Positions 1 to 64,000 of a stretch of 64,000 nt of DNA are shown piece after piece. Source of the stretch: a phage. The position numbers were made by a program, and so were the translations under genes. Positions within the stretch are counted from its first letter, which is position 1, and each line of letters opens with the position of its first letter. The stretch lies in assembly GCA_012178725.1 (NCBI GenBank), contig GCA_012178725.1_3030.1, one strand, 5' to 3'. The notes under the pieces were generated by a model, which searched no databases, was not told where the DNA came from, and saw nothing but the letters and a program-made list of their open reading frames with translations.

Positions 1-1821
1 ATGAACGTTAACGGTTCATTTGAATCATCCGGTGTTACTGCTGGAAATAGAGGAGTTCACACAACAGGCGAAATTTCATCTGGAGCAGTGAATGCTCTTC
101 GCATTTGGAATGCAGATTATGGAGCTATTTTTAGACGTTCAGAAGGTAGTCTTCATATTATTCCAACTGCTTATGGTGAAGGCAAAAATGGTGATATCGG
201 TCCACTTCGTCCATTTAGTATTGCTTTGGATACTGGTAAGGTTGTTATTCCAGATTTAGAATCAAGTTATAACACGTTTGCTGCAAATGGCTACATTAAA
301 TTTGCTGGTCATGGCGCTGGCGCTGGTGGTTATGATATTCAGTATTCACAAGCTGCTCCTATTTTCCAAGAAATTGATGACGACGCTGTAAGCAAATATT
401 ATCCTATTGTTAAACAGAAGTTTCTAAACGGTAAATCCGTTTGGTCTTTAGGTACTGAAATTAATTCGGGTACATTCGTTATTCATCATCTGAAAGAAGA
501 TGGATCGCAGGGCCATACATCTCGTTTTAATCAAGACGGTACTGTTAACTTCCCGGATAACGTTCAGGTCGGCGGCGGTGAAGCTACTATTGCTCGTAAT
601 GGTAACATCTGGTCTGATATCTGGAAAACGTTTACTTCAGCAGGCGACGTAACTAATATTCGCGATGCTATTGCTACTCGCGTTGCCAAAGAAGGCGACA
701 CGATGACCGGCACTCTTTGGATTAATAAAGATGCCGCTGGAATAGTTCTTAATCCTCCTTTGACCAGTGATTCATCATTTATTCGTTCTGATACGGCCGG
801 GGCCAATAATTGGTATATTGGTAAAGGCGGTGCCGACAATGGTCTAGGTTTTTACAGTTACATTACACAAGGCGGTGTATACATAACAAATACCGGTGAA
901 ATATCGCTTTCTCCTCAAGGACAAGGAACATTTAATTTTAATAGAGACCGCCTTTATATAAATGCTAGTCAATGGGTTGCACATAAATCTGGCGCTTGGG
1001 GCGACCAATGGGGCTTAGAAGCTCCTGTATTTGTGGATTTTGGTAGTGTCAGTAATGACTGCTATTATCCTATTATTAAAGGAAAATCTGGTATTACTAA
1101 CGAAGGATATTTTTCCGGCGTAGATTTTGGTATGCGACGCATTACTAATACATGGGCACAAGGTATTATTCGTGTAGGTAATCAGGAAAACGGTTCAGAC
1201 CCACAAGCCATCTATGAATTCCACAGTAACGGTACTTTTTATGCCCCTAGCCTACTTAAGAGCAACAGAGTATCAGCAGGTGGCGGTGACCCTGTATGGG
1301 CCGGGCCATGTATTGTTCTTGGCGATAATGACACAGGTCTAGTTTGGGAAGCAGATGGTATTTTCAACGCATATGCAAACGGCCAAGGTGTATTCAGTTT
1401 TAGAGCTGGTCTCGCACAAACATTCGGTAACGTAGCGTTAAACGTTAACGCAGGTATGTATGTTCGTGATAACATTGATGTTAACGACGTTTATATCCGT
1501 TCTGATATTCGTTGTAAGTCAGAAATTAAGCTTATTAAGAACGCTCAAGAGAAATCTAAACTCTTAGGCGGCTATACTTATCTGCTTAAAAACTCTGTTA
1601 CAGACGAAGTTAAACCATCTGCAGGTTTAATTGCTCAGGAAGTTCAAGAAGTATTGCCTGAACTTGTTTCTGAAGATAAAGAGACCGGACTGCTTCGTTT
1701 GAACTATAACGGTATTATCGGTTTAAATACTGCTACAATCAACGAGCATACAGATGAAATCAAGGAATTGAAATCTGAAATTGCCGAATTGAAAGCATTA
1801 ATTAAATCATTGATAAAATAA
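1..1821 (+). CDS. 37: Long tail fibre distal subunit gp37, C-terminal part (ORF runs off the 5' window edge), with a C-terminal intramolecular-chaperone-like module
   Basis: 606-aa frame open from base 1; C-terminal ...GGYTYLLKNS...GLIAQEVQEVLPELV... then a heptad-like tail; lies directly upstream of a gp38-type adhesin and holin t as in T-even phages. Confidence 0.75.
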   Translation: MNVNGSFESSGVTAGNRGVHTTGEISSGAVNALRIWNADYGAIFRRSEGSLHIIPTAYGEGKNGDIGPLRPFSIALDTGKVVIPDLESSYNTFAANGYIKFAGHGAGAGGYDIQYSQAAPIFQEIDDDAVSKYYPIVKQKFLNGKSVWSLGTEINSGTFVIHHLKEDGSQGHTSRFNQDGTVNFPDNVQVGGGEATIARNGNIWSDIWKTFTSAGDVTNIRDAIATRVAKEGDTMTGTLWINKDAAGIVLNPPLTSDSSFIRSDTAGANNWYIGKGGADNGLGFYSYITQGGVYITNTGEISLSPQGQGTFNFNRDRLYINASQWVAHKSGAWGDQWGLEAPVFVDFGSVSNDCYYPIIKGKSGITNEGYFSGVDFGMRRITNTWAQGIIRVGNQENGSDPQAIYEFHSNGTFYAPSLLKSNRVSAGGGDPVWAGPCIVLGDNDTGLVWEADGIFNAYANGQGVFSFRAGLAQTFGNVALNVNAGMYVRDNIDVNDVYIRSDIRCKSEIKLIKNAQEKSKLLGGYTYLLKNSVTDEVKPSAGLIAQEVQEVLPELVSEDKETGLLRLNYNGIIGLNTATINEHTDEIKELKSEIAELKALIKSLIK

Positions 1822-1851
1822 TAAAAGGGCCTTCGGGCCCTGGAGGTTTTT

Positions 1852-2631
1852 ATGGCAGTAGTAGGAATTCCTGGTTGGATTGGGACTTCAGCCGTCGCTG
1901 AAACAGGCCAGCGCTGGATGTCAGCGGCCTCTAGAGAATTGCGTCTAGGGAACCCATCTTGGATGTCACAATTCGCTGGACGCTCAAGAGAAATTATTCA
2001 CACGCTTGGAGCAGACCATAACTTCAATGGTCAATGGTTTCGTGACCGTTGTTTTGAAGCCGGCGGTGCTCCTATAGTGTTTAATATCACAGGCAACTTA
2101 GTATCATATTCTAAAGACGTTCCTTTATTCTTCATGTATGGTGATACTCCTAACGAATATGTTACTTTGAATATTCATGGTGGTGTTCATATGTGGGGCC
2201 GAGGTGGTAATGGTAGCGTAAATGGAAGCCCAGGCACTAATGGTGGCGACGTAATCCAAAATGATATTGGTGGACGACTTCGTATTTGGAACTATGGCGT
2301 TATTGCATCAGGCGGCGGCGGTGGTGGTGCAGTGTCATTACAGAATAGCTGGGCACCAAATGCTACAGCAGGTGGCGGTGGTGGTAGACCGTTTGGCATC
2401 GGCGGAGGCGGCGTTAATTGGCCGGGTGGTAATGCTAGTTATGACGCGCCTGGCGGTGCCGGTTACACTTCCCAATTCGGCGGAGGCAATGGCGGTGATG
2501 CTGGAGGTCGGGGTGGAGATGGATGGGGTAATCACTTATCTAGATCCGGCGGTGGTGCTCCAGGTAGAGCGGTATTCGGTTCTTCACCATCATGGGGTGC
2601 AACAGGCACGATCTACGGTTCCTGGATTTAA
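1852..2631 (+). CDS. 38: gp38 receptor-recognising adhesin (T2/T6 type) with glycine-rich motifs
   Basis: 259 aa; conserved N-terminus [11 protein letters not shown]...RWMS...[35 protein letters not shown] then poly-Gly blocks ([20 protein letters not shown]) separating short variable segments; 30 bp after gene 37 with GGAGG SD. Confidence 0.85.
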
Positions 2632-2650
2632 ATGGTAATACCTCTCAGCA

Positions 2651-2658
2651 TATAAATA
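2651..2658 (+). promoter_or_regulatory. Late promoter (TATAAATA) for holin t
   Basis: Exact TATAAATA 19 bp upstream of the t start, followed by AAGGAGG. Confidence 0.6.
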
Positions 2659-2676
2659 TCCTTAAAAGGAGGGTCT

Positions 2677-3333
2677 ATGGCAGCACCTAGAATATCATTT
2701 TCGCCCTCTGATATTCTATTTGGTGTTCTAGATCGCTTGTTCAAAGATAACGCTACCGGGAAAGTTCTTGCTTCCCGGGTAGCTGTCGTAATTCTTTTAT
2801 TTATGATGGCGATTGTTTGGTATAGGGGAGATAGTTTCTTTGAGTACTATAAGCAATCAAAGTATGAAACATACAGTGAAATTATTGAAAAGGAAAGAAA
2901 TGCACGCTTTGAATCTGTCGCCCTGGAACAACTCCAGATAGTTCACATATCATCTGAGGCAGACTTTAGTGCGGTGTATTCTTTCCGCCCTAAAAACTTA
3001 AACTATTTTGTTGATATTATAGCATACGAAGGAAGATTACCTTCAACAATAACTGAAAAATCACTTGGAGGATATCCTGTTGATAAAACTATGGATGAAT
3101 ATGCAGTTCATTTAAATGGACGTCATTATTATTCTGACTCAAAATTTGCTTTTTTACCAACTAAAAAGCCTACTCCCGAAATAAACTACATGTACAGTTG
3201 TCCATATTTTAATTTGGATAATATCTATGCTGGAACAATAACCATGTACTGGTATAGAAATGATCATATAAGTAATGACCGCCTTGAATCAATATGTGCT
3301 CAGGCGGCCAGAATATTAGGAAGGGCTAAATAA
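2677..3333 (+). CDS. t: Holin t
   Basis: 218 aa, near-identical to remembered T4 holin (MAAPRISFSPSDILFGVLDRLFKDNATGKVLASR...); one N-terminal TM segment; AAGGAGG SD and TATAAATA late promoter upstream. Confidence 0.95.
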   Translation: MAAPRISFSPSDILFGVLDRLFKDNATGKVLASRVAVVILLFMMAIVWYRGDSFFEYYKQSKYETYSEIIEKERNARFESVALEQLQIVHISSEADFSAVYSFRPKNLNYFVDIIAYEGRLPSTITEKSLGGYPVDKTMDEYAVHLNGRHYYSDSKFAFLPTKKPTPEINYMYSCPYFNLDNIYAGTITMYWYRNDHISNDRLESICAQAARILGRAK

Positions 3334-3606
3334 TTATTTGTTTGTATACATTTCTAAATATCTATATACACCCTCAAAACCCTCGTTGAATTCGTCGATG
3401 AGGGTTTTCTTATCTTCTTGAGTTAATTCAGAAACAATTTTACGGAATGAATTCTGATTTAATTTTCTACCTTCATGCGTTACTCCAATCTCATTCAGAA
3501 ATGCAATAAAATTAGCACGATTCTCAACAATATCTTCTCTGGAAAATTTAATCAAAATAGACGCAACAGTAATAATTTCACGAACTGTATCAATGTTTTT
3601 ATTCAT
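3334..3606 (-). CDS. asiA: Anti-sigma70 factor AsiA
   Basis: 90 aa, matches remembered T4 AsiA (MNKNIDTVREIITVASILIKFSREDIVENRANF...). Confidence 0.95.
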   Translation of the reverse strand: MNKNIDTVREIITVASILIKFSREDIVENRANFIAFLNEIGVTHEGRKLNQNSFRKIVSELTQEDKKTLIDEFNEGFEGVYRYLEMYTNK

Positions 3607-3618
3607 TAACTATACCAC

Positions 3619-3771
3619 TCAATTAGTTGACTTTGTTATAATATCATCAGACGCTTGATTTGTAAACTGGTCTGTGTTATTTTCTTCAAAAATTTTTTCT
3701 GCGAATTCCTTGAACGACTCACGTTCCTGAGCTACATTGTGCTCGATTACCTTTTCAAGATTATGACTCAT
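3619..3771 (-). CDS. Small acidic protein (asiA.1-like), 50 aa
   Basis: Hand-translated MSHNLEKVIEHNVAQERESFKEFAEKIFEENNTDQFTNQASDDIITKSTN*; its ATG overlaps the arn stop (ATGA). Confidence 0.4.
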   Translation of the reverse strand: MSHNLEKVIEHNVAQERESFKEFAEKIFEENNTDQFTNQASDDIITKSTN

Positions 3772-4046
3772 TCGAAATAATCTTCAATTTCGTAATCATG
3801 GACATAAATCATTATAGTTTTTAATACATCATCAATACTTTTTCCTGGAGCTGGAATTACGTAAAAATATCCTGCTTTTGAGAGGTCTTTATAAGTTCCA
3901 ACCAAGAAATCATTATTCTCGAGATGTAATTCTTCAACTAATTCATTAACAATTGAATGGTATAAATTTGGTAGAAACTTATATAGCTTTTCTAGAGTAT
4001 CAATTTTGATTGTGTATTGAACCACGGACTGAGAATCAATAATCAT
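3768..4046 (-). CDS. arn: Anti-restriction nuclease Arn (McrBC inhibitor)
   Basis: 92 aa, acidic; size and position between asiA and motA as in T4. Confidence 0.8.
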   Translation of the reverse strand: MIIDSQSVVQYTIKIDTLEKLYKFLPNLYHSIVNELVEELHLENNDFLVGTYKDLSKAGYFYVIPAPGKSIDDVLKTIMIYVHDYEIEDYFE

Positions 4047-4129
4047 AGACCTTCCCCTTATGTTTCTGTTTGCGATTAGATTCTTTAAACGCTTTCTTCT
4101 TATCCTTATGAACAGAAGCTTTATTAAAA

Positions 4130-4348
4130 TTATGTTTTGCGACTAAATTGTTCATAGTGCTGAATTACCTCTCTTAAGCATTTACATGTGAATGAAAACT
4201 TTTTAGCTACACCACATTCAAATATATGTTCTCTTAAATCACGTGTATCGGTATATCCCATCTCAACAATAAAATGCCGTATTAGATTTTTATCTTTATC
4301 ATTGAGAGAATTAAAATAATCAGATTTTGAATTAATTTCCCTGGCCAA
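4130..4348 (-). CDS. Hypothetical early protein (arn-motA interval)
   Basis: 72-aa ORF in minus-strand operon; overlaps next ORF start. Confidence 0.5.
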   Translation of the reverse strand: MAREINSKSDYFNSLNDKDKNLIRHFIVEMGYTDTRDLREHIFECGVAKKFSFTCKCLREVIQHYEQFSRKT

Positions 4349-4628
4349 ATTGAATCACCTTCAGTTGACGTTTTAGCTCTTTTATCATCTCTTCGTTCAT
4401 CGCAATATAAAGATCGCGTAAAGCAGGTTTTAGCATTCCATTTACTGGAGAACTAAATGGGCACACATAATCTTTTCCTACAAGCTTTTTAGTTAATTCC
4501 ATATCACAGAACTGAAATGCCGGTTCATTGGCATAAATTCCCCAATTAGTTGACATCATTTTATTGGCATATTCCAACGCCTGGATTTGATTCATAATTC
4601 CATCAATTTGAAACTTTTTAATATTCAT
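4332..4628 (-). CDS. Hypothetical early protein
   Basis: 98-aa ORF, tightly packed with neighbours. Confidence 0.5.
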   Translation of the reverse strand: MNIKKFQIDGIMNQIQALEYANKMMSTNWGIYANEPAFQFCDMELTKKLVGKDYVCPFSSPVNGMLKPALRDLYIAMNEEMIKELKRQLKVIQFGQGN

Positions 4629-5089
4629 TAGTAAAGGTCCTCAGAGTAAAGTTCTTTTTCACTACCACCACGTTCAATACGTACTTGTCCAGCGTAAGTT
4701 GCAATAATCATTGCTTCTTCACGTGTCCAATAATTACTATATTGGTCAATAAATCCTTGGTCATCATCGCAAACTTGCTGAGTAACTAATTGAGGTTTAA
4801 CTACATCTAAAACTTCTGCCATATCTTTAGAATAATGACGAGCACCTGGAATAATAAGAGTTCGTCCATCTTTTAATTTAAAACGATTGGCTGCGCAAAC
4901 AATCCGTCGTTGATACTTTTGGTTTTCATCCCAATATGCAGTCTGCCAACAGATTTCAGGAACTTCTTTCAGAATATCTTCTTCTGTGCATTTATAACCA
5001 TGCGCTTTAAATTTTTCAACAAGACTTTCTGGAGTCTCACGAGATAAAGGAACATTCAGCATTTTTAAACGATTAATAAATGGGTTCAT
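4628..5089 (-). CDS. Hypothetical early protein
   Basis: 153-aa ORF; stop/start overlap with neighbours. Confidence 0.5.
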
Positions 5090-5415
5090 TTAAACCATCC
5101 TTTAATACGCTGCCACAAAGTTTTCTGTTGAGCTTTGTTAACACCAATTGAACGAATAACTGGTTGAGATTCCTGGAATTCTTTATAATCAGCAAGGTAA
5201 ATTTCGTAAGCTGCATCCGTAAATGAACTTATCGCTGCCATAAAATTATTGCGAATACCTACTGGAGCATCTTTACTTTCACGAATAATCATGTATTTAC
5301 CAGTCTTAATCTTTACGATAGTTCCAAGATAAGCTCCATGGTACCAGATGTCCCATCCCTCTTGAGTGGGTTCTGCGCAACGACGAAGTTCATTGACAAT
5401 TTCTAACTTGTTCAT
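5086..5415 (-). CDS. Hypothetical early protein (motA.1-like position)
   Basis: 109-aa ORF immediately downstream of motA. Confidence 0.5.
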
Positions 5416-5425
5416 TATTTATTCC

Positions 5426-6061
5426 TCACAGTTCAGATGCTACAGTGATTACAGCTTCAATGTTTTCTGCCGAGCGTTTAATGTCAAGATACACATTACC
5501 GTTTTTAGCGATTTTACATGACATTCCGATGTCAGTAAATTTCTGAATATGATGTTCCATCATTTTGTATCCAAAAATTCGCATATTTCCATTATTGTTA
5601 ATTTCAAAATTACGAATTCCGTGAGTACGTTTTTCTAAAATAGCGAGATAGTTACTGCGATAAGTTTCAACCTTTTTAAGAACAAATCCATTTTCATCTA
5701 AAAGTTTTAACATGAGGTCTTTATCTTCTTCCATATCAGAAGTAATTTCACGAGCTTTACGAGTTGCTCGTTTTTTCAGTAGTTCCGGAGCATTTTCCTG
5801 TGCATATAAAGTTGCTGCGTTTGAAATAATATCCTGAGCTTCACCTGTAATGATTAATCCATCACCAGATTTCTCCACCAGGCCTTTTTTAATCAATACC
5901 CCAATATTACTATTAACTACTGCGTTACCTAAATCTGGATGTACCTCACGAACTTCTACAGCTGTAATGAAATCTTTCTTAGCAATGGTAATTAAAATCG
6001 CAGCAGTTTTTTCATTCAGAACATCGTTAGAAGCTTTGATGATATAAGTTACTTTAGACAT
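5426..6061 (-). CDS. motA: Middle-transcription activator MotA
   Basis: 211 aa, matches remembered T4 MotA (MSKVTYIIKASNDVLNEKTAAILITIAKKDF...); early promoter cassette upstream. Confidence 0.92.
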   Translation of the reverse strand: MSKVTYIIKASNDVLNEKTAAILITIAKKDFITAVEVREVHPDLGNAVVNSNIGVLIKKGLVEKSGDGLIITGEAQDIISNAATLYAQENAPELLKKRATRKAREITSDMEEDKDLMLKLLDENGFVLKKVETYRSNYLAILEKRTHGIRNFEINNNGNMRIFGYKMMEHHIQKFTDIGMSCKIAKNGNVYLDIKRSAENIEAVITVASEL

Positions 6062-6094
6062 TTTCTAATCTCCGTAATTCTGTATCAGTAGTTG

Positions 6095-6131
6095 ATAGTT
6101 GTATAGTACCACAGTATGCTTTGGTTGTAAA
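6095..6131 (-). promoter_or_regulatory. T4-type early promoter upstream of motA
   Basis: Minus strand GTTTAC-18-TGGTACTATACA, conserved leader ACAACTATCAACTAC..., SD GGAGATTAG. Confidence 0.6.
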
Positions 6132-6147
6132 CCGTTTTGTGAAAAAA

Positions 6148-6183
6148 TTTTTAAAATAAAAAAGGGAGAGCCTCGGCTCTCCC
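6148..6183 (-). terminator. Rho-independent terminator downstream of gene 52 / small membrane ORF
   Basis: GGGAGAGCC...GGCTCTCCC hairpin followed by TTTTTTATTTT on minus strand. Confidence 0.6.
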
Positions 6184-6188
6184 TAAAA

Positions 6189-6338
6189 TTACTGCATGAC
6201 TGTGATAACTGTCATGATAACACGTTGAATTCCGAACGCAAGAAGACCTCCTGCTATGGCTGGAACAACGCCTAAACCCGCCAGTAAAATGCTACCAGAT
6301 ACTAATGCAGCGCTTGTAATACCAATGAATGGACTCAT
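6189..6338 (-). CDS. Small glycine-rich membrane protein, 49 aa
   Basis: Hand-translated MSPFIGITSAALVSGSILLAGLGVVPAIAGGLLAFGIQRVIMTVITVMQ*; ATG overlaps gene 52 stop (ATGA); followed by a terminator. Confidence 0.4.
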   Translation of the reverse strand: MSPFIGITSAALVSGSILLAGLGVVPAIAGGLLAFGIQRVIMTVITVMQ

Positions 6339-7663
6339 TTGATTTCCTCTAAATCTTTGGTGTATTCGGTAACTACATCAGTAGTTTTCCAATATTCGTT
6401 TTCTTCTTTTTTAGCTTTAGCTTCTTCAGCAAGTTTCTTTGCTTCATCGGAAGTCATATGAAAAATATTCATTCCAACTAGTTTATCAACATAAGAAGAA
6501 TACATATCGATTTTCGAAAGTTCTTCGGTCAGTTCTTTACGAGTTTTACCCTGTACAACAATTTCACCTGAAATTACTTTCTTAATGAAATGTGCCTTGG
6601 CAAAGGCTAAACGAAAAGCTGACTCAGTTTCTTTGATTTTGTTATCAATTCGTTTTTGGACATAAGTTTTACGAACTTCAACAAAGTCTTTAATTAAATC
6701 AACTACGTTATCGTAAACTTGTAGTTTTCCTTTCTCATTAATAACCGTAATATTCTGAGAACGACGCTCAATCAACCCGAAGTCTTTCATAATTTTTGCG
6801 TGGCGTTCTTCTTCATTATCGCTCAAAGAATATTCTTTACGGAATTTAACTTTGAATCCAAAACCGTGCTCACCGCAAGCATCATCCCATGTAATGAAGC
6901 CTTTATCTTCAAGTGGGTCTAAAATTTTACTCACATAAGTTTCACGATCATACTTATACGGAATCTCAGTGATATGCATTTGAGTTCGTGAAGTAAACTT
7001 ATATGTTCCACGAATTTCATATTGCCCATCAATTTCAACGACTTCACCACGAAATTCTGGGAATTCTACCTTCGGTTTAGTTACTTTCTTTCCTTGAAGA
7101 GCTTGCAGTACAGCTTTCTTAACAGAAGAAACACTATGAGGAAGAATGTAAGTTGCATAACCAGTTGCAATACCGGAAACACCATTAAGAAGAACAGTAG
7201 GAATAATAGGCAAATAGAAAGCAGGCGGAATGTGTTCTTTATCTTGATGTACCGGAGCATATTCAGTATCTTTATATACGTTATAGAAATTTTTACTTAC
7301 ACGAGCAAAAATATAACGACTTGCTGCTGCTTTTTGGACGGTACGAGAACCAAAGTTTCCTTGACCATCTAACAGAGGAAAGTTATTATTCCAAGTGTTA
7401 GCCATCAAAGCACCTGCGTCTTGCGCAGAGTTTTCACCATGATGATATCCAAGGTCCGCTACACCGCCTGCGATAGAAGCGAGTTTGTGAAACTTATCTT
7501 TATTTCCTCGTGCCAAATCAAGAGCTCGAGCAATAACAAATCGTTGAACTGGCTTAAATCCATCAATCATATTTGGAATGGCACGATTTTCAACCGTGTA
7601 CATAGCATAAGCCAATGCTTCATTATCAATGATACTTTTTAAATCGCGATTATTCAGTTGCAT
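6335..7663 (-). CDS. 52: DNA topoisomerase II medium subunit gp52 (GyrA-like)
   Basis: 442 aa; GyrA-like breakage-reunion region; T4 gp52 size and position. Confidence 0.95.
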   Translation of the reverse strand: MQLNNRDLKSIIDNEALAYAMYTVENRAIPNMIDGFKPVQRFVIARALDLARGNKDKFHKLASIAGGVADLGYHHGENSAQDAGALMANTWNNNFPLLDGQGNFGSRTVQKAAASRYIFARVSKNFYNVYKDTEYAPVHQDKEHIPPAFYLPIIPTVLLNGVSGIATGYATYILPHSVSSVKKAVLQALQGKKVTKPKVEFPEFRGEVVEIDGQYEIRGTYKFTSRTQMHITEIPYKYDRETYVSKILDPLEDKGFITWDDACGEHGFGFKVKFRKEYSLSDNEEERHAKIMKDFGLIERRSQNITVINEKGKLQVYDNVVDLIKDFVEVRKTYVQKRIDNKIKETESAFRLAFAKAHFIKKVISGEIVVQGKTRKELTEELSKIDMYSSYVDKLVGMNIFHMTSDEAKKLAEEAKAKKEENEYWKTTDVVTEYTKDLEEIK

Positions 7664-7806
7664 AAATTTACCATACTAGTGAATGTAGTGCCATAATAAC
7701 ATCAGAAATGAAAAGCACGACTTGAATTAATCCGAACATTACTCCATAATATAGTGCTACTAATAAAGTAGCAAGGGCTAATGAATAGCCCAAGATTTTC
7801 TTAATC

Positions 7807-7959
7807 ATTAGTAGATAACAACACAAATGTTAAATATGCACACATACCCTGGGCTAAAGCTTGCGAAAACACGCTGCTGGCATCAATACAGATAGTTAAA
7901 ACACATGCTACTATCCAACAAATAAATGAAATAACTCCTAATAATTTTGCAATATTCAT
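7807..7959 (-). CDS. ac: Small membrane protein Ac (acridine sensitivity), 50 aa
   Basis: Hand-translated MNIAKLLGVISFICWIVACVLTICIDASSVFSQSFSPGYVCIFNICVVIY*; GAGGAAAAT SD overlaps stp stop; position between 52 and stp. Confidence 0.55.
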
Positions 7960-7966
7960 ATTTTCC

Positions 7967-8047
7967 TCACTGGCGTCCGAAGACGCCTTTAGTTTTAAGA
8001 TTATTACGATAGAACTGCATCACATGTTCGTTATGGAAATTACTCAT
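7967..8047 (-). CDS. stp: Stp peptide (26 aa; activator of the host PrrC anticodon nuclease)
   Basis: Hand-translated [26 protein letters not shown], matching remembered T4 Stp; ATG overlaps ndd stop (TAATG). Confidence 0.75.
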
Positions 8048-8505
8048 TAATATGCCTGCAAAACAAATTTAAAGTTATCAGCCAACATACGGTTCATTTC
8101 TTCAAGTGTTTGATACTCAGAATGATGATTACGAGTAAACGCCAAAGCTAACTGACCTTTACCAAATCCTGTCGTCAGAGGTTTCATCTTAGAAGCAGGC
8201 AGATAAAATACTGTGTATGGAACATTGTTATTTGCAATAGTACGTGCAAGCTGAGACCGACGTTGACGAATATGACTTAGAACTGCACTGAATCCTTGCT
8301 TAGAACGCTGATTACCTACATAAAATCGTGCAGACACACATGGATTACTAAATGGACGACCATCTAATTTACTTACTAAAAAGTAAAATCCAGGTTTAGA
8401 TAAAATGTCTTTATGCGGAGTTCCCAAAAACCATTCACCGCCCTTGATTGTGCCAATAACAGTTGCGCCTGCATTATTCAGATCAGTAACAGTCATGTAT
8501 TTCAT
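8047..8505 (-). CDS. ndd: Nucleoid disruption protein Ndd
   Basis: 152 aa from internal ATG ([13 protein letters not shown]...) with GAGGAAATTAAT SD; track ORF is N-terminally extended; T4 Ndd size and position. Confidence 0.8.
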
Positions 8506-8565
8506 ATTAATTTCCTCTAAATTATTTTCTACTCCAAGGCCGCATGAATACACGCGGCCATTAAA

Positions 8566-8781
8566 TTAATCGTCGCAGTCGACGCTCAATTCCCAAAACT
8601 CTTCTACGGTATAAGTTTCAATATCATTTTCAATACAGAAACGTTCATTACTATTGTTTGCTAAAGTAGCGTTAACTGTCATTTTCTCGCTGGTACTCTT
8701 AAGAGGTGAAATACGAATTAACTGATCACCGTTATCTAAACAAAAAATTTCACCAACTTTTACATCTTTAAAACTTTTCAT
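8566..8781 (-). CDS. Hypothetical early protein (ndd.1-like)
   Basis: 71-aa ORF with AGGTGAATT SD. Confidence 0.5.
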   Translation of the reverse strand: MKSFKDVKVGEIFCLDNGDQLIRISPLKSTSEKMTVNATLANNSNERFCIENDIETYTVEEFWELSVDCDD

Positions 8782-8789
8782 AATTCACC

Positions 8790-8897
8790 TCAAGGAGTAT
8801 AAAATCCGAATGCAGTTGTTGACCATCCCATCCAGTATGGGAAATTTGCACCAATGTAAAACATAAGAATATAAAACCAACCGCTCAGCAAATTCAT
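8790..8897 (-). CDS. Micro membrane protein, 35 aa
   Basis: Hand-translated MNLLSGWFYILMFYIGANFPYWMGWSTTAFGFYTP*; start overlaps upstream stop (TGATG). Confidence 0.3.
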   Translation of the reverse strand: MNLLSGWFYILMFYIGANFPYWMGWSTTAFGFYTP

Positions 8898-9094
8898 CAT
8901 TTTACACCGTTCCAAATTGTTTCAACCACGGATTTTAAGCCATTTTGATGAATGTCCATTCCAACTACCGCCATCAAATAGATTCCAACTACAACTGAAC
9001 CTAAGGCAAAAATCAGCATGAAAATGAATAAAGCCGGAAAAATATTATCGAAAAACCATTCAATAAATGTAAAAGCACTGCGTTTACGCTTCAT
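8897..9094 (-). CDS. Small membrane protein, 65 aa
   Basis: Internal ATG (MKRKRSAFTFIEWFFDNIFPALFIFMLIF...) with GAGGAAAAT SD; hydrophobic. Confidence 0.45.
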   Translation of the reverse strand: MKRKRSAFTFIEWFFDNIFPALFIFMLIFALGSVVVGIYLMAVVGMDIHQNGLKSVVETIWNGVK

Positions 9095-9101
9095 ATTTTC
9101 C

Positions 9102-9215
9102 TCACATAAATCCAAAGTAAACGTTTAATACATCAATCATTAAAACGATTGGGAATATACTCAAAACAACTAAAATTATAATTATATTCCATATAGCTTT
9201 AATAATCTTTTTCAT
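9102..9215 (-). CDS. Small membrane protein, 37 aa
   Basis: MKKIIKAIWNIIIILVVLSIFPIVLMIDVLNVYFGFM from internal ATG; GGAGGAAC SD; early-promoter cassette immediately upstream. Confidence 0.4.
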   Translation of the reverse strand: MKKIIKAIWNIIIILVVLSIFPIVLMIDVLNVYFGFM

Positions 9216-9220
9216 TTTGT

Positions 9221-9273
9221 GTTCCTCCGTGGTTGATAGGGTAATAATACCACAGAGGAACAGTCTTGTAAAC
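9221..9273 (-). promoter_or_regulatory. Early-promoter cassette with SD-complementary spacer
   Basis: GTTTAC AAGACT GTTCCTCTGTGG TATTATTACC...CCACGGAGGAAC ACAAA ATG. Confidence 0.55.
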
Positions 9274-9280
9274 AACTTTT

Positions 9281-9379
9281 TTAAAAATATTCGTAATAAA
9301 TGTGAATACCAATCACTACTGCCGAAACTTGCGCAACCCACCACGCACAAGCAATAAGTACAGAATTAAAAATTTTCAT
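9281..9379 (-). CDS. Micro membrane ORF, 32 aa
   Basis: Hand-translated MKIFNSVLIACAWWVAQVSAVVIGIHIYYEYF*; ATGA-coupled to upstream micro-ORF. Confidence 0.25.
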   Translation of the reverse strand: MKIFNSVLIACAWWVAQVSAVVIGIHIYYEYF

Positions 9380-9462
9380 AATAACCTCATCACAAAAGTA
9401 AATGTTAAACAAATTACTGGAATACTAATTAACCAAACAAAACACCACCACAATGAACTCAT
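9376..9462 (-). CDS. Micro membrane ORF, 27 aa
   Basis: Hand-translated MSSLWWCFVWLISIPVICLTFTFVMRLL*; preceded by 8-codon ORF MKIAEIEL* (9459..9485), ATGA-coupled. Confidence 0.25.
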   Translation of the reverse strand: MSSLWWCFVWLISIPVICLTFTFVMRLL

Positions 9463-9515
9463 AGTTCAATCTCAGCGATTTTCATTTTATTCTCCAAATC
9501 TGTATCAGTATTTGA

Positions 9516-9551
9516 TAGTTGTATAGTACCACGGTCCTTGTGGTATGTAAA
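9516..9551 (-). promoter_or_regulatory. T4-type early promoter
   Basis: GTTTAC ATACCACAAGGACCGTGG TACTATACAACTATCAA...GGAGAATAAA ATG. Confidence 0.55.
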
Positions 9552-9567
9552 CCATTTTGTGAAATTT

Positions 9568-10125
9568 TTAAATGGAAAGATACCATCCATTGTAGTTGCT
9601 TTTTCTTACAACCTTACGAAGGTCTTCTCTATCACCGATGAACTTCGGAGTGTACTGGATGACACCTGGATGAATTTCTTTAGTGTTGAATATAATTATA
9701 CAGTCCGCGACCTGGTGATTTAGAATGGGCCCTAGATTTATTCCAGAACCATATGGATACTCTCCGCTGCATCCTGTTGTTACAGAAATCCAACGTGAGT
9801 CAGTTTGATGTGTCTTAACTTCTACACGGAGCCCGCAATATTTTGGATGTGCTAAAACATCCCATGCATATGTGTACGGATCATTGACATCTTCTTGGCC
9901 TTTATTGACATATCCGCTTAGCCAATCTGCTACAAAAAACTCTGCGTACACAGCGATACGGCATCTTTCGATAACTTCTGTCTTATCCTGATTTGGGTTT
10001 TGTTTTAAAGAGTATCTTGCAGTATCAGCAATTTTGACCTTCATTTCACCAGTCAAGTCACTGTTCGATAGGGTAAATGTCGGAATCTGAAATAGTCTCT
10101 GTAGCCCCGGATTCGTTTTCTGCAT
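9568..10125 (-). CDS. denB: Endonuclease IV DenB
   Basis: 185 aa; T4 DenB size and position next to rIIB. Confidence 0.88.
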   Translation of the reverse strand: MQKTNPGLQRLFQIPTFTLSNSDLTGEMKVKIADTARYSLKQNPNQDKTEVIERCRIAVYAEFFVADWLSGYVNKGQEDVNDPYTYAWDVLAHPKYCGLRVEVKTHQTDSRWISVTTGCSGEYPYGSGINLGPILNHQVADCIIIFNTKEIHPGVIQYTPKFIGDREDLRKVVRKSNYNGWYLSI

Positions 10126-10170
10126 TTAAACTTTCCTTTATGTCGGAATCACTGATATTCATATAATAAA

Positions 10171-10197
10171 TCATAAAACAAAAGGGCCGAAGCCCTT
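10171..10197 (-). terminator. Rho-independent terminator upstream of denB
   Basis: GGGCTTCGGCCC (UUCG loop) followed by TTTTGTTTT. Confidence 0.55.
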
Positions 10198-10200
10198 ATT

Positions 10201-10395
10201 TTATTTGAATTGTGCAATTCTTTTCTCTAGACATTCAGCATAAGATTTCATTGAGATGAACTGTGAAAGCAGCAGTTCTTGCTCAACTGCACTAACCGTT
10301 AGAAACTTTGTGCTTTCTAAAAATTTGCTCAGTGCATTAATTTTGAGCATTAATTGATCGTATTCTTCTTTTACTCGTGCTTGATAACCTAACAT
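10201..10395 (-). CDS. Hypothetical protein (denB.1-like)
   Basis: 64-aa helical ORF between rIIB and denB, flanked by GGGCTTCGGCCC hairpins. Confidence 0.5.
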   Translation of the reverse strand: MLGYQARVKEEYDQLMLKINALSKFLESTKFLTVSAVEQELLLSQFISMKSYAECLEKRIAQFK

Positions 10396-10423
10396 AATTT
10401 TCCTTAGTTAAGGGCCGAAGCCC

Positions 10424-11362
10424 TTATTTAAATTGTTCAGTAACGTCTTCAACTACTTCATATTGGCAGGTACGCATTTTAGCATCATTGTAATCAATCG
10501 GAATTGATACTACATCACGTGGATGTACTTTAACTTTTACAACTCGGCTGGTTGAACTGCCAAAGTGACGAATATAAGATTTAGAACACACATGCAGACC
10601 ACGAGAACAAGTTTGTGTATCATCGTCATTCACACGAGTACGCGGCATTTTAACTACTTTACCAGGACTGTTATCAAAGGTATTTGAGTGACAGTCAAAG
10701 TAATTGCTGCGAACTACTTTCCAAGCATAGAAGTAACCATCTTCTGTAATTTCAATATCGTTTGCTACCAAGAAATCAAAAAGTCGAGATACCGCTTTCT
10801 GGCTTGGGTTTTCCAGCAGATTTTCCAAGAACGGAAAATAAAATTCAAAGTTTTCGCCTTTTTCCATCGAATCAAGAATACGATCAACCAAACCAGACCG
10901 CAATTCAATATTTTGATAGAATAAGCTTCCACCTTCAATTCGAACATCACCGGAAATATATTTTTCAACAGCGCGACGAACATTAATTTTTTGTGCCGCT
11001 TCTTCCAACTTATCCGCTACAAGCAGATTAAGAATTTCCTGGAAGTTTGAATGAGTATTAGGAGTTGCGTTATAAGTTACACCGTCAACAGTAATTGAAA
11101 TGAATTTTTTAGATGCATTCCAAATAATGTCAGATTTAGCAACTGGAGCAATAACTGCATCGCTATTAACTTTAACTGTAATATCACCACTAATAGTAAC
11201 TTTAGGGCGTTTAGCTTCTTCAGCATTTTTCAAAACACGACGGATTGTGTCAACCGATACACCTTGCCAATCAGCCAATTCCTGTTGAGTGTAATTACCA
11301 CTTGAATACAGTTTAACAATTTCAGCTTGTTCGTTTTTGGTCAGGCATTTAATATTGTACAT
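10424..11362 (-). CDS. rIIB: rIIB membrane-associated protein
   Basis: 312 aa (T4 rIIB size); N-terminal HTH-like region; immediately downstream of rIIA. Confidence 0.93.
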   Translation of the reverse strand: MYNIKCLTKNEQAEIVKLYSSGNYTQQELADWQGVSVDTIRRVLKNAEEAKRPKVTISGDITVKVNSDAVIAPVAKSDIIWNASKKFISITVDGVTYNATPNTHSNFQEILNLLVADKLEEAAQKINVRRAVEKYISGDVRIEGGSLFYQNIELRSGLVDRILDSMEKGENFEFYFPFLENLLENPSQKAVSRLFDFLVANDIEITEDGYFYAWKVVRSNYFDCHSNTFDNSPGKVVKMPRTRVNDDDTQTCSRGLHVCSKSYIRHFGSSTSRVVKVKVHPRDVVSIPIDYNDAKMRTCQYEVVEDVTEQFK

Positions 11363-11373
11363 AATTTTCCTTA

Positions 11374-13551
11374 TTAGGCCGCAAGGGCCTTCATAGTTTT
11401 AGCGATTTGGGAAACTTCATCATCACTTAAAGAGTTGCGATAACCGATGAAGTCGGAAACAATACGGAATTTCTTGGTAAACTCAGCAACCATTTTATCA
11501 CTGTTTTTTGAAGCATTATTTGATAATACATCAAAAAGATTAGTTACTGTCCAGATGTCATGACCGATGGTATCTTTTCCACCATTAAAATATACACCGC
11601 GCAATGAACTAACTATATTAGCGAGTCGTGTATATTCTTCAGAAACTTCATCTGTACTGAAGTACTTCATCATAAAATCTAGTTCAGGATACTTGATAAT
11701 TTTATCAATATATCGTTGAGCTGAACTTGAATAACCTACGTACTTATCATAATCTACATCATCAAAAGCATCTACATATAAATCACGCAAAGCTTCAAAA
11801 ATACATTGGCACTGACCGAGTTCTTTTACCTTTTTCTGTAAAAGCGGACGAATAACATAAAATTCATTAATGCCAATAAGATTAGCCATACGAATCAAAA
11901 TATTCATAGATGGATGACAAAGAGATGTAGTACCATCCATAGAGAAAATATCAGAACGATGCATATACGCTACATAACCAGTAATTTCATCTGCTTCTGA
12001 TGTGAGCGTAAATAGTTCCTCTTTTTCCCATCGCCCATCTTTAATTTCAAATTTAAATGCTGTAGCAGCTTTAGGACGAGGAGCTTTACTTTTAACTACC
12101 TTTGGAATATAGCTTTTAACTAAAGCTTCAATTTCTGACAAATAATGAATGTTAACTTCATCACTTTCAAACATCGCCATAATATCAGGAAGTAAATCAA
12201 TCTGCGATTCTACTTCCGGATTAATAAACAGAAGACGCTCATTGTGATGAATATTCAAAGTGTTATTAAATTCACTATCATCTAACGCGTGTGCTAATCC
12301 ACGGACAATATTAACACGATTTTTAATATTATCAATAACGATATTAATTTTTGTTGCATTAATACCAAACAGACGATAACTTGATGCAACGGCTGAAGTT
12401 TCATGACTTTGCTTAATGCGCTTCAGTCGAGGGTCAAGATTTACTTCATACACAACTCCTGCATTACATAACTTACTATCAGGTTCAAACATGCTTTGCA
12501 TCTTCTTATATGACAGATTTTTAGTCGTAAATTTGACTGAATTACTAATCATATAATCTCGAGCAGAATATCCCATCTTCATCAATTCACGATATGTGTG
12601 ACGAGGAGATGTAGATTCTTTAAATCGTTTTACATCTTCATTAAATGCTTTCTCACTGAGTTCTTTAACTCGTTCAATAATATTTTTACGAGTGCGATCA
12701 TCCAGTGAAAGAGCCTCGCGAGATGGAGCAATATCAAGTGAACCCATTGGAAACTTAATGTAATTCACTTCATTGCGAATGCTTAGCCAGTTACGGTCTC
12801 TAATAACACCATCGATAGGATAAACAATACCGCCATAGATAGCATACAATCCGCCGCGATCAGGCCAGTATCTTTCTGGATTTACACCGTAATAGTCATC
12901 AAAATCTGGAAAATAATCAATTTCGCGGTCAAGACCATTAATGATAGCCAAATCTTTGAATGGTCGCATGATATAAGAAACTTCATAAGCAAAGTTTCTA
13001 AAGTCTTTTTCTTCAACTGGAACTACAATTTCAATACCAGTTTTATCATCTGGACCCATTTCTTTTACGAATGTAGGTTTAATCTGTGGACCATCACCAT
13101 CCATATAAGCTACATAACCACGAATTTCACCTTTATGATACGAAGTAATACTAAATGTATCAGTATAACTAAACGGAGATTTAGAACCTAAACCAAATCC
13201 GCCAATGAAATCGTTAGATTCAGCCTTAGATGAACTGAAGTATGAATTATACAACCCAGGAGAATTATCATCACCTTGAATATCAAAATCACTCATACCC
13301 GGACCAAAATCTCGACAAACAAATCGTGGGTCTAAACGTCCAGGAATTTGTATGATAAATTTTTCAGGATTTCCATTAAGTGCATGAGCATCAATCATGT
13401 TAGTAATCAATTCACGGACTACTGCGCGAATCTTGTTTGTATACAAATCAGATGATAGAATTTTAAATACTTTAGGATTTGCTGCGATGCTAAATGCTTT
13501 TGATTTAGAACCATTACCAAGAATTGTTTCTTTTTCAGTGGTGATAATCAT
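11374..13551 (-). CDS. rIIA: rIIA protein
   Basis: 725 aa (T4 rIIA size); N-terminal GHKL-ATPase-like motifs ([17 protein letters not shown]). Confidence 0.95.
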
Positions 13552-13561
13552 AATTTCCTCA

Positions 13562-13765
13562 TTAATTCATATTACGTTTAATAACTTCGGCAACTTCTAG
13601 TAGTTCATCTTTAGTTGCAGTGTCGGATTGAATTTTATCTCTAATATCTTTAAAGCGGTTTTTAAATTCTTCGGCTTCTCCCATATCGAAAAAGCGTTGA
13701 ATGATTCTATATTCTCGATGAACTGCTTTATCAAAAAGTTCTAAATTTACTTTATATGATTTCAT
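13562..13765 (-). CDS. Hypothetical protein (rIIA.1-like)
   Basis: 67-aa ORF; early promoter GTTTAC-18-TATAAT upstream. Confidence 0.55.
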
Positions 13766-13790
13766 TTCAATATCCTCATTTGCCCAATTA

Positions 13791-13820
13791 ATTATACCAC
13801 ATCCTTGTGGTAAAGTAAAC
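13791..13820 (-). promoter_or_regulatory. Early promoter upstream of rIIA.1/rIIA
   Basis: GTTTAC-18 bp-TATAAT; -35 overlaps gene 39 stop. Confidence 0.6.
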
Positions 13821-15640
13821 TACTGGCTCATCCATTCTTTACGAAGGTCAGCATTATCTCCCATGAGCATTTCAAAAAGCTCTTTCCAGTTCTCAGGAAG
13901 TTTAACAACATCATATACTGGATTTTGAATCATCTCACGATATTCAGATTTTTCCAAAGAGCCAAGTCCTTTAATATAACGGATGCTATGTTTAGGTAGA
14001 GCATCTTTGGCACTCTCATATTCAGCGACTGTATAAAACCATTCTTGTTTTTTACCGACCTGAGCGATGATTACAGGAGTTTTGACAAAGCGAATTCGTC
14101 CTTGCTCAAACAGTTCTGGCCAATTACTAAAAAATCCAAGAAGAGAAGGATAAATGCTTCCTAGACCATCATGGTCAGCATCAGTCATAATAGCAATATT
14201 ATGATAATTCAAGTTTTCAGCTTTTTCACCAAGAACTAGACCAGTGATTGCGCAAATATCAAACAGTTCTTTGTTTTTAAGCATATCTGCATAAGACATA
14301 CCCCAGCTATTAAGAACTTTACCACGCAATGGATAACCACCGTGAAGTTCTTTATCACGAACATCAATAAGATATCCGATAGCAGAATCACCCTCAGTCA
14401 AGAAAAGAGTAGTGTCAGCATCTTTACCGCAAAGATTCGCTTTGATATGTTTATGAACCTTAGCTTTAGAAGCCTTTTTAGCTGCTTTAGTTTCTGCTGC
14501 TTTTTCTGCCGCCAATTTACGAGCCAAAGCAGCTTCAATAATCGGCATTAGAATTGCTTCATTATTTAGAATAGCACGTGAAATCTTTTTAGCATCAAGT
14601 TGAATATGACTACGGATTTCACCAAATGGAGAAGTCAAACGCTCTTTAGTTTGAGAATCAAATCGCATGTTTTTCATATCACGAACAAACATAACGATAG
14701 TCAAACATTCTTTGACACGCGCTTTGGTTACATCAATTTTGAACTTACGTTTGATTTGTGGAATAAGGTCTTCACAAATATCATCCATAACACAGTCAAT
14801 GTGATGGCCACCATTCTTAGTATGAATGTTATTCACATAAGTTAATTGACGAAAACCATCCGGTGAACGACCAACTGCAATAGAACAATTTTCTTGTTCT
14901 TGAACGATAGCATGCTCATCATATTGGCGTGCATATTTCTTAAAATTACCCTGAACCTTTTTACCATTAAAGGTAAATTGAATATCAGGATAAACAACAG
15001 CAAGTGTCTGGAGACGATCTAGTGTAATGTCAAGATAAACTTGGGACAGCTCATTAGTTTCAAATGACATAAAATCAGGAATGAAAGTAACACGAGTTCC
15101 TTTCCATTTTCCTGGAATAGTTTCCCATGATTTATTTTCCATGCCATTTGAACAACGAACTACAATATTATTTTGACCATCGCCAGTTTCACCAACAAAC
15201 ATCACAGAAAAAATGTTAGTTAAACTAGAACCAACACCGTTCATACCGCCGGTGACGCGTTCTTTATCATCACCGAAGTTACCACCTGCTTTTGGAATAG
15301 TCCATGCAGCAACAGGACCAGGAATTTCTTCACCGGTAGGTGTTTTAACCATCGCTTGTGGAATACCGCGACCGTTATCTTCAACTGTTACTTGATTGTT
15401 TTTAATAGTAACGTTAATTTTATTTGCGAATTTAAACTTAGTACGAATACCTTCATCTACTGAGTTATCGATAATTTCATCAATAAGCTTAACAAGACCA
15501 GGTACATACTGAACACTTTCCCATTTACCAAACAGAAAGCGCTCATGCATTTCATTAGCAGAAGAACCAATGTACATGCCGCTACGCTTTTTGATATGTT
15601 CAATATCGCTCAGAATTTTAATTTCATTCTTAATCATCAC
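13820..15640 (-). CDS. 39: DNA topoisomerase II large subunit (GyrB-like ATPase), uninterrupted gene 39 (T4 39+60 equivalent)
   Basis: 606 aa; GHKL ATPase and TOPRIM-like motifs; one continuous frame with no gene 60 split. Confidence 0.95.
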   Translation of the reverse strand: MMIKNEIKILSDIEHIKKRSGMYIGSSANEMHERFLFGKWESVQYVPGLVKLIDEIIDNSVDEGIRTKFKFANKINVTIKNNQVTVEDNGRGIPQAMVKTPTGEEIPGPVAAWTIPKAGGNFGDDKERVTGGMNGVGSSLTNIFSVMFVGETGDGQNNIVVRCSNGMENKSWETIPGKWKGTRVTFIPDFMSFETNELSQVYLDITLDRLQTLAVVYPDIQFTFNGKKVQGNFKKYARQYDEHAIVQEQENCSIAVGRSPDGFRQLTYVNNIHTKNGGHHIDCVMDDICEDLIPQIKRKFKIDVTKARVKECLTIVMFVRDMKNMRFDSQTKERLTSPFGEIRSHIQLDAKKISRAILNNEAILMPIIEAALARKLAAEKAAETKAAKKASKAKVHKHIKANLCGKDADTTLFLTEGDSAIGYLIDVRDKELHGGYPLRGKVLNSWGMSYADMLKNKELFDICAITGLVLGEKAENLNYHNIAIMTDADHDGLGSIYPSLLGFFSNWPELFEQGRIRFVKTPVIIAQVGKKQEWFYTVAEYESAKDALPKHSIRYIKGLGSLEKSEYREMIQNPVYDVVKLPENWKELFEMLMGDNADLRKEWMSQ

Positions 15641-15664
15641 TTATCCTCGTTTGGTTTCGGGAAT

Positions 15665-15689
15665 ATTATACTCCGGTAATCATAAAGCT
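15665..15689 (-). promoter_or_regulatory. Candidate MotA-dependent middle promoter upstream of gene 39
   Basis: Minus strand AGCTTTA (MotA-box-like) - 12 nt - TATAAT. Confidence 0.4.
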
Positions 15690-15706
15690 AAAGGCCCGAA
15701 GGCCTT

Positions 15707-15967
15707 TTATTTAAAACGGATAGTCGAATCCTTGAAGAATAGACCAGAACATACGGTTCCTTCTACTTTCTGCCCGGTAGGTCCAATAGCGCGAAATCCA
15801 GTATGTTGGAAATCATTTTCAGAGCAACCGAACCAATTGTATCCAGTGATTTCAATATTAGTAAAACCGCTTGATGACAAAATTTTGGTTGCATTATCAG
15901 CATCAGTACATCCTGCTAAAGACACTGCTAATACTAATGCTGCGATAGAACGATTAATATATTTCAT
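15707..15967 (-). CDS. Predicted lipoprotein
   Basis: MKYINRSIAALVLAVSLAGC...: signal peptide plus lipobox LAGC. Confidence 0.5.
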   Translation of the reverse strand: MKYINRSIAALVLAVSLAGCTDADNATKILSSSGFTNIEITGYNWFGCSENDFQHTGFRAIGPTGQKVEGTVCSGLFFKDSTIRFK

Positions 15968-15971
15968 AATT

Positions 15972-16343
15972 TCACTCAAATTTAATGGCTTGAAGAAGAC
16001 TAATAATTCTCAAGCGACTTCTTTCATCTTTAACTGTAAAAGAAAGAGGGTCACCAGATTTCATAGTGATGGTGCATCCAAAATCAAAATCTTCTGTAAC
16101 TTCTTCGAAGAAGTCAAATTCTTCATCATAAATTAGAACATTACTCTGAAAGCTGTGAAGAATTTTTCCATCATTTCCAGATGCTGTACTAATCATTGTA
16201 ACATTATGACCTTTCATATCTTCAACGATAAATTCGCTTGTAGATATTACTGCATTAATAGAACCGTTCCTATGAATAGCAGAAAATAGATATTTCTTTT
16301 CTTCACCTTCGCGAACACGATATTTCTTACCGATTTTAAACAT
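15972..16343 (-). CDS. Hypothetical protein
   Basis: 123-aa ORF; TAATTATG junction with upstream zinc-ribbon ORF. Confidence 0.5.
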   Translation of the reverse strand: MFKIGKKYRVREGEEKKYLFSAIHRNGSINAVISTSEFIVEDMKGHNVTMISTASGNDGKILHSFQSNVLIYDEEFDFFEEVTEDFDFGCTITMKSGDPLSFTVKDERSRLRIISLLQAIKFE

Positions 16344-16345
16344 AA

Positions 16346-16522
16346 TTACCCTTTAAGTAAGTCGTAAAATCCACCATTCACATGCTTAGGAGCAGAAGGC
16401 CGACGAGTAGACAAACGATGACATTTAGGGCAAACATCATTTTCTCGTTCAGAAATCTTTTTAATTTTTTCATATTCATGCCCGCAATCTTCGGATTGGC
16501 ATTTATAATCATACATTGGCAT
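16346..16522 (-). CDS. Zinc-ribbon micro-protein (FmdB-like), 58 aa
   Basis: Hand-translated MPMYDYKCQSEDCGHEYEKIKKISERENDVCPKCHRLSTRRPSAPKHVNGGFYDLLKG*; two CxxC pairs. Confidence 0.45.
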   Translation of the reverse strand: MPMYDYKCQSEDCGHEYEKIKKISERENDVCPKCHRLSTRRPSAPKHVNGGFYDLLKG

Positions 16523-16524
16523 AA

Positions 16525-16950
16525 TTATTCCTTAAAGTGTGCTTTCAACATCTGATACAAGGACCATGCCTGTTCATTATTTTCAATAGTAACTTTCATG
16601 ACCGGGAATTCTGTGAAATCTTCTATTTGTTCTTGCTCTTTCTCTTCCTGCTCTTGCTCTTCAGCTGCCTGGTATGGATTTTCAACTTCATCAAAGAACC
16701 CAGCTTCGCTAGTAGAAAGCCAGATAAAGTTTTCGTCAAGGATATCACCATGTGTTGCATATCCAACTGTGCCAGTAGATGTCACAATTTTAGTAGGACG
16801 ACCAAGATGGTCAACATCTAAAATTTTAAAAGGATGCATACCTAAACGGCGCGCATAGATTCCGTTATCAGTATGATCTTTAATAAAATTTTCTTGAGCT
16901 TGTTTATTTTTAAATTGATACCATTTATTAACTTCAAATTTAATAGCCAT
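16525..16950 (-). CDS. goF: Hypothetical protein with acidic tail (goF-like position and size)
   Basis: 141 aa; acidic run [18 protein letters not shown]; position between 39 and motB. Confidence 0.4.
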
Positions 16951-17165
16951 TAATAAGTTTCCTTCCAGTAAGTTGTGCCATCTTCAGTAATTTCACGAAA
17001 TACACCGTAAATTGGTTGTTTATCACCAACCTTTTCATACACATAAACCGAAGTCAAGTGAGTAAACTTAACGGTATGTTCTTTTTGAACTACTACCAAA
17101 TCTGGATCGAATAGTACATCTTCAAATTCGTCATTAGTGCAATTCTGAACAATTTTACGTTTCAT
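16950..17165 (-). CDS. Hypothetical protein (cef-like position and size)
   Basis: 71-aa ORF; ATGA overlap with neighbour. Confidence 0.4.
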
Positions 17166-17178
17166 TACAATTTCCTCA

Positions 17179-17448
17179 TTAATTGAACAGTGGAGCGATG
17201 CGTTTCAGAAGAGTAGCAGCACCTTTAGCGAATTTTACATCATGAAAAACAGTTTCTTCTTCCGTTACAACACGAGCTTTAATGTTTTCACAATCCCAAT
17301 TTTTGCGAACAATCTTCAAAAGCTGCAGTAAATCTTTACATTCAGCAATATCGATAACACATCCACGAGAATCTTCCATTATCGCACGATAACCGTAAGC
17401 CATACCATAATCATTGAAAGATTGCTCGATGATAATTAAATTTTCCAT
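17179..17448 (-). CDS. Hypothetical protein
   Basis: 89 aa from ATG (MENLIIIEQ...) with GGAGAATAAA SD; track ORF starts at an upstream TTG. Confidence 0.5.
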   Translation of the reverse strand: MENLIIIEQSFNDYGMAYGYRAIMEDSRGCVIDIAECKDLLQLLKIVRKNWDCENIKARVVTEEETVFHDVKFAKGAATLLKRIAPLFN

Positions 17449-17545
17449 TTTATTCTCCAAGTTGTTTTCTGTATCAGTAGTTGATATTGATATAGTACCA
17501 TAATCAACTACTGATGTATATAGTTTTATGAAAAAATTTTAAACT

Positions 17546-18037
17546 TTATGCATAGCGAGCTTTGCTATAGTGTTTAATCCAACTTTCAGGAATGACTTTG
17601 TATGTTCCTAAAAATACCGCGTTGTATAACTTAACGCCATCTTCTACCCATTGATCAGTAATGTATGCACACATAGCGCGAGTACGGTTAACAACACCTT
17701 CCTCACCTTCAGTAAATTCAAACTCATAAGGAGCAACGAACTTAATAGCCTGACCGAGTTTCCACTTAAAGTCTACACCTACATGCGAAGTATCAATCGT
17801 TTCAATTCCTTTAGCGGGAACAGCTTTCAAAAACGCAGGCTCAAGAAATTTCCATCGAACATAACCAAACTGAGGTTTAGACATTCCATCTTTAGGAATG
17901 ATACGCACTTTTACTTCAGAATCTTCATCTTTAACACCATGTTTAAGCTGAATGCTTACGACTTCAACCAATTTTCCTGCTGCTTTAGAACGGGATTTAT
18001 CAGATACACGAGCAATTTCACCGATATTAATATTCAT
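17546..18037 (-). CDS. motB: MotB-like DNA-binding protein
   Basis: 163 aa; T4 MotB size and position; shares C-terminal motif with adjacent paralog. Confidence 0.6.
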   Translation of the reverse strand: MNINIGEIARVSDKSRSKAAGKLVEVVSIQLKHGVKDEDSEVKVRIIPKDGMSKPQFGYVRWKFLEPAFLKAVPAKGIETIDTSHVGVDFKWKLGQAIKFVAPYEFEFTEGEEGVVNRTRAMCAYITDQWVEDGVKLYNAVFLGTYKVIPESWIKHYSKARYA

Positions 18038-18110
18038 AATTATCTCTCACTTGTTAAAAAGATTTTATACTCCGCAGGACCATTATACTCTGGTCCCAAG
18101 AGTTTGTAAA

Positions 18111-18611
18111 CTAGCTTACACGAACATTAATCACTGCGCTGCGAGGAACTACAGAGTACTCTCCAGCATGAACTACGTTCAGAAGTTCAACACCATCTTC
18201 AATCCACTGATCAGTTACCCAACCGCCAATCGGATTCGCGAATGGACGACGAATATAAACTGCCTTACACAACAAATCAGTCGGGTCTTCAATTTTTTCA
18301 ACTGGTGTTACATACATAGAAACTAAATCCATATCAATATGGGATTTTTCTTGTTCTTCTTTTTCAATTTCTGTCAATAAATTGAAATCTTCTTCATAGA
18401 TGATGAATGATGATACCCTTCCATAATAGTTTCTAATTTCCATGTACACTGTACCAATGAGAATTCCGCTATTAACACTAATAACAGTAAAAGGATATCC
18501 GCCAGTTGTACCAAGAAGTTCCCAAAACTTGCTATCAGTCGTATTCGACATTGTCTGGAAATCAATTTCAGATGGTTTTTTCATTTGATACGTAGTATTA
18601 ATTTTAATCAT
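18111..18611 (-). CDS. MotB paralog
   Basis: 166 aa; C-terminal ...GGWVTDQWIEDGVELLNVVHAGEYSVVPRS vs MotB ...AYITDQWVEDGVKLYNAVFLGTYKVIPES. Confidence 0.55.
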   Translation of the reverse strand: MIKINTTYQMKKPSEIDFQTMSNTTDSKFWELLGTTGGYPFTVISVNSGILIGTVYMEIRNYYGRVSSFIIYEEDFNLLTEIEKEEQEKSHIDMDLVSMYVTPVEKIEDPTDLLCKAVYIRRPFANPIGGWVTDQWIEDGVELLNVVHAGEYSVVPRSAVINVRVS

Positions 18612-18620
18612 AATTTTCCT

Positions 18621-19133
18621 TTAATCTAAGGTAATAAAGCCTTTTAATTCGGCATGCGATTTGCGAAACATTACTTGATGCCCACCAATGATAACTTGAT
18701 CATCTGGCACTTCATAAATCGCAATGTACATTCCACGATCTTTTAAGTCTTCACGCTCTTCTCGAGTAAACCATCTCATTATATCATATTCACTAGCGAA
18801 AGCAAAATGATATAATGCAATAAACCACAATGGAATATAATTTTCAATTCGTGAATAATCTTTATTCCATTTAGTTTTAATAGCATCATTAGCATTTTCA
18901 ACTAATAACTTATCATCGTGCGGAATAGGAATACTTTCATGACTTTCATAATTATCGCTATGATGATGAAATGACGATGAATTAATACCGCAAAATTTTA
19001 GCCAAGTTCGAGTTTTCATAGAATCAAATCCACGATAAGGAGTTGATTGAACACATAACTCTTGCCTAATTTTCATTATACCACTATCATCATTTAATGC
19101 GCTAAACGATGATTCAACACGATAAATTTTCAT
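18621..19133 (-). CDS. Hypothetical protein
   Basis: 170 aa from internal ATG (MKIYRVESS...) with GAGGATAATAAA SD. Confidence 0.5.
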   Translation of the reverse strand: MKIYRVESSFSALNDDSGIMKIRQELCVQSTPYRGFDSMKTRTWLKFCGINSSSFHHHSDNYESHESIPIPHDDKLLVENANDAIKTKWNKDYSRIENYIPLWFIALYHFAFASEYDIMRWFTREEREDLKDRGMYIAIYEVPDDQVIIGGHQVMFRKSHAELKGFITLD

Positions 19134-19196
19134 TTTATTATCCTCAGTAGCTATGGTGTTATAATACCACAACTGACCGAGGAAGTAAACAACTTT

Positions 19197-19880
19197 TTAT
19201 CGTTTAGTTGGAAGAGATAGAGGATCGCATTCTTCCTCTGATGGAGCGTCTTCTAGACCCATAGCGTATCGCAAAGCATACTTCATCATCAGGATGTCTT
19301 TCGCACAGTCATGAATAGAATCATGTGCAACGAATCCATCTAAAGTTCCCTTTGGAAGAGGACATGTGGTCATATCACGAACAAGCAGAAGTGCTTCAAT
19401 TCTGGTACGAATATCACGCTGATTCCAGAATTTACACGGTTCTAACTTAAATGTGTCAAGCTCATTCTCAGAAACACCATTAAGACGTTGAATATCACGA
19501 ATGAGATCGACTAAAATTGGAAAATCAAACGACATTCCACGGCACCAGCCTTGAGATTTCCAAGGATCGATATTATGCGCATTGATGTAATCATTAAATT
19601 TTGCAATACCATCGATAGTGCTTACATCTTCATCTGATGGTGCAATATTTTTTCTAGCTTCAGGTGATTGATTTTTCCACCATTCGATAGTGCTTTTAGT
19701 AAAAAGACGATGTCCTTTTTGGCTTTTTAAATCAAATTTGATTTTAATGCCGCGTGAAACTAATTCATCAAATGTTTCAACAACTTCCGGGTTAGGGTCA
19801 AAAGCAATTACAGCCAAATCAATAACAGCTGCTTTTTCACCACTTCCCATCGTTTCAAAATCTATAATAAAATCAAACAT
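19197..19880 (-). CDS. dexA: Exonuclease A DexA (DEDDh 3'-5' exonuclease)
   Basis: 227 aa; FDFETMG, ...HDSIHDCAKD... exonuclease motifs; T4 DexA size. Confidence 0.88.
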   Translation of the reverse strand: MFDFIIDFETMGSGEKAAVIDLAVIAFDPNPEVVETFDELVSRGIKIKFDLKSQKGHRLFTKSTIEWWKNQSPEARKNIAPSDEDVSTIDGIAKFNDYINAHNIDPWKSQGWCRGMSFDFPILVDLIRDIQRLNGVSENELDTFKLEPCKFWNQRDIRTRIEALLLVRDMTTCPLPKGTLDGFVAHDSIHDCAKDILMMKYALRYAMGLEDAPSEEECDPLSLPTKR

Positions 19881-20137
19881 TAAATTTTCCTTGCTAAATC
19901 GCGAATTTGACCTACAGTATAGTCTTGAATATAAACTTTATTGATAGGCTCATCAATAAATTTTGCCATAGATTCAATGTCTTTTTGTATTTCTTCAAGA
20001 CTGTATACTATCTTTAAAGCTTTTTCGCGAATAGTAATATTTTCAGGACCCTGATTTTCTTTAATGACAGCTTTAACATTTGCCATAAGAGATTTAAATT
20101 GGTACCAACTTAATTCAATCATTAATAATCGCCTCAT
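19880..20137 (-). CDS. Hypothetical protein (paralog pair member)
   Basis: 85 aa; similar to adjacent 86-aa ORF (LEEIQKDIESMAKF...YIQDYTVGQIRDL vs LEEIERDLIALEFF...TINDYVLGEISYL). Confidence 0.5.
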   Translation of the reverse strand: MRRLLMIELSWYQFKSLMANVKAVIKENQGPENITIREKALKIVYSLEEIQKDIESMAKFIDEPINKVYIQDYTVGQIRDLARKI

Positions 20138-20375
20138 AAAGATAGCTAATTTCGCCTAAAACATAATCATTAATTGTAACAGTTTTCACTTCACCGCAAA
20201 AGAATTCTAACGCAATTAAATCTCGTTCAATTTCTTCTAATTGAAGCATCAACTTATTAGATTCAATTTTTACAGTTTCACGATTTTTACCATGAGCAAT
20301 TTCATAAATTTCGCTAATTTTATCCTGAAGAAAATAAAACTGATCTTTAGTTATTTCCACGAATAGCTTCCTCAA
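20115..20375 (-). CDS. Hypothetical protein (paralog pair member)
   Basis: 86 aa; see adjacent paralog. Confidence 0.5.
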   Translation of the reverse strand: MRKLFVEITKDQFYFLQDKISEIYEIAHGKNRETVKIESNKLMLQLEEIERDLIALEFFCGEVKTVTINDYVLGEISYLYEAIIND

Positions 20376-20414
20376 ATTTAATCAATAATTTACAGACACT
20401 TTCATCTAGTGTAA

Positions 20415-20606
20415 TTACCGTATCTGTATTACTGTGATATGATTGTTTTCAATTCGTTTAATTGCTAATATAGTATCACTTATAAGATAAAGCTTATGAA
20501 GGAGCTCAGCTCCTGTTACCATAACATTAAGATTATCTTGCTTATTAGTATGCTTCCTTATACCATCTATTAGACGATTTAAATATTTTGAATTGATGTT
20601 AATCAT
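20415..20606 (-). CDS. Hypothetical protein
   Basis: 63-aa ORF upstream of dda. Confidence 0.4.
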   Translation of the reverse strand: MININSKYLNRLIDGIRKHTNKQDNLNVMVTGAELLHKLYLISDTILAIKRIENNHITVIQIR

Positions 20607-20612
20607 ATATCC

Positions 20613-21932
20613 TCACACATAAAACACATCATAACGACCACGAGTGACACCAACATAAAGAAGCTGCTGAGCTAATTCAGCATCTGCATAATGAATACAA
20701 GGCGTATAAATGAAAGCACGGTCTACAGACATACCCTGCGCTTTATGGAATGTTGATGCAGGAAGTGCTTTCACTTTACTAAACTGTGATTTAGCATCCC
20801 AAAAATCGCTCCACGGAGCTTTTCCGCCTTTGTTCCAATTTTTATAAGTTTCTGCTGTTTTACCTAAAAATAGGTTAAACTTATACAATTCTTCATCAGA
20901 TGAAATTATTTTAATCTTTTCACGATAATATTCATCATCGCCATAAGTTTCTACTGTTAAATCCCAATGACGAATTAAGTATTCCCCAGAAACACCACGA
21001 GCTTTAACAAACGTTGATGTATACTCTGCTTCTATAATACGAACTAATTGTCCGTTATTAAAAATAATTTCTGACACAGGCTTTCCATCAATTTTATATG
21101 TTTTAATTAATGGTTCCTGCATTACAATAATTTCACCGACAATAAAATCTTTATCAGTTTCAAAAATCTTTTTACGAATGATGTTATTTAACTTGTCAAC
21201 AGATTTATTCGTAAATGCCATTACGCGATTTTCAAACAAATCATCTAGTGATTTTACGATTGAAAAATAATTTACCATAAAATCGCGTAAAGCAGTATCA
21301 CCAGTAAATCCACGTACTCCATGCCCGTCAACAACTTTGTCATAAATCCACTTACCGTTGCGAACGTCAGTAGCTACATCAATAATAGGAGCATTACTGC
21401 GTTTAACTTCAGTGAGTTCACACTGATAAAAATCTTTATGTGTAAAGAATGGACTGATATAAGCAGTATTTTCTCCTGGGTCAACAGGTCTAATTTGCTT
21501 ATTATCACCTATTCCAATTATAGTACACCACGGCGGGATAGTTGAAAGCAGAATTTTAAATAGCTTTCTATCATACATTGACACTTCATCGCAGATTAAT
21601 ACCCTGCATTTAGCTAAATCTGGTACTTCCTTCTGCTCAAAAAGAACGTTTTCTTCATATGTTACTGGGTTAATTTTAAGAATACTATGAATAGTACTTG
21701 CTTCTTTCCCTGATAGTTTTGAAAGAATCTTTTTAGCTGCATGAGTAGGAGCTGCTAAAATAATACCAGTTTCACCCGTAGATATTAAAGCTTCAATGAT
21801 GAATTTGGTAAGAGTAGTCTTACCGGTGCCAGCAGGTCCATTAATAGTTACATGATGTTTCTTTTCTTTAATAGCCTTCATAACAATGTTAAAGGCATTT
21901 TTCTGGCCTTCGGTCAAATCATCAAATGTCAT
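20613..21932 (-). CDS. dda: Dda DNA helicase (SF1B)
   Basis: 439 aa; Walker A GPAGTGKT and SF1 motifs; matches remembered T4 Dda N-terminus (MTFDDLTEGQKNAFNIV...). Confidence 0.95.
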   Translation of the reverse strand: MTFDDLTEGQKNAFNIVMKAIKEKKHHVTINGPAGTGKTTLTKFIIEALISTGETGIILAAPTHAAKKILSKLSGKEASTIHSILKINPVTYEENVLFEQKEVPDLAKCRVLICDEVSMYDRKLFKILLSTIPPWCTIIGIGDNKQIRPVDPGENTAYISPFFTHKDFYQCELTEVKRSNAPIIDVATDVRNGKWIYDKVVDGHGVRGFTGDTALRDFMVNYFSIVKSLDDLFENRVMAFTNKSVDKLNNIIRKKIFETDKDFIVGEIIVMQEPLIKTYKIDGKPVSEIIFNNGQLVRIIEAEYTSTFVKARGVSGEYLIRHWDLTVETYGDDEYYREKIKIISSDEELYKFNLFLGKTAETYKNWNKGGKAPWSDFWDAKSQFSKVKALPASTFHKAQGMSVDRAFIYTPCIHYADAELAQQLLYVGVTRGRYDVFYV

Positions 21933-22240
21933 CGTAAATTCCCTGCAATTGGTATACTAACAATACGCCCAGTATCTAAAATTCGCTGATATAATCTTTG
22001 TGTGTCTACGTCAGGCTTAACATGTTTAACTTCTATTTTATTAAACCAAAACTTACGTGGAGTCTCAACTAATCTTGGAATTCCCTTACCTAAAGCTAGT
22101 CGATACTGTTCTTTAAGAGTAGTAAATACTTTATCAGCAATCTTCCATTCAAAAAATACAGCAGGACGATGTTCATCAAGCGGAACTGGCGCCGTAAATC
22201 CGTCTTTGTCTCGGTAAACTATCGCATATACATAAACCAT
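21929..22240 (-). CDS. Hypothetical protein (dda.1-like)
   Basis: 103-aa ORF; ATGA overlap with dda. Confidence 0.5.
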   Translation of the reverse strand: MVYVYAIVYRDKDGFTAPVPLDEHRPAVFFEWKIADKVFTTLKEQYRLALGKGIPRLVETPRKFWFNKIEVKHVKPDVDTQRLYQRILDTGRIVSIPIAGNLR

Positions 22241-22241
22241 A

Positions 22242-22988
22242 TTATCCTCGGATAAGTTTAAAAATTGAACAATTTAGCGGGTATCCTCTTTTCAGTTTAA
22301 GTTTATCAATAAAAGACAAGTTTTGATACCGCTCTACACCTTGAATAATTTTATCACACATATCATATTGCATTTCTGCTTCTGACAACTTTTTCACAAT
22401 TTTCCAATCCGAGCCTTTAAGAAGAACGTTCAGTTTAACAACTTCAGCGCCTTCTGCTATGCGAGAACCATCAATACGAGCTTTAAGTGCTATAATCCTT
22501 AGCTTAATGTCAGAGGTCTGTTTTGATTTAGAAAGCTGAGAAATGTGTTCAATTCGATTTTCACGTTTTTTCTGTATAGCTTTAATTTGATTATAAGTCT
22601 TTTTGATTTTAGCCCATTTCTTTTCATCTAAATTTAGTTTATGAACTTTTTTCGCAGATGAACGACCAATTCGCAAAGCAAATAAATCCCGTTTTTCAAT
22701 TAACTCCTCTAAAGTATAATCAGAACGAAATGTATTATACTTTTTCTTTACTGCAATAACATTCCCTTTAATGTATCCAACGTTATTATCAAAACGTTCT
22801 AATGATAATTTCTCTCCTTCAATACGATTATCAAAAGGTTCTCCCGAGTAAGCACAAACTTTTTGATCTAAAATGTTCTTAATGTAATTGAAGTCTAAGT
22901 TAAAATCTTTAGAACGTCTTTTTGCAGATGCCTGAGTATGCTCTAAACGACGTTTAATTTTACGAATTTGGTTATTAGACAGCTTCAT
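22242..22988 (-). CDS. srd: Basic protein at the srd position, with a degenerate HNH-like segment
   Basis: 248 aa, Lys/Arg-rich; CAYSGEPFD...LERFDNNVGYIKGNVIAVKKKYN resembles an HNH_3 core lacking the catalytic His/Cys; position between dda and modA. Confidence 0.4.
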   Translation of the reverse strand: MKLSNNQIRKIKRRLEHTQASAKRRSKDFNLDFNYIKNILDQKVCAYSGEPFDNRIEGEKLSLERFDNNVGYIKGNVIAVKKKYNTFRSDYTLEELIEKRDLFALRIGRSSAKKVHKLNLDEKKWAKIKKTYNQIKAIQKKRENRIEHISQLSKSKQTSDIKLRIIALKARIDGSRIAEGAEVVKLNVLLKGSDWKIVKKLSEAEMQYDMCDKIIQGVERYQNLSFIDKLKLKRGYPLNCSIFKLIRG

Positions 22989-23111
22989 ATTTTTCTCACA
23001 TCTTACGGACGGTTAACTACTTATACTATAACATTTTTACTTCAGCTTGTAAACAACTTTATGTAAAAATGCTTTAAAAATTTCATGGTATAATGAATCT
23101 AAGTCCTTCCA

Positions 23112-23714
23112 TTATAGATTAAATCCTTCAAAATCAAGAGTATAGATAGTGTATGTTGAATACTTTTTGTACTCATATCTATCTGCAATTCTAAATACAC
23201 TTCCAGCTGGTATCATTACTTCTTGTTCATCTGAAACTAATTCCATATTACGATAACGATGGCTATCCGGAAACTTAAAGTTTGGATTGTATTCTTTACA
23301 GCGCAGAGCTTTTATAGCATACTCCTGGAAATTGAATACCATAGGAGCTTTGAATTCAAAAATAACTTGTGTGTTATACTCTAAACCAGAAGCAAAATGT
23401 AGAGCTATATTTTTATCATATGAAGCTGATACGACTTTATCAAATGTAATAATATCAATTCCTTGATTTAACACCTGCTTAGTCTCAGCTGGAACACCTC
23501 TCCAAAGAGGTTTATCGTTTGGAACCAAACGAGATTTGATTATTTCATTTAACCAAGTATGGTCATCTGGCTTATTAGTAATACAATGAATTAAAAGTTC
23601 AATTTCAGATAAATTAAACCCTTCAGAAAGTAATTCTTCACGAATAGAAGCACGCACCGATGCATCCATTGATTTTATTTTAAAATCTTTTAGTTGCATT
23701 ACTGAGTATTTCAT
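23112..23714 (-). CDS. modA: ADP-ribosyltransferase ModA
   Basis: 200 aa; R-S-E-type motifs (LWRG, SAS, EQEVMIP); T4 ModA size and order. Confidence 0.85.
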   Translation of the reverse strand: MKYSVMQLKDFKIKSMDASVRASIREELLSEGFNLSEIELLIHCITNKPDDHTWLNEIIKSRLVPNDKPLWRGVPAETKQVLNQGIDIITFDKVVSASYDKNIALHFASGLEYNTQVIFEFKAPMVFNFQEYAIKALRCKEYNPNFKFPDSHRYRNMELVSDEQEVMIPAGSVFRIADRYEYKKYSTYTIYTLDFEGFNL

Positions 23715-24334
23715 TCAACTACCTCAATATCATAAACTTTAAATGTTCCAAATGAATCGTGTAATTTTTCTTTTGAAATAGAAGTTATTCTATACTTTCC
23801 AATTGGAATCATCCATTCTTGTTCACGCACAATCATCATTAAGTTATCAGTACGCTCTGAATCTAATCCATCAGTATCTTCATACGTGTACTTAAACTCA
23901 GTATTAGGAGAAGAAAGTATAATATCGCTGATATGGTCAGAATAATTAAAAGCTTTATTAGTTTTTAAGCGAAGTATTATTTTAGTAAAATATTCAGCAT
24001 AAGAAAAAGAACATGCTGTGAGCAAACTAGTAGTAAATGAATCTACTCTATTCGTTGAAAACACTTCTCCAACTTGTAAATCTTTAATAAGTTCTTCTGT
24101 TGATTTTGATATACCACGATATAGCTGATAAGGAGATTTAGTTAAATGCTTTTTAATGATTTTATTCAACTGCCTATGAAGAGCTTCATTCTTTTTGGCT
24201 TCCATACATTGCCAAAGAATTGACTGTTCAAAGTCAGTAAATTTTTCACAGACCTTTTTATACATATCATATTGAAAATCAACGCTTTCAGCTTTTATAG
24301 ATAACTGTTCAACATCTGCAAGATTAATAATCAT
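23711..24334 (-). CDS. modB: ADP-ribosyltransferase ModB
   Basis: 207 aa; LYRG ... FSTNRV ... EQEWMIP; overlaps modA by 4 nt. Confidence 0.85.
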   Translation of the reverse strand: MIINLADVEQLSIKAESVDFQYDMYKKVCEKFTDFEQSILWQCMEAKKNEALHRQLNKIIKKHLTKSPYQLYRGISKSTEELIKDLQVGEVFSTNRVDSFTTSLLTACSFSYAEYFTKIILRLKTNKAFNYSDHISDIILSSPNTEFKYTYEDTDGLDSERTDNLMMIVREQEWMIPIGKYRITSISKEKLHDSFGTFKVYDIEVVE

Positions 24335-24401
24335 GATAGCCTCCGTATACTTCAGAAGCTATCATATCATTGTTAGAAAGGAAAGTAAACAACTTTTTGA
24401 A

Positions 24402-24584
24402 TTATTTTGCCCAGGGAGCCCAAGGCGGAGGGTCAAGATGGTATGAAGCTAGTTCTTCTAGAAGAGCATCTGGGGCTTCAATTCCATAATTCTGTAATAC
24501 TATACGGTACTCTTTCTTATAATCACTAGAATCATTCTGGATATTCGTAGAATGATTATCTTCTAACATCTCAAATAAATCCAT
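24402..24584 (-). CDS. Hypothetical acidic protein
   Basis: 60-aa ORF. Confidence 0.4.
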   Translation of the reverse strand: MDLFEMLEDNHSTNIQNDSSDYKKEYRIVLQNYGIEAPDALLEELASYHLDPPPWAPWAK

Positions 24585-24592
24585 ATTAATTC

Positions 24593-25063
24593 CTAGCGAT
24601 AAAAACCAAAGTGACGATTAGCTTCAACAATCTTTCTTTCTTCTTCAGACATTCTCCAGCGTAGTCCAACATCAAAATGAGCCCAGACCATCCTAACAAA
24701 TGCATTTATATCTTTAATATCTTCAATAATGAATGTTTTACTTTTAAAAGGTTGACTCGCTAATTTAACTTTATCGTCTTCAAACATGTCAAAAAGACCA
24801 TATTCATGAGCTCTTTTATAGCCTTTAATAGTTAAAGCTTCAGAAGAAGAAAATGGTGAATCTGTATTCTGCAAAATATCTTCAGTATGCTTTATAATTA
24901 GAATAACATTTTCTGGATATTTTCTTTCTTTTATATCTTTAATTAAAATATCCGGATTTTCTGCTAAAGGAATAATTAACGAGCATTTTTTATCAAGTGT
25001 ATTTACTGATTTACCTTCTTTAGACATAAATTCTATTGAATAATGTTTTGCTACTTCAATCAT
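24593..25063 (-). CDS. Hypothetical protein
   Basis: 156-aa ORF. Confidence 0.5.
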
Positions 25064-25216
25064 GTGATTTCCTTTTGCCTACTAATGGACCATCAGGAAT
25101 TTTGTTTTCCTGGATATATTTCTCATTTTCTTCCATCATTTTACTGCCAATTTTAAGAAGCAAATCCAAGGCTTCATTTGCTTTAGCCTTTGCCTCTTCT
25201 AACGTCATATCTTTGG

Positions 25217-25420
25217 TCATGATTTATCACCATAGATGTCTCTCATCAATTTAAGCGCTGAGCGTTCTAATTTCTTTTCTTTCTCAGCACTAATCATTGA
25301 TTTCATCCATTCTTCTGACTCGTTCTGCATTTCTTTATTTGCCTGTTCAACCCAACCATCATCAATATACATTGAGTTTGGTCTATTGAACCATTCAAGA
25401 ATCTTCTTGAGAGCTTTCAT
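25217..25420 (-). CDS. Hypothetical protein
   Basis: 67-aa ORF. Confidence 0.4.
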
Positions 25421-25889
25421 TTATTTTACCTAAAACAATAGTAGGAGCATCGTCAAATTTATGAATTTTTAGCAAATTTGGATTTAACTTATTCCATAAA
25501 GAGGTAATAAAATATGATAGCGCACTTTCGTCCGTAATTATAAATTTATTTCCTTTATCTATTTTCCAATCATATATTGAATCATATGAATAGAAGGATA
25601 ACGGTTTATTATAATATGCTTCACTAACATCAATATAGTTAGATTTAGTAAATGCTTGAATTGCCATAAATGGAGAATTTTGTACAGTTTCAATAATTCC
25701 GATCTTTTTAAGTTTTATTTCAACATCTTCTGGAATTGGCATTGAAATAAAATCTTCTACTAGATACATATTATTGTCATATCTTTTATCAATCATTACT
25801 GCTACGGTAATTGGAACATCCTTAACAAACGCCATACTAATACTATTGATAGACATTTCAAACAAAATTGCTTCCATAATTTTCCTCAA
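25395..25889 (-). CDS. Hypothetical protein (mrh-like position)
   Basis: 164-aa ORF in modB-soc interval. Confidence 0.45.
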
Positions 25890-26227
25890 TCACAAGATGT
25901 AGATGAACAACTAGAATCACAAGAACTTCCACATGAATCGCCCGCCCATACATGAATAGGAACATTAGTATCATATGAATCAGAACTAGACTGTGTTTTC
26001 TGTGTGTTAGATGATGTAGTAGGTACTGACCAGCGCCAAGGATTTTTATAATATTCTTGGGCTTCTTCATAAGTCATAGTAACTGCTTCTACTGTTCCAT
26101 CTCCCATATAAACATACTCAACTACAGTTAAAGGAAGATAGTCATTTGAAATAGGAACTACACCTTCTCCCGGAGTTGTAGAGAAAAAATCTGTAAAGAA
26201 ATTTTTAAACCAATTAAAGATAAACAT
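25886..26227 (-). CDS. Hypothetical protein with C-terminal Ser/Cys-rich tail
   Basis: 113 aa ending ...[19 protein letters not shown]. Confidence 0.5.
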
Positions 26228-26433
26228 TACAAAAAGCCTCTTTTGAATTCGACTTGCTTCTTACCATAATCATACCGAATCTCTGCATTAAATTCGACAG
26301 AACCATCTGCGTACATCATAAATGAATGCACAACAACTTCTGTAGACCATGGCTGTAGTTCATATTTCTTCATTACATGCCGTGAAATGATAATATCTAA
26401 ATCTTCATTTGGTTTAATCCAACGATTTAACAT
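26227..26433 (-). CDS. Hypothetical protein
   Basis: 68-aa ORF, start overlaps upstream stop. Confidence 0.45.
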   Translation of the reverse strand: MLNRWIKPNEDLDIIISRHVMKKYELQPWSTEVVVHSFMMYADGSVEFNAEIRYDYGKKQVEFKRGFL

Positions 26434-26491
26434 AGCGCTCTCCTCTATAAGATAATTTTATTATACCATACTCATTTTGGAAAGTAAACCA

Positions 26492-26526
26492 TTTAAATGA
26501 AAAAAGGACTCCCGAAGGAGTCCTTA
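26492..26526 (-). terminator. Rho-independent terminator downstream of soc
   Basis: AAGGACTCC-TTCG-GGAGTCCTT followed by TTTTTTCATTT. Confidence 0.7.
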
Positions 26527-26529
26527 AAT

Positions 26530-26775
26530 TTATTCACCAGTTACTTTCCACAAATCTTCATTTGCAGCAATCCATTCAGTACGTTGATTTTCTTCATATA
26601 CTGTAGAATATGCTGCTTTTTCTGAAGGGAATGTCTGGTAATGTGCACCAGAAATTTTGTGAACGTCAGAATAAAGAGGGAAAGCTACAGAAATTTCCTT
26701 TCCTTCAATTTTCTTATTTCCATCTAATTTCTGCTCAAATGTTTTGATATTAACATAACCGCGAGTACTAGCCAT
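26530..26775 (-). CDS. soc: Small outer capsid protein Soc
   Basis: 81-aa ORF (T4 Soc ~80 aa); TATAAATA late promoter upstream and strong terminator downstream. Confidence 0.88.
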   Translation of the reverse strand: MASTRGYVNIKTFEQKLDGNKKIEGKEISVAFPLYSDVHKISGAHYQTFPSEKAAYSTVYEENQRTEWIAANEDLWKVTGE

Positions 26776-26805
26776 GTAATTCTCCTTTTATTTAAATTAC
26801 ATGAT

Positions 26806-26813
26806 TATTTATA
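26806..26813 (-). promoter_or_regulatory. Late promoter (TATAAATA on minus strand) for soc
   Basis: Reverse complement of tatttata about 30 bp upstream of the soc ATG. Confidence 0.55.
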
Positions 26814-26858
26814 ATAAATTCTCGCGGCTTTTAAGTCGTCGTTTATTTAAACGAGCTA

Positions 26859-27377
26859 TTAATAGCCTCGGTCTTGACGAGCGAAATTTTCAGCATTTTT
26901 CAGATAATAAAGTTTAAATATTTCTTCAGCTGACATTCCAAGAGCAATAAATTTATTCATGAAAAAGTGAAATTGGTCAATCAGTTCAAATTTAATTTCA
27001 AGCTGATCTTCAGGAGATAAGTCTTGAATTTTCTTGGATTGCATTTCAGAATAACGTTTCTTCCAAGGTTTCCATACGGCAGAAGCTTCTTTTTCACCAT
27101 TACTCATACCACCAAGAGAAGTATATAGCTCGCGAGTTTCATCTGCGATATAATCGTCTTGGTTTCGCAACCAAGCAAGAACTTCTCCTGCAGTTTCAAG
27201 TGAATCAGGATGACGATTTGTTTCTGGTTTATCATTAGCCAAACGAATCTGTAAATGCCGCTGCATATCAAGCATAACCTGCAGTGGGTCAATATTGTGC
27301 ATAATATTCTCAGCATATGCACGAGTTGCTTTATCAACACCTTCGATCAAATGAGCGCATTCATTAAAGTGAGCCAT
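26859..27377 (-). CDS. 56: dCTP pyrophosphatase gp56 (MazG-like)
   Basis: 172 aa from internal ATG (MAHFNECAHLIEGVDKA...); track ORF N-terminally extended; MotA-box middle promoter upstream. Confidence 0.88.
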   Translation of the reverse strand: MAHFNECAHLIEGVDKATRAYAENIMHNIDPLQVMLDMQRHLQIRLANDKPETNRHPDSLETAGEVLAWLRNQDDYIADETRELYTSLGGMSNGEKEASAVWKPWKKRYSEMQSKKIQDLSPEDQLEIKFELIDQFHFFMNKFIALGMSAEEIFKLYYLKNAENFARQDRGY

Positions 27378-27411
27378 TATTTTTCCTTTCAATTCATGGG
27401 TTAGTAGATTA

Positions 27412-27437
27412 ATTATACAATAAATATATAAAGCAAT
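27412..27437 (-). promoter_or_regulatory. Candidate middle promoter upstream of gene 56
   Basis: Minus strand TTGCTTTA - 11 nt - TATAAT. Confidence 0.45.
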
Positions 27438-27448
27438 AAGGAGGACAT

Positions 27449-27649
27449 ATGGTACAAAAATTAATGGCACTTGTTAATGCCATAAAAGGTAATAAAAAAC
27501 GTATAGCTTTTACTATTTCTGCTATGGTAGGAATTTTACTCTGGAACTTTATTCTATCACCTGTTGCAATTGCACATGGTATTAATATTCCAGTAGTTAC
27601 TCTTGATACATTTGTAGATTTAGCATTTGCTTTAGTTGGGTTGATTTAA
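27449..27649 (+). CDS. Small membrane protein (plus strand), 66 aa
   Basis: Strong SD AAGGAGGACAT-ATG; two hydrophobic segments; occupies the 56-61 interval. Confidence 0.45.
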   Translation: MVQKLMALVNAIKGNKKRIAFTISAMVGILLWNFILSPVAIAHGINIPVVTLDTFVDLAFALVGLI

Positions 27650-28674
27650 ATCTTAGCATATTTAGATAGCCGCATTTTAGCCATCAACCCCTGGGCAATA
27701 TTATTTTTCATATATTCCATAATTTGTTCAGGGGTTGCACCTTCCTTTCTAATCATATCATTAACATCTTTTGATTTCCAGGGAGATTTATCCCAAAACA
27801 TAACCCTTTCTCCTGCATCAACTAATTTAGTCATTCGCTTAATAGTGTCAGGATGACGAGGTTCATTATCTAAAACCCACACTCGTCTATCTTTAAATGG
27901 AACAACTTCTAGGTCTAATTGACCACCCGTAATAGCTATACCATTTTCAATAAAAAGTGAATCTATAGGTCCTTCTAGAACATATACATCACCATCTTTA
28001 ACTCGTTCGACTCCATAGATTTTTGTTGCTTCAGGATAAGCTTTGATGGTGATATATTTTTGGGGAGCATCTTTCTTTAATGCACGTCCTTGAAAAGACT
28101 CAGCTTTTCCATTAGCATTATAAATTGGAATAACAAGACGAGGCTCAGGTATTTCCTTTTTATATGTTCCCGGTGCTATACTATTAACTAATTTAGGCCA
28201 TTCGGTTGTAAACCAAAGATATTTCCATTTATCCTTTGGAATACAACGAGCTTTTACATATTTTATAATTGGATGGTCTTCCGCCAATTTATCTAATCTA
28301 ACACATGACAGAAGAGATTTAATTATTTTCTTCTCAGGTTGTTTAGGAAGTTCTTTAGGTTTTTCTACTGGACGACTTTTACCTTTTTCTTTTCTTATTT
28401 CAAAGATATACTCACGATATAAATCGGGTTCAAACTCCTTTAAATATATTCCGATTGGCGCATGATAGTTACAGTTATAACAATGAATATTTCCTTCATT
28501 ATTATCGCCATAATACCATCCACGAGCTTTATTCTGGTCGGTTTTTGAATCTCCACAAACAGGGCATCTAAACCGTAATTTAAAAGTTGAACTATTATTT
28601 ACTTGTGTGAATTTAGGTAAATGAGCTAATGCACGGTATGCAAACTCATTATCAATCCAAGGTATTGATGACAT
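27646..28674 (-). CDS. 61: DNA primase gp61
   Basis: 342 aa; zinc ribbon CPVC...CYNC plus TOPRIM-like region; T4 gp61 size. Confidence 0.95.
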   Translation of the reverse strand: MSSIPWIDNEFAYRALAHLPKFTQVNNSSTFKLRFRCPVCGDSKTDQNKARGWYYGDNNEGNIHCYNCNYHAPIGIYLKEFEPDLYREYIFEIRKEKGKSRPVEKPKELPKQPEKKIIKSLLSCVRLDKLAEDHPIIKYVKARCIPKDKWKYLWFTTEWPKLVNSIAPGTYKKEIPEPRLVIPIYNANGKAESFQGRALKKDAPQKYITIKAYPEATKIYGVERVKDGDVYVLEGPIDSLFIENGIAITGGQLDLEVVPFKDRRVWVLDNEPRHPDTIKRMTKLVDAGERVMFWDKSPWKSKDVNDMIRKEGATPEQIMEYMKNNIAQGLMAKMRLSKYAKI

Positions 28675-28676
28675 TT

Positions 28677-28841
28677 TTACTCTTCTTTTTCTTTAGATTC
28701 CTCTTTTTTCTTTTTAGGAATCTGTTCAGGACCTTTATTTACTACAGCGCCTGATGTTGTTCCAGTAGAGATATTTTCAGGATTACCACCTGAATCTCCA
28801 GCGACCATATCTTCTTTGATAAATTCTTTATATGTTTTCAT
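28677..28841 (-). CDS. Small Lys/Glu-rich protein (61.1-like), 54 aa
   Basis: Hand-translated MKTYKEFIKEDMVAGDSGGNPENISTGTTSGAVVNKGPEQIPKKKKEESKEKKR*; TAATATG junction. Confidence 0.4.
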   Translation of the reverse strand: MKTYKEFIKEDMVAGDSGGNPENISTGTTSGAVVNKGPEQIPKKKKEESKEKEE

Positions 28842-28842
28842 A

Positions 28843-28888
28843 TTAACCTCTATTCATAAAAGCATTAAAAATTTGGTCATCAATAGAT
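28843..28888. repeat. 46-bp direct repeat, copy 1 (3' end of the 118-aa ORF)
   Basis: ttaacctctattcataaaagcattaaaaatttggtcatcaataga; 45/46 identical to copy at 29201..29246. Confidence 0.8.
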
Positions 28889-29199
28889 GGTGCAGTAATA
28901 TTTTCTGCATCATTTAGCAAATCATTAATTTCATCAAATAGCATAACACATGTACCTTTATTTCCTGTAATTGTTACTGCGCAATTACGAACGTTTTCTT
29001 TATTAAATTTTAGGTTAATATTTTCGTAATGAAAATCCTTTAATGCTGAATATATTTTTAAAATAAAATTGTCTTTTACTACAATAAACCCAACCTCACT
29101 ATTAAAACGTGGTTCATGGAAACTGTAATAAACCTTTTCATCTATAAAATCGTATGAAATTTTTTCCATTTTTAAATATGAAAATTCAGAACTATACAT
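28843..29199 (-). CDS. Paralog of the C-terminal half of the adjacent 61.2-like protein
   Basis: 118 aa; shares F(I/V)VKDN motif and identical tail SIDDQIFNAFMNR with the 208-aa neighbour; 46-bp near-exact DNA repeat at the 3' end. Confidence 0.5.
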   Translation of the reverse strand: MYSSEFSYLKMEKISYDFIDEKVYYSFHEPRFNSEVGFIVVKDNFILKIYSALKDFHYENINLKFNKENVRNCAVTITGNKGTCVMLFDEINDLLNDAENITAPSIDDQIFNAFMNRG

Positions 29200-29200
29200 A

Positions 29201-29246
29201 TTAATCTCTATTCATAAAAGCATTAAAAATTTGGTCATCAATAGAA
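29201..29246. repeat. 46-bp direct repeat, copy 2 (3' end of the 61.2-like ORF)
   Basis: ttaatctctattcataaaagcattaaaaatttggtcatcaataga. Confidence 0.8.
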
Positions 29247-29827
29247 ACATTTACTTTAGACTGTTTTTCAGATGGCAATTCATATCCACATATTACAATT
29301 TTATGATCAATATCAAAATACACAGAAGCAATATGATTAATGATATTTTCAGTGAAGTCTAAATCGACATCAATATCTTTTTGACCAAAGCCCAAAGGAT
29401 AAATAATGCGAGTAATTCGATTATCTTTAACAAAGATTCCACCGACATACTCTGTACTGCGTTTAAAGTCTACACGCCGACGAAATGAAAAATATTCAGG
29501 CTCTTTATGAGCTCGGCTCATAGGACACAACGAATAACTAGAATAAGAGATGTCAAATCCTACGCCTTCGATATGAGCCAAAGTGTCATGATTAAACCAA
29601 TTATAATCGTACGCCAAATCCATTAGATTATAATATGTAAAAGGCACCGGATTAACATCATTAGTCACAAGCATGTAATTAGCAACTGCTATAATTTCAT
29701 TGTTTTTAACGAATACAAACCGTGATTGATGCGAATGACCTGGACCCGCGTTTTCACGATTAATGATATAACACTGGGCACCTTTATATTTGTATGTATC
29801 TTTGCACTTGTGCATTTGATAGAGCAT
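29201..29827 (-). CDS. Hypothetical protein (61.2-like)
   Basis: 208-aa ORF between sp and gene 61. Confidence 0.5.
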   Translation of the reverse strand: MLYQMHKCKDTYKYKGAQCYIINRENAGPGHSHQSRFVFVKNNEIIAVANYMLVTNDVNPVPFTYYNLMDLAYDYNWFNHDTLAHIEGVGFDISYSSYSLCPMSRAHKEPEYFSFRRRVDFKRSTEYVGGIFVKDNRITRIIYPLGFGQKDIDVDLDFTENIINHIASVYFDIDHKIVICGYELPSEKQSKVNVSIDDQIFNAFMNRD

Positions 29828-30120
29828 TATTCACCTACCACTTCAGCGATGATATTTTTGTTATTAAAGTTTTTATCGCAATACAGAACATAATTATACT
29901 GCATTACACCACCAGACTTAAGCTGTTTTTGCACTTCAGCTTTCATTTCAGGACGATCGCGCTTAACGATATTCATAATATCTGCTTCAATTTGAGTTTC
30001 AACCTCAGTCTGATCAGCAGTCATAGACCATTCGCACAAATCTTTATCATAACCTGCCATAGCAGGCTGAGCAGCACAAGAAGCTAAAGCAAAAATTGTA
30101 GCAAAAATAAATTTTTTCAT
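29827..30120 (-). CDS. sp: Spackle periplasmic protein Sp (61.3)
   Basis: 97 aa with signal peptide MKKFIFATIFALASCAAQPAMA; T4 Sp size and position. Confidence 0.85.
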   Translation of the reverse strand: MKKFIFATIFALASCAAQPAMAGYDKDLCEWSMTADQTEVETQIEADIMNIVKRDRPEMKAEVQKQLKSGGVMQYNYVLYCDKNFNNKNIIAEVVGE

Positions 30121-30180
30121 GATAATCTCCTCAGTAGTTTATGTTTATATAGTATCTCAATTTCCAACAAAAGTAAACAG

Positions 30181-30438
30181 CTATTTTAAAACTTCTGCGT
30201 AATCACATGTTACAAACTGTTTCTCTAGCTTAACGATCTTACGAAAGTATCTTTTACATTGACGAATCTGTCGCTTAGTAGGGCGCACAGCAAACTTAAT
30301 AAATTCCACTCGACCAAATGGAGGGCTTTCTTCTGATGGAATATCTAACACCAATTCCCACGTATCTGCAATAAGTGCTTTGAATTGCGTATTTTTCCTG
30401 ACGTTATACGGAGTAGGTTTAAATAAAACAATATGCAT
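30181..30438 (-). CDS. tifA: TifA-like protein (61.4; ToxIN inhibitor in T4)
   Basis: 85 aa from ATG one base after dmd stop (TAATATG, GAGGA SD); basic; position immediately downstream of dmd. Confidence 0.55.
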   Translation of the reverse strand: MHIVLFKPTPYNVRKNTQFKALIADTWELVLDIPSEESPPFGRVEFIKFAVRPTKRQIRQCKRYFRKIVKLEKQFVTCDYAEVLK

Positions 30439-30439
30439 A

Positions 30440-30622
30440 TTATCCTCGGCAATCCACTTCACATACTTTCTTGTCATCAATGAAAGCTTTAACTAATGCT
30501 TTATTAACTTCAGCATACTGAGTAGTAGCCCATTGAACGTCATCTTTCATCATTGTGATTTCTTTAGTAAACATGCTTTCATTCTTAAACCATCCCATAA
30601 AAACTACCTTTACCAATTCCAT
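30440..30622 (-). CDS. dmd: Dmd antitoxin (RnlA/LsoA inhibitor)
   Basis: 60 aa, matches remembered T4 Dmd (MELVKVVFMGWFKNESMFTKEITMMKDDVQWATTQY...). Confidence 0.85.
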   Translation of the reverse strand: MELVKVVFMGWFKNESMFTKEITMMKDDVQWATTQYAEVNKALVKAFIDDKKVCEVDCRG

Positions 30623-30680
30623 AACAATCTCCTCATTTAACCAACAAGACTACTATACCATAGTCTCGTCAGCTTGTAAA

Positions 30681-32108
30681 CTAAAATTTTAATTCATTCG
30701 CCAAAGCATCTAACTGAGCTCGAGTGGATTCATTTCTTTGATAGCGATTCTGCTCAGCCTGAATCTGTTGTGAACCTGCTACTTCGTTCACTTCAGTTGG
30801 AGTAGAATCTTGTTCAATTTCTACCCATTTCTGATTTCCCTTTTGAACACCCATCAAAAACTTATTCCACTTATTCTTATCGCCATATCGTGATTTGATT
30901 TGCTTAATGAGTTGTTGTTCAGCAGCTGCTAGCTCCTCGGTTTCAATGACCGCAAGCATAAAATCGGCTGTTGCTGGAAGACCGGCAGATTCTGCAATAT
31001 CGCTCATGTTAACATCAGAAGAGTCCCAAGCTTGTTTACCGACCTGTGCTGCAGTCCAAAGAACAGTTTCGGTTTCAACAGCCAGAGCACGCAATTCCTC
31101 TGCAATAGCTTTAACAGTTGTGTAACTATTTTCTGAATAAACTCGGATGCGACAAGATTTACAAATACCCAGATAATCTACAATAATGATTGTTGGAACA
31201 AAATTCTTCTTGAGCTTCAATTCATTCAAGAGAGACCTGAATGTATTAGCGTCTGCTCCACCAGTAGGATACTGTTTAACGATTAAACGACCAAGAGTAG
31301 ATTTCTCACGCCATTTTTCCATTTTTCCTTTATACTCAGCGTAAGAAATATGCCCATCATCAATGTCATCAAGAGAAACATCAAGCATATTAGCATCAAT
31401 ACGCTTAGCACAGACTTCTTCTGCCATTTCCATGGAAATGTAAAGAACATTATGTCCGAGCTGCAAATAATCTGCTGCCAATGAACACAGACCTAATGAC
31501 TTACCAACGTTAACGCCAGCCATTAAAACGTTCAGTGTTCCAGTCTCAGCTCCGCCTTTAGTAATTTTATTTAGAATTCTGAGTTTAAATGGAACTTTAC
31601 GAGCTTTATTCATATAAGATAGCCAGCGTGCTTCGTAGTCATCCATCCAATCATGACCAACGTAGCTATCAAATGAAATTGATAATGCTTGGCGCATGAT
31701 GTCAGGAATAGCACCAACATCCGGCATTTTCTTATTTCGTTTTTCCGGAGGAAGCTCAGCATTAGTTTGAATTTCGATTATTTTAGACGTAGCATTAAAC
31801 ATCGCCCTTTGCTGAACATATTTTTCTGTTTCTTTTACTAACCAGCTGTGGTCTTCTGGAGAATCAGCCAGTTTTGAAATAAGTGTTTTTACACCAGAAT
31901 ATTCTGTTTCAGTAAATGAACTATTTTCTAATGCAACATTTAACGCATTAATAGATGGAACGCTATGGTACTCATTAACATGAGATTTAATTAATTTGAA
32001 TGTATTTTTAGCTGGACCACTTTCAAAATATTCTGAATCCATATATGGCCAAACTTTTGAAAAATAAGCTTGATCAAATATAAGATGAGAAAGAATAATT
32101 TCTACCAC
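30681..32108 (-). CDS. 41: Replicative DNA helicase gp41 (DnaB family)
   Basis: 475 aa; Walker A GVNVGKS; T4 gp41 size. Confidence 0.95.
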   Translation of the reverse strand: MVEIILSHLIFDQAYFSKVWPYMDSEYFESGPAKNTFKLIKSHVNEYHSVPSINALNVALENSSFTETEYSGVKTLISKLADSPEDHSWLVKETEKYVQQRAMFNATSKIIEIQTNAELPPEKRNKKMPDVGAIPDIMRQALSISFDSYVGHDWMDDYEARWLSYMNKARKVPFKLRILNKITKGGAETGTLNVLMAGVNVGKSLGLCSLAADYLQLGHNVLYISMEMAEEVCAKRIDANMLDVSLDDIDDGHISYAEYKGKMEKWREKSTLGRLIVKQYPTGGADANTFRSLLNELKLKKNFVPTIIIVDYLGICKSCRIRVYSENSYTTVKAIAEELRALAVETETVLWTAAQVGKQAWDSSDVNMSDIAESAGLPATADFMLAVIETEELAAAEQQLIKQIKSRYGDKNKWNKFLMGVQKGNQKWVEIEQDSTPTEVNEVAGSQQIQAEQNRYQRNESTRAQLDALANELKF

Positions 32109-32117
32109 ACTTACTCC

Positions 32118-32480
32118 TTAAAAGAATTTAAATTTTTTCTTTGACCTTTTATTAAATGCATCTTGCAGTTGCATTGTAATACATTTTTCTACATGAGGAG
32201 CTAACTCAGCTTTTCTTTCTTGGTCAAGAACAGCAAAGTCCATTACGACTTTTCCATCAACCCAATCTAATTTTGTCACATACACAATGTGTGTAGAACC
32301 ATCTTCTAGTTTAATGACAATCTCCTGGATAACATTTTCCATGGCAGATTTAATTATCTTAAGAGATTCATTAAAAAGACGTTCTTTTCTTTCTTCTTCC
32401 CCCTCCGAAGAGGGGGATTCATCGATAATTTCTAGATCTAAATCTAAATCATCTTTATTCATTAAATTCTTCCATATCAC
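32118..32480 (-). CDS. 40: gp40 head vertex assembly chaperone (positional)
   Basis: 120-aa ORF between uvsX and 41; overlaps uvsX 3' end. Confidence 0.6.
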   Translation of the reverse strand: MIWKNLMNKDDLDLDLEIIDESPSSEGEEERKERLFNESLKIIKSAMENVIQEIVIKLEDGSTHIVYVTKLDWVDGKVVMDFAVLDQERKAELAPHVEKCITMQLQDAFNKRSKKKFKFF

Positions 32481-33636
32481 TTAACTGTTCGAGGTCAGTT
32501 TCTAAATCAGCAGCTGATTTACTTTTACTTTCTGGAGATTTAAATTTTTCAACCTTTGAGTTAATCAATTCATCAACTTCAGCTTCAACAATTTCATTAC
32601 TATCAATAGCACCTAACTGATAAGCACGTTTAATAGCATCTCGGAATGGTTGATGCTTAAATAAAGGACCCCAGAATGTAGTGCAGTTGGTATCTTTTGC
32701 ACGCCAAGATTTTTCTTCGCGAATCATCTCGCCGGTTTCTTCGTCAAGAAATTCACGAGCATACCAACCATTCTTAGGTTTTACTACAAATCCTAATTCT
32801 AGAGCCATATCTAACAATCCAGAATAAGGATCGATACCACCGTCAAATTTAACATCAATAAAGAATTTACTTTTTTCTTTAACGGTACGAGATTTTTCTA
32901 CATTTAGAACAAATTGATACCCTTGAAGATCAGAACCATCTTTAATCTGACGCTTACCGATAATGAATACGGTATCAGCCGAATACATTACGCCTGTACC
33001 ACCTGTCATCACGGTTTTACTAAACATTTCAATTGTTTCAATTGTATGGTTAACCGCAACACATGGAATATTTTTAATGCTAAAGTAAGGAGTAACAATA
33101 CGGAATAATGACTTCAGTGATTTAGCACGAGTCATATCTGCCACAGATTTTTCATTCAAGGCATCTTCCGTTTCTTTCTTAGAAGCCATATTACCAATTG
33201 AGTCGATGAATACTATAACCTTTTCACCACGCTCAATAGCTTCAAGCTGATTCACCATATCAATTTTCAGCTGTTCAACTGATTGAATTGGCGTATGAAT
33301 TACACGTTCCGGGTCAACTCCCATGGATCGCAAATAAGCTGGAGTAATACCAAATTCGCTATCATAGAATAGACAAACTGCGTCAGGATATTTGTTCAAA
33401 TATGCCGCAACCATAGTCAAAGACATATTTGATTTAAAGTGTTTAGAAGGCCCTGCGAAAATAGTTAAACCAGACTGCATACCGCCATCAATCGCACCAG
33501 AAATAGCAATATTAAGCATTGGGATTTTTGTACGGATTACATCCTTTTCATTAAAGAATTTAGATGTAGTCAGTTCAGCAGTCATTTTAGAAGTGGAAGC
33601 TTTAATCAAACGGGATTTTAAATCTGCAATAGACAT
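32455..33636 (-). CDS. uvsX: UvsX recombinase (RecA-like)
   Basis: 393 aa; RecA fold motifs (GPSKHFKS Walker A); N-terminus resembles T4 UvsX. Confidence 0.95.
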   Translation of the reverse strand: MSIADLKSRLIKASTSKMTAELTTSKFFNEKDVIRTKIPMLNIAISGAIDGGMQSGLTIFAGPSKHFKSNMSLTMVAAYLNKYPDAVCLFYDSEFGITPAYLRSMGVDPERVIHTPIQSVEQLKIDMVNQLEAIERGEKVIVFIDSIGNMASKKETEDALNEKSVADMTRAKSLKSLFRIVTPYFSIKNIPCVAVNHTIETIEMFSKTVMTGGTGVMYSADTVFIIGKRQIKDGSDLQGYQFVLNVEKSRTVKEKSKFFIDVKFDGGIDPYSGLLDMALELGFVVKPKNGWYAREFLDEETGEMIREEKSWRAKDTNCTTFWGPLFKHQPFRDAIKRAYQLGAIDSNEIVEAEVDELINSKVEKFKSPESKSKSAADLETDLEQLSDMEEFNE

Positions 33637-33713
33637 TCATTTTTTCCATAGGCATCATTATATTTTCCTCACTGGTTAAAGATAGAGTAATTATAACACA
33701 ATAAATTTAGGCA

Positions 33714-34562
33714 TTAATCAACTGCTATTGGATGAATAGCATTAAACTTATGAAATGCTTCTGATTTTTCTTTACGAGAAACACACATGCGAAGAACCTT
33801 TAATGGCTCGTCTTCTTCACCCAACGATTTTCGTTTTTCAATATTAGAAGTTTTCCAACGAGCTTGCTCTGGAAACTCTCTATTGATTTGCTCAAGCGCT
33901 CTATTATGTTTAGAATTACTACGAATTGAACTGCACCCGCCAGGAGCTTGTGCTTTTCCAGATACAACCAGATATTTGAACAAGGCCAAATGCGGATAAC
34001 CTTGATTAATTAAATTGAGAAATGCATACATATCTTCGCATAAATCAATTTTTCCATACCCAATTTGTTCTGTCGTAAGTTTTCCGAGATCATACCATGT
34101 ATTCGTGAATCCATATGAATTTTCACGATAATTACCCCAAGATGAAGTAATTTTAAAAATAGGTAGACGAGCATGGCCATGATAATACCCACAATCCATG
34201 GCATCCTCAACATATTGAATCAATTCATAGAACTGTTCACGAGTCAATTGATTGACTTTATCCACACAACGACGATCATCTCTTTTTCGCATTGAACTCA
34301 TACGAATAGTAGTATCATCGTCAATCATCCAGATTCGTTGACCTGCATACATATCAGTAATTGCTTTACGAGTACCAGCAATTCCATTTACATCATCAGG
34401 AATAGTTATAATTTTAGCTCTAGACCCATAGGCATCATAATAAGCTTTTTCTTCGTGTTCACGCACTACAATATGGGGTTCATAATCAGTCGGAAACATA
34501 TCAAGGGCAGAAACTGCCCCAACACGCTGATAACTTGGAATTACGAATTGAATCATTTCCAC
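33714..34562 (-). CDS. Putative hydroxymethylcytosine-DNA glycosyltransferase (DxD-containing, GT-A-like) at the beta-gt position
   Basis: 282 aa; ...RIWMIDDDTTIRM... DxD motif; sits between uvsX and 42 where T4 has the 351-aa beta-gt. Confidence 0.5.
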   Translation of the reverse strand: MEMIQFVIPSYQRVGAVSALDMFPTDYEPHIVVREHEEKAYYDAYGSRAKIITIPDDVNGIAGTRKAITDMYAGQRIWMIDDDTTIRMSSMRKRDDRRCVDKVNQLTREQFYELIQYVEDAMDCGYYHGHARLPIFKITSSWGNYRENSYGFTNTWYDLGKLTTEQIGYGKIDLCEDMYAFLNLINQGYPHLALFKYLVVSGKAQAPGGCSSIRSNSKHNRALEQINREFPEQARWKTSNIEKRKSLGEEDEPLKVLRMCVSRKEKSEAFHKFNAIHPIAVD

Positions 34563-35293
34563 TCACCGTTATAATCTTTTTTCACAATATGAGTTTCGCC
34601 AGTATTCCACCAATGATCAACCAAGTAAAAATGACGAGAATATACATGAAGACTTCCAACATTCCATATAATAGAACCTGCTTTATACTGACGAGTTGAA
34701 TCGCCTGCATTCAAATCAGATACTAATTTATCTAATACGTATTTTTGCCATGCATAATCATTACGGAATCCGAAGACCACGTCATTTGAGCGCATGTTAA
34801 CAACCGCATTGATTTTCTTGTCACGAATCAGATACTGTACGGTATTCGTACACATGAAATCTGACATGCCATCTTTATTGTAGTCAAATTGCATGGATGG
34901 ACGAGTATAAATCATGATACCACGTCGAGAATCAGGATTTTGACCAAGTTCAGCTAAACACATATCATATTGAGCATAGTTATCTTCTGACCAGATAGCC
35001 CAACCATAATTCGAGTTAATTTCACCTTTAGAAGATGCTACTTGTTGCCAAATCTTCGGTGTTTCACCCGGAATATCTTTAACGAACAAGCTCTTAGATT
35101 TATACCATTCAAGTTCACGCTGAATGTATTCATCATTAAGAGCGCCAAAAATAAACGGTTCATCTGCTATAAATGATGCGCCAATAATTTCAATAGTTTT
35201 AACGCCAGTTTTATCAACTACGAAATCTTTTTCTTTTAATGCAAGCCCCAAATGAAGACGGATTTCTTCAACTGTCATAGAGTCACTAATCAT
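34553..35293 (-). CDS. 42: dCMP hydroxymethylase gp42
   Basis: 246 aa; thymidylate-synthase-like fold; T4 gp42 size. Confidence 0.95.
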   Translation of the reverse strand: MISDSMTVEEIRLHLGLALKEKDFVVDKTGVKTIEIIGASFIADEPFIFGALNDEYIQRELEWYKSKSLFVKDIPGETPKIWQQVASSKGEINSNYGWAIWSEDNYAQYDMCLAELGQNPDSRRGIMIYTRPSMQFDYNKDGMSDFMCTNTVQYLIRDKKINAVVNMRSNDVVFGFRNDYAWQKYVLDKLVSDLNAGDSTRQYKAGSIIWNVGSLHVYSRHFYLVDHWWNTGETHIVKKDYNGEWK

Positions 35294-35446
35294 TTAAACC
35301 TCAATTGATACATTCATATTTAACTTGTAACAGTAATAAACCCCAACCTAAAATAATAGTTGGAATCATAAGAGGAACCGTTACACTATAGTATATACTT
35401 ATTATAACCATCAAGATTAAAAGCAACACTGCTATAATTTTGCTTT

Positions 35447-35698
35447 TCATTCTTTCTCTCTGATGATAATTACCTGATTTGGATGTGCAGACTTTTTGGT
35501 TTCACCCGCAATTGACCAAATGAATGTAATAAACCAACCAATAATTGACCAATTAAACAGTAAAGATGTGAAAAAGATTCCTACTGTCGATTTTGACCCA
35601 CGCATCAAGGCGATAAACCATGGAAGCATGTATATAATAATAGCCAACACACCTGAAACTAAAACCATAAAAATTGAACCTGCTACTAAAGTTTCCAT
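35447..35698 (-). CDS. imm: Superinfection immunity protein Imm
   Basis: 83 aa, two TM helices; T4 Imm size and position. Confidence 0.88.
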   Translation of the reverse strand: METLVAGSIFMVLVSGVLAIIIYMLPWFIALMRGSKSTVGIFFTSLLFNWSIIGWFITFIWSIAGETKKSAHPNQVIIIREKE

Positions 35699-35705
35699 GT
35701 TTTCC

Positions 35706-36086
35706 TCACTTAGTCAAATTTTTTACACATGAATTATAAGAATTCACTACATACTCCATCGGAGCATTTTTACCAGTACGCCATTGGTAATTATTAGCCC
35801 AATTAGCCCAAAGCTCGGCGCAGTAGTTTTCAATTTTTTCTTCGCGTGTAATTACATCCGAATTACGATATGCTTGAGCAGATTCATCTGGACGAATAGC
35901 TTCGTCAAAATTCGCCTGCATTTGTTCGACTGTTTGCTTTGGAGCTTCTTTATAACACTTGACATTAGGATTATAAAACTTGCTTGAACAGTTTACAATT
36001 TTTCCTGCATCAGACTGATTTACTACCGGTCCTTGATCTACACAACCAGTAAGACCTAATGCAATAACCAAAATAGTGATTTTCAT
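35706..36086 (-). CDS. Predicted lipoprotein (imm.1-like)
   Basis: MKITILVIALGLTGC: signal peptide plus lipobox. Confidence 0.5.
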   Translation of the reverse strand: MKITILVIALGLTGCVDQGPVVNQSDAGKIVNCSSKFYNPNVKCYKEAPKQTVEQMQANFDEAIRPDESAQAYRNSDVITREEKIENYCAELWANWANNYQWRTGKNAPMEYVVNSYNSCVKNLTK

Positions 36087-36098
36087 AATAATTTCCTC

Positions 36099-36350
36099 TT
36101 AAAACTTAACAAATAACTTTAAAGCATCTTCAGTTTTAATTCCTTTTCTTACACCCATAACAGAAATTGGCTGTGACTGAAATTTTCCTTTACCATTATA
36201 AATTTCTAATCCAGTCACCATTCCATTTTGTTCTATAATACCGTAAGTGTTACCTTCATTTTCAAATTCTTTAACTTTAAAAAGTTTATTCGCTTTTTCT
36301 GCGTTAACAACTTTTAAATTTTGAATAAAATTAGTTTGAATATTTTTCAT
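36099..36350 (-). CDS. Hypothetical protein
   Basis: 83-aa ORF with GGAGGAAC SD and early-promoter cassette upstream. Confidence 0.45.
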   Translation of the reverse strand: MKNIQTNFIQNLKVVNAEKANKLFKVKEFENEGNTYGIIEQNGMVTGLEIYNGKGKFQSQPISVMGVRKGIKTEDALKLFVKF

Positions 36351-36355
36351 TTTGT

Positions 36356-36408
36356 GTTCCTCCGTAGTTGATAGTTGTATAGTACCACAGAGGAACGGTC
36401 TTGTAAAC
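36356..36408 (-). promoter_or_regulatory. Early-promoter cassette with SD-complementary spacer
   Basis: GTTTAC AAGACC GTTCCTCTGTGG TACTATACAACTATCAA CTACGGAGGAAC ACAAA ATG. Confidence 0.55.
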
Positions 36409-36483
36409 AGTTTTGTGAAAAAATTTTTAATGAATCCAAAAGGTCCAGAATCATCTGTTTTTCATAAGTATAGATTTATATTA

Positions 36484-36513
36484 CTTGTATGAAAAAGGGA
36501 CCCGGAGGTCCCC
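36484..36513 (-). terminator. Rho-independent terminator downstream of gene 43
   Basis: GGGACC-TCCG-GGTCCC followed by TTTTTCAT. Confidence 0.6.
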
Positions 36514-36525
36514 AGATTTATTCTA

Positions 36526-39222
36526 TCAGCCAAACAGGAAGTCTAACGAAGCTTTTTCTTCATAGTCCATACCAGCCGATTCACACATACCCGCAAGCGG
36601 TTTAACAAACGATTTTTGGAACAAAGTTGAGTAGTCAATCCAAGACAGTACGTCAGAACGAATTTCTTTTGGAAGTTCTGTGCCCGACGGCCAAGCAATA
36701 CACTTGTCACCAAATGGATTTCCTTCACGTAATGGAAGAACCATTACCTTATTTCCATCCAAAATTGGAGCTACACCTAAACCGCTAACAGCTCGACGAT
36801 AAGTTAGCACACCACGAATATGGAACGGGCATTTAAATCCTGGCCAACCTTTATCATCATATTTCGCTATATCGTTCGCAGTTTTTACTTCAGCAATAAC
36901 TTTATAGTCAAGTTGACGATATTCTTTCTCGAAGTTCTTGTAATATTCTTGGACAGACTCTTCACCTTCCTGAAGAATACGACGAATACTTTCTTCAAGA
37001 GCTTCTTGGACCGCTTTAGGCGTTGAACTTTGCTGAGTTTCCATACCCATGATTTTTAGATGCGGTTCAGCAAATCGCTTATCTTCCATATCATAAACAT
37101 TCAGAGCATAACGCTTTTTCGCTTTCCAAAATCCACCAACGCCCTTTGAACCAAGCGGAGGGCAAGAAATAGCTTCACGGTCCATATGCATCAGATGCTC
37201 GCGGTTATTCATATAATCACATAACTCACGATATGCAACATCAATCATAGGTTCCATCTTTTTCTTACCGAACTGATTCATAAATTCAACTAAATCGTTC
37301 TGCTCTTTGAATCGGTCAAGACCAACTTTTTCAATAACTTTATCTACACAAACATATACCGAATCAGTATCACCTGCTGCAATGAAATCTTCACCATTAG
37401 TTCCGCATACTTTATTCAGATATTCATTAATTTTACGAGCAATCCACTGAATACCGACTTGGCCAAAAATTGTGATAGCAGTAGCATTTCGCAAATCATA
37501 GTAACGGAAATGAATATTACCAAGAGCACCATAAAGACTGTTAATGAGAATTTTACGGTTCAGCTGATTTGTGTTAGCAAGTGTAGCAGCTTTTTCACAT
37601 TCCTCAATCAGACTATTGAGAACAGATTCAGTATAATTCGATAGCTCATTTAAGAAATCATCACTGAACTTAACATATCGTTCAACTTCTGGTTTAGTTG
37701 AACAGGACCCTGCGCCTTTCATAATAATCTTTTTAATAGCTTCGGCATTCATTTCTTCAGCGAACATTTTCTTTTTCCAATCTTTACGCTGGAAAAATAC
37801 TTTAGCGATTTCCTTTGGAATGATACCTTCTTGATGCTTATCATACATCCATCCATTCGGAGAACAAGAATATTCATCACTTGGTTTAGGAGCTGTTCCT
37901 GCGATATATTCATGAATTGGATGAACTTTAAACTGTCCACGAATAGTCTCAGGACTAATGTTAACCTGACGAATAATGCTCGGATACAGAGACGTCAAGT
38001 CAAAACTCATAATATATCGACGAGCAATTGGTTTAGGTTCAAACACAAATGCACCCGGAAAACTCTGTTTAACGTGCGAACCTTGTTGAGGAATAACCTT
38101 ATGTTCACCTTTCAATGAGTTAAAAATAATAGCATCCCAAGTTTTAATAGGACTCATTACACCAGAAAAAGGCATTTTAGCGTAATAAGACATACTTAAA
38201 ACTAGATCGATAAACCCGCGAATTTTATCAATTGCTTGAACTGATTCTACGTCAATGATGTTATAACTAATGTATCGTTGATGATTAGTCTCACGAAGTT
38301 TATTAATAGGACCGTCGTATGGTAATTTACCTTTTTTGGTTTCATGTTGAGCAACTGATTCCAAAGAGAATGACGGCAAATTAGTAAAAGCGAATTTCTT
38401 GTACAAATCTAAATAATCAAGAATAGATACGCCATCAATAGAATAAATTTCTTTGCTACCGTACATATTTTGAATTAGTTTAGATTTTACTCGACCGATT
38501 GGAGAGAAACGTTTCATACTGCGTTCGCCCAGAATCATTTTAACACGATTCATGATATACGGAACGTCAAATCCCTCAATATTCCAACCAGTAAAAATAG
38601 CAGGTCGTTTCTGTTCCCAGAGATTGATATATTCCATGAGCATATCACGCTCATTATCGAATGGCATATAAATTACTCGGTCAAGAATTTCTTGAGGAAC
38701 TTCATCACCACCTTCACAGTCAAGCTTAGCAGCTAACTTTGCATCCCATTTTGATACTGAACCGTACATTGAATTCAAAAGGTCGAAAACATAAAAACGA
38801 TCGTCAATTGAATCGTAATGAGTGATAGCATCAATTTCATATTCAGCTTTCATTGGGTCAGGAAATTTATCACCAGTAACCTCAATGTCACAGTTAGCTA
38901 CACGAACAAATTTTCGGTCATAAACAATTTCTGAACCATATGTATCACTGATATAAGCGAGTTTAAAATCGTTCATACCGAGAGCTTCAAGACCGATGTC
39001 TTCCATTCGCTTCATCCAATCTCGAGCATCTTTCATTGATGGAAATTTTTGAGGAGCACAGTTTTTACCATAGATGTCTTTGTATTTTGACTCTTCCTTA
39101 CAATGCCTAAACATAGTCGGAAGATATTCTACTTCACGGGTACGTTCCTTTCCATTTTCATCAATATAACGTTCAACAATGTTATTTCCGACTGTTTCAA
39201 TAGAGATATAAAATTCTTTCAT
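36526..39222 (-). CDS. 43: DNA polymerase gp43 (family B)
   Basis: 898 aa; exonuclease and polymerase motifs (YGDTDS); T4 gp43 size. Confidence 0.97.
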   Translation of the reverse strand: MKEFYISIETVGNNIVERYIDENGKERTREVEYLPTMFRHCKEESKYKDIYGKNCAPQKFPSMKDARDWMKRMEDIGLEALGMNDFKLAYISDTYGSEIVYDRKFVRVANCDIEVTGDKFPDPMKAEYEIDAITHYDSIDDRFYVFDLLNSMYGSVSKWDAKLAAKLDCEGGDEVPQEILDRVIYMPFDNERDMLMEYINLWEQKRPAIFTGWNIEGFDVPYIMNRVKMILGERSMKRFSPIGRVKSKLIQNMYGSKEIYSIDGVSILDYLDLYKKFAFTNLPSFSLESVAQHETKKGKLPYDGPINKLRETNHQRYISYNIIDVESVQAIDKIRGFIDLVLSMSYYAKMPFSGVMSPIKTWDAIIFNSLKGEHKVIPQQGSHVKQSFPGAFVFEPKPIARRYIMSFDLTSLYPSIIRQVNISPETIRGQFKVHPIHEYIAGTAPKPSDEYSCSPNGWMYDKHQEGIIPKEIAKVFFQRKDWKKKMFAEEMNAEAIKKIIMKGAGSCSTKPEVERYVKFSDDFLNELSNYTESVLNSLIEECEKAATLANTNQLNRKILINSLYGALGNIHFRYYDLRNATAITIFGQVGIQWIARKINEYLNKVCGTNGEDFIAAGDTDSVYVCVDKVIEKVGLDRFKEQNDLVEFMNQFGKKKMEPMIDVAYRELCDYMNNREHLMHMDREAISCPPLGSKGVGGFWKAKKRYALNVYDMEDKRFAEPHLKIMGMETQQSSTPKAVQEALEESIRRILQEGEESVQEYYKNFEKEYRQLDYKVIAEVKTANDIAKYDDKGWPGFKCPFHIRGVLTYRRAVSGLGVAPILDGNKVMVLPLREGNPFGDKCIAWPSGTELPKEIRSDVLSWIDYSTLFQKSFVKPLAGMCESAGMDYEEKASLDFLFG

Positions 39223-39224
39223 AG

Positions 39225-39262
39225 ATATTCCTTAGTTTATAGCCCGAGTTATTAGGCTCTTG
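39225..39262 (-). promoter_or_regulatory. gp43 translational operator (autoregulatory RNA site at the gene 43 start)
   Basis: Minus strand ...AAGAGCCTAATAACTCGGGCTATAAACTAAGGAATATCTATG matches the remembered T4 gene 43 operator. Confidence 0.5.
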
Positions 39263-39271
39263 ATATATTAT

Positions 39272-39297
39272 ACTCCAAATAAGGGGCCGAAGCCCCT
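39272..39297 (-). terminator. Hairpin/terminator downstream of regA, abutting a TATAAT -10 element
   Basis: GGGGCTTCGGCCCC followed by TTATTTGGAG TATAAT. Confidence 0.45.
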
Positions 39298-39300
39298 TGC

Positions 39301-39669
39301 TTAATTACCAATCGTATATTTAGGAACGAGTTTCCATTCATGTTTTTGTTTAAAAGAAATAACTCGGAAGTTATTAGTTAAATCTTTCATAAAAGTTCTT
39401 TGACCAGGAACGATTTCAATCAGTCCCCAATCTTCTAACAACCATGCAATCGAATCACGACGAACTTCATCTTCTTCTGTCATTTCAACTTGGCGACCAT
39501 CCATACGAAGCATTTCTTTAAAATGAACGATATAGTATAGTCCTTTTTTCTGAAGAATATGACAGGACTGATACAGAACTTTATCTTTATTATTAGCAAT
39601 TCCCATACGAGTCAAAGTTTCTTTTACTTTCAGAAAATCTTCAGGTTTTTTAAGAGTAATTTCAATCAT
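39301..39669 (-). CDS. regA: Translational repressor RegA
   Basis: 122 aa; T4 RegA size and position. Confidence 0.9.
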   Translation of the reverse strand: MIEITLKKPEDFLKVKETLTRMGIANNKDKVLYQSCHILQKKGLYYIVHFKEMLRMDGRQVEMTEEDEVRRDSIAWLLEDWGLIEIVPGQRTFMKDLTNNFRVISFKQKHEWKLVPKYTIGN

Positions 39670-39670
39670 T

Positions 39671-40234
39671 TTACCATTCCAATGCTAGTTTTTTGAGTTG
39701 TTTCTGTTCTTTTACGTTCTTAGTCACTTCTTTCAAAAAATCATCCGTGACTAAACCTTTTAGTTCTTTTAATACTAAAGGAAGTTTTCCATTTTTAGTA
39801 AGAATTGATTTATAGTTAATTGCATCATTTGTATTAACTTGATACCGTTTAGCAAGTAACTTAATAATCAATACTTCGGTGGAATCTTCAACCAGTTTTG
39901 CCCATTTACCATATCTTTTACCACGAGGAACTGCAGCCATTAGATAATTAAAATGAGCTTCATCACTTAAGCCTGATCCAATTAAATTCATAGCATATAC
40001 AGCTGGCATGCACTCTGGAAATTGTGATAATGCATTTTCGACCATGAATTTTGAATAATCTTTTTGAGCAATAGAGCATTTAGTTTTATTATTGATAGCT
40101 CCAATTATTTCAAAAAATTCATTTTCAGCTTTTTCTTTAAAAGAATCAGCAGCGGATTGGACAGCTGTCCAATCTTTTGAATACCAAGCAACTTGATGCT
40201 CGTTTAATTGAATATCATCTTCAAATAAGCTCAT
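39671..40234 (-). CDS. 62: Clamp loader subunit gp62
   Basis: 187 aa from [12 protein letters not shown]...; start follows gene 44 stop (TGATATG). Confidence 0.9.
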
Positions 40235-40235
40235 A

Positions 40236-41195
40236 TCACTTCCACTGCATTTCACATGCTAATTGAATGAAAAGATAAGCTAAATGTAATTCAGTGTTAG
40301 CTGCAATACCATGATACTGATTATTTTCGCCGACAATTTCGTACATACGAATAATACTCTGTGGAGTTACACGTGAATAGATTTCTTCGGCAAGTTTACC
40401 CACGAACCACGAATAATCGGCTGCATATTTTGGTGCTAAAGCTCTGAGTTGTTTAACATCTTTATTTTTGAGAGACTCAAGAACATCATCAATAGCACCA
40501 CGATCGTTAGTAACCAGTGATAAAATACCAGCATCCAAAACACCTTTAGATGAATAACTATCGAGCTCGCCAATAGTTTTACGAAAATCAGGAAAATTCT
40601 TTTTAACCAAAGCTGCTACAACTTTCATATCAGCTATAGCAATTCCTTCATGCTTACAGATTTCAGTCAATCGACGAATCATCTGCTTCATCATTTCAAT
40701 TTTATCTTCATCGGTCGGTTGACCGAATGTAATAACTCGGCAGCGTGACTGGAGAGGTTTAATAATACCATCAATATTGTTAGCAGTAATAATAATACTA
40801 CAGTTTGAACTATAAGCTTCCATAAAGGAACGAAGATGTCGCTGAGACTCTGCTAACCCTGAGCGGTCAAATTCATCAATAACGATTACTTTTTGACGAC
40901 CATCAAATGAAGCTGCGCTGGCAAAATTAGTCAAAGGACCACGAACGAAATCAATTTTACAATCTGATCCATTCACAAACATCATATCAGCATTTACATC
41001 ATGACACAATGCTTTTGCTACAGTTGTTTTACCTGTTCCTGGAGAAGGAGAATGAAGAATAATATGTGGAATCTTACCTTTACTTGTAATAGATTTAAAG
41101 GTTTCTTTATCAAAGGCGGGAAGAATACATTCATCGATAGTAGATGGACGATATTTCTGTTCAAGAATGTGTTCTTTTTCATTTACGGTAATCAT
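40236..41195 (-). CDS. 44: Clamp loader ATPase gp44 (AAA+)
   Basis: 319 aa from [20 protein letters not shown]...; Walker A GTGKTT; GAGGAAATT SD. Confidence 0.95.
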
Positions 41196-41246
41196 AATTT
41201 CCTCATTCAAGTTTTAGTGTAAATTATAAAGGGCCGAAGCCCTTTA

Positions 41247-41933
41247 TTAAAAATCGTGGGTAGAATCAGCTTCAAGAGCTACTACATAATTCGCGTGTTC
41301 ACCTTCAAATTTAGCAGCACCTTGTTTACCTTTTGCCCAGAGCAGAAGTTTATAATTTCCTGGTTGCATTTTCATATTTGCCATATTGATAATGAAATTA
41401 AATGTATTTTCACCATCATAATCACCAAGAGTCAAAGAATATTTAACACGGGTCAAAGCAGAATCTTCTACTTTATTAAAACCGTTAATTACGATTTTAC
41501 CTTCTTTTACTGTGATAGCAATTGTATCAATCTGCAGACCACGAGATACACGCAACAGTTGTTGAAGGTCTTCAGCTTTAATTTCAGTAACAACAGATGC
41601 TACCGGGAATGGAATCGGTTTATTAGGAGCAACTACTGTACTCGGATCGGCTGCTGGCCAAAAAATTGTTGAGCGGGCATCAGCAATTTTAATATTTCCA
41701 TCTTCTGACTGGGAAATTTCTGCATCATCATTAACTAGAGACAGAATACCGAGAAAACCGTTCAAATCGTAAATCGCTACATCAAAATCAATAACGTCAG
41801 AAATATTTGCTTCCGCATAAGTTGTACCATTAACTGCACGAGTCATAATAAATTGACCTGATTTAAGCATAATACCGGAGTTAATAGTAGCGAAATTTTT
41901 AAGCAGAGCAGTAGTATCTTTAGACAGTTTCAT
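41247..41933 (-). CDS. 45: Sliding clamp gp45
   Basis: 228 aa; T4 gp45 size and position. Confidence 0.95.
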   Translation of the reverse strand: MKLSKDTTALLKNFATINSGIMLKSGQFIMTRAVNGTTYAEANISDVIDFDVAIYDLNGFLGILSLVNDDAEISQSEDGNIKIADARSTIFWPAADPSTVVAPNKPIPFPVASVVTEIKAEDLQQLLRVSRGLQIDTIAITVKEGKIVINGFNKVEDSALTRVKYSLTLGDYDGENTFNFIINMANMKMQPGNYKLLLWAKGKQGAAKFEGEHANYVVALEADSTHDF

Positions 41934-41988
41934 GTAATTTCCTTCAATTCAAATGAGATTTAATTTTATAACTAATTTAATAAAGCAA

Positions 41989-42378
41989 TTAACGATTAAA
42001 ATCAGCCGCAATTGTTTCAGCGACAATTTGAGCAGCAACAATTAGACGTTCATCTGCATTACCGCAATAATCATCTTCAAGGCGTTCACCACATGAAGTC
42101 ATAATAAATTTAGCACCGGCGTTTAGGGATTCTGTAGTATGTTTGCGCATTAGTTCAATCCATTTATTACTTACTTCACGATCGATAGCTTCATAATACG
42201 CATGACGAGCAGGTGCAGATTTAATTTTGTTCTGAATAACTTCCATTGCGTTATCAGAAAGAGACAAAACCCATGCTCGACGAATTTTATTTTGATTTTG
42301 TGGATTTGATTCAGAACGCACGTGTTTTGGCTGAATATCTTTTACATCAACAGTATAATTCACAGTAATTTTAGTCAT
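41989..42378 (-). CDS. rpbA: RNA polymerase-binding protein RpbA
   Basis: 129 aa; T4 RpbA size and position. Confidence 0.8.
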
Positions 42379-42387
42379 AATACACCT

Positions 42388-42576
42388 TTAATCATAATAA
42401 TCAGTAACAGTCCAAGCTTCATTTCTATTGGACATTATTTTTGTATATTCTGCTTTAAATGCATTCTTAAGCATAGATTCAGTAACTATATGCTCTTCAT
42501 TAGAAAAATTATTTCTCAGAATATATCGTTTTATTTCAGGAATAGTTAATAGATGCTGTCCAGTTGAATATTCCAT
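42388..42576 (-). CDS. Hypothetical protein (45.2-like)
   Basis: 62-aa ORF between 46 and rpbA. Confidence 0.5.
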   Translation of the reverse strand: MEYSTGQHLLTIPEIKRYILRNNFSNEEHIVTESMLKNAFKAEYTKIMSNRNEAWTVTDYYD

Positions 42577-42631
42577 GTTTTTCCTCCATAGAGATTATAC
42601 TCTAATAAATTAAAGCATAATCTCTTATAAA

Positions 42632-44314
42632 TTAAACCATTACAGTAAATCGACCAACTTTCTTCATTTGAAGATGCTGACCATATTCTTGCGGGTCATG
42701 GTCTTTATGTGAAATTATAAAAACATTAGTGTTTTTCATTGAATTTATAATATTAGCTACACCTTTAATACCTTCGGCATCAAATGACCCATCAAACACT
42801 TCATCGAGTATTAATGTACTAATACTAACACCAGATACAATAGAAGCAATATCACGCCAAGTAAATAAAAGAGCAATATCAATTCGTGCTTTTTCACCTT
42901 CACTAAATGAAGCATAACTAAAATCTTCACGACCACGGGATTTAATTGTCTCATTAAATTCTTCATCTAATGTAAACACATAATCCGCTTCCATTATTTT
43001 AAGATAATGGTTAATCTGCTTATTAAATAATGGAATGTACTTTTTAATAATAGCACCTTTAATACCAGAATCTTTGAGCATATCAGTCAAAATTCCTCTG
43101 TGGTATTTTTCCATTACTAAATTAGTTTTTGTCTTAACAATTTTATCAAGTTCTTCTTGAAGCAGTGCTATTTCATCAGCATGGTCAATAAACTCAGAAG
43201 ATGCTTTTTCTATAGCCGCTTTAACCTTTTTAGCTTTATCTACCGTCGTGATTAGAGATTGCTTTTTATTGCGAATATCATTTGCCAACGACTGTTGGGT
43301 TTTAATATTATCTCGGTATTCATCAACAAGAACTTTTAAATTATCACGGTGTGTTGAAAGCTGTTCAAACGAATGCGTACATTCAGAAACTTTATCTTTA
43401 ATTTTAGAAACAACTTTATCACCGGAACTTAATTGTGACAAGCAGGTTGGACATAATCCACCTTCGTGATACATATTAATGACTTTATTATACGAGTCAA
43501 TTTTTGATTTAATTAAAACTGCTTCTTGACCGATTTTATTAAATGCATCAGTCGGGTCTTCATCTAAAACAATATTAACTAATCTTTCATTAGCTTCTTC
43601 TATTTCCGATTTTAGCGTTCTAGCTTCTTTTGCCAAATCATCATACATATTTTGAAGACGAGTAAGGTTGTCACCCGTTAATTTTTTCTGGCGTTCAACG
43701 TTATCATTATATATTTTAATTTGTTGGATAATACTATCTTTTTTAACATCAAGCACTTGGTTTTGTGAATTTAATTCACGTATTAGTGCTTTATTAAGCT
43801 TATCCATTTCAGCTAATGTTCCTACCTCAAGCAGGTCTTCCACAAGCTTTCTTCGCGCAGGGGTCGACAAACCCATGAAAGGGGTATACCCTGCTGTACC
43901 AAGGACAACAATCTGCTTGAAACTGGCATATGACATTCCGATAAGCTGTTCAAATTCTGCTTGGAAATCTTTACTGCTGGCAGATTCATTAAGACGTGTA
44001 CCGTTAACGGTGATTTCGAAAACGTTCGGTTTTTGTCCTCTTTTGATATAGTACTTTTTCTCATCATATTCCATCCACAGTTCAACTAAAAGTTCTTTCT
44101 TATTTGTGCTGTTTATTAATTGACCTTTCTTTACATCACGAAATGGCTTACCAAAAAGCCCAAATGTGATGGCTTCTAACATAGTAGACTTACCACCGCC
44201 ATTTCGGCCAGTAATAAGAGTTTTTTGAACCTTATCTAATTGAATGTCAACTCCATTTTGACCAACTGACATTATATTTTTATATTTTACTCTATTAAGT
44301 TTAAATGATTTCAT
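42632..44314 (-). CDS. 46: Recombination nuclease subunit gp46 (SbcC/Rad50-like ATPase)
   Basis: 560 aa; Walker A GRNGGGKST, coiled-coil middle with CPTC zinc hook, C-terminal signature/Walker B. Confidence 0.95.
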   Translation of the reverse strand: MKSFKLNRVKYKNIMSVGQNGVDIQLDKVQKTLITGRNGGGKSTMLEAITFGLFGKPFRDVKKGQLINSTNKKELLVELWMEYDEKKYYIKRGQKPNVFEITVNGTRLNESASSKDFQAEFEQLIGMSYASFKQIVVLGTAGYTPFMGLSTPARRKLVEDLLEVGTLAEMDKLNKALIRELNSQNQVLDVKKDSIIQQIKIYNDNVERQKKLTGDNLTRLQNMYDDLAKEARTLKSEIEEANERLVNIVLDEDPTDAFNKIGQEAVLIKSKIDSYNKVINMYHEGGLCPTCLSQLSSGDKVVSKIKDKVSECTHSFEQLSTHRDNLKVLVDEYRDNIKTQQSLANDIRNKKQSLITTVDKAKKVKAAIEKASSEFIDHADEIALLQEELDKIVKTKTNLVMEKYHRGILTDMLKDSGIKGAIIKKYIPLFNKQINHYLKIMEADYVFTLDEEFNETIKSRGREDFSYASFSEGEKARIDIALLFTWRDIASIVSGVSISTLILDEVFDGSFDAEGIKGVANIINSMKNTNVFIISHKDHDPQEYGQHLQMKKVGRFTVMV

Positions 44315-44329
44315 TTTGTATCCAATTGT

Positions 44330-45184
44330 TCACAATGAAGAAAATTCTTTAACTAAAGCCTGTAATGAAGCCTCTATTGGATATCCATTCTTAACTAACA
44401 TTTTCCTAAACATTACATGTTTAGGACGATTATATGATATCCACAATTCATACAATTTATCTTTATTATCCCAATGATAGCCTTTTCGTCGAGATGCTAT
44501 ATGAGCTTTTCTAATCTCCGGATTTTTCCAACTAGCAGCTACTGAATTTGATATAGCTATTTTATATTCAGGTTTTGATAAAGCAGCACGAACAGCCTTT
44601 TGGTGTTTAATTTTATTTTCTTCGTTATTAAACCATTCCCTTGAAGCCATTGAAATTTTTTGTTTTGTTTTAAAATTATTTAATCTTTCTTTATTATCTT
44701 TCCTATTTTTTGCTACTGAAAAATATTTTAATGCCCTTTCTCTAGCAGCATTTCTATTTTGCGGATTTGAATAATACTGTTGAAGCCTTTTTGATATTGT
44801 GTCACTTACATCTTGTTTTATAAAACTATATTCAGCAGCTATTAAATCAACTTCGGCTAAAGATAAATTTTTATATGTTTTTCCTGACATCATTCTATTT
44901 AAAGCATTTAGCATTTTTCCATTTTTACCTTTTGCTAATAAGAAGTGTGCTTTAAAATGATTAAAATGACTTAAATTAACTAAATTCCATGTAGATTTTA
45001 AATATTCAGGAAATATTGATTTAGGAAGCACGTGGTGTGCTTCCGTTTTACCTGGAGTTTTAACAGTTGAATTCACAGAAATAAAATTAATGTAAGACTT
45101 GGCGTCTTCTTCACTCAACGCTAATTTTTCAACTAATTCCTTTATTAAAAATTCATCATTAATGTCAAGTTTAAAATTCTTCAC
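44330..45184 (-). CDS. Free-standing HNH homing endonuclease (mob-like) with C-terminal basic repeat motifs
   Basis: 284 aa, GTG start with AAGGAA SD; EAHHVLPKSIF...NLVNLSHFNHFKAH HNH core; repeated ...KPEYKIAISNS / ...WKNPEIRKAHIAS... DNA-binding-like motifs. Confidence 0.7.
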   Translation of the reverse strand: MKNFKLDINDEFLIKELVEKLALSEEDAKSYINFISVNSTVKTPGKTEAHHVLPKSIFPEYLKSTWNLVNLSHFNHFKAHFLLAKGKNGKMLNALNRMMSGKTYKNLSLAEVDLIAAEYSFIKQDVSDTISKRLQQYYSNPQNRNAARERALKYFSVAKNRKDNKERLNNFKTKQKISMASREWFNNEENKIKHQKAVRAALSKPEYKIAISNSVAASWKNPEIRKAHIASRRKGYHWDNKDKLYELWISYNRPKHVMFRKMLVKNGYPIEASLQALVKEFSSL

Positions 45185-45387
45185 AAAAGATTCCTTTTAA
45201 TGTATCTTTTAGACCATTCTATCATATCATCATAATCTAAAAAGTATTCATCAAATTCAGCCATGCAAACAACACCTTGTGCTGCTTTTGATGTGATATA
45301 AATTATTCCAACATATCTAGAATCTTCTTCGGTGTAATCAATATTTGCTATGAATTCATCGTTAATGTCAAATGTCGAAAACTTCAC
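45181..45387 (-). CDS. Hypothetical protein (46.1-like); N-terminus duplicated in the adjacent endonuclease
   Basis: About 68 aa from GTG (VKFSTFDINDEF...); start uncertain; overlaps upstream ORF. Confidence 0.35.
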   Translation of the reverse strand: MKFSTFDINDEFIANIDYTEEDSRYVGIIYITSKAAQGVVCMAEFDEYFLDYDDMIEWSKRYIKRNLL

Positions 45388-45631
45388 AGTATGCATCCTT
45401 AATACAAGATACAGCCATATCTCGCAATGATTTAGGTGTGTCATTATCTAAAATGTTGAAGTTAAAGGATACAGCCCAGTCAGTGCAGACCGTAACCTTT
45501 TTAATACAATTATCTTCAACCTCTAGCGGTTCAAACCAATATTCAATAATTTCTTTATGACCAATATCATCTTTTACTTCGCATTCAAAATGCTGACTCA
45601 TCATAACATTTTTAAATTCATCAAAAGTCAT
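45368..45631 (-). CDS. Hypothetical protein (46.2-like)
   Basis: 87-aa ORF; ATGA overlap with gene 47. Confidence 0.45.
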   Translation of the reverse strand: MTFDEFKNVMMSQHFECEVKDDIGHKEIIEYWFEPLEVEDNCIKKVTVCTDWAVSFNFNILDNDTPKSLRDMAVSCIKDAYCEVFDI

Positions 45632-46647
45632 TGTGTTGCCTCTACATATAGCTGATTTGCATATTGAATAAGTGCTTCACGATCAGAATCAGTGATGTCT
45701 GGAATTGCATTAATATACTCTTCCATTAATGTCTGAAGCGATTGAACTTCAACTTCTTCACTGTCATCTGACTCGACAGAGTTATCAATCTTTGACACAA
45801 CTCGTAATGAATGCACAACTTTTTCTAGTTCAGATTCGAACTTCGTTAGATTTTTGTCTACTTCAGTTACTATAACACGTACTGATAGATTTGTAAAATC
45901 TTTATAGTCAATTTTTCCCTTAAATGGATATTGAATTCGACGATGCCAGGTAGTGTTGTTTGGAATAAATTCCATTCGTTCTGTTTCTGTATCAAACATC
46001 CAGAACCCGCGAGGGTCATTCTCGTCACCTGCAGTTAGTGTCCATGGTGTCCCAATATATCTGACGTTAGCAGCCTCAGAGATAGTATGGAAGTGACCAG
46101 ACCACACCTCTTTATAAGTCTTAAGGAAATCAGGTTCAAGACCGTGAGATTTCATTCCTTTATAAAAATAAAATCCATTCAGTTCCCAGTGACCAACGCA
46201 AAAAGAAGCAGATGAAGTTTTGATGTGTTCAAGAATTTCACCAGTATTTTCTTCACACATCCAAGGAATTAAATCAATCAAACATCCGTCAAAATCTACT
46301 GTAGTAGGCTTATCATATACTTTAACATTAGGATATTTAGCCAAAAGCTCAGTAGAAGCATTTGGAGTTAAAGTATTTTTAAAGTGCATATCATGGTTTC
46401 CTACAACAGTATGCAGGGTAATACCAGCATCATCAAGCATTTGAACTATTTCACGGGCGAATTCCATAGTTTTATGTGTGATTGCTTTTCGCACATCAAA
46501 AATATCGCCGTATTGAATCCATGTAGTAATTCCATTTTTCTTAGAATATTCTATTGCCTGTTTAATTCCATCCAACTGAATGGATTGAACCCACTCATCA
46601 TCGGCTTTAACACCTAAATGCCAATCACCTAAATTTAAAATTTTCAT
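45628..46647 (-). CDS. 47: Recombination nuclease subunit gp47 (SbcD/Mre11-like phosphoesterase)
   Basis: 339 aa; calcineurin-like motifs (GDWHLG, GNHD); T4 gp47 size. Confidence 0.95.
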   Translation of the reverse strand: MKILNLGDWHLGVKADDEWVQSIQLDGIKQAIEYSKKNGITTWIQYGDIFDVRKAITHKTMEFAREIVQMLDDAGITLHTVVGNHDMHFKNTLTPNASTELLAKYPNVKVYDKPTTVDFDGCLIDLIPWMCEENTGEILEHIKTSSASFCVGHWELNGFYFYKGMKSHGLEPDFLKTYKEVWSGHFHTISEAANVRYIGTPWTLTAGDENDPRGFWMFDTETERMEFIPNNTTWHRRIQYPFKGKIDYKDFTNLSVRVIVTEVDKNLTKFESELEKVVHSLRVVSKIDNSVESDDSEEVEVQSLQTLMEEYINAIPDITDSDREALIQYANQLYVEATQ

Positions 46648-46780
46648 ATATCAAGAACCGTCATTGAAATGCAAAATAAAATTATTGAAATAAATCCATC
46701 TGGAGTGCTAAAGAACCCAATCCAACATGCTCTAGTGAATAGATAAAATGCGAGAAAAAGTATCACATATCCAAGAAATA

Positions 46781-46805
46781 TCATTATATCAAACTCCGTA
46801 TAAAG
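46781..46805 (-). promoter_or_regulatory. Candidate middle promoter upstream of gene 47
   Basis: Minus strand AGCTTTA - 12 nt - TATAAT, right after the agt terminator hairpin. Confidence 0.4.
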
Positions 46806-46823
46806 CTAAAGGGCCGAAGCCCT
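46803..46823 (-). terminator. Hairpin/terminator downstream of agt
   Basis: AAAGGGCTTCGGCCCTTTAG directly after the agt stop. Confidence 0.45.
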
Positions 46824-48026
46824 TTATTTTGTAATAATGTCAAACTGTTCTTTAAAGCAGAAGCTTGAATCTTGATGCTGATACAAAAATTCATAAGCTT
46901 TTTCGCGTTCGCGGTCATAAAGAGTTCGATCAGATGACAGTTCTTTAATACGTTCAAATGTTGATTCCATGTCATTTTCATCAAACCAAATGATACCGCT
47001 ATCATGCGAGGTCAAAGGAGTATTATCAACACGGAATTTTAAATTTTCGCCAGTAGATTTCCAAAATACCGGAATTGTTCCACATGCACCAAGCTCGAGA
47101 TGAGTATATTCTAAAGAACGTTGTAGATATTTTTTATCCAACTTACTCAACTGATAACCAAAACCGGATTTACTCATACGTTCAAGCATTTCGCTATTTA
47201 CATAACGGTCAAGAATTTGCGTTGGCAAATTAGGAGCAATTTTAATTTGGTCTACTTGATGAAGACGATAATACTCGTATGGAATTCCTTTTTCTTTAAT
47301 AGGAATGAACGCTGGAGAACGTTCCAGACCTTCCATAATAGTACTTAGTCCTGCAGGTTTAAGATGTTTTTCATGAAAATCAAACATCTGATAAAAACCT
47401 TTCCATGTAGTCGTACGACCAATCCAACGGTTGATATTCATGTTAATTTCAGAAACATCTTTCCAGTAGGTTGATCGAACCTTCGCAATATCCATCGGAG
47501 GTTGAAAGTTATATACTGTCGGTGCTTCTTCAATATCATCAAACAGAGAAACTGTTTCAGGATACCATTCTTTCATCAGAACTTTATTAAAATCACCATT
47601 ATCAGAATGGCTAAAAATAACATCAGCTCGACGAACAGTTTCTTCTAATCCCAAATTTCGGCGCAAAGAAAGAGAAGAATGGTCATGTTGATAAACTACA
47701 ACACGAACAGAAGGTTTAATGTTATCAATAATTTTTTTATAGTTATTAATAGTGTCTTCTTCAACCGAAGTAGCAGGAACTGAATTGATAATTAGAATAT
47801 CACAATCATTTACCAGCTTAAGTGTTTTATCATATTCTTTTGCCAATAAAACCGGAATTGAAAATGATTTATAATCATGCGCGCAATTACGAGTAAATGA
47901 TTTATCTTTAGCATAAACCAAAGTTACTTCATGACCATTCTTAATAAACCAATCACGTTGCTCAAGAGAAAATTTAGTTACACCACAACCTTCAAGACCT
48001 CGAGCCATAAAAATACATACTTTCAT
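46824..48026 (-). CDS. agt: DNA alpha-glucosyltransferase
   Basis: 400 aa; N-terminus M.ICIFMARGLEGCGVTKFSLEQRDWFIKNGHEV matches remembered T4 alpha-gt. Confidence 0.88.
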   Translation of the reverse strand: MKVCIFMARGLEGCGVTKFSLEQRDWFIKNGHEVTLVYAKDKSFTRNCAHDYKSFSIPVLLAKEYDKTLKLVNDCDILIINSVPATSVEEDTINNYKKIIDNIKPSVRVVVYQHDHSSLSLRRNLGLEETVRRADVIFSHSDNGDFNKVLMKEWYPETVSLFDDIEEAPTVYNFQPPMDIAKVRSTYWKDVSEINMNINRWIGRTTTWKGFYQMFDFHEKHLKPAGLSTIMEGLERSPAFIPIKEKGIPYEYYRLHQVDQIKIAPNLPTQILDRYVNSEMLERMSKSGFGYQLSKLDKKYLQRSLEYTHLELGACGTIPVFWKSTGENLKFRVDNTPLTSHDSGIIWFDENDMESTFERIKELSSDRTLYDREREKAYEFLYQHQDSSFCFKEQFDIITK

Positions 48027-48050
48027 TTAATATCCTCTTTGTTTTGGTTT

Positions 48051-48075
48051 ATTTTACCAAAAATTTATAAAGCAA
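48051..48075 (-). promoter_or_regulatory. Candidate middle promoter upstream of agt
   Basis: Minus strand TTGCTTTA - 11/12 nt - TAAAAT, after hairpin ATAGGAGCTTCGGCTCCTAT. Confidence 0.4.
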
Positions 48076-48269
48076 TATAGGAGCCGAAGCTCCTATCCAC
48101 ATAATACGCCATACAGAGGCTCGTTAGAACTTTTAAATTTTATGCGCTTATATTTTATAGTTCCTTCTGCTTTAGCTTTATCATGAGACTCTTTAAAGCG
48201 TCTCATCATTTCCTCTTTAGAGGAACGAATTTTATTATAATCTATTTCAGAAGTCTGGGTGTTCATCTT

Positions 48270-48476
48270 TCATAACTGCCACCATTTTTTGACTTGATAA
48301 GAATCAACCCACACTTTCATATTAGGGTCTGCTCTTACAATAGGAGGATTAACTTCTTTAATTGAACTATCATGGTATTCTTTTTCAGAAATTTTCACAC
48401 AAAGATGACCATTCAAAGATTCAGTAAATCCTGCATTAATTTTAAGACGCTTGAATTTTACGTGTGTAAGCATCAA
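48270..48476 (-). CDS. Hypothetical protein
   Basis: 68-aa ORF in agt-55 interval. Confidence 0.4.
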   Translation of the reverse strand: MMLTHVKFKRLKINAGFTESLNGHLCVKISEKEYHDSSIKEVNPPIVRADPNMKVWVDSYQVKKWWQL

Positions 48477-48759
48477 TCATATCCTCAATTTGCGATCTAG
48501 TAGTCTTCCAAAGAATACTGATGAGTTCATCGTTATATGGCTGTTTTAGAATATCCCGACTTTTCTTGATAGCATATTCGTATTGAGCAAAATTATTATT
48601 TTCAGCTGCAATCTGAGCGTGCTTATAAAGACGATTCAGTTCGCGTTTGTTTTTAGACAATAACTTATTTGCTTTTCTTTCTGCTTCAAGACGGTTCTTT
48701 TCTTCAATAGAAGAAATAAGCTTTTCCACTTCATCATTAATTTCGGGTTTATCAGTCAT
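48442..48759 (-). CDS. Hypothetical protein
   Basis: 105-aa helical, charged ORF. Confidence 0.5.
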   Translation of the reverse strand: MTDKPEINDEVEKLISSIEEKNRLEAERKANKLLSKNKRELNRLYKHAQIAAENNNFAQYEYAIKKSRDILKQPYNDELISILWKTTRSQIEDMIDAYTRKIQAS

Positions 48760-48760
48760 A

Positions 48761-48979
48761 TTATTTCTCTAATATAAAATAAAAATCATCATCTGTTAAA
48801 TGATACCGATAGTTTAATTCTACACCATTAGATTTAAAAGCGGTATCATACGGATTTTCTGGATCAATATCAATGTCAAGAGCTAAAACTTCCCTGAGAT
48901 ACATTTTAAGTAAATAGGGAATAGCTTCAACTTCAGGTATTTCTTCCAAGAATCCGGAGAGGTTAATCGTTAGCCTCAT
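48761..48979 (-). CDS. Hypothetical protein
   Basis: 72-aa ORF directly downstream of gene 55. Confidence 0.45.
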
Positions 48980-49520
48980 ATAAAAAATCCAAACTAGGAG
49001 AATCGTCTACAACACTTTTCTTTTCAGCCCCCGGTGTTCTATAGGTTGATTCTTCGTAATGCGTCATTTTATCGTAGATGTCTTGAATAAAAGTTTCATC
49101 TACTAACGCAACCATATCGTCGTCACGACTGTCATAGACATTGTGAACGAAGTAACTATATTTCTTTGCAACTTCCTTACGTTCTTTTTTAATACGCTGG
49201 ACGAATGCATTAAAACAAGCTTGAGTTATATATGCATGTGGGTTTTTATATTTCGTTTCATCAAAATTATGAAGCCCCTTAATAGAAGCTTCTATACCAT
49301 CTGCAATCATTTCTTGTTTCCAAGACTGGGTGTATCCTGAAAAGTTGAAACGTTTAGATAAGCCTTCTGCAATAAGCATAATGGCTAATCCGATAGTATC
49401 ATTTTGACGAACTACTTTATTTGGGTCTTTATTATTTGCTAATTCTGTTTTCCAATCAATAATAGCTTGTAAAAGCTCTTTATTGTTTACGTAATTATAT
49501 TTAGGCTTAGTTTCTGACAT
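48963..49520 (-). CDS. 55: Late-transcription sigma factor gp55
   Basis: 185 aa from [27 protein letters not shown]..., matching remembered T4 gp55. Confidence 0.9.
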
Positions 49521-49598
49521 TTTCACCTCTTAGCTCAATTCATAGATCTATTATATCATAATATTTGAAGATCTATCTTAAAGCATAGAGGATATCAG

Positions 49599-49868
49599 TT
49601 ATCTAAGTAAACAGTATGCTTGGAATACTTTCTCCATCATCTTTTTAAATTCATGAATATCTATATAATGACTAGTTAGATCAGCATGATATAAAAAGTC
49701 TAAAAACTTTTCATGTGTACTAACATATTCACTTTCATTTAATTCAGAAACATGGCTTTCCCAATATCCAACACCAGTCTTATTTGGGAAAAATGAAATT
49801 TTCATGTATTGGTCAACATAGAAAATGCCATAATTTTCAATAGTAATAGAAATATTAATAAATTTCAT
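49599..49868 (-). CDS. Hypothetical protein
   Basis: 89-aa ORF. Confidence 0.45.
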   Translation of the reverse strand: MKFINISITIENYGIFYVDQYMKISFFPNKTGVGYWESHVSELNESEYVSTHEKFLDFLYHADLTSHYIDIHEFKKMMEKVFQAYCLLR

Positions 49869-50086
49869 ACATTCATCAACTTAGCCGCTTCAAGAGCTGC
49901 ATCTAGTGAATCAAATTGGTCAACGTATTCAATCAATTCACCATAATTGGCATATAACCACCATTGGCTAAATTCATACTCAAGGATGAATCCGTTTCCT
50001 TCAATTTGAGTTAAACCAATGCCATTTGTATTTACTTCATATCCAGCAAGACGCAAATCGTTAATAAGAGCTTCGTTCATATTCAT
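49865..50086 (-). CDS. Hypothetical protein
   Basis: 73-aa ORF; ATGA overlaps on both sides. Confidence 0.45.
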   Translation of the reverse strand: MNMNEALINDLRLAGYEVNTNGIGLTQIEGNGFILEYEFSQWWLYANYGELIEYVDQFDSLDAALEAAKLMNV

Positions 50087-50409
50087 ACCTTAGCAATTTT
50101 CAGGTCAGCAAATTTTTTCTTGCGTTGATTTTTCATACGACGAATAGTTTTATCGGAAATTTCATGCTTTTGATAAGCTTTAGATTCTACGCCAAAAGCT
50201 TTAACATCAAATTCCGACAAGATATATTGAACCAGCAATTCACGGACAGTATTACGTCCAATTTTCTGATCATTCTGTTTCATCGTCTGATGAAGCTCTT
50301 TTTCCCATTTATCCAAAATTTGAGGAGTTACAATATCGCCTTTTTCTAGCAAAGAAACTACTTTATCATATGCGTAAGAATTGATGGCGTTTTTAATTTG
50401 AATAGTCAT
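50083..50409 (-). CDS. Hypothetical protein
   Basis: 108-aa ORF with GAGGATAATG start context after a terminator hairpin. Confidence 0.5.
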   Translation of the reverse strand: MTIQIKNAINSYAYDKVVSLLEKGDIVTPQILDKWEKELHQTMKQNDQKIGRNTVRELLVQYILSEFDVKAFGVESKAYQKHEISDKTIRRMKNQRKKKFADLKIAKV

Positions 50410-50437
50410 ACATTATCCTCAATTGCGTTAAAATTTT

Positions 50438-50463
50438 ATTATCCAAAAAGGGCCGAAGCCCTT
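50438..50463 (-). terminator. Rho-independent terminator
   Basis: GGGCTTCGGCCC followed by TTTTTGG. Confidence 0.55.
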
Positions 50464-50662
50464 AGCTAAACTTTTTGGCACCCTTCCAGCCTTCATACAT
50501 CATTGCGGCTGATATTAATATTGCTCCTGAGCAACTTGAATATTTGTGATTCCAAAACCAGTTTAGAAAAACTTCGTCATCAATACCTTGTGCTATCATA
50601 TTTTCAAAGAACTGACGACGAGCTTCGGCAATTCGCTGCGATAATTTAGATTCAGGATTCAT
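50462..50662 (-). CDS. Hypothetical protein
   Basis: 66-aa ORF followed by terminator hairpin. Confidence 0.45.
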   Translation of the reverse strand: MNPESKLSQRIAEARRQFFENMIAQGIDDEVFLNWFWNHKYSSCSGAILISAAMMYEGWKGAKKFS

Positions 50663-50794
50663 TTAAATTTTCCAATTACCATTTTCATCAATAAATTTAA
50701 TCCAGTCATTTACTGACCACTTAGTTGTATCGCCTTTTGGAGTAACATTTAAAGTGTATAACCCCTGCTTAAAAAGCATTCGTTTAATATTCAT
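50663..50794 (-). CDS. Hypothetical small protein
   Basis: 43 aa from internal ATG (MNIKRMLFKQ...) with GAGGAAAAT SD; track ORF longer. Confidence 0.3.
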   Translation of the reverse strand: MNIKRMLFKQGLYTLNVTPKGDTTKWSVNDWIKFIDENGNWKI

Positions 50795-50801
50795 ATTTTC
50801 C

Positions 50802-51095
50802 TCAGCTGTAACGATAACATTCGTTTGATTTGCGCTTAGCAACTCGTTGAGATGTATTATAATCAAAATCATCGTCAATGTAAACTGATTTTTTCAACTT
50901 TCTTACTTCACCACGCAGTTGACGATTCAATTCATTCTTAACCTCTGAATCAACACCTCGCATACGTCGCCATTTATCTGAACGAAAAATGTTTTCAACC
51001 ATATCTTTATGACTTACCCCATCAGGAGCTTTACGCTTTCCGAAATAGTCATAATCACGAACTTTCAAGTCTTTACGACGATACGTTTTACCCAT
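50802..51095 (-). CDS. Hypothetical basic protein
   Basis: 97 aa from ATG MGKTYRRKDLK...; start overlaps upstream stop. Confidence 0.45.
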   Translation of the reverse strand: MGKTYRRKDLKVRDYDYFGKRKAPDGVSHKDMVENIFRSDKWRRMRGVDSEVKNELNRQLRGEVRKLKKSVYIDDDFDYNTSQRVAKRKSNECYRYS

Positions 51096-51270
51096 GGAGT
51101 TTAATTTCCTTAGCAACTGAACTAAATACAGCACGATCACAAATCATGTGTTTATGTAACTTAAGTATAAGATAATAAACATCATAACCATTTACGTAAG
51201 TAACACGAACAACATTACCATTAATAAAATAATATTGTCCCTTTTTAATTTCTTTATCAACCACAACCAT
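51088..51270 (-). CDS. Hypothetical protein
   Basis: 60-aa ORF; TGAGGATTTGAT SD; early promoter GTTTAC-18-TATTAT upstream. Confidence 0.45.
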   Translation of the reverse strand: MVVVDKEIKKGQYYFINGNVVRVTYVNGYDVYYLILKLHKHMICDRAVFSSVAKEIKLHG

Positions 51271-51300
51271 ATCAAATCCTCAAAGGCAATTCATATGTTA

Positions 51301-51330
51301 ATAATACCACGGTTTGAACTTGTTGTAAAC
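51301..51330 (-). promoter_or_regulatory. Early promoter
   Basis: GTTTAC-18 bp-TATTAT upstream of ORF 51088..51270. Confidence 0.5.
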
Positions 51331-51428
51331 AACTTTGTGAAAAATATTTTAGGGAATGATAAGAAGGGAACGATAGCTTAGAATGGTAATATACAGAATG
51401 TAAGAAAGAAAGGCCCAGAGGGCCCATC

Positions 51429-51752
51429 TTAGTCTTCTATGATATCTCTATCATATCCAAGTGAAATGAGAGTTTCTTTGAAGTGTTTAATGTTCTTTTG
51501 TCTGGAATCATTAATGAAAATGACTGGATAACGAATGTTAAGAGATGTGAATCCAGCGCGTTTAGCAAGAGATACAATCAGTTGACGATCATACTCAATC
51601 TTACCATTATTAGTAAGAACTTTATAAAAAGTAAAAGGAACATTGAGCTCCTTTAGAAGTTTTGTAACTGATTGACATCCAGGACAACGACCTACTTCAT
51701 CTGGAATTCCATAGACTTCAATCTTATTCTTTAAGTTCGAGTTTTGTTCCAC
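51429..51752 (-). CDS. nrdH: Glutaredoxin-like protein (NrdH-like, CPGC active site)
   Basis: ...IEVYGIPDEVGRCPGCQSVTKLL... redox motif; start uncertain (GTG chosen; track ORF extends to 51881); next to nrdG. Confidence 0.5.
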   Translation of the reverse strand: MEQNSNLKNKIEVYGIPDEVGRCPGCQSVTKLLKELNVPFTFYKVLTNNGKIEYDRQLIVSLAKRAGFTSLNIRYPVIFINDSRQKNIKHFKETLISLGYDRDIIED

Positions 51753-52035
51753 GAGAAATAATTCCTTGGTAAGCCCAATAAGGAGGATTAACAGAATCCT
51801 CACCAGAGTTTTCTTCAGGAAAATAAACCTGGATAACGAAGCCGGATTCATCAAAGGTAAAATAAACCGTAGGCAGTTCACCTAACAAATCGGCACGAGC
51901 GTTGATTTCTTCGAGGTCTTGTTCACGTCCAGCCCAGAAGCTTGGGTTCAGACTACATTCATAGAAATAATAGTCATTACCGAACATATCAAAACCATTC
52001 CAACTCTCTACTACATACCGCTCAAAACTAATCAT
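51724..52035 (-). CDS. Hypothetical acidic protein
   Basis: 103-aa ORF. Confidence 0.5.
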   Translation of the reverse strand: MISFERYVVESWNGFDMFGNDYYFYECSLNPSFWAGREQDLEEINARADLLGELPTVYFTFDESGFVIQVYFPEENSGEDSVNPPYWAYQGIISRGTKLELKE

Positions 52036-52037
52036 AA

Positions 52038-52253
52038 TTAATCCTTTTTATCAAGAACCGCATTCAGCTTGTTAGTAATTTTATCCAGACGCTCATTGAA
52101 CTCACTAGAAGATAAGCCCTTTTCTGGAGAAATTAAACTAATCACGAAAAATATAGCAATAAAAGGAATAAGGAAAATAGCTCCAACTGCCATAAACAGA
52201 AAGAATGTTACAGTTGTAAGAAAATCAGCTAAACCTTTACGAAATTTATACAT
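52038..52253 (-). CDS. Small membrane protein
   Basis: 71 aa; hydrophobic TTVTFFLFMAVGAIFLIPFIAIFFVISL. Confidence 0.45.
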   Translation of the reverse strand: MYKFRKGLADFLTTVTFFLFMAVGAIFLIPFIAIFFVISLISPEKGLSSSEFNERLDKITNKLNAVLDKKD

Positions 52254-52368
52254 ATTTTACCCTTAATTGATTAACCAAGCATTGATAAGCACTAAACTAT
52301 ATTGCGAATAAAATTCTGGACCAAAATGAAAAATCATATCATTTATAGTGTCCATAATATAATTCAAT

Positions 52369-52839
52369 TTAATCATGTTTCCACACCCCATCGGTATTTG
52401 ACCAAAGTCGCTGATTATCTGATCCTCGCCACAGCTTTTTAGTCGGAAGATTTTTCTCATACTTCCCATCAATAATAACATCAACATATTTAAGCATTTC
52501 TAGTTGTTTAATATCTTCAAACTTATATCCTGTCCACAACCAAATGCTTTTATTGGGATAAAGATTTTTTACTGTTTGAACCACAGAGTGAATCACGTCT
52601 CTGTTATCAGGATAAAGAGGGTCACCTCCGGTTATAGTTAATCCTTCTATATAATCATTATTCAAACATTCAATCAATTGTTCTAGTGTTTCACCAGTAA
52701 ATGGAATACCATTTCTAGCATTCCATGTTGATTTATTATAACACCCTTCGCATTTATGCAAACAACCTGTAACGAAAAGAACGACCCTGCATCCAGGGCC
52801 ATTCACAAAATCACAGGGATAAAATCTATCGTAATTCAT
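52369..52839 (-). CDS. nrdG: Anaerobic ribonucleotide reductase activase NrdG (radical SAM)
   Basis: 156 aa; cysteine cluster CDFVNGPGCR...GCLHKCEGCYN. Confidence 0.9.
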   Translation of the reverse strand: MNYDRFYPCDFVNGPGCRVVLFVTGCLHKCEGCYNKSTWNARNGIPFTGETLEQLIECLNNDYIEGLTITGGDPLYPDNRDVIHSVVQTVKNLYPNKSIWLWTGYKFEDIKQLEMLKYVDVIIDGKYEKNLPTKKLWRGSDNQRLWSNTDGVWKHD

Positions 52840-54653
52840 TGGTGTTTAACCCTATGCATGATTTCTTTATTTTTACCGAGATTAAATCCGCGTTCGTTCG
52901 GATTTCCCAAATAACCACATGTTCTTCTTATTGTGTTCATCTTTTTAGGATCAGTTTCTCCACAAATAGAACAAACAAATCCGTTTTCAGTAGGAGTCAT
53001 TTCATGGGTACTTCCACATGTAAAACATTTATCTACTGGCATATTAACACCAAAATAATCTAAATGTTGTGCAGCATAATCCCATACGGCCTCAAGACCC
53101 TTTAAGTTATTTTTCATATCAGGAAGTTCAACATAAGAAATGTGACCACCTGTCGCAATGAAATGATATGGCGCTTCACGAGAAATCTTTTCAAACGGAG
53201 TAATATTTTCTTCTACTGAAACGTGGAAACTGTTAGTGTACCAGCCTTTATCGGTAACATCTTTTACACTTCCATATTTTTCTGTATCAAGTTTACAGAA
53301 GCGATAACAAAGGTTTTCAGCAGGAGTAGAATACAAACTAAAAGCAAACCCAGTTCTTTCAGTCCACTGTTTAAGACGAGCATTCATTTTAGTTAAAATT
53401 TCTCGTCCAATATCACGACCTACAAGAATATTCAATTCGTGAATACCAATGTATCCTAGAGACACTGAACTTCTGCCATTTTTAAATAACTCAATTATAT
53501 CGTCATCAGGTTTAAGACGAACCCCGAATGCACCTTCTTGGTAAAGAATAGGAGCAACAGTTGCTTTAACTCCTTTTAAGGAACTAATTCTACACATCAA
53601 AGCTTCAAAACACAAATCCATTCGCTCATTGAACAATTCGATAAATTTCTGTTCATTGAACTGTGTTCCAATATAAGAATCTAATGCGATACGAGGAAGA
53701 TTCAGTGTTACAACACCAAGATTATTACGTCCATCAAGAATTTCATTACCAGTCGAATCTTTCCATACGCTCAAGAAACTACGGCAACCCATCGGAGAAA
53801 CAGGAACAGATGAACCAGTGATAGCTTTATTGTTCTTAGCTGAAATAATATCAGGATACATCCTTTTGCTTGCGCACTCTAGAGCAAGCTGTTTAATATC
53901 ATAGTTTGGATCGTCTTTATAAAGATTAACACCTTCTTCAACAAACATAACAAGCTTAGGGAAAATAGGAGTTATCCCATCACGACCAAGACCTTTAATA
54001 CGATTTTTCAGAATTGCTTTCTGAATCATTCGTTCAGTCCAGTCAGTTCCCGTACCAAATGTAATTGTTACAAAAGGTGTTTGCCCGTTTGAACTAAAGA
54101 GAGTATTTACTTCATATTCATAAGCTTGGAATGCATCGTATACGTCTTTTTCTGTTTTAGATTGAGCATAATTCAGTGCATCGGCGATTTGCCATTTTTC
54201 TGCATCCTCAATATGTTTTGCATAGGTGCGTTTAACATAAGGAGAAAGTACTTTATCTACATTAGCAAAAGTCGTTCCGCCATATTGATGGGAAGCAACC
54301 TGTGCAGTAATTTGTGCCATAATTGCAGTAGCAACGCCAATTGATTTAGGAGTTTCAATCTGTGCATTACCAAGCTTAAATCCGTTCTCAAGCATTCCTT
54401 TTAAATCTACTAAACAGCAATTAGTAAATGGAAGAGCAGGGGAATAATCAATATCATGGAAATGAATAATTCCGCTTTCATGCGCTTTCATAATAAAAGA
54501 CGGGACCATATTTTTGGCAATGTGTTTAGACACAATACCAGCCATAAGGTCCCGTTGAGTTGGAAAAACACGAGAATCTTTATTAGCATTCTCGTTTAAA
54601 AGGTCTTTATTAGTTTTATGAATCAATCCTTCAATTTCTTTTTCAATTGTCAT
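52836..54653 (-). CDS. nrdD: Anaerobic ribonucleotide reductase NrdD, uninterrupted
   Basis: 605 aa; C-terminal zinc ribbon CFTCGS...CSICG and glycyl-radical region RRTCGYLG; single continuous ORF. Confidence 0.95.
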   Translation of the reverse strand: MTIEKEIEGLIHKTNKDLLNENANKDSRVFPTQRDLMAGIVSKHIAKNMVPSFIMKAHESGIIHFHDIDYSPALPFTNCCLVDLKGMLENGFKLGNAQIETPKSIGVATAIMAQITAQVASHQYGGTTFANVDKVLSPYVKRTYAKHIEDAEKWQIADALNYAQSKTEKDVYDAFQAYEYEVNTLFSSNGQTPFVTITFGTGTDWTERMIQKAILKNRIKGLGRDGITPIFPKLVMFVEEGVNLYKDDPNYDIKQLALECASKRMYPDIISAKNNKAITGSSVPVSPMGCRSFLSVWKDSTGNEILDGRNNLGVVTLNLPRIALDSYIGTQFNEQKFIELFNERMDLCFEALMCRISSLKGVKATVAPILYQEGAFGVRLKPDDDIIELFKNGRSSVSLGYIGIHELNILVGRDIGREILTKMNARLKQWTERTGFAFSLYSTPAENLCYRFCKLDTEKYGSVKDVTDKGWYTNSFHVSVEENITPFEKISREAPYHFIATGGHISYVELPDMKNNLKGLEAVWDYAAQHLDYFGVNMPVDKCFTCGSTHEMTPTENGFVCSICGETDPKKMNTIRRTCGYLGNPNERGFNLGKNKEIMHRVKHQ

Positions 54654-55123
54654 TTTAAACTCTTTCTAAGCTGCTTCTTAAATGAAGCTATTAACTGTGT
54701 TTTGGTGTCAGATTCATTATATTCAAATCCTCTTTGAAGCATCTCGGCCATCATTTCCTCTTTTCCTAAACGAGAAAATTCCTTTGATTTATCTCCAACA
54801 AAGTTAGGGTGAATATTATTTTGGGTGTAATCGGATTTTAAATAAGTAAGTAAATTTTCTAACCATTCAAGATAATCAACACCTTGTCCCTTTAAGCCAG
54901 AACGATTAAATTTGTGCTTCATTTGACCTTCTGCGGCATTGCAGAGATTACAAAGCAATCCACGTACCTTTCCTGCTTTTGGTCCATTTAATTCATGGTC
55001 ATGATCGAGGTGATTAGCTTGAACATCAGGATTTAGTTCTCGTTGGCAAATTAAGCATTTACCGTTTTGTGCATCATAAAATTTCTGTTTTTCTTCTTTA
55101 TATAATTTGCCAGTCAATAACAT
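54650..55123 (-). CDS. 49: Endonuclease VII gp49 (Holliday junction resolvase)
   Basis: 157 aa; zinc-binding CLIC...CNLC and HLDHDHE; T4 gp49 size. Confidence 0.9.
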   Translation of the reverse strand: MLLTGKLYKEEKQKFYDAQNGKCLICQRELNPDVQANHLDHDHELNGPKAGKVRGLLCNLCNAAEGQMKHKFNRSGLKGQGVDYLEWLENLLTYLKSDYTQNNIHPNFVGDKSKEFSRLGKEEMMAEMLQRGFEYNESDTKTQLIASFKKQLRKSLK

Positions 55124-55339
55124 AATAAACCCTTACCTTAAATAGATAAGGGTATTTATTATTTCAAGTATTGTAAAACATTCGATGCAATCGCTTATAT
55201 TGTCGAATCATCTTTTTAGTAGGACGAGAATAAGTTCCTATACAAGTGGTCATATTAGGGTCAGTAGGACTTCCTTTAATAAAAAGTTTCCAAACCTTAC
55301 CACCATTTAACTTTTCAGTATAAATTAATTCGGTTTTCA

Positions 55340-55804
55340 TTAAAATGCTCGGTCAGAAAAAGAAATTTGAGTTTCAAGCCATTCAATATATTCTGCCGCG
55401 GCTTGCATTAAATTTCCTTCATAATCATCAATATCTTTTTTCAACGCCGATTTAGATAATGCGTATGAAATGCGTTCACCCTGAAATCCAGCTTTAGGTT
55501 TATGAAGAACTTGATCAATTCGTTCTACAACTTCTTCAATTTCGCCATTTTCTGCGGATTCAGTATTCCACAAGCACCAATACGTAATTGGCTTATCATA
55601 GATGTTAATAATCTTTCCATCAGAAAGTTCAATTTCAATAATTCCAGTATCAGGTTCTATGTCATCTTCACATTCTTTTGCAAGTTCACGAACTTTAAAG
55701 ACAGTACCTGCACTAAGTTCCGGCCAGTAATTACACAACCCTTTATCAACACGATTAATTCTAAACCACTTATCTACTGCAATCATGTCCCATCTCCATA
55801 TCAA
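55340..55804 (-). CDS. Hypothetical protein (49-nrdC interval)
   Basis: 154-aa ORF. Confidence 0.5.
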   Translation of the reverse strand: MIWRWDMIAVDKWFRINRVDKGLCNYWPELSAGTVFKVRELAKECEDDIEPDTGIIEIELSDGKIINIYDKPITYWCLWNTESAENGEIEEVVERIDQVLHKPKAGFQGERISYALSKSALKKDIDDYEGNLMQAAAEYIEWLETQISFSDRAF

Positions 55805-55909
55805 TTAAGTCATTTATTGTTGGTTCATTATATACTGTTTCTTCATCAGTGTAAACCGGTTCTTCCGGCTCTGGCTCTACAGTTTCCCATCTAGCCGCCC
55901 ACCAAGGTT

Positions 55910-56230
55910 TTATAGCGTAATCCATTCTCGTACTATCTGAGTTACTACACGTTCACGGGGCTCGACTAGTTCAACAGTCGGAACTGCATAATACCAGTCA
56001 GAATGATAAGAACCTGACCGAGATTCATTTACCGCTACATGTACATTATGTTTTGGACTAAAGTAAACACACTGACGATATTGGCATTTACCATCTTGCA
56101 CCCAGTCTTCTATTTCGATAGGTTTAAGATAGTCGGAAAAATCGAAATCATAGTTTTCCGAAAATGCATCATGGTCTTCGATGATTTCGCTCAGAACTGC
56201 ATCAACATCTAATTTATTTTCAATAGTCAT
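55910..56230 (-). CDS. Hypothetical acidic protein
   Basis: 106-aa ORF. Confidence 0.5.
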   Translation of the reverse strand: MTIENKLDVDAVLSEIIEDHDAFSENYDFDFSDYLKPIEIEDWVQDGKCQYRQCVYFSPKHNVHVAVNESRSGSYHSDWYYAVPTVELVEPRERVVTQIVREWITL

Positions 56231-56240
56231 TTTTCACCAA

Positions 56241-56450
56241 TTAATTTCGCAATTTATTAAGTTCTTCATAATCAATCCAGGATTCTAATCCTGATGGCAA
56301 ATCAGATTCAATTTCCCAAAGAAGTTCTTCAATTTTATGAAGACGATCTAGTTCTTCAGCAGGAATAGTAACCATTGACGGAGCTCTTGCTACATTAATA
56401 TCGTAAATCATATTTACCCCAGTTTGACCATACAATCGCCGTATTTCCAC
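56241..56450 (-). CDS. Hypothetical protein
   Basis: 69-aa ORF. Confidence 0.4.
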   Translation of the reverse strand: MEIRRLYGQTGVNMIYDINVARAPSMVTIPAEELDRLHKIEELLWEIESDLPSGLESWIDYEELNKLRN

Positions 56451-56629
56451 TTAGAAATAGACTTTTCACCGTTAGAATAATAAACTTCGAGTTTAGCACG
56501 ATTATTTTTAATTTGAATAACCTTGGCTGTCATCAAAGTTCCATACCCATAATAAACTGCAACTTCATCACCTACATATACAGCGCTTCCGCGGTAATCG
56601 TGAATATAGTCAGTTCCTTCGAGCATCAT
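56414..56629 (-). CDS. Hypothetical protein
   Basis: 71-aa ORF; ATGA overlap with nrdC. Confidence 0.4.
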   Translation of the reverse strand: MMLEGTDYIHDYRGSAVYVGDEVAVYYGYGTLMTAKVIQIKNNRAKLEVYYSNGEKSISKWKYGDCMVKLG

Positions 56630-56889
56630 TTAAAATATTCTCGCAGTTGGTCAAATCCACCAATATGACTTCCATCAGGAGCAAATACCTGAGGCATTGT
56701 CAAGCCGATTTGAGTATCACGACCTAGTTTAGTCAGAAGCTCAGCGATTTTCTCATCATCAAAAACACCTTTTTCCGGCATAATGTTGATAAATTCAAAC
56801 GGCTGTTTCTTCACGGTCAAAAGACGTTTTGCATTATCGCAATACACACATTTATGAATGTTGCTATCATAACCATATACTTTAAACAT
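56626..56889 (-). CDS. nrdC: Glutaredoxin/thioredoxin NrdC
   Basis: 87 aa; CVYC active site; matches remembered T4 NrdC start MFKVYGYDSNIHKCVYCDNAKRLL. Confidence 0.9.
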   Translation of the reverse strand: MFKVYGYDSNIHKCVYCDNAKRLLTVKKQPFEFINIMPEKGVFDDEKIAELLTKLGRDTQIGLTMPQVFAPDGSHIGGFDQLREYFK

Positions 56890-56890
56890 A

Positions 56891-57133
56891 TTATTCCTTA
56901 ATTCCTAGTACTTGTTTAAAAGTCTCGTCGTAATCAAGACTTTGGCCCGTTTGTTCTTTATGTTTGTATATAATATCACTTACTTCTGATAGCATATTTT
57001 TATATGAACGAGTTAAAGCAGATTTAAGCACGCTGTATCTATCAGGAAATTTACCATGTTCATTATAATAAGCTATTGCTAATTCACGGACTGCCTTTTC
57101 AGCAGCTTCCATATATTCTTTACGCTTGGTCAT
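56891..57133 (-). CDS. Hypothetical protein (nrdC.1-like)
   Basis: 80-aa ORF. Confidence 0.5.
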
Positions 57134-57135
57134 TT

Positions 57136-57525
57136 TTAATCCAAAATATTATTAGGCATTGGTTGAACACTCACAAGTTCTTTAAAGAACTCAGTAGAGT
57201 CAGGCAATTTAACCATTTCCGGAGCATGCTTACTGAATTTATGTTTACATTGACGGCATTTATATTCAAGCTCTGGTTTACGCCAGTTAATCAATTGAAC
57301 TTGTTCAGTACCGCATTCAGGGCAATTAGGAACGTTTTTAGAAGCTCTTTCACGTCGTTCAACCATAGCCATAATAGCATCCCATGCTGGAGGTTTAAAA
57401 TCTAAATCGTCGCAGCCGTGAATCTTTCCACGCATTTCCATATCATCTTCCTCACCAGCCATAATAATTTTAATTAAACTGGAATTACTTGAAGCTGCAA
57501 TGTCTTCTAATAAACGCTTTTTCAT
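57136..57525 (-). CDS. Zinc-ribbon protein
   Basis: 129 aa; CPECGTEQ...CRQCKH four-cysteine ribbon. Confidence 0.5.
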
Positions 57526-58451
57526 TTCAATACCTCAATAGCATTACGTAAACCATTTGCTTTTGCATTAAGAGCTTTTAACAATTTGGTGTGTTCTGCA
57601 ATTTGGGCTTCAACTTCAATCAAACGGGCATTGAGATATTCGCGTTCTTCACTCAGATTATCAACCTTTTCTACTTTAGGCTCTTTTACAACTGTCTTAT
57701 ATGTATTAGGGTTCTTCAGTTTAATTAGAATGCGTGAACTGTATAACATTGAACCATTATCTTCGGTTTCGTCATACATTTCCACTACGTCCATAATTTT
57801 TAACATCATGCGGAGTTTATAAGACAACGAACAAATAGTTTTGTTGTGCTTATTAATTTCTTTAGCTGTCATGGTGCCAAGATTACGTGAGTAATAATAA
57901 GGAACCTGGATATTAATTAATACTGATGAACCACCTGGCTTGTGTGTTACTTCATCAGCAATAACCCAGTCCTTAACATGAACTGTATTTGTACGGTCAT
58001 CGCCCGCGGTAAATAGTTTGCGAGCATGCTTAAAAAGCATATTCACTTGGTCATTGAATTGACAAGCAAATTTATCAGCAAATTTAGTTTCAGGAATGGT
58101 AGATAACCAATCAGCCAAATGAGTCTTTTTAACATCGTTAACAATAGTAAATTCAACCAAATCGGTTATAGATGTCTCAGATTTAATAAAGCTCGGCTTC
58201 ATAAAGTTTTTAATGTTATCGTGAGCTACAGTAGAAGATAACATACGAGAACGTTTAAACCATTCAAGCAAATTACCTAACGAATGAGAATAAGCGTTTT
58301 GAGTATCTTTACAGATATGATTTTCCTGGCCAACATATTGAAGGAAATCACGAAGAATATTATTGATTACTGCTCTGTGTCCGATCTGATAATTACGATG
58401 TTTAGTAATAAGACTGTCAAAATAATCAATATAATGTTTACGAGTTTTCAT
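57522..58451 (-). CDS. Member A of tandem paralog family with C-terminal coiled coil
   Basis: 309 aa; shared motifs with next three ORFs (see findings). Confidence 0.55.
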   Translation of the reverse strand: MKTRKHYIDYFDSLITKHRNYQIGHRAVINNILRDFLQYVGQENHICKDTQNAYSHSLGNLLEWFKRSRMLSSTVAHDNIKNFMKPSFIKSETSITDLVEFTIVNDVKKTHLADWLSTIPETKFADKFACQFNDQVNMLFKHARKLFTAGDDRTNTVHVKDWVIADEVTHKPGGSSVLINIQVPYYYSRNLGTMTAKEINKHNKTICSLSYKLRMMLKIMDVVEMYDETEDNGSMLYSSRILIKLKNPNTYKTVVKEPKVEKVDNLSEEREYLNARLIEVEAQIAEHTKLLKALNAKANGLRNAIEVLK

Positions 58452-58505
58452 GTTCTTCTCACTTGGTTAATGATTTATACTCCGAGCCATCCTTGGCTTT
58501 AAATT

Positions 58506-59537
58506 TTACTTAATTAACTGTAAAGCCTGTTCTAAACGATCAAGACGATTAACAGATTCTTCCCAAATCCTTTTAGCCTGCTCATATTCTTTCTGCGCTT
58601 TATTAGAAATTTCTAGAACTTCTTTATAAGCTTTTTCTAATGCAATAACTTCTGGACGAATTTCTATCGGTTCAGGCGAATCGTCAAGATTATCCATTAG
58701 TTCCTCAAGGGTAGTTTCTTCTTTAGGAGTATTCACAATTTCATCACATTTTTGTTGGTAAATTTCTTTATCAGTAGGTGAATAAGCACATTTCACTTCA
58801 CGAAGACTAATTACAATTTTATATCCTTCCCAGCCGCATATATTCTTAAAAGGATATGTATGAATATTTTCTACTGTTTCCATACAAAGTAATGCGGTCT
58901 CTAATTGACGAGTTATAGTGCTAGCAATTGAGAAAAATTTATTAATATTCTTTTGGTTAGTTTCTGGTGTAAAAAATCCATAATTCACAAAAATAGATAC
59001 TTTATTTTTATCAAGTTCATATTCTTTTATGATAATCATGTCAGAAGCCAAAGGATGAATTTGACGATAATCGCCATAACATAATTTAGAAGCTGATTTT
59101 AGAATTTGCTTCTTAAAAAGTCTGAAATTACTAATCCAACGACGAGTAAAAATATTCTCAGGGTCTTCTTTGACATTAAGATGATAAGAATTAACATCAC
59201 CGAACCAATTATATCCTACTACATCTTTGGTTCGTTTAATTTCTTTCCCAAAATTACCAAGAATATCCCGATTAACCAAATATGAAAGAAGACGAGACTC
59301 TTTAAAAGTTTTTTTGATAACATCTTTATCTACACGGCTAGAAATTTTACGAATTTCATGAATAAATTTAGTAGAAGAAACAATACTTGCATCAACACTA
59401 TTGAGCCATTGATTGATAATAGAAAGAACGATATTTTGACCAAACATCGGTATAGCTTTATCATCAATAACGCTGTTGAACGATTTAATATATTCGTTGC
59501 GAGTCATATTAATTTCCTCAGTAGAAAGTAAGAACAT
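58506..59537 (-). CDS. Member B of tandem paralog family with C-terminal coiled coil
   Basis: 343 aa; shared motifs. Confidence 0.55.
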   Translation of the reverse strand: MFLLSTEEINMTRNEYIKSFNSVIDDKAIPMFGQNIVLSIINQWLNSVDASIVSSTKFIHEIRKISSRVDKDVIKKTFKESRLLSYLVNRDILGNFGKEIKRTKDVVGYNWFGDVNSYHLNVKEDPENIFTRRWISNFRLFKKQILKSASKLCYGDYRQIHPLASDMIIIKEYELDKNKVSIFVNYGFFTPETNQKNINKFFSIASTITRQLETALLCMETVENIHTYPFKNICGWEGYKIVISLREVKCAYSPTDKEIYQQKCDEIVNTPKEETTLEELMDNLDDSPEPIEIRPEVIALEKAYKEVLEISNKAQKEYEQAKRIWEESVNRLDRLEQALQLIK

Positions 59538-59564
59538 TATACCACATCCTTGTGGCGAAGTAAA

Positions 59565-60584
59565 CTAGTTTAGTGCATTTAGTGCGTTGTTCAGTTTAGA
59601 ACGTTGCTTCGTGAGATTTTTGACTTTTTCTTGTGCTTTTTCTAGCATCTTTTCAGCTTCTAACACTTCATTGGTCGCTTTAACGAGTTCATCATCTACT
59701 GCCTTAAGAGACTTCTCAATCGCATCCGCGTGCCATTTTTCAACAGGTTTAAGACTCGGATTTTCAATAGGAAGAAAATTCACTTTATTGAATTTCCATG
59801 CATCTTTATTGCCTGAACTATACATCCAAAATTTAGAATCGTTTGATGAGTAATTAGATAAATTTAAGTTATCTTGCACTTCTTGCTTTTTCTCTTGCGG
59901 GACTTCGTCCTTTCTCAAAAAATCGTATTTAAATGAAACGACCATATCAAGTTCATATGTTGTTGTATGTTCCCAATTTCGCTCAAAACGAGGTAAAATC
60001 TTAGAATGAACAGCGGCAACAACATCCATATACTTAAATGCTTCTGTCAACTGCGATTTAAGGCATTCGCAAATTGAAAGAGAATTTTTTGTATTAGGTT
60101 TAAAGCTAATTCGTGCAGTTCTATTATTTTCTTTTAATGGTCTTACTTCCATCTGAAGAGTATAACCATCAAATTTCAAATTCTTTAAGTTAATATCAGA
60201 GCCTTTTAATCGACTAGCAGTAGACAAAATTTGCTTTAATTGTTTACGGAATAGAGCAATAAATCTCCATTCAAGACGATAATGATTTGGATTGAAAAAT
60301 CCAGATGATAAATCGACCTTACTTTGACCAACGCCTTGAACAAATAGAGGATTTTTATAATCAATAGTTTTACAGAAATCGGTGAGCTGCTCACGAGCAG
60401 TCATTTGTGTAATATACCCCGCTTTACTAAAATGACGTAACCATTCACTGCTATTCATATATTTAAAGTGAATATCACGATTAACTTTATCAGGGTCTAA
60501 ATTATTTTGGCACAAAAATGTCATAACATCACGAGTATAGCTGGCATTACGAATCATATCTTCAATTTGAGAACGAGTTTTCAT
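59565..60584 (-). CDS. Member C of tandem paralog family with C-terminal coiled coil
   Basis: 339 aa; shared motifs. Confidence 0.55.
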   Translation of the reverse strand: MKTRSQIEDMIRNASYTRDVMTFLCQNNLDPDKVNRDIHFKYMNSSEWLRHFSKAGYITQMTAREQLTDFCKTIDYKNPLFVQGVGQSKVDLSSGFFNPNHYRLEWRFIALFRKQLKQILSTASRLKGSDINLKNLKFDGYTLQMEVRPLKENNRTARISFKPNTKNSLSICECLKSQLTEAFKYMDVVAAVHSKILPRFERNWEHTTTYELDMVVSFKYDFLRKDEVPQEKKQEVQDNLNLSNYSSNDSKFWMYSSGNKDAWKFNKVNFLPIENPSLKPVEKWHADAIEKSLKAVDDELVKATNEVLEAEKMLEKAQEKVKNLTKQRSKLNNALNALN

Positions 60585-60592
60585 GGTGTTCC

Positions 60593-61495
60593 TTAAGATT
60601 TAAGTAAATCAACAATTTTAATTAACTTTTCACGCTCAGATTTAGCTTTACTACTCAATCCAGATAGTCTAAAAATTTCATCATCATATTGTTGAATAGA
60701 AATATTCAGCTCTTCAATCTGTTTATTAAAATAATCAATTTGTTCAGAATGTTTTTCGTTACTACGAACTGGTACAGGTTTTGTAGGCAATTTAGTTGAA
60801 CTGGATTCATCCGGGCGATAAATTAAAATACAACTTGAACCAATAGGGCATTTTGCACCAGATGAATATTCTAATGTTCCAGCTTCTTTTAAAACTTCAA
60901 AAGCTAAACAGAGATGATGCCCCATATTAACATAATCTGTAGAGTGAGCTCTGATGTAATAATCATCGCCGCGAATACTAAATTTAAAGCATTTAAGGTC
61001 TTCTGTATTATTGGTCTTAAAAATCATTTGTTTATCTAGACCTTTAGCTAATCGAGCGCCTAATGCTAATAATCGTCGTTGATTTTCCCACAAATCTGCG
61101 ATCATTTGGTCAAATGATAATTTCGGCATTAGTCGACCATAAAGGTCATATCCTTTATTATAATTGCGAAGGATTTCACTCGCGTTAATACGAGACAATG
61201 CTCCAATTTTATTAAGGGCTTTCATAATGCGATTAGATAAACCCATTCCAGACCCATTTGTTCGTTGTAAATGTTTTTCTAATCCAAATCCAATATCAAC
61301 TTTAAATTTATCTAAAATTTCAGCATGAACATCTCTGTCAATAACATTCAAATCCAAAGTTGGGTTAAATCTATGAAAAAATTTATCTGGCTCTCCACGA
61401 CGAAGTACAGTCCATTCATTTAATTTTTTATTAACTAAAGATTTAATTACTGCATTGACATTATTAATTACTACTGACATATTTTTCTCACTCAA
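60593..61495 (-). CDS. Member D of tandem paralog family with C-terminal coiled coil
   Basis: 300 aa; shared motifs. Confidence 0.5.
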   Translation of the reverse strand: MSEKNMSVVINNVNAVIKSLVNKKLNEWTVLRRGEPDKFFHRFNPTLDLNVIDRDVHAEILDKFKVDIGFGLEKHLQRTNGSGMGLSNRIMKALNKIGALSRINASEILRNYNKGYDLYGRLMPKLSFDQMIADLWENQRRLLALGARLAKGLDKQMIFKTNNTEDLKCFKFSIRGDDYYIRAHSTDYVNMGHHLCLAFEVLKEAGTLEYSSGAKCPIGSSCILIYRPDESSSTKLPTKPVPVRSNEKHSEQIDYFNKQIEELNISIQQYDDEIFRLSGLSSKAKSEREKLIKIVDLLKS

Positions 61496-61896
61496 TTTTC
61501 AATTTTACTAAATACACAGAATATGATGGAAAAGACTATATAAGCACCGCATACAGATTGAACTAATACCATTCCAAAGAACCAAACAATATTATCAAAC
61601 AATGTCTGTTTTACGTCGAAAGGACGTAAACTTACAGTAATATTATCGCCTTTTTCTATTGATGAATACATCTCTGGTGAAATATATTCGCTAAATCTAT
61701 AACCATCATTCAGCTCATATACAGCAATAAACGATAAACTAGACCCCTTTCCTTGTGTTCCTGTAAAGGTATTAACCACAGTAACATCATAATCTTTATA
61801 ATGCATATAATCATTAATTGCGTAATAACCATATGCAATTACTATACATAAACAACATATCAATAAATTCAATCTTTTAATTATCAACTGTTTCAT
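61492..61896 (-). CDS. Membrane protein with two TM segments
   Basis: 134 aa; hydrophobic N- and C-terminal segments. Confidence 0.5.
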   Translation of the reverse strand: MKQLIIKRLNLLICCLCIVIAYGYYAINDYMHYKDYDVTVVNTFTGTQGKGSSLSFIAVYELNDGYRFSEYISPEMYSSIEKGDNITVSLRPFDVKQTLFDNIVWFFGMVLVQSVCGAYIVFSIIFCVFSKIEN

Positions 61897-61951
61897 AATA
61901 ATCTCAATTAAAAGGGCTTAGAACCATTATACCATCCTTGGTATAAAGCGG

Positions 61952-62479
61952 TTATGCGAGTACCGTCTTTAACCGTTCTTCAAACTTCCGAAGAGTATTC
62001 TGGCGTTCAGCTCTTTGCTTTTTGTAAGTTTCAATACGCTCTGAAATGAGAGTGTATCGTTCATTTACTGATTCTTTCATAAAATCAGGAATTTCACGAG
62101 AAGCTTTAATCTCATCAAATTTATCAATAACAGCTTGCTCTTCAGCAATTAAGTTATCATACATCAAAATATCTTTCTTGATGAACTCAATATCTTCTTG
62201 AGTTACACGAGATAACTTAGATGCTTTATCCTTTTTGTACTGTTCGTTAGTATCACGAGACCAGTGTAATGTACGATTTTTATTCGTATTTTTGTAAATT
62301 TCTACAATACCAATCTCATCGATGATAACAATCCAATTCCAACGAGATTTATAAATTTGTCCTCCATCAACCGTGATTTCATCTCCAATTGAGATGTCAT
62401 TAAAGAACTTGCTTTGTGCTTCAGATTTAAATTTACCATCGTTGTAATTTACCAAGTTGAAAATATCTTTAGCATTCAT
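61952..62479 (-). CDS. Hypothetical protein
   Basis: 175-aa ORF; GGAGGAAC SD and early-promoter cassette upstream. Confidence 0.5.
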   Translation of the reverse strand: MNAKDIFNLVNYNDGKFKSEAQSKFFNDISIGDEITVDGGQIYKSRWNWIVIIDEIGIVEIYKNTNKNRTLHWSRDTNEQYKKDKASKLSRVTQEDIEFIKKDILMYDNLIAEEQAVIDKFDEIKASREIPDFMKESVNERYTLISERIETYKKQRAERQNTLRKFEERLKTVLA

Positions 62480-62484
62480 TTTCT

Positions 62485-62537
62485 GTTCCTCCGTAGTTGA
62501 TAGTTGTATAGTACCACAGAGGAACAGTCTTGTAAAC
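62485..62537 (-). promoter_or_regulatory. Early-promoter cassette with SD-complementary spacer
   Basis: Near-identical to the 36356..36408 cassette. Confidence 0.55.
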
Positions 62538-62539
62538 CG

Positions 62540-62854
62540 CTAAAAGAAACTTCTTTCACAATTTTTTCCACTGAACCACGCGCTCACTGCTTTCTTAGTC
62601 TCAGGAGCAGTGTTATCCATAAACCATTCAAAGGCAGCCTTTTTATGATTCTGGAGGGCTTCTCGGGCTTTAATCTGCTCACGGTCTATTAACACTAACA
62701 TATGAGCCTTTCTTGTCACCAAGGGCTTCTTATGATTTTTTGAATACTCCCAGTCATTTGTCCATCGCATTGTCGTTGCAAATTGAAATACAGCTTCTTT
62801 AATTTTAGTTTCGTAAATTTCACGAGCCTTTGAGTATAACATCATTACCTCCAT
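62540..62854 (-). CDS. Hypothetical protein
   Basis: 104-aa ORF. Confidence 0.5.
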   Translation of the reverse strand: MEVMMLYSKAREIYETKIKEAVFQFATTMRWTNDWEYSKNHKKPLVTRKAHMLVLIDREQIKAREALQNHKKAAFEWFMDNTAPETKKAVSAWFSGKNCERSFF

Positions 62855-62943
62855 TTACCAGTTTAATTCTAGTCATCTTTTTGATGGCAGTCCATATAAT
62901 CTATTTCTGAACTGCCTTTTTGTCATAGAAGGCCTCTTATGAA

Positions 62944-63924
62944 TTATTTCAGAAGAGTAACCTCAGCAATTTCTTCCCAACCATTTTTGTCGGTCATAAT
63001 AAAGTCAGCAAGATAAAGAGCAGTACGCAGTGAAACATTGCGTAAACGATTAACATTGACTTTCATCCATGATAATGCTTTATAAGTTTCTTCATCAGAA
63101 AGACCGCGCTTTTGCATCATGTCAGTTGAAAGAATAACATCTTCAACCCTGACCATAATTTCTTCATTAGTGTGAACACCCAAATCCAAATAAACTGAGC
63201 GGGACACTAATGCTTGTAAATGTGGAGCAAGTTTAGTACCACGGTCTAATTCGCGGTCAATGTCAACGTTTGTGATAAAAACAATCGTTCCTTTAAATTC
63301 AAACTCACGCTCAATGCCTTTTTCTTCTAAGTAAGAAGATGCGGTGCTCCAGCAGACTTTACGGGTCTCTCCAGTGTCCAGAGCAGCTTTCAGAAGATTA
63401 AGAATGTCCATATCAGAGAAAACATCCACATCATCAATCAAAAGGACAGAATTCTCTTCACGATTATTCCAAAGCTGCTCATAAAGACCAATACCAGAGA
63501 TTTTACCATTAATGCTTTTATATTCAATGTATCCAATATCATTTGCTTTATTTAAAGCTTTATCTAAAGAATACGTTTTACCAATACCTGCTGCACCAGA
63601 GATAATTAATGAACGAATGTTTCCGTTAATAATACCATTCGTCATCATTCCCATAACATTAAATCTTTTATTAATGCGGGTTTTCATATCTTCATACGAT
63701 TCTTTAACTTCTTCAACTTTTACACCATCATATGAAATGTCTGATTTGTAAACCCAAACACCGCGACGTTTACCGTCAATTTCAACAAAAACTTTACCAT
63801 CTCCTTGTGCATCTACCGGAGCATTATCTGGGAACCATTCGCCTAAGAGCTCAAAAGTTCCAGAGATTTCTTTACCGAAGTAGATACCCTTATTGATAGT
63901 TACAGTTTTCATTTTATTCTCCAA
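62944..63924 (-). CDS. AAA-type ATPase (nrdC.10-like)
   Basis: 326 aa; Walker A GAAGIGKT, Walker B LLIDDVD; early promoter upstream. Confidence 0.6.
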   Translation of the reverse strand: MENKMKTVTINKGIYFGKEISGTFELLGEWFPDNAPVDAQGDGKVFVEIDGKRRGVWVYKSDISYDGVKVEEVKESYEDMKTRINKRFNVMGMMTNGIINGNIRSLIISGAAGIGKTYSLDKALNKANDIGYIEYKSINGKISGIGLYEQLWNNREENSVLLIDDVDVFSDMDILNLLKAALDTGETRKVCWSTASSYLEEKGIEREFEFKGTIVFITNVDIDRELDRGTKLAPHLQALVSRSVYLDLGVHTNEEIMVRVEDVILSTDMMQKRGLSDEETYKALSWMKVNVNRLRNVSLRTALYLADFIMTDKNGWEEIAEVTLLK

Positions 63925-63939
63925 ATCCGTATCAGTTGA

Positions 63940-63976
63940 TAGTTGTATAGTACCATAAAGCTTTATGCTTGTAAAC
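63940..63976 (-). promoter_or_regulatory. Early promoter with palindromic spacer
   Basis: GTTTAC AAGCATAAAGCTTTATGG TACTATACAACTATCAACTGATACGGATTTGGAGAATAAA ATG; spacer holds 14-bp palindrome CATAAAGCTTTATG. Confidence 0.5.
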
Positions 63977-64000
63977 AGTTTTGTGAAAAATTTTTGAAAT

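Follow-up and report, generated by a model that had tools for sequence, protein, structure and literature searches.

Gene content of the locus

The window (the whole stretch of phage DNA that we analyzed, 64,000 nucleotides) opens with the distal end of a long tail fiber of the T2 type, not the T4 type, in a Tequatrovirus genome; the genes are ordered 37-38-t-asiA...motA, and the backbone is ca. 97% identical to Tequatrovirus genomes. Both fiber genes lie where an earlier note, made from the sequence alone, had placed their open reading frames, and its description of a host-range module comprising a gp37 with a chaperone-like C-terminus and a glycine-rich gp38 is borne out by Pfam matches for both proteins. 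Neither Rfam nor a tRNA scan gave a match anywhere in the window. The main features are the following:

1-1821, plus strand: C-terminal fragment of gp37, 606 aa; open reading frame with its 5' end cut by the window edge
1-1500, plus strand: mature part of gp37 (long tail fiber distal subunit), fragment aa 1-500; from the open reading frame and homology
1486-1518, plus strand: predicted autocleavage site DVYIR/SDIRCK; from alignment to the S16 and fPS sites
1501-1821, plus strand: predicted C-terminal intramolecular chaperone (IMC, Peptidase_S74) of gp37, 106 aa plus stop codon; from PF13884 and 6F45_A
1852-2631, plus strand: gp38, T2-type long tail fiber tip adhesin, complete, 259 aa; from Pfam, PDB and alignments
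2197-2628, plus strand: specificity domain of gp38 from GRM1 to the end, 144 aa, predicted OmpF type; from identity to typed adhesins
2677-3333, plus strand: holin gene t, context only and outside the host-range module; Pfam Phage_holin_T, E 3e-116

Only the C-terminal ca. 56% of gp37 is present because the window begins 1431 nt into the gene, as judged from its homolog in phage AlbertHofmann (Bas47), a gene 37 of 3252 nt, and the ATG at position 1 encodes an internal methionine. The 5' part of the gene thus lies outside the window, and aa 1-500 of the fragment correspond approximately to aa 478-977 of a protein of ca. 1083 aa. Across its 606 aa, the fragment is 94% identical to Bas47 gp37, and it matches PHROG 1699, "long tail fiber protein distal subunit" (E 1e-168). 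Residues 436-500 align with the gp37 tip of Salmonella phage S16 in PDB 6F45_A, and the last ca. 65 aa of mature gp37, ending in ...NDVYIR, are the predicted tip for the docking of gp38.

Architecture of the gp38 adhesin

Gene 38 comes directly after gene 37, which encodes the predicted cleavable tail. The product of gene 38 matches the Pfam families GP38 (PF05268; 278.7 bits, E 5e-83) and Gp38_N (PF21721; 74.3 bits, E 8e-21; curated cut-off 25 bits) as well as PHROG 2056, "tail fiber protein; host specificity" (E 2e-109). Matches to the structures of the PP01 gp38 receptor-binding domain (PDB 9V85; E 8e-73) and of S16 gp38 (PDB 6F45_D; E 6e-50) further agree with the earlier proposal of a long T2-type adhesin built from an attachment domain and glycine blocks. 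Glycine makes up 25% of gp38 overall and 35% of aa 110-259, with runs at aa 154-159, 174-178, 184-187, 210-212 and 233-235 that are far beyond chance and fit the published layout of five glycine-rich motifs (GRMs), variable segments (HVS) and a conserved C-terminus (PMC3157838). Here, five invariant glycine blocks frame four variable segments, with all segment borders read from the alignment by us:

aa 1 to ca. 45: N-terminal attachment domain (W9, W22, W37)
up to aa ca. 115: beta-helix part
aa 116-121: GRM1
aa 122-153: HVS1
aa 154-159: GRM2
aa 160-173: HVS2
aa 174-182: GRM3
aa 183-209: HVS3
aa 210-222: GRM4
aa 223-232: HVS4
aa 233-240: GRM5
aa 241-259: conserved C-terminus

The three tryptophans of the attachment domain are invariant among the 11 adhesins that we aligned, and a role of conserved tryptophans in docking on the gp37 tip has been described for S16 (PMC7917993).

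Predicted receptor

Over its specificity domain, gp38 is 95-99% identical to the adhesins of seven phages for which OmpF dependence has been demonstrated by experiment, i.e., Bas38, Bas46 and Bas47 (receptor given in PMC8594841 and its supplement), fPS-2 and fPS-90 (PMC7917993), FL33, and RB51 (bioRxiv 10.64898/2026.04.02.716166), as compared with 46-55% identity to adhesins of the FadL, Tsx, OmpA and OmpC types (T2, T6, Bas45, S16 and PP01). Alignment to adhesins of typed specificity therefore allows the variable segments to predict a receptor, as had been expected in the earlier note, and the sequence of these segments indicates that the reversible primary receptor is almost certainly the E. 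coli porin OmpF. Such near-identity is strong but not absolute evidence because a single substitution in HVS3 can retarget an adhesin of this type to OmpW.

The alternative that survives best, though we consider it unlikely, is that the architecture is unchanged but that small loop differences direct the adhesin to another porin such as OmpW or OmpC or to another variant of the OmpF loops, or change its host range. In RB51, Q206L alone switches the receptor of gp38 from OmpF to OmpW (bioRxiv 10.64898/2026.04.02.716166), but the glutamine is retained at the equivalent HVS3 position here (Gln208; CAA, nt 2473-2475), and there is no difference from RB51 (100% identity) anywhere in aa 127-259, a stretch that takes in HVS2 to HVS4 completely and HVS1 for the most part. 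Two substitutions, Thr122Ser and Asn126Ser, set the window's gp38 apart from all seven typed OmpF binders, yet both are conservative and located at the border of GRM1 and HVS1. A weak tolC effect, also seen for the OmpF phages of the FL series, speaks for this alternative, but the independence of the seven OmpF-dependent phages that have 95-99% of this domain in common argues against it.

The Ser122/Ser126 pair is shared with NHEP10, for which no receptor was found, and, going by 98.5% identity, it is probably also present in PECP20 and CAU_ECP01, which were propagated on O157:H7. With the precedent of a single change retargeting RB51, this variant might recognize OmpF with other loop alleles, or a further receptor, though we see little chance of that; if it did, host range would not be predictable from the typed OmpF binders.

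A predicted self-cleaving chaperone at the end of gp37

Immediately beyond the predicted fiber tip, aa 501-556 of gp37 match Pfam Peptidase_S74 (PF13884) over profile positions 1-57 of 58 with 46.5 bits (E 4.6e-12; gathering cut-off 22 bits). The two motifs quoted in the earlier note, GGYTYLLKNS and GLIAQEVQEVLPELV, both fall within aa 501-606, and this tail ends in a predicted helix with the heptad-like EIKELKSEIAELKALIKSLIK. PDB 6F45_A, which comprises the tip and IMC of S16 gp37, is matched by aa 436-606 with E 4e-30 and by the tail alone with E 9e-24 (phmmer against PDB). S16 gp37 was the only significant match in this single-sequence search, which did not reach the EndoNF and T5 pb1 chaperones and gave, in the motif GLIAQEV, a weak, borderline match to the ICA domain of MYRF (7DC3). 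In PHROG, the tail finds matches at the very C-terminus of more than 20 tail fiber families that otherwise differ, and Peptidase_S74 is likewise found by Pfam on the gp37 tails of T2 and T6 but not on T4 gp37. An AlphaFold2 model of aa 486-606, computed from the single sequence with no alignment, had a mean pLDDT of 45.9, too low to back the fold on its own, and sequence homology to the 6F45_A construct takes its place.

The predicted cleavage site DVYIR/SDIRCK aligns with DLNVS/SDRRIKK of S16 and DVYIR/SDGRLKI of fPS (PMC7917993), so that the predicted scissile bond follows Arg500 (nt 1498-1500) and precedes Ser501 (nt 1501-1503). Ser501, Arg504 (nt 1510-1512) and Lys506 (nt 1516-1518) correspond to the catalytic serine, the conserved arginine and the lysine at position +5, and the S, D, R and K of the motif S-D-x-R-x-K are invariant across 12 gp37 tails of three allele types. 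A Ser/Lys(+5) dyad with an oxyanion arginine is the mechanism of endosialidases and MYRF (PMC3742443). S16 gp37 cleaves off its own last 113 residues at the aligned serine, which exposes the docking surface for gp38 (PMC7917993; PMC7289586), and gp37 of T2 and T6 is processed in the same way according to a passage of PMC3157838 that cites Drexler 1986. The family match, the structural match and the intact Ser/Arg/Lys motif uphold the earlier proposal of a tail resembling a self-cleaving chaperone, with 106 aa found where ca. 100 had been claimed, and the precedents of T2/T6 and of S16, the closest structural homolog, support by analogy its suggestion that gp37 would be processed ahead of gp38 binding.

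It is very improbable that the S74-like tail instead stays in the virion as an inactive or uncleaved chaperone, with gp38 attached elsewhere or only transiently. Cleavage in this phage is deduced from homologs, and position +4 is a cysteine in this allele where others have leucine or isoleucine, but no variation is seen in the Ser/Arg/Lys triad or in the DVYIR strand ahead of it, the S16 and T2/T6 homologs are cleaved, and the cysteine allele is also found in two phages that are viable and OmpF-dependent, Bas47 and Bas38.

Comparison with other long tail fibers

The T2/T6 gp37/gp38 system is the classical one and reportedly goes back to Drexler, Riede and Henning in 1986-1989. Gene order and the Peptidase_S74 tail on gp37 are the same as at our locus, and in T2/T6 the C-terminal cleavage is followed by capping with gp38 (the system is also treated in Trojet et al. 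2011, PMC3157838). T2 and T6 differ from our locus in their tip and IMC alleles, with 28-35% identity across the final 199 aa, and in their loops (49-55% identity), T2 using FadL/OmpF and T6 using Tsx. A literature search for a cryo-EM structure of T2 gp38 with OmpF or FadL found none.

For S16, the complex of gp37 and gp38 at the fiber tip (Dunne et al. 2018; PDB 6F45) is described in PMC7917993 and PMC12892980. Both phages share a gp37 tip with a C-terminal IMC and a cleavage serine at the aligned position (44% identity over the tail), and both have a gp38 with a tryptophan-prong attachment domain, a beta-helix and a polyglycine-II sandwich of GRMs and HVS loops. The two differ in that the S16 loops bind Salmonella OmpC (48% identity between specificity domains), in the strand before the cut (DLNVS in S16, DVYIR here) and in the length of the IMC (113 aa versus 106 aa). 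Among relatives of the OmpF type, the gp38 attachment domain and gp37 tip at our locus represent the Bas47/Bas38 allele, whereas Bas46, fPS and FL33 carry a T6-like allele and RB51 a third one, neither of which was found here.

Endosialidase IMCs (K1F endoNF; MEROPS S74) belong to the same Pfam family and share with the tail of our gp37, as does the MYRF ICA, the Ser/Lys(+5) dyad with an arginine, the C-terminal position and the role of a self-removing sensor of trimer folding. Unlike in endosialidases, the IMC at this locus sits on a thin fiber and not on an enzymatic tailspike, and the predicted cleavage would also create the docking site of a separate adhesin.

In phage T4, the corresponding genes likewise lie between gene 36 and t, at the same place in the genome, but the tip of T4 gp37, which has Collar and Phage_fiber domains and no S74 domain, binds the receptor itself, and T4 gp38 is an unrelated chaperone of 183 aa that is absent from the virion. 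That our gp38 might be such an assembly chaperone is suggested by annotation strings in some homologous GenBank records ("long tail fiber assembly chaperone/catalyst"), but this reading is refuted at the sequence level and can practically be dismissed, given the lack of similarity to T4 gp38 (BLASTP, best E 2.1), the strong matches to Pfam adhesin families and adhesin crystal structures, and the RefSeq record of T4 itself, which calls the "gp38" of the T2 subfamily unrelated and the adhesin.

Proposed mechanism of fiber tip maturation

Taken from the sequence, it is very probable that the S74 chaperone cleaves itself off gp37 and that the OmpF-type gp38 caps the tip exposed in this way. The gp37 protein would be produced as a precursor in which the 106-aa IMC nucleates trimerization of the fiber, starting at the C-terminus. 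After folding of the trimer, Ser501 would cut the Arg500-Ser501 bond, with Lys506 serving as the base and Arg504 placed at the oxyanion, and departure of the chaperone would leave ...NDVYIR as the mature fiber end. We infer from homologs that the flat trimeric tip, now exposed, would be capped by a single molecule of gp38 (a 3:1 stoichiometry) that docks with its N-terminal domain through Trp9, Trp22 and Trp37. The glycine-rich motifs of gp38 would pack as a polyglycine-II sandwich and expose the four variable loops toward the cell surface, where these loops, being of the OmpF allele, would engage OmpF as reversible primary receptor.

Loci of this kind are known, and the present one is an unremarkable example that adds no new mechanism. 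For this group of phages, both the self-cleaving S74 tail of T2-type gp37 and the polyglycine adhesin are textbook knowledge. T2 gp37 processing (1986), the S16 gp37-gp38 structure (2018) and OmpF-type gp38 alleles (2021-2026) are already established. The value of the sequence is practical and not conceptual: the OmpF prediction helps to pick phages for cocktails and to anticipate resistance through loss of ompF or ompR, while the predicted cleavage site and the module borders are useful for fiber engineering, with the rule that gp38 should be exchanged from HVS2 onward and that its N-terminus should continue to fit the gp37 tip.

Codon divergence and intergenic elements

Compared with any one of seven full-length relatives that we aligned (NHEP10, Bas47, Bas38, Bas46, fPS-2, fPS-90 and FL33), gene 38 has 58-78 synonymous codon differences. 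Identity to the best matches is 87% at the nucleotide level versus 94-98% at the protein level, and we rejected recoding or another oddity behind this gap because all OmpF-type gp38 genes differ mostly by synonymous codons (26-78 synonymous and just 1-23 non-synonymous between one another).

Three short elements lie between and downstream of the fiber genes:

1826-1841, plus strand: intergenic hairpin AGGGCC-UUCG-GGCCCU directly 3' of the gp37 stop codon; stem kept across alleles
1842-1846, plus strand: ribosome-binding site of gene 38, GGAGG; from sequence, following the hairpin
2651-2658, plus strand: TATAAATA box with T4-type late promoter consensus upstream of holin gene t; from sequence

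In its 56-nt context, the hairpin is not significantly more stable than shuffled sequences (z = -1.5). The better argument for it is conservation across alleles, where the stem persists through different sequences (GGGGC-UUUG-CCCC and GAGGGC-UUCG-GCCCUC). The sequence of the late promoter box is conserved in fPS-2, where the same position is annotated as "predicted late promoter".

Layout of the locus

The window opens (1-3333) with three consecutive plus-strand ORFs:

1-1821, plus strand: C-terminal part of gp37, 606 aa (PHROGs "long tail fiber protein distal subunit", E 1e-168)
1852-2631, plus strand: gp38, 259 aa (Pfam PF05268, E 5e-83; PF21721 Gp38_N, E 8e-21)
2677-3333, plus strand: holin T, 218 aa (Pfam, E 3e-116)

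Homologues of asiA, arn and motA follow downstream on the minus strand, giving the canonical T-even order 37-38-t-asiA...motA, and Tequatrovirus genomes share ~97% identity with the remainder of the window. The earlier note gave correct coordinates and motifs, with one point to amend: gene 37 lacks its 5' part. The window starts 1431 nt into the 3252-nt homologous gene 37 of AlbertHofmann (Bas47), leaving only the C-terminal 606 of ~1083 aa, and the ATG at window position 1 codes for an internal Met. Scans of the entire 64-kb window (1-64000) found no tRNA genes and no Rfam matches at gathering score. The locus is an ordinary example: for each of its elements, a close counterpart has been studied experimentally.

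Receptor prediction

It had been proposed that the variable segments (HVS) of gp38 would predict the receptor, and alignment with adhesins of experimentally shown specificity bears this out, making OmpF the very probable receptor. By tblastn, gp38 is 98.8% identical to that of NHEP10, 97.7% to Bas47, 97.3% to Bas38, 95.0% to Bas46, 94.2% to fPS-2, 93.0% to FL33 and 92.3% to fPS-90, and by alignment 91% to RB51. OmpF is required by Bas38, Bas46 and Bas47, confirmed by complementation for Bas47 (PMC8594841, text and supplementary table), and is the receptor of fPS-2 and fPS-90 (resistant mutants and complementation; PMC7917993) and RB51 (RB-TnSeq and mutagenesis; bioRxiv 10.64898/2026.04.02.716166); FL33 is dependent on it (PMC12032242). 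From the first glycine-rich motif (GRM1) to the end (144 aa), window gp38 is 95-99% identical to these seven OmpF phages, versus 46-55% for other classes: T2 (FadL/OmpF) 55%, PP01 (OmpC) 53%, T6 (Tsx) 49%, S16 (OmpC) 48% and Bas45 (OmpA) 46%.

Window and RB51 gp38 do not differ from aa 127 to the end. In RB51, Q206L in HVS3 is necessary and sufficient for switching from OmpF to OmpW (bioRxiv 10.64898/2026.04.02.716166), and the window retains Gln at this position (Gln208, CAA, nt 2473-2475). The only gp38 residues absent from typed OmpF binders, Ser122 and Ser126 (versus Thr and Asn), are conservative changes at the GRM1/HVS1 border common to NHEP10.

Two deposited records touch on the same codon. 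In fPS-2 (L006, LR215722), gp38 codon 208 (2622-2624, corresponding to window 2473-2475) reads CNA, ambiguous at the second position of a Gln codon where A-to-T equals the Q206L change; the stock could be a mixed Q/L population. Throughout this locus the GenBank record of RB68 equals RB51 and has Gln, in contrast to the RB68 stock of the 2026 preprint.

Architecture and naming of gp38

The earlier description of gp38 as a glycine-rich adhesin agrees with its Pfam matches (GP38/Gp38_N) and with end-to-end alignments to S16 gp38 (6F45_D, E 6e-50) and to 9V85 (E 8e-73), the PP01 gp38 receptor-binding domain (PMC12892980). Glycine makes up 25% of the protein and 35% of aa 110-259, with runs at aa 154-159, 174-178, 184-187, 210-212 and 233-235. 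Across 11 aligned gp38 sequences, W9, W22 and W37 are invariant in the N-terminal attachment domain, and five invariant glycine-rich motifs surround four variable segments ahead of a conserved C-terminal end, a plan already published (PMC3157838; PMC12032242).

Window gp38 has no similarity to T4 gp38 (best E 2.1), which rules out a T4-type "assembly chaperone/catalyst". Homologues are labelled "long tail fiber assembly chaperone/catalyst" in several GenBank records (e.g., MH992122, PQ572755, KM407600 and OR525701); given the missing relationship, this name of T4 gp38 has been wrongly transferred, a widespread annotation error for T2-type adhesins.

The gp37 tail and a proposed mechanism

The gp37 tail, previously noted as chaperone-like, indeed matches Pfam Peptidase_S74 ("chaperone of endosialidase") at aa 501-556, scoring 46.5 bits (cut-off 22; E 4.6e-12). 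Over its last 171 aa, gp37 matches the S16 gp37 construct (PDB 6F45, chain A; E 4e-30), and over the last 116 aa alone the match has E 9e-24; for this shorter stretch the MYRF ICA domain gives a borderline match over GLIAQEV. Peptidase_S74 is also found in the gp37 tails of T2 (E 5.5e-16) and T6 (E 1.4e-10), whereas T4 gp37 lacks it and has Collar and Phage_fiber domains instead. The window's gp37 tail further has matches at the very C-termini of >20 PHROG tail-fibre families that are otherwise unrelated, which is what a portable chaperone module would show. AlphaFold2 run on a single sequence gave a model of too low quality for use (pLDDT 45.9).

Twelve gp37 ends (last 199 aa; window, NHEP10, Bas47, Bas38, Bas46, fPS-2, fPS-90, FL33, T2, T6, Bas45 and S16) comprise three divergent tip/tail alleles but retain one motif, (N)DVYIR-S-D-x-R-x-K, in which Ser, Asp, Arg and Lys do not vary (12/12). 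It reads DVYIR|SDIRCK in the window (Ser501, nt 1501-1503; Arg504; Lys506), leaving 106 aa beyond the predicted cut. In endosialidases and MYRF, Ser and the Lys five residues on form the catalytic dyad, Arg stabilises the oxyanion and the site is competent only once the trimer has folded (PMC3742443). S16 gp37 autocleaves its last 113 residues at the aligned Ser (DLNVS|SDRRIKK), uncovering the gp38 docking surface (PMC7917993; see also PMC7289586), and its authors predicted a DVYIR|SD... cut for fPS phages (PMC7917993). T2 and T6 behave alike, with a C-terminal cut in gp37 preceding attachment of gp38 (Drexler 1986, cited in PMC3157838).

The identities of the genes and loops, the domain assignments and the intactness of the catalytic motif are direct observations; judging from homologues, the gp37 tail would chaperone trimer folding together with gp57A, as in established T-even biology, and then excise itself at Arg500|Ser501, one gp38 would cap the exposed tip, and its loops would attach reversibly to OmpF, followed by engagement of LPS by the short fibres.

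Allele modules and selection

Alleles of the gp38 N-terminal domain travel with those of the gp37 tip/tail in three groups (window, NHEP10, Bas47 and Bas38; Bas46, fPS-2, fPS-90, FL33 and T6; T2 and Bas45), with RB51 gp38 showing one more N-terminal form. Such lock-and-key co-variation was described earlier by Trojet et al. (PMC3157838). The OmpF-type C-terminal domain occurs across N-terminal groups. The co-variation agrees with the recombination point "from HVS2 onwards" of engineered gp38 swaps (bioRxiv 10.64898/2026.04.02.716166).

Pairs of OmpF-type gp38 genes (window 1852-2631 and relatives L001 and L004-L009) differ by 26-78 synonymous versus 1-23 non-synonymous codons (72 and 3 between window and NHEP10), which indicates very strong purifying selection on the "hypervariable" segments within one receptor class.

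RNA and promoter elements

Three elements accompany these genes:

1826-1846 region: GGGCC-UUCG-GGCCC tetraloop hairpin directly 3' of the gp37 stop codon, abutting the gene 38 Shine-Dalgarno GGAGG
2651-2658: late-promoter box TATAAATA upstream of holin t, where fPS-2 annotates a late promoter
3376-3408: terminator-like hairpin (14-bp stem) within the 3' end of convergent asiA, corresponding to an annotated terminator of fPS-2 and fPS-90

Other gp37/gp38 alleles have hairpins in the first position with different stems (GGGGC-UUUG-CCCC, GGGGG-AAAUG-CCCCC and GAGGGC-UUCG-GCCCUC), which argues for a conserved RNA structure, putatively a weak terminator or an element for mRNA stabilisation or processing.

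At the opposite end of the gp37 fragment, aa 2-84 (window 1-250) give a sub-threshold match (21.8 bits, cut-off 27) to Pfam Gp34_trimer, the trimerisation domain at the C-terminus of proximal fibre protein gp34, along with matches of E ~4e-4 to PDB 4UXE and 5NXF; this likeness suggests a shaft domain common to gp34 and gp37.

Follow-up and report, generated by a model that had tools for sequence, protein, structure and literature searches.

Between denB and motA, the phage studied here carries a run of very short reading frames, most of which encode hydrophobic peptides. The locus raises the question of whether these frames are genes and, if so, how they are expressed and what they do. We analyzed the surrounding 64,000-nt stretch of phage DNA as a whole (hereafter, the window), starting from a sequence-only reading in which the frames had been presented as overlooked micro-ORFs.

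Identity of the small-gene cluster

The phage of the window belongs to Tequatrovirus (T4-like phages), with 99.8% identity to phage Maryam and ~95% to T4, and the genes are all carried by the minus strand. Its DNA matched 567 phage records, 494 of them with at least 80% coverage. An IMG/VR search with Ndd returned 5 loci only, and annotated GenBank phage records were taken as the comparison set. In the T4 and T2 annotations, a one-to-one match was found for every micro-ORF except an 8-codon frame, and the genes from motA to denB, gene 52 and ndd included, have the order and strand seen in T4. The micro-ORFs had therefore not been overlooked: the run is the long-annotated T4 early cluster motA.1/52.1/ac/stp/ndd.2–ndd.6, its frames are real and under selection, and its only unannotated element is the 8-codon ORF. 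The region has already been described as one of the predicted membrane-protein clusters of T4, and our result is mainly a clean-up in which a documented cluster of predicted membrane micro-proteins was rediscovered. The cluster genes are not mentioned in the main text of the CRISPRi-ART paper or of the HIDEN-SEQ preprint.

All ten products examined had a full-length PHROG match (E 1e-17 to 1e-37). Pfam matches above the cut-offs were obtained for 52.1 (DUF7396, 81.9 bits), for the 65-aa ORF (DUF7248, 71.9 bits, full length) and for stp (PF08133, 75.3 bits). An all-against-all BLASTP of the micro-peptides revealed no paralogy except for a second ac-like gene present in some phages (42% identity, E = 6e-9); the micro-genes therefore do not form a tandem family.

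Overall, we consider it highly probable that the cluster is an immediate-early, non-essential region located between denB and motA, in which several cistrons would be reached by reinitiating ribosomes and the 8-codon ORF is the scar of a deletion.

Organization and transcription

Following the direction of transcription, the run opens with the 8-codon ORF MKIAEIEL (9459-9485, minus strand, as are all features below), which has a GGAG SD (-6.4 kcal/mol), is unannotated in T4 and T2, and whose stop codon overlaps the ndd.6 start (ATGA). It is followed by ndd.6 (MSSLWW..., 9376-9462; 28 aa; phrog_8851), ndd.5 (MKIFNS..., 9281-9379; 32 aa; GAGG SD; phrog_5011) and ndd.4 (MKKIIK..., 9102-9215; 37 aa; GGAGG SD, -9.5 kcal/mol; phrog_3098), each with one predicted transmembrane segment. 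The 65-aa ORF (8897-9094) corresponds to a fusion of T4 ndd.3 and ndd.2a and consists of a basic N-terminus, one long predicted transmembrane segment and a polar tail of 20 aa. Downstream of it lie ndd.2 ((M)MNLLSG..., 8790-8900; 35/36 aa, aromatic-rich and hydrophobic; phrog_4135) and ndd.1 (8566-8781), which encodes a 71-aa soluble protein, not a membrane peptide, within the chain. The ndd.1/ndd intercistronic region contains a GGCCGC-N10-GCGGCC hairpin (8538-8559), visible in the sequence and annotated as a stem_loop in the T4 record X75802.

The second part of the chain comprises ndd (8047-8505), encoding the nucleoid disruption protein (152 aa), and stp (7967-8047), encoding a 26-aa hydrophilic peptide, with a GGCGTC-UUCG-GACGCC hairpin (7972-7987) in its last codons, just upstream of the ac SD. 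The ac gene (acridine sensitivity; 7801-7959) has its own SD (GAGGAAAA) and encodes a predicted membrane peptide of 52 aa, whereas the sequence-only reading had given 50. The 46-aa hydrophobic 52.1 (7668-7808), located between ac and gene 52, was absent from that earlier list. Gene 52 (6335-7663), encoding the medium subunit of DNA topoisomerase II, has no recognisable SD, and motA.1 (6189-6338; phrog_3487) encodes a Gly/Ala-rich, hydrophobic peptide of 49 aa.

Every micro-ORF previously listed was found on the minus strand, including a 49-aa Gly-rich ORF at 6189..6338 said to be coupled to gene 52, which is motA.1 and overlaps the gene 52 stop codon through ATGA. Most peptide lengths were as given; besides ac, ndd.6 differed, with 28 aa instead of 27. 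The 65-aa ORF was wrongly counted among frames too short for a track with a 60-aa cut-off, on which it appears as a 72-aa TTG-extended ORF. As to the junctions, ATGA also links the 8-codon ORF to ndd.6, ndd.6 to ndd.5 and the 65-aa ORF to ndd.2; the ndd/stp junction is TAATG, and ac and 52.1 overlap by 8 nt. The first ATG of ndd.2 overlaps the upstream stop codon by ATGA and the second by one base (TGATG). Gaps of 4-8 nt separate ndd.4 from the 65-aa ORF, ndd.2 from ndd.1, stp from ac and 52.1 from gene 52, with the stop codon in or beside the next SD. The overlaps that were proposed to join the ORFs are thus present, but continuity of the chain is broken twice, by a 65-nt ndd.5/ndd.4 gap containing an early promoter and by the 60-nt ndd.1/ndd gap containing the hairpin.

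Two T4-type early promoters, both with an upstream TG and both annotated in X75802, were located: TTTACA-17-TACTAT (9523-9551), which drives the 8-codon ORF, ndd.6 and ndd.5, and TTTACA-17-TATTAT (9244-9272), in the ndd.5/ndd.4 gap. In T4, the transcripts of all cluster genes are classed as early. From these two sigma-70-type promoters, a polycistronic mRNA carrying nine very small genes together with ndd.1, ndd and gene 52 would be produced, ending at an intrinsic terminator (6163-6184) that closes the transcription unit and is followed by the motA early promoter. Moreover, a candidate MotA-dependent middle promoter, TGCTT-N14-TATTAT, was predicted from sequence inside the 3' half of 52.1 (7693-7717); its spacer is counted from the TGCTT core and shortens to ~12 nt if measured from where the complete MotA box ends. 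Over ~65 nt around this motif, no variation was seen among 20 Tequatrovirus loci, and Gaprivervirus and Dhakavirus also retain the motif.

Membrane character and detection of the products

Kyte-Doolittle maxima over 19 residues ranged from 2.18 to 3.08 for motA.1, 52.1, ac, the 65-aa ORF, ndd.4, ndd.5 and ndd.6. The maximum for ndd.2 was 1.17, below the transmembrane threshold used, and Stp is hydrophilic (GRAVY -1.0). The view that all are tiny membrane peptides is thus supported for seven products but not for Stp or ndd.2. On the basis of their hydropathy, these seven, out of nine small products, are predicted to be helical peptides that span the inner membrane once or twice. The labels "outer membrane" and "periplasmic" attached to cluster proteins are implausible, because the peptides are helical and devoid of signal sequences, and need correction.

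A time-course study of the T4 proteome lists the products of motA.1, 52.1, ac, stp and ndd.2-ndd.6 as "not detected", and T4 proteomics found ndd.1 among the early proteins. A literature search found no ribosome-profiling study of T4.

Conservation and selection

In tblastn searches, ndd.6, ndd.5 and motA.1 were each found at full length in 494 phage records and ndd.2 in 510; ndd.2 was additionally matched in 25 Klebsiella phage records, and the one of these among the matches listed showed 44% identity. Each micro-ORF frame was intact in 17-21 of 20-21 related loci. Among Tequatrovirus loci, pN/pS in the called frame was 0.07-0.28 for eight of the nine small genes (among them motA.1, 0.07; 65-aa ORF, 0.08; ndd.5, 0.11; ndd.6, 0.12; ac, 0.12; ndd.2, 0.16; 52.1, 0.28), with control values of 0.01-0.09; ndd.1 gave 0.10. 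The ratio for ndd.4 was 0.46, resting on 11 variable sites. Other frames mostly gave values >0.8; the exceptions were mainly the antisense frame that shares third positions, as well as 52.1, ndd.4 and ndd.6, all with few variable sites. When variable sites were pooled by codon position, the distribution was 45/23/102 (chi-square p = 1.8e-13).

Between genera, the peptides were 44-93% identical despite saturating synonymous divergence, with a dN/dS of 0.07-0.14 for 52.1, ~0.2 for ndd.4 and 0.28-0.40 for ndd.6. Amino-acid identity reached 72-93% for 52.1 in three other genera and 61-64% for ndd.4 in Gaprivervirus and Dhakavirus. Within Tequatrovirus, 52.1 and ndd.4 each give a weak selection signal when taken singly. 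No DNA changes were seen in the 3' half of 52.1, which includes the candidate middle promoter of gene 52, so that conservation of 52.1 may be partly regulatory. Moreover, certain sequenced strains (T2, T4, Shinka) carry disrupted or modified versions of ac, the 65-aa ORF and stp, which are therefore dispensable, at least in the laboratory.

Conservation and Ka/Ks of each frame had been proposed as a check, and the outcome is favorable to the genes: the frames are conserved, the pN/pS ratios of the nine small genes fall between 0.07 and 0.46, and variation is in excess at third positions. It could be argued that the micro-ORFs are chance frames, and that what is conserved are DNA or RNA elements such as promoters, leaders or recombination cassettes. 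Hydrophobic ORFs arise easily in AT-rich DNA, the peptides have so far escaped mass spectrometry, the invariant part of 52.1 holds a MotA-box-like promoter, and cassettes are known to be shuffled frequently in this region (PMC4122927). However, such elements would not account for the strong third-position excess, for low ratios confined mostly to the called frame, or for peptide identity and low dN/dS (0.07-0.40) across genera; a phenotype is obtained with Ac expressed alone, and standard proteomics is expected to miss hydrophobic peptides so small and so poor in tryptic sites. On the codon-position and pN/pS evidence, we rejected chance ORFs as an explanation, which we regard as extremely improbable.

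Origin of the 8-codon ORF

MKIAEIEL corresponds exactly to the final 8 codons of an 87-aa gene, which 631 phage genomes carry in intact form. In most relatives, this gene ends in ...MKIAEIEL*, its TGA overlapping the ndd.6 ATG, and the lone 8-codon frame placed directly behind the promoter leader (the T4-type junction) was found in 24 records only. In the T4 lineage, codons 3-81 (237 nt, 79 codons, in frame) have been deleted between 8-nt direct repeats (AAATGAAA). Comparison with the intact gene shows the 8-codon ORF to be a deletion scar rather than a regulator. No Pfam family was found for the 87-aa gene or for a 68-aa gene that some relatives carry near the promoter.

The promoter, leader, SD, ATG and ATGA junction all survived the loss of the 79 codons; ribosomes could therefore still be delivered to ndd.6, which lacks an SD. 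The sequence-only reading had instead suggested that the ORF may be a regulatory leader. As such a leader, translation of the 8 codons, or stalling on them, would tune ndd.6 and ndd.5 to a signal. A short ORF with an SD and an ATG is indeed present in the 5' leader of ndd.6, ~30 nt downstream of the promoter -10; its SD is the best in the leader region, with none at ndd.6. The leader and ndd.6 start also fold better than shuffled sequences, although modestly (z = -2.16), and the fold places the ndd.6 AUG within the loop of a small hairpin. Moreover, the GGAG of this SD is the motif cut by the T4 RegB RNase, which could switch the ORF off after the first minutes. Nevertheless, the frame stands alone in just 24 records, against 631 in which it forms the C-terminus of a protein, and its pN/pS of 0.74 (5 variable sites) indicates no peptide-level constraint. 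No terminator/antiterminator or alternative structure was found between the 8-codon ORF and ndd.6, and an Rfam search at a permissive threshold gave chance-level matches only, with no family. An attenuator was rejected on the grounds that such structures were not found and that the ORF is not conserved independently. Since simple termination-reinitiation covers all the observations, a genuine regulatory leader appears very unlikely.

Translational coupling

The SD duplex energies of four cistrons were weak (ndd.6, -2.7; stp, -2.5; 52.1, +0.9; gene 52, -2.8 kcal/mol), compared with -5.2 to -9.5 kcal/mol for the others. These four SD-less cistrons are exactly those whose start codon overlaps the upstream stop codon or lies no more than 4 nt from it; for gene 52, the 52.1 stop lies 4 nt before the ATG. 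At ndd.6, the 4-nt stop/start overlap was kept in 21 out of 21 Tequatrovirus sequences (the window and 20 loci) and in four loci of Gaprivervirus, Mosigvirus and Dhakavirus, even with a TTG start.

Because an SD is absent and the start lies at or near the preceding stop, translational coupling is likely for ndd.6, stp, 52.1 and gene 52, as judged from sequence. Ribosomes would terminate and then restart at these four cistrons, and cistrons with a GAGG or GGAG SD would be initiated independently. The invariant ATGA junction of ndd.6 and the SD-less starts in the ac, 52.1, gene 52 chain provide simple, testable cases of coupling for a model phage.

Coupling could also be the whole purpose of some of these frames: 52.1 and motA.1 might serve mainly as translational "adapters" through which gp52 levels are set, so that translation as such matters and the peptides have no role. 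Such an arrangement would fit an SD-less gene 52 placed behind a 52.1 that is itself SD-less and overlaps ac, and Gaprivervirus and Dhakavirus have the same order of 52.1, gene 52 and a small ORF; Mosigvirus JM17 retains 52.1 and gene 52, followed by an ORF that is not hydrophobic and does not overlap gene 52. There would, however, be no reason for a pure adapter to conserve its amino-acid sequence, and the 52.1 peptide is under strong purifying selection between genera; for motA.1, pN/pS is 0.07. We therefore judge adapters without peptide function to be unlikely.

Functions of the small proteins

Among the small proteins of the cluster, functions are known for Ac and Stp only. Ac expressed alone sensitises E. 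coli to acriflavine, and blockage of the AcrAB-TolC efflux pump by Ac has been proposed (preprint 10.1101/2025.06.30.662393; PMC13250531); such a block is probably how Ac raises acriflavine sensitivity. Stp is annotated in T4 as a 26-aa activator of the host anticodon nuclease PrrC that acts on EcoprrI, and its PF08133 match suggests the same role for the Stp of the window. The earlier proposal that the peptides modulate membranes, transporters or defence sensors agrees with Ac, through its proposed efflux-pump target, and with Stp, through PrrC; for the others, such roles are inferred.

T4 carrying the sa-delta-9 deletion, in which everything from 52.1 to denB is missing, remains viable but has lost the phage-induced stimulation of phosphatidylglycerol synthesis. 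The cluster can be described as a compact, non-essential set of conserved, predicted membrane peptides of 28-65 aa in a deletion with a lipid phenotype. During the first minutes of infection, the remaining peptides would enter the inner membrane, where they would bind or perturb host membrane proteins or perturb lipid metabolism. One of ndd.2, the 65-aa DUF7248 protein, ndd.4, ndd.5, ndd.6 or 52.1 may be responsible for the decades-old sa-delta-9 phenotype. Likewise, 52.1 and motA.1, which bracket gene 52, may yield membrane partners made together with the topoisomerase subunit gp52: in four genera, 52.1 lies directly against the start of gene 52, and in three of these the stop of gene 52 is overlapped by a small hydrophobic ORF. 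Classical reports describe gp39 and gp52 as membrane-associated. Taken together, we put forward these two readings only tentatively and consider them rather doubtful.

Comparison with known systems

The closest counterpart is the T4 region itself (NC_000866, T4p263-T4p275), which has the same order, strand, junctions and two early promoters. At the protein level, ndd.6 is identical; ndd.2 and 52.1 each differ by 1 residue, ndd.5 by 2 and ndd.4 by three of 37, and stp, ac and motA.1 each carry at most one substitution. Three differences concern gene models. In the T4 reference, a 1-nt deletion splits ndd.3/ndd.2a, whereas the window and most relatives have a single 65-aa frame. Ac has 52 aa in the window versus 51 in T4. 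Finally, ndd.4 has only 37 aa in the window because the upstream ATG annotated in T4 is replaced by ACG. Annotations of T4-like genomes should be corrected accordingly for the 65-aa ndd.3/2a gene and the 37-aa ndd.4.

Compared with the pair formed by the 87-aa gene and ndd.6 in T6, RB68, JS98 and most Tevenvirinae, the window has the same last 8 codons, TGA/ATG overlap and downstream ndd.6, but, like T4, lacks 79 codons of the upstream gene. The region also resembles in part the shuffled PeSL (promoter-early stem-loop) cassettes of T4-like hyperplastic regions (Arbiol 2010, PMC2839356; Comeau 2014, PMC4122927) in that an early promoter and leader are repeated (69 nt, 83% identical between motA and the 8-codon ORF) and gene content beside the 9551-9523 promoter varies among close relatives, which have a gene of 87 aa, one of 68 aa or none there. 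This promoter lies 16 nt from the denB stop, without a stem-loop; the terminator hairpin and motA promoter at 6184-6103 fit the PeSL pattern of a stem-loop followed by an early promoter. An exchange of ndd.4/ndd.5 between T4 and PST has already been described (Comeau 2014, PMC4122927). Unlike PeSL exchanges, the deletion behind the 8-codon ORF occurred between direct repeats inside a gene, not between two PeSLs.

Finally, the predicted membrane peptides resemble the small bacterial inner-membrane regulators of the AcrZ-AcrB, MgrB-PhoQ and SgrT-PtsG systems, which are likewise shorter than 60 aa with one or two hydrophobic helices, and the proposed target of Ac is an efflux pump. The two groups have no sequence relationship, and the likeness serves as a working analogy rather than as evidence of family membership.

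Organization of the micro-ORF cluster

The 2-kb interval was matched by 567 phage-collection records, 494 of them with at least 80% coverage; the closest was phage Maryam (99.8%), and T4 was about 95% identical. The minus strand carries every gene of the locus, with flanking ORFs encoding MotA (5426-6061), the topoisomerase subunit gp52 (6335-7663), Ndd (8047-8505), and DenB (9568-10125). Mapping to the T4 reference and T2 annotations named the micro-ORFs as motA.1 (6189-6338; 49 aa, the Gly-rich peptide of the sequence-only reading), 52.1 (7668-7808; 46 aa, absent from that reading), ac (7801-7959; 52 aa) and stp (7967-8047; 26 aa), both already named there, ndd.2 (8790-8900; 35/36 aa, MNLLSG... 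frame), a 65-aa ORF that unites ndd.3 and ndd.2a in a single frame (8897-9094), ndd.4 (9102-9215; 37 aa, MKKIIK... frame), ndd.5 (9281-9379; 32 aa, MKIFNS... frame), and ndd.6 (9376-9462; 28 aa, MSSLWW... frame). Directly 5' of ndd.6 lies the 8-codon ORF MKIAEIEL (uORF8; 9459-9485), which is identical in T4, yet is annotated in neither T4 nor T2. The cluster itself is not new, having been annotated and discussed since completion of the T4 genome.

All the frames listed in the sequence-only reading were found in the window, together with its ATGA, TAATG, and TGATG junctions; further junctions were an 8-nt overlap between ac and 52.1 and several gaps of 4-8 nt. The proposed chain is not continuous: ndd.5 and ndd.4 are separated by 65 nt containing an early promoter, and ndd.1 and ndd by 60 nt containing a hairpin.

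Conservation and selection

The micro-ORFs were compared across 20 related loci from Tequatrovirus and four from Gaprivervirus, Mosigvirus, and Dhakavirus; 17-21 of 20-21 loci had any given micro-ORF intact. When the annotated frame was analyzed, pooled pN/pS (Nei-Gojobori) was 0.07 for motA.1, 0.28 for 52.1, 0.12 for ac, 0.17 for stp, 0.16 for ndd.2, 0.08 for the 65-aa ORF, 0.46 for ndd.4, 0.11 for ndd.5, and 0.12 for ndd.6 (controls: gene 52, 0.01; ndd, 0.09; denB, 0.05). Values in alternative frames mostly exceeded 0.8; exceptions were mainly the antisense frame with common third positions, along with 52.1, ndd.4, and ndd.6, in which variation is sparse. Over the nine micro-ORFs, 45, 23, and 102 variable sites fell at codon positions 1, 2, and 3, respectively (p = 1.8e-13).

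The two weakest cases, 52.1 and ndd.4, were settled by the deeper comparison between genera, with identities of 72-93% (dN/dS 0.07-0.14) and 61-64% (dN/dS approximately 0.2), respectively; for ndd.6, identity was 44-57% and dN/dS 0.28-0.40. Full-length ndd.6, ndd.5, ndd.2, and motA.1 were recovered by tblastn in 494-510 phage records. PHROG families were assigned to all ten products, and Pfam families to 52.1 (DUF7396), the 65-aa product (DUF7248), and Stp (PF08133). The conservation and Ka/Ks check proposed with the sequence-only reading gave conserved frames, low pN/pS, and an excess of third-position changes: the micro-ORFs are real genes under selection. Automated annotation has given them implausible names, such as 'naphthalene 1,2-dioxygenase', 'sugar ABC transporter permease', 'transcriptional regulator', 'outer membrane protein', and 'periplasmic protein' (public matches H3, H15, H16, H19, H22, and H176), which are spread over many T4-like genomes.

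Origin of the 8-codon ORF

uORF8 had been suggested to be a regulatory leader. Between denB and ndd.6, 13 of the 20 related loci have an 87-aa gene whose C-terminus reads ...NSNEMKIAEIEL and whose stop codon, TGA, overlaps the ndd.6 ATG. From this gene, 237 nt (79 codons) are missing in the window, T4, and Maryam; the break lies between copies of the direct repeat AAATGAAA at codons 1-2 and 80-81, and the deletion product joins M-K to IAEIEL and the stop codon. Full-length copies of the 87-aa gene were found in 631 records, T6, RB68, and JS98 among them, and 24 records have the T4-type junction. In phages of the T2/RB6 type, the same 8 codons are preceded by a different gene, of 68 aa. A homolog of the 87-aa gene always precedes ndd.6 in Gaprivervirus, Mosigvirus, and Dhakavirus, with the same 4-nt overlap. 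The uORF8 codons had a pN/pS of 0.74 (5 variable sites), and constraint at the peptide level was not seen.

The 87-aa gene in relatives, the repeat-flanked loss, the distribution of the junction, and the lack of peptide constraint together identify uORF8 as a deletion scar, an evolutionary remnant rather than a regulator. It is unlikely to act as a leader peptide or attenuator, since no terminator or antiterminator was found between it and ndd.6, the leader had no Rfam match, and its fold was only modest (z = -2.16). The conserved feature is the junction, which would deliver ribosomes to ndd.6, a gene lacking a Shine-Dalgarno (SD) sequence.

Expression signals

Early promoters of the T4 form (TTTACA-17-TAnnAT with an upstream TG) were found on the minus strand at 9551-9523 and 9272-9244, and a third, at 6131-6103, serves motA; X75802 annotates two of the three. 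A strong terminator lies at 6184-6163. In T4, transcripts from all cluster genes are classed as early.

For most cistrons, predicted anti-SD pairing ranged from -5.2 to -9.5 kcal/mol; it was weak for ndd.6 (-2.7), stp (-2.5), 52.1 (+0.9), and gene 52 (-2.8 kcal/mol). These weak-SD cistrons are exactly those whose start overlaps or abuts an upstream stop, and the simplest reading would be termination-reinitiation from uORF8 to ndd.6, from ndd to stp, and from ac through 52.1 to gene 52.

Within the unit, GGAG, the target motif of the RegB RNase, occupied the SD position only at the promoter-proximal motA, ndd.4, and uORF8 (6070-6073, 9225-9228, and 9492-9495, minus strand); the motif of internal cistrons was GAGG. 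The last six codons of stp contain a GGCGTC-UUCG-GACGCC tetraloop hairpin (7972-7987, minus strand), directly 5' of the ac SD; it is of the C(UUCG)G type noted in T4 mRNAs.

Membrane character and function

Hydropathy analysis predicted one or two membrane-spanning stretches in motA.1, 52.1, ac, the 65-aa ORF, ndd.4, ndd.5, and ndd.6. The description of the products as membrane peptides fits these seven, but fits the aromatic-rich ndd.2, with its weaker hydropathy, less well, and not the hydrophilic Stp; as small membrane or effector peptides, they had been interpreted correctly in kind. According to Kutter et al. 2018 (PMC6071114), the T4 deletion sa-delta-9 takes out 52.1, ac, stp, ndd, ndd.1-ndd.6, and denB. 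Such a phage still grows, with about half the yield, and loses the phage-induced stimulation of phosphatidylglycerol synthesis; the authors add that a membrane location is assumed for several products of the region. Ac by itself is reported to sensitize E. coli to acriflavine, for which a block of AcrAB-TolC has been proposed (2025 preprint 10.1101/2025.06.30.662393; echoed in PMC13250531); the preprint counts three clusters of predicted membrane proteins in T4 and places ac within one of them. Stp is annotated in T4 as the classical PrrC activator.

The T4 time-course proteome included ndd and ndd.1 and did not include motA.1, 52.1, ac, stp, ndd.2, ndd.2a, ndd.3, ndd.4, ndd.5, or ndd.6; no ribosome-profiling study of T4 turned up in the literature search.

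Variation among T4-like phages

T4 has ndd.3 (26 aa) and ndd.2a (40 aa) as separate genes because the loss of 1 nt (ATGAA-CGT, against ATGAAGCGT in the window; T4 locus L003 4933-5129 versus window 8897-9094) splits the 65-aa gene. An intact 65-aa gene is present in 19 of 21 sequences (the window and 20 loci), the DUF7248 match spans its entire product, and in T2 it carries a nonsense codon. In the T4 reference, ndd.4 is given as 42 aa, with its start at an upstream ATG overlapping the SD. Since this ATG is ACG in the window (window 9215-9230; L003 5251-5265) and the 37-aa start is the one used in T2 and most records, the 37-aa form is likely the product.

Premature stops were observed in ac of T2 and Shinka, and ac of SP21535 has no start; several phages instead carry two tandem ac-like genes, 42% identical (L011, L014, and L020, approximately 1971-2126). 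Some phages have an additional 57-aa hydrophobic ORF between ndd and stp. Plasticity at this spot, in which T4 and PST have exchanged ndd.4 and ndd.5, has been attributed to promoter-early stem-loop (PeSL) cassettes (PMC4122927). A 69-nt direct repeat (83% identity; 6076-6144 and 9496-9564) spans the early promoter and 5' leader of motA and of uORF8/ndd.6, and could be a substrate for cassette shuffling at the locus.

Surroundings of gene 52

A MotA-box-like motif (TGCTT, 14 nt, TATTAT) lies inside 52.1 (7693-7717, minus strand), some 30 nt before the ATG of gene 52. None of the 20 Tequatrovirus loci differs in the approximately 65 nt around it, and the motif persists in Gaprivervirus as TATAAT. 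This candidate is probably a middle promoter of gene 52, embedded in the 52.1 coding sequence, which would also explain the few synonymous changes in 52.1. At the other end of gene 52, Gaprivervirus and Dhakavirus carry a hydrophobic ORF of 32-34 aa (MSFGVEFALLCIFAAIAGVIVGMFIGNKIDKD; L022 684-782, L025 3636-3734, and L024 2275-2379) that overlaps the gene 52 stop. Although it has no detectable sequence similarity to T4 motA.1, it occupies exactly the same position.

Follow-up and report, generated by a model that had tools for sequence, protein, structure and literature searches.

Three promoters in the stretch of phage DNA analysed here (64,000 nt in full length, hereafter the window) carry, between their -35 and -10 hexamers, a segment complementary to the Shine-Dalgarno (SD) sequence of the gene directly downstream. 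This raises the question of whether translation of such a gene depends on the promoter from which its mRNA was started. A preliminary description of the locus proposed a coupling of this kind, in which RNA arriving from upstream would hide the SD and RNA started at the promoter itself would leave it free, and likened it to the T4 genes e, soc and I-TevI.

The window belongs to a Tequatrovirus. In the stretch tested it is 99.9% identical to phage vB_EcoM_Maryam and approximately 96% identical to T6, and it is collinear with T4 from approximately 160 kb, across the origin, to 55 kb.

A 53-nt early promoter cassette in three copies

The cassette is a unit of 53 nt that occurs in three near-identical copies on the minus strand of the window, at the positions given in the preliminary description, which we confirmed in the sequence (Table 1). 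Each copy consists of a G followed by the -35 hexamer TTTACA, a 17-nt spacer with a TGG end (an extended -10), the -10 hexamer TAYTAT, 6 nt, the predicted +1, the 3' arm, 5 nt and the ATG, with a leader of 22 nt. The final 12 nt of the spacer, GTTCCTCTGTGG (the 5' arm), are complementary to C(C/U)ACGGAGGAAC in the leader (the 3' arm), which holds the SD GGAGG, and the loop of the resulting helix is 15-17 nt long. The 12-bp stem was described as containing one or two G-U pairs, and this is the case, with one in copy 1 and two each in copies 2 and 3. The consensus proposed for the cassette is correct in its overall layout but not in every letter, as the loop of copy 1 reads TATTATTACCCTATCAA rather than TACTATACAACTATCAA and copy 3 has AGAAA rather than ACAAA before the ATG. 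The pattern GTTCCTCTGTGG-N(10-24)-CYACGGAGGAAC is found three times in the window compared to 0.00 expected from 100 dinucleotide-preserving shuffles. The cassette is real and not a product of chance, and it occurs in a group of phages that has been studied very thoroughly.

All three copies have the elements of a T4-type sigma-70 early promoter (TTTACA-N17-TA(T/C)TAT, with TG at -15/-14), and the A/T fraction upstream of the -35 ranges from 0.67 to 0.88. Their placement is also that of early promoters, on the early-gene (minus) strand, directly 5' of an ORF and with orthologues in T4. In consensus elements, strand and position they match the UP/-35 GTTTAC/TGn/-10 type of T4 early promoter (PMC2988021). 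A core covering the -10 and the initial transcribed sequence, TGGTACTATACAACTATCAAC, is common to the cassettes and further early promoters, the annotated motA promoter among them. The cassettes of copies 1 and 3 are present in T4 at ndd.4 and nrdC.8, respectively, and cassette-related sequence was found in 545 phage records, at approximately 4-7 places per Tequatrovirus genome. The proteins encoded downstream of the three copies all belong to PHROGs of unknown function, and nothing gene-specific was found in the main text of a T4 omics paper. The cassette itself is already known, both as a T4 early promoter (nrdC.8, ndd.4) and as a promoter-early stem-loop (PeSL) cassette.

Table 1. Positions of the cassettes, their elements, the genes they serve and neighbouring features in the window.
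Feature	Position	Strand	Remarks
Copy 1, cassette (T4 ndd.4-type)	9221..9273	-	Orthologue T4 166747-166822
Copy 1, G + TTTACA (-35)	9273-9267	-	
Copy 1, 5' arm	9261-9250	-	GTTCCTCTGTGG
Copy 1, -10	9249-9244	-	TATTAT
Copy 1, predicted +1	near 9237	-	
Copy 1, 3' arm	9232-9221	-	CCACGGAGGAAC
Copy 1, SD	9228-9224	-	GGAGG
ORF served by copy 1	9102..9215	-	37 aa, membrane-type, ndd.4 homologue; ATG 9215-9213; phrog_3098
Early promoter 5' of copy 1	9523..9551	-	280 nt upstream; expected source of read-through
Further early promoter with spacer-SD pairing	19131..19196	-	At the T4 8217 position, between dexA and motB.2
Copy 2, cassette	36356..36408	-	
Copy 2, -35	36407-36402	-	
Copy 2, 5' arm	36396-36385	-	
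Copy 2, -10	36384-36379	-	TACTAT
Copy 2, predicted +1	near 36372	-	
Copy 2, 3' arm	36367-36356	-	CTACGGAGGAAC
Copy 2, SD	36363-36359	-	GGAGG
ORF served by copy 2	36099-36350	-	83 aa, accessory; phrog_18567
Insertion absent from T4	36087..36360	-	274 bp; 3' arm/SD and 83-aa ORF (window-vs-T4 blastn)
Intrinsic terminator after gene 43, 5' of copy 2	36496..36513	-	GGGGACC..GGGTCCC, then TTTTT
Copy 3, cassette (T4 nrdC.8 promoter)	62485..62537	-	Orthologue T4 53883-53959
Copy 3, -35	62536-62531	-	
Copy 3, 5' arm	62525-62514	-	
Copy 3, -10	62513-62508	-	
Copy 3, predicted +1	near 62501	-	
Copy 3, 3' arm	62496-62485	-	
Copy 3, SD	62492-62488	-	GGAGG
ORF served by copy 3	61952..62479	-	175 aa, NrdC.8 homologue; phrog_2274
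Early promoter (nrdC.10-type) 5' of copy 3	63947..63975	-	1.4 kb upstream; expected source of read-through

Predicted folding of read-through RNA and of the promoter's own RNA

RNA from the -35 to the ATG folds with energies of -22.5, -19.4 and -23.2 kcal/mol in copies 1, 2 and 3 (z-scores of -5.5, -4.3 and -6.3), and none of 200 shuffles was equally stable. In the structures predicted by ViennaRNA the 12-pair stem is lengthened to 13-15 pairs. The antisense RNA folds much less well because of the G-U pairs in the stem, with sense and antisense energies of -22.5 and -19.0 kcal/mol for copy 1, -19.4 and -12.4 kcal/mol for copy 2, and -23.2 and -15.6 kcal/mol for copy 3.

Read-through RNA was modelled by including 60 or 120 nt from upstream of the cassette. 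The cassette helix dominates the ensemble and every base of GGAGG is unpaired with a probability of at most 0.002. RNA folding, a check that the preliminary description had itself proposed, thus predicts that the SD is occluded in a read-through transcript, with a pairing probability above 0.99. As had also been claimed, the promoter's own transcript lacks the 5' arm, and it does so whatever start is used, because the whole arm is located 5' of the -10 hexamer. The accompanying claim that this transcript leaves the SD free was borne out in part. In leaders beginning at the predicted +1, the SD is predicted to be mostly open in copies 1 and 2 (unpaired probabilities of 0.41-0.90), while the leader of copy 3 is predicted to engage in alternative, weak pairing with coding sequence.

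The SD-masking hairpins of T4, folded identically, gave -15.1 kcal/mol for e, -11.7 for soc, -18.1 for 49 and -20.7 for I-TevI, and the e hairpin is reported to cut translation approximately 100-fold (PMC3014915). The cassette folds are at least comparable to these validated hairpins and the helices should therefore be stable enough. The cassettes resemble the four T4 genes in having the SD in the 3' arm, predicted to lie inside a stable helix of the long RNA, and a 5' arm at or upstream of the promoter, which excludes that arm from its own RNA, so that only long RNAs are masked. The proposed likeness to e, soc and I-TevI accordingly holds for structure and for stability, but it does not extend to the kind of promoter. 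The only genes listed as having a masked SD are e, soc, 49, I-TevI and a number of homing-endonuclease genes, every one of them linked to a late promoter (PMC3014915). In e, soc, 49 and I-TevI the promoter is of the gp55-dependent late type (TATAAATA), and masking serves to postpone translation until late infection. In contrast, the cassettes have a sigma-70 early promoter with the arm placed in its 17-nt spacer, the RNAs reaching them from upstream are also early, and they form a repeated mobile unit. As the upstream and local promoters are both early, the logic must differ from "silent early, on late", and the benefit of masking is less obvious than in e, soc and I-TevI. A search of the whole window with the covariance models of Rfam 15 gave no matches at the gathering score.

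Pairing of spacer and SD in other early promoters

We assembled a catalogue of early-type promoters, 16 from the window and 31 from T4, and calculated the duplex energy of each untranscribed promoter part against every leader, comparing cognate with permuted pairs. The cognate sum was -184.5 compared to -146.2 +/- 12.7 for permuted pairs in the window (p=0.002), and -353.7 compared to -265.3 +/- 14.6 in T4 (p<5e-5). This signal is carried by a subset of promoters with duplexes of -17 to -26 kcal/mol, including nrdC.8, ndd.4, regB, denV, dexA, alc and alt.-3, and the remaining promoters are at background. In approximately one quarter of T4 early promoters, the spacer thus pairs with the SD of the promoter's own leader. 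The stem sequences are unrelated across promoters; for example, the arms are UUCCUCUUGACUG/CAGUUAAGAGGAG in regB and UCUCCUGUAG/CUACAGGAGA in denV. A further example in the window (19131..19196, Table 1) pairs spacer UCCUCGGU with its own SD ACUGAGGA in a stem unrelated to that of the three copies, and its cognate duplex (-17.4 kcal/mol) ranks first among the 16 window leaders.

Ten of the 31 T4 early promoters fold better in the sense orientation by at least 7 kcal/mol, compared to 4% of random 61-mers from the same strand (p=2.6e-4). T4 early-promoter segments are also more structured than random segments overall (p=1.2e-4), and in approximately half of the structured promoters (e.g., ipI, mobD.2, dmd and motB) the 3' arm lies before the SD. 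Promoter-straddling hairpins could have a more general role, with the SD overlap being incidental on leaders of 22 nt.

Shuffling the spacers of all early promoters did not give a significant result for SD pairing (p=0.10 in T4 and 0.23 in the window). A C/U-rich spacer remains able to pair with GGAG after shuffling, and many promoters have a hairpin of another class. We therefore rely on the cognate test and claim the architecture for a subset of promoters. Mean SD accessibility differed weakly between cognate and chimeric read-through RNAs (p=0.016 in T4 and 0.11 in the window), as measured in a fixed -13..-5 interval that misses some SDs.

Natural variation and covariation of the stem

Viral contigs, metagenomes, T4 and the window together yielded 11 distinct complete cassettes in approximately 30 copies. 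Five stem positions are polymorphic among these 11, and since every change is between C and U opposite a G, pairing is always kept (12 of 12 pairs). Only such wobble-compatible transitions, and no double compensatory changes, were found among the 11 members of this nrdC.8/ndd.4 family, so covariation was taken from a sister family. NrdC.8 orthologues at 68-70% identity are preceded by another, denV-type cassette, in which spacer AUCUCCAGUAG is likewise complementary to the cassette's SD, CUACUGGAGGU. Among the 25 distinct members of this sister family the arms co-vary (TCTCCAGTAG/CTACTGGAGG, TCTCCTGTAG/CTACAGGAGA and TCTCCATTAG/CTAATGGAGA), in the forms AG/CT, TG/CA and AT/AT.

An alignment of 17 of the 25 members, including non-pairing ones, was compared to 500 shuffles. 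The proportion of cells paired was 81.2% (74.4% in shuffles), the number of cells changed on both sides was 13 (6.1 in shuffles) and the covariation score was 0.279 (0.190 in shuffles); none of the 500 shuffles reached the observed value for any of the three measures, although these counts are inflated by relatedness, and the controls remove kinship only in part. Registers slid along the alignment were 34-55% paired. The arm registers follow the SD registers, with TCTCC facing GGAGA and TCCTC facing GAGGA. The bias towards the sense strand, the cognate specificity and the compensatory changes in the sister family argue that selection acts on the RNA helix.

Upstream transcription and terminators

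Copies 1 and 3 each have an early promoter upstream on the same strand (Table 1). A terminator scan found no terminator-like sites between these promoters and the respective cassettes, and on this basis read-through RNA is expected to enter both. Copy 2 lies behind a true terminator, so masking is less needed there. Among T4 promoters, an intrinsic terminator lies within 120 nt upstream of none of the seven with a strong spacer-SD helix, compared to nine of the 24 others (one-sided hypergeometric probability of approximately 0.065, computed by hand and on paralogues that are not independent). This suggests that the spacer-SD helix and the upstream terminator are alternative ways to neutralise upstream transcription, which is made untranslatable by the one and stopped by the other.

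PeSL cassettes were described in T4-like phages by Arbiol et al. 2010 (PMC2839356) and Comeau et al. 2014 (PMC4122927). The three cassettes share with them a repeated intergenic unit of A/T tract, sigma-70-type early promoter, stem-loop, SD and ATG. The ndd.4/.5 locus, which corresponds to copy 1, is the example in Fig. 6A of PMC4122927, and the PeSL authors remarked on G-T pairs within the stems. Five stem positions have been published (upstream of the -35, over the -35, in the spacer, over the -10, and after the -10 but before the +1). None of these involves the SD, unlike the 3' arm of the cassettes studied here. The PeSL stems of RB49 are of the form G(n)-loop-C(n), and those of T4/PST are placed upstream of the promoter with the form AGNA-loop-TCNT; the latter match the intrinsic terminators in our scan upstream of T4 promoters. 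The authors read the stems as terminators or attenuators and as recombination sites, and the word "translation" is absent from Arbiol et al. 2010 (PMC2839356).

It is therefore necessary to consider that the helix serves the upstream transcript, as a PeSL terminator, attenuator or 3'-end stabiliser that came to lie within the promoter for want of intergenic space, and that it overlaps the SD only because the leader is short. One RB49 PeSL stem-loop did cut lacZ expression as much as rrnB T1 (PMC2839356), hairpins that span the -10 and leave the SD untouched are numerous among T4 early promoters, and the structure seen in early-promoter segments as a class would be accommodated as well. However, the polarity of the RB49 stems is opposite to that of the cassettes, so the lacZ result is not transferable. 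The cassette stem is followed by ACAAAAUGAAAAA, which lacks a T-run, and the terminator scan flagged none of the three cassettes while detecting the terminator at 36513-36496; the sequence signature of a PeSL terminator or attenuator is thus absent from all three. A loop of 15-17 nt would be energetically wasteful for a mere hairpin, and a terminator reading does not account for arm registers that track those of the SD. We consider this explanation unlikely. The exclusivity between hairpins and real terminators in T4 fits it and SD masking alike.

Three narrower possibilities were also considered. The cassette stem was rejected as a Rho-independent terminator on its signature, given the long loop and a tail, ACAAAAUG, without a U-run. 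Translational coupling, in which an upstream ribosome melts the stem, is unlikely because the stem lies 19 nt (copy 1) and 14 nt (copy 3) past the end of the upstream stop codon, a distance that, judging from footprint sizes, exceeds the reach of a terminating ribosome. The helix spans only 12-15 bp, and a role as an RNase III site was therefore set aside.

Mobility of the cassette

Like PeSL cassettes, the three cassettes are associated with plastic regions and with the boundaries of indels and replacements. Copy 2 borders an insertion that is absent from T4 (Table 1), and homology to the T4 imm.1 promoter restarts at 36361, near the border of the loop and the 3' arm. The T4 imm.1 site has an orphan 5' arm, GTTCTTCCATGG, joined to another leader. 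The 83-aa ORF of the insertion was found in only 38 phage records (including T2, RB27 and RB51), always at the same locus. In Dhakavirus a homologue with 54% identity occurs at another site, behind a terminator and a denV-type promoter. In some genomes the ndd.4 and nrdC.8 loci have exchanged loops (L015, L016), and chimeras with an orphan 5' arm are present at imm.1 and e.8, where the leader is always the alternative UUGGAGAAUAAAAUG. A 5' arm without its partner was seen in six of 35 cases and a 3' arm without a 5' arm in none of 29, in a sample whose ascertainment is biased by the search pattern. In T-even phages, Repoila and colleagues reportedly found in 1994 that homologous blocks of 70 nt with an early promoter flank the internal-protein genes, and are said to have proposed that such repeated promoter blocks mediate the shuffling of accessory genes. 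The loci of those blocks differ from those of the three cassettes.

These observations raise the possibility that the cassette is simply a block of homology for modular gene shuffling, in which the inverted repeat is baggage with no function in RNA. The junction of the 274-bp insertion, the exchange of loops between ndd.4 and nrdC.8, the chimeras at imm.1 and e.8, and the exchanges documented in the PeSL literature would all be expected from such a block. An inverted repeat, however, is not needed for homology, and the G-U bias between strands, the independent stems of other promoters and the compensatory changes would be left unexplained. As a full account of the cassette we find this improbable.

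RegB cleavage and DNA-level explanations

RegB requires its GGAGRAYARAA target to be single-stranded, and secondary structure blocks it (PMC1702504, PMC3014915). In a study of 68 intergenic GGAG/U motifs during T4 infection, the SD of nrdC.8 was "moderately cleaved" by RegB (Durand et al. 2006, PMC1702504). The published cleavage means that the T4 nrdC.8 SD is transcribed early and is partly accessible in vivo. The corresponding part of the cassette, GGAGGAACACA, agrees with the RegB/S1 consensus in 8 of 11 positions and is predicted to be single-stranded only in the promoter-proximal transcript, and the alternative leader of the chimeras, UUGGAGAAUAAAAUG, is a perfect RegB site. Partial cleavage of nrdC.8 fits either an imperfect match to the consensus or a mixture of open and masked RNAs.

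The helix might then have been selected for its control of RegB, shielding the GGAG of long RNAs while the proximal mRNA is cut, with differential mRNA decay as the selected effect. Such a role would suit an enzyme that requires single-stranded GGAG and is inhibited by structure, as well as the incomplete cleavage of nrdC.8, and the regB promoter has the same architecture and the regB mRNA is cut in its SD. Against this, the consensus is matched only imperfectly by GGAGGAACACA, and denV has the helix yet its SD is resistant to RegB for reasons of sequence (PMC1702504). Furthermore, since no translation could start at a masked SD, shielding it from RegB would matter little for the gene concerned. 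We give this role little credence as the selected effect; it complements insulation from upstream transcription more than it excludes it.

Lastly, an inverted repeat that flanks the -10 hexamer on both sides could be a cruciform or a site for a dimeric protein that regulates the promoter, and perfect palindromes do occur within other spacers of the window (CATAAAG/CTTTATG at 63975 and CCAC..GTGG at 9551), but G-U makes up one to three of the 12 pairs and is a mismatch in DNA as well as on the opposite strand, and the arm sequences differ wholly between promoters and thus offer no common protein site, making this explanation highly improbable.

A proposed translational insulator model

We lean, by a modest degree, towards the cassette being a translational insulator, such that the downstream gene would be translated only from its own early promoter. 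The model builds on the layout, the predicted thermodynamics, the strand asymmetry, the recurrence with unrelated stems, the covariation in the sister family and the insertion junction described above, and it is in this light that we infer the transcription start in vivo, the existence and amount of read-through RNA, and the effect on translation. In the model, the cassette is a portable early-gene unit made up of a UP-like A/T tract, -35, TGn, -10, SD and ATG, whose spacer would double as an anti-SD. RNA started at the cassette would begin approximately 7 nt past the -10, without the 5' arm, and would carry a free, strong SD (GGAGG) in a leader of approximately 22 nt. RNA from any upstream promoter would contain both arms, and a helix of 12-15 bp would form once the 3' arm emerges, hiding the SD.

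Each immediate-early gene would in this way be insulated from the pile-up of upstream early transcription. Expression would probably be limited to the opening minutes of infection, since all RNAs left after the early shut-off would be masked read-through or middle transcripts. Cleavage of the exposed GGAG of proximal mRNA by RegB would sharpen this pulse, and untranslated read-through RNA may, more speculatively, undergo Rho-dependent termination. Since the promoter, mask and SD travel together and the loop is shared with other early promoters, the cassette may also serve as a recombination joint, through which accessory genes would be inserted already insulated.

In the literature we found no paper that ties the spacers of early promoters to SD masking, although older T4 sources (Liebig & Ruger 1989 and the 2003 genome review) may do so. 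The review by Hinton (PMC2988021) mentions "additional regions of consensus" in early promoters, leaves them unexplained and does not link the spacer to the SD. Neither a T4 transcription-start map nor an experiment on translation, transcription start or read-through of these cassettes was found in our literature search. What appears to be new here is that some early promoters carry an anti-SD within the spacer, kept by compensatory evolution, and that this anti-SD is apparently exclusive with upstream terminators in T4.

More tentatively, anti-SD arms in spacers may represent a general and so far unrecognised layer of early control in T4-like phages. It would involve between approximately one quarter and nearly half of early promoters, restrict translation to the promoter's own transcript, act as an alternative to terminators and move as a unit of promoter and insulator. 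We regard this broader proposal as possible rather than probable. If it were true, it would explain how accessory genes are shuffled into dense early operons without over-expression or mistiming, and it may account for reported mismatches in timing between early transcripts and proteins in T4.

If the mask works as proposed, translation would be the level at which T4-like phages deal with read-through from early promoters that are very strong and closely packed. A short, self-contained pulse of expression would be given to each immediate-early gene, toxic T4 genes such as regB, alc, denV and dexA among them. This pulse would end as early promoters close down within minutes, the exposed SD is cut by RegB and any long RNA made later is masked. 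The RNA-seq coverage of early genes in T4-like phages need then not predict protein output. The cassette would also be a natural part of approximately 55 bp for synthetic biology, a promoter whose ribosome-binding site ignores upstream transcription. PeSL cassettes would be more than joints or terminators, namely portable expression units with insulation that makes horizontal insertion safe.

Hairpins and leaders at early promoters

Hairpins at early promoters are not confined to those predicted to mask the Shine-Dalgarno (SD) sequence. Two early-type promoters in the window carry perfect palindromes, CATAAAG/CTTTATG and CCAC..GTGG respectively, that lie entirely within the spacer; these constitute a separate hairpin class which is unable to mask the SD. 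The early promoters of T4 mobD.2, ipI, and dmd form helices of 10-14 bp in which the spacer pairs, across +1, with the stretch directly 3' of the -10 element. These helices can form only in read-through RNA and leave the SD free, and SD masking does not account for them. The promoter of the NrdC.8 orthologues with 85% identity (L035 and L038) has a spacer/-10 hairpin (AGGUCUAU..AUAGACCU), and the minimum free energy fold additionally places the SD in a helix with the U-rich terminus of the gene lying upstream; such pairing may represent a third masking route.

Three leaders in the window contain a perfect RegB/S1 consensus, GGAGAAUAAAA, immediately 5' of the ATG. In chimeric cassettes (an orphan 5' arm joined to another leader), this leader module and the hairpin-forming leader, with its SD inside the 3' arm, are alternatives.

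Genomic context and optional elements

The IME08 homologue of ORF83, the 83-aa accessory ORF served by the copy 2 early-promoter cassette, is preceded by a denV-type early promoter and, directly 5' of that, by a terminator of the UUCG type (GGTCTCACTTCGGTGGGACC, then TTTTTT), an order that matches the promoter-early stem-loop form described for T4/PST. In the window, the imm.1 homologue starts 12 nt past the stop of the inserted ORF83; it carries an SD (AAGAGGAAAT) but lacks a promoter of its own, and its expression in this phage therefore depends on transcripts that begin at the copy 2 promoter or farther upstream.

Several T4 elements are missing or substituted in the window, namely segF, a dam-region segment, segA and beta-gt (where the window has 946 nt of other sequence), mobB, mobC, and the nrdD intron with I-TevII. 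A single 606-aa frame covers T4 genes 39 and 60, which are split in T4, and 64 nt replace the T4 segment containing the gene 60 bypass region. The topoisomerase large subunit of this phage therefore appears, from sequence comparison, to be unsplit and to lack the translational-bypass element.

Coordinates of promoters, leaders, and optional elements
Feature	Sequence	Position
CATAAAG/CTTTATG promoter	window	63947-63975 (-)
CCAC..GTGG promoter	window	9523-9551 (-)
mobD.2, ipI, dmd helices	T4 (L004); T4 (L003)	57931-57999, 73900-73951; near 20611
NrdC.8 orthologue promoter	L035, L038	~520-603
GGAGAAUAAAA leaders	window	9495, 17458, 63922 (-)
Terminator	IME08 (L032)	596-625
ORF83 stop to imm.1 start	window	36087-36098 (-)
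Gaps relative to T4	window	26813-26859, 27417-27438, 33624-34571, 48017-48042, 52819-52839, 54115-54118
dam-region segment	T4	16825-17725
606-aa ORF	window	13820-15640 (-)
Gene 60 bypass region, 60.1, mobA	T4	2793-3911

Follow-up and report, generated by a model that had tools for sequence, protein, structure and literature searches.

The 13-bp inverted repeat located in the 97 nt that separate the motB stop codon from the ATG of the ar1_010 open reading frame (ORF) is an ordinary example of the stem-loop of a PeSL (promoter-early stem-loop) cassette, a known class rather than a new type of element. Its most likely role, to which a probability of about 0.5 is assigned, would be that of an intercistronic insulator in RNA that reads through from motB. 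The repeat lies in a 64,000-nucleotide stretch of phage DNA, here called the window, whose source is a Tequatrovirus (T4-like phage) with 100% identity to Escherichia phage AR1 over positions 17100-18100. An earlier note on this DNA had left three options for the repeat, namely a strong RNA hairpin, a DNA cruciform or a protein-binding palindrome. Of the three, the RNA hairpin is the best supported, since stems at orthologous promoters covary, their G.U pairs favor the sense strand, and variation among close relatives stays off the paired bases.

The promoter cassette and its surroundings

Alignment identifies the element as one more paralogue of the early-promoter unit repeated in T4, and the description in the earlier note of a degenerate promoter-cassette copy upstream of ORF 17179-17448 therefore holds. 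The cassette matches paralogous copies in the window base by base, at 6154-6078, 9531-9486, 36430-36361 and 63998-63913, and the leader that supplies its 3' arm recurs in the copies at 6110, 9530, 36386 and 62515. When the 112-bp intergenic region is compared with T4-like genomes, each genome contains 3-6 matches, one of which is a T4 site annotated as 'terminator / -35 / -10, early promoter 54.4'. A typical copy of the family reads AAAAATTTTTTCACAAAAC-GGTTTACA-(spacer)-TGTGGTACTATAC-AACTATCAACTACTGATACAG...GGAG...ATG, and the motB-ar1_010 copy reads AAAATTTTTTCATAAAAC-TATATACA-TCAGTAGTTGATTA-TGGTACTATAT-CAATATCAACTACTGATACAG-AAAACAACTT-GGAGAATAAAATG.

The motB stop codon, TAA (17548-17546), abuts the cassette and is directly followed by the A/T-rich tract AGTTTAAAATTTTTTCATAAAAC (Table 1). 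A 17-nt spacer separates the -35 and -10 positions, and the 5' arm of the hairpin takes up the last base of the -35 hexamer together with 12 of the 17 spacer bases. The earlier note was right that the copy has no GTTTAC -35, yet the TATACA found at 17520-17515 on the minus strand keeps 5/6 of the T4-type hexamer. With standard sigma-70 spacing (6-7 nt past the -10), the predicted transcription start, at about 17486-17485, coincides with the first base of the 3' arm. The GGAG of the Shine-Dalgarno stands at 17458-17455, so that the ribosome-binding site begins 14 nt 3' of the stem. Also beyond the stem, at 17458-17448, a putative RegB/S1 site gives an exact 11/11 match to GGAGAAUAAAA, the 11-nt cleavage consensus of Durand et al. 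2006 (PMC1702504). Much of this arrangement had escaped the earlier note, including the minus-strand orientation of genes and cassette, the origin of the 3' arm in the leader and of the 5' arm in the spacer, the perfect predicted RegB/S1 site past the stem, and the likeness of the layout to the described PeSL class. A MotA-box middle promoter was also considered and rejected, as TAGTTGA agrees with TGCTTTA at only 4/7 positions by eye.

All of the local genes are on the minus strand. The cef gene starts 13 nt after the ar1_010 ORF and is without a promoter of its own, and the nearest promoter upstream of the cassette is a near-consensus TTTACA-17-TATAAT at 18110-18082, before motB. In phages T4 and RB32, a 208-bp deletion between AAAATT microhomologies has removed most of the ar1_010 ORF and left an 11-codon remnant. 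Despite this loss, the intergenic region is intact and unchanged in both phages.

Table 1. Features of the motB-ar1_010 region, stems across the -10 of early-promoter-like sites, and variant sites in related phages (positions are those of the window)
Feature	Position	Strand	Remarks
motB.1	18111-18611	-	
motB (163 aa)	17546-18037	-	Pfam PF17613 motB, E = 1e-96; AR1 annotation
ar1_010 ORF (89 aa from ATG)	17179-17448	-	phrog_3720, function unknown; AR1 annotation
cef (71 aa)	16950-17165	-	Pfam PF24050 T4_Cef
goF	16525-16950	-	
gene 39	13820-15640	-	
A/T-rich UP-element-like tract AGTTTAAAATTTTTTCATAAAAC	17523-17545	-	Common to other cassette copies
-35-position hexamer TATACA	17515-17520	-	5/6 to T4-type TTTACA, 4/6 to TTGACA
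5' hairpin arm (ATCAGTAGTTGAT on the - strand)	17503-17515	-	Found in this cassette copy only
17-nt loop	17486-17502	-	Extended -10 TGG (17500-17498), -10 TACTAT (17497-17492)
Inner stem TGGTA with TATCA	17500-17496 with 17492-17488	-	Apical loop CTA
3' hairpin arm (ATCAACTACTGAT on the - strand)	17473-17485	-	Lies within the leader conserved across the cassette family
GGAGAATAAAA, Shine-Dalgarno and predicted RegB/S1 consensus match	17448-17458	-	ATG at 17448-17446
Stem across -10	site 62536	-	-23.2 kcal/mol
Stem across -10	site 36407	-	-19.4 kcal/mol
Stem across -10	site 19189	-	-23.5 kcal/mol
Stem across -10	site 18110	-	-16.8 kcal/mol
Stem across -10, motB-ar1_010 cassette	site 17520	-	-18.9 kcal/mol
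Stem across -10	site 9272	-	-22.5 kcal/mol
Variant sites	17517 and 17472		VEc74
Variant site	17471		G4500, ESh24, L030
Variant site	17495		JE01
Variant site	17501		SG1

The motB-ar1_010 cassette is one of several in the window with a stem across the -10. A scan of the window with the pattern T[TA]TAC[AT]-N16-18-TAYWAT identified 18 early-promoter-like sites, all on the minus strand, and at 6/18 of them such a stem reaches -16.8 kcal/mol or better, against a baseline of 1% for random 55-nt windows (binomial P = 2e-8). Five sister cassettes (62536, 36407, 19189, 18110 and 9272) carry GGAG(G) within the 3' arm. It is possible, if tentative, that selection maintains -10-straddling stems as a general feature of early promoters in T4-like phages, either as a start-site-dependent RNA switch or by acting on promoter opening in the DNA. 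Were the switch true, read-through and locally started early transcripts would differ in decay, RegB cleavage or translation. Either mode of action would amount to an insulation rule for early genes, one that has so far been loosely proposed ('terminator/attenuator') and is undissected in T4.

Hairpins also occur at other positions in the cassettes. A local-hairpin survey, in which even window lengths were scored, was applied to the other cassettes and not to the 43-nt hairpin itself. Cassettes 26488 and 6131 have classical terminators upstream of the -35, the former with a UUCG tetraloop and then a T run, and cassettes 13819, 59564 and 9551 have small hairpins, such as CCACAAGGATGTGG, within the spacer. 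The stem positions in these other cassettes correspond to the positional subclasses in Arbiol et al.

Fold and conservation of the repeat

The sequence confirms that atcagtagttgat (17473-17485) and atcaactactgat (17503-17515) are exact reverse complements of 13 bp with 17 nt between them, as the earlier note had described, and that the loop carries the -10-like core. On the plus strand, the arms read ATCAGTAGTTGAT at 17473-17485 and ATCAACTACTGAT at 17503-17515, and positions 17492-17497 of the loop read atagta, i.e. TACTAT on the minus strand. Complementarity in fact extends further inward, such that arms of 20 nt, set 3 nt apart, reach 85% complementarity. The inner 5-bp stem, TGGTA/TATCA, contains one G.T pair and closes on a 3-nt apical loop.

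No other perfect inverted repeat with a loop of 3-40 nt anywhere in the 64-kb window is as long as this 13-bp one. Nevertheless, when the whole window was dinucleotide-shuffled 200 times, 11.5% of the shuffles also contained a repeat of at least 13 bp (mean 0.135), and the length of the repeat taken alone is thus only weakly significant. The folding-energy estimates proposed in the earlier note gave folds well beyond those of shuffled sequence. As minus-strand RNA, a 121-nt segment folds at -24.8 kcal/mol (z = -4.1), with 0/200 shuffles as good, and the 55-nt promoter segment folds at -18.9 kcal/mol (z = -6.6), an energy reached by 0.33% of random 55-nt windows on the minus strand. The stem over the -10 (13 bp + 5 bp) comes to between -18.9 and -20.2 kcal/mol, with z about -6. 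Its computed pairing probability in read-through RNA contexts is about 0.9 or more, and at least 0.98 at most positions; that of the inner stem is at least 0.77. Folded as DNA, the repeat gives -11.5 kcal/mol (z = -5.1). A search of positions 17300-17700 with the Rfam 15 covariance models gave no match at E <= 1 on either strand.

The strongest support for the hairpin is its conservation together with covariation in other phages. The 53-bp hairpin region is identical in 434/516 related phage records, T4 and PST among them, whereas for the surrounding 1 kb most records have a best match of less than 99% identity. The comparison with T4 and other close relatives suggested by the earlier note has thus found the repeat present, not absent. 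None of the substitutions sampled touches the stem. In a spread sample amounting to a handful of the ~80 variant records, 5/5 variable sites fall among the 17 unpaired positions and 0 in the 36 paired ones, for which (17/53)^5 = 0.003. The two changes in VEc74 create new C-G and G-C pairs, so that its stem has 15 bp instead of 13; the -35 of this phage, TATGCA, lies further off consensus. Matches H90-H92, at 80-85% identity, were rejected as diverged orthologues, for they represent another cassette near tRNA-Arg, with GTTTAC intact and no 5' arm.

This conservation bears on the quite unlikely alternative that the repeat is a functionless by-product, in which one template-switch (quasi-palindrome) mutation placed an inverted copy of 13 leader nucleotides in the spacer of a decaying promoter, where it has since persisted. 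Such an event would account for the sharp borders of the 13-nt complementarity, beyond which only 3/9 positions match, and would sit well with the degraded -35, with the loss of most of the downstream ORF in T4, and with the frequency at which shuffled windows produce a repeat of this length. It would not account for 53 bp kept identical in so many genomes, though spacer bases normally vary freely, or for sampled substitutions that spare paired bases and in two cases extend the stem. Nor would it predict the independent, covarying stems at the same place in other genera, or the stems in 5 other cassettes. A neutral template switch may well explain the origin of the arm, but not its conservation.

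In other genera, relatives of cef that are 45-68% identical have a hairpin-bearing promoter directly upstream of the gene. These promoters retain an intact -35, GTTTAC or GTGTAC, and carry different inverted repeats across the -10, including GGTGTAGGAG/CTCCTACACC, GGTAGGAGC/GCTCCTACC and GATAGGGTA/TACCCTATC. Further arm pairs are AGGGCTAT/ATAGCCCT and GGTCTAT/ATAGACC, the latter with the variant TGTCTAT/ATAGACA. When 17 distinct sequences were aligned on the -10 without gaps, 79% of cells could pair, compared with 34-49% when the partner column was slid. Double changes were found in 8/13 pairs, and the observed value was reached by 0/500 shuffles; RNAalifold independently predicted 9 pairs for these promoters, of which 5 covary. 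The loop center of the T4-type stem is ~2.5 nt off the register of the other-genera stems, and the two kinds of stem are therefore analogous but not demonstrably homologous. Covariation of this sort is evidence for selection on structure, and it is absent from the original PeSL papers.

The protein-binding palindrome raised by the earlier note fares poorly against these data. It would be an operator through which a dimeric phage or host regulator represses the promoter, and its attractions are two 13-bp half-sites that bracket the -10 with their centers 30 bp apart (about three helical turns), along with the fact that the shut-off of T4 early promoters is not fully explained (Hinton 2010, PMC2988021). 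However, the arm sequences differ completely among genera and only their complementarity is kept, and arm length and register vary as well. The 3' half-site is moreover nothing but the leader shared by many cassettes in which the 5' half-site is missing, and the phage protein MotB binds DNA non-specifically (PMC7827196). As pairing is conserved across genera and sequence is not, such an operator is very improbable.

Another means by which the repeat could act is as DNA, with an extruded hairpin or cruciform either promoting recombination among cassettes (PeSL shuffling, mini-circles) or altering promoter opening by exposing the -10. The DNA fold given above is compatible with this idea, the adjacent ORF is polymorphic for presence, with the variation beginning 4 nt past the cassette ATG, and the covariation at the cef promoters would suit pairing in DNA and in RNA equally. 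The far end of the T4 deletion, however, lies in coding sequence at an AAAATT microhomology, with no second cassette there. A cruciform also requires pairing on both strands, whereas the G.T pairs favor the sense strand, with 23 G.U cells on that strand against at least 3 A.C/C.A cells at the cef promoters; of these 23, 15 come from one pair fixed by the TGn and -10 consensus, and the argument from strand is accordingly modest. An occasional benefit from recombination would poorly explain the long-term presence of a stem at one locus across genera, and sigma-70 promoters are not known to use extruded hairpins. On balance, an element acting as DNA is unlikely.

Proposed role in read-through RNA

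The position of the predicted start suggests how an RNA stem-loop could operate here. RNA from the embedded promoter would begin at the 3' arm and so would not include the 5' arm, which means that the hairpin could form only in RNA reading through from motB. Transcripts from the strong promoter upstream of motB would hold both arms and could fold over ~20 stacked positions (13 bp, a 2x2 internal loop and 5 bp) at about -19 to -20 kcal/mol. The stem-loop would then stand between the motB stop codon on one side and the predicted RegB/S1 site and ribosome-binding site on the other. Relative to the rest of the family, the cassette is altered in two ways: the -35 has been weakened to TATACA, and the spacer now complements the leader exactly over its first 13 nt.

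There, the stem-loop would either attenuate transcription from upstream or, more probably, bar 3'-to-5' decay. The second is preferred because no U tract follows the stem. As a decay barrier, the structure would fix a stable 3' end for the motB mRNA after RegB or another endonuclease has cut just downstream. The literature searched contained no mapping of transcript starts or ends for the motB-cef interval.

Classical intrinsic termination on the sense strand is unlikely for the same lack of a U tract. A canonical intrinsic terminator was considered and set aside for either strand, the sense tail after the stem being ACAGAAAACAAC, with no T, and a terminator consensus scan having given no call. 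The T4 records NC_000866, AF158101 and M89919 and the PST record KF208315 list no promoter or terminator features at the site, only CDS, and one GenBank record annotates the hairpin as a WebGeSTer rho-independent terminator. That annotation would also suit an antisense (plus-strand) or bidirectional terminator, for which the plus-strand RNA has a similar fold (-24.6 kcal/mol, z = -3.7) and GTATATAGTTTTATG follows the stem. Yet the T run on this strand is short and lies ~9 nt past the stem, the consensus scan reported no terminator, and the wobble pair of the inner stem becomes an A.C mismatch in a weaker inner fold. With no plus-strand genes converging at the site either, a terminator for that strand is highly unlikely.

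It is also conceivable that the stem works as a start-site-dependent switch on translation or RegB cleavage, in which read-through RNA hides the ribosome-binding or RegB site and locally started RNA exposes it. T4 is known to use such a logic (Uzan and Miller 2010, PMC3014915), RNA structure inhibits RegB (PMC1702504), and the five sister cassettes with GGAG(G) in the 3' arm have the required arrangement. In the motB-ar1_010 copy, by contrast, the GGAG is well clear of the stem, as is the Shine-Dalgarno at the other-genera cef promoters. The computed probability that the Shine-Dalgarno is unpaired is 0.37-0.57 in read-through RNA versus 0.32 in RNA from the predicted start. The read-through form thus leaves the site no less accessible, and for this copy masking of the ribosome-binding site was rejected. 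Likewise, the predicted RegB/S1 site is left unpaired by the stem, and its computed accessibility is similar with or without the 5' arm. A switch of the type known from e, soc, 49 and I-TevI thus fits the five GGAG(G)-arm sister cassettes rather than the motB-ar1_010 copy, where it is decidedly doubtful.

An insulator in read-through RNA remains the preferred reading for this copy. The value of the site as a discovery is small, because it fits a published class and the same sequence occurs in T4. Its value would rather be as a clean test case, with a perfect stem, a unique 5' arm that can be mutated without touching the promoter hexamers, and a motB region that can be dispensed with, motB and its surroundings being dispensable for phage growth (Durand 2006, PMC1702504). 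The locus could therefore settle whether -10-straddling stem-loops serve in attenuation, in 3'-end protection or in nothing at all.

Comparison with known systems

The closest counterparts are the PeSLs themselves. In Arbiol 2010 (PMC2839356), their stem-loops lie mostly between the -35 and -10 or over the -10 and are proposed to be terminators or attenuators of upstream transcription; places upstream of the -35, over the -35 and just past the -10 also belong to the class. The paper reports that one stem-loop cut lacZ expression about as much as rrnB T1, and in it attenuation and promoter activity are demonstrated for RB49/phi1 examples only. Comeau 2014 (PMC4122927) extends PeSLs to T4/PST, mentions degraded copies, and gives the T4/PST early promoter consensus as TTTACW-N17-TAYWAT.

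The motB-ar1_010 cassette resembles these elements in being intergenic, in having the upstream stop codon within an A/T-rich tract 5' of the -35, and in its predicted sigma-70-type early promoter with a 17-nt spacer and a stem-loop over the -10, which is a described position. It also ends 3' in a Shine-Dalgarno and ATG, belongs to a family with many copies per genome, and adjoins a functionally uncharacterized ORF whose presence varies among close relatives. The differences are in detail. The -35 is TATACA where PeSLs have TTTACW, although the -10 TACTAT, the TGn and the spacer all fit. The stem is A/T-rich and perfect over 13 bp, in contrast to the polyG/polyC stems of RB49, and the stem-loop tested by Arbiol was itself a G/C-rich RB49 element. 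The stems reported for PST/T4 are of the form 'AGNA-loop-TCNT' and lie upstream of the promoter, unlike the cassette stem, and the T4 deletion next to the cassette is not flanked by two PeSLs.

As a promoter, the cassette is to be compared with the T4 early promoters, which are built as UP/-35 GTTTAC/TGn/-10 (Hinton 2010, PMC2988021). It shares with them (window copies 6131, 9551, 36407, 62536 and 63975) the UP-like tract, TGn, TACTAT, 17-nt spacing and leader. It differs in the loss of a key -35 base (second T to A), with 8/12 hexamer matches at a scan threshold of 9.

Start-site-dependent inhibitory hairpins are known from T4 e, soc, 49 and I-TevI (Uzan and Miller 2010, PMC3014915). There, as would be the case here, a promoter lies within the DNA for the 5' strand of the hairpin, and read-through RNA folds where local RNA does not. 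Those promoters are late, however, and the stem hides the Shine-Dalgarno or AUG, whereas the cassette is early and its Shine-Dalgarno lies outside the stem.

Bacterial promoter-coupled terminators provide another comparison. They take their -35 from the stem and carry the T tract in the spacer, and their 3' end falls ~10 bp before the start (Fletcher et al. 2026 preprint, 10.64898/2026.08.19.745784). The cassette is similar in that the DNA of a stem-loop overlaps the promoter of the next unit in a compact intergenic element, but its stem is placed across the -10 and has no T tract; locus L022/L067 resembles that class.

Finally, intercistronic hairpins can stabilize messages, as with the RNase III sites of T7 and the REP hairpins of E. 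coli. The cassette is like them in being a stable intercistronic stem-loop with no U tract, next to a predicted endonuclease site. By analogy, the protected 3' end would remain on the upstream message.

Variation at the locus among related phages

In Escherichia phage VEc74 (L072, MT932213), two A-to-G changes relative to the window, at 17517 and 17472, flank the arms of the hairpin, and each creates one new pair, so that the 13-bp stem becomes one of 15 bp. One of these changes also turns the -35 into TATGCA, a poorer match to the consensus than the hexamer in the window.

The ar1_010-type ORF (phrog_3720; 17179-17448) carries a 208-bp frame-shifting deletion in T4 (L005) and RB32 (L002), which, in an alignment with the window ORF region (A1), is internal to the ORF and flanked by AAAATT microhomologies. 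An 11-codon ORF remnant, ATGGAAAATTCGC..., is what remains in the motB-cef "intergenic" region of T4. The junctions of other phages vary slightly (ATGGAAATTCGC, ATGGAAAATTTGC and ATGGATAATTCG), which points to one of two histories: the sequences diverged afterwards, or the deletion occurred more than once.

The topoisomerase large subunit is encoded in the window by one 606-aa ORF (13820-15640, - strand), the "60plus39" form also present in RB32, wV7 and PST. In T4, by contrast, the gene is split into 60 and 39; since the window ORF is unsplit, this phage lacks the bypass element of gene 60.

Components of the repeated cassette

Three copies of the early-promoter cassette carry TTGGAGAATAAA(A)TG, which includes the published RegB/S1 consensus GGAGAAUAAAA (Durand et al. 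2006, PMC1702504), so the site that RegB prefers seems to be carried along as a component of the cassette. Three cassettes also have a small recurring hairpin, CCACAAGGATGTGG or ACCACAAGGACCGTGGT, entirely within the -35/-10 spacer, and this arrangement is a further subclass of the promoter-early stem-loops, or PeSLs (Arbiol 2010, PMC2839356; Comeau 2014, PMC4122927).

Cassette-associated features in the window
Feature	Position	Strand
TTGGAGAATAAA(A)TG, with RegB/S1 consensus	17458-17448, 9497-9486, 63924-63913	-
Spacer hairpin, CCACAAGGATGTGG / ACCACAAGGACCGTGGT	13819, 59564, 9551	-
Canonical intrinsic terminator AAGGACTCCTTCGGGAGTCCTTTTTT, UUCG tetraloop	about 26540-26510	-
Canonical intrinsic terminator AGGGAGAGCCGAGGCTCTCCCTTTTTT	about 6205-6180	-
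Stem across the -10 (promoter-like sites)	62536, 36407, 19189, 18110, 9272	-

A closely related cassette copy (80-85% identity), with GTTTAC intact and without the 5' arm, is present in L068-L070 (PV654520, KY608965, NC_055749); in Mosigvirus genomes it lies downstream of tRNA-Arg. An entry named "Pseudomonas phage vB_PSGBLB0006" has this copy too, a host label that looks doubtful for T4-like coliphage sequence.

Terminators and stems across the -10

Canonical intrinsic terminators lie immediately upstream of two cassettes. Upstream of a cef relative in IMGVR_UViG_2706795719_000001 (L022/L067), a stem of AAAAGAGGT and ACCTCTTTT has a loop with TTTACAAG, and its T tract falls within the spacer and is followed by TATTAT. 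This terminator provides the -35 of the next promoter, and in that respect resembles the "promoter-coupled terminators" of a preprint by Fletcher et al. (2026).

In five other early-promoter cassettes of the window, a stem with a folding energy between -17 and -24 kcal/mol spans the -10, and its 3' arm holds the GGAG(G) Shine-Dalgarno of the downstream gene. The ribosome-binding site and RegB site of these sister cassettes would be masked in read-through RNAs but not in locally initiated ones, an early-promoter version of the start-site-dependent hairpins of e, soc and 49 (PMC3014915).
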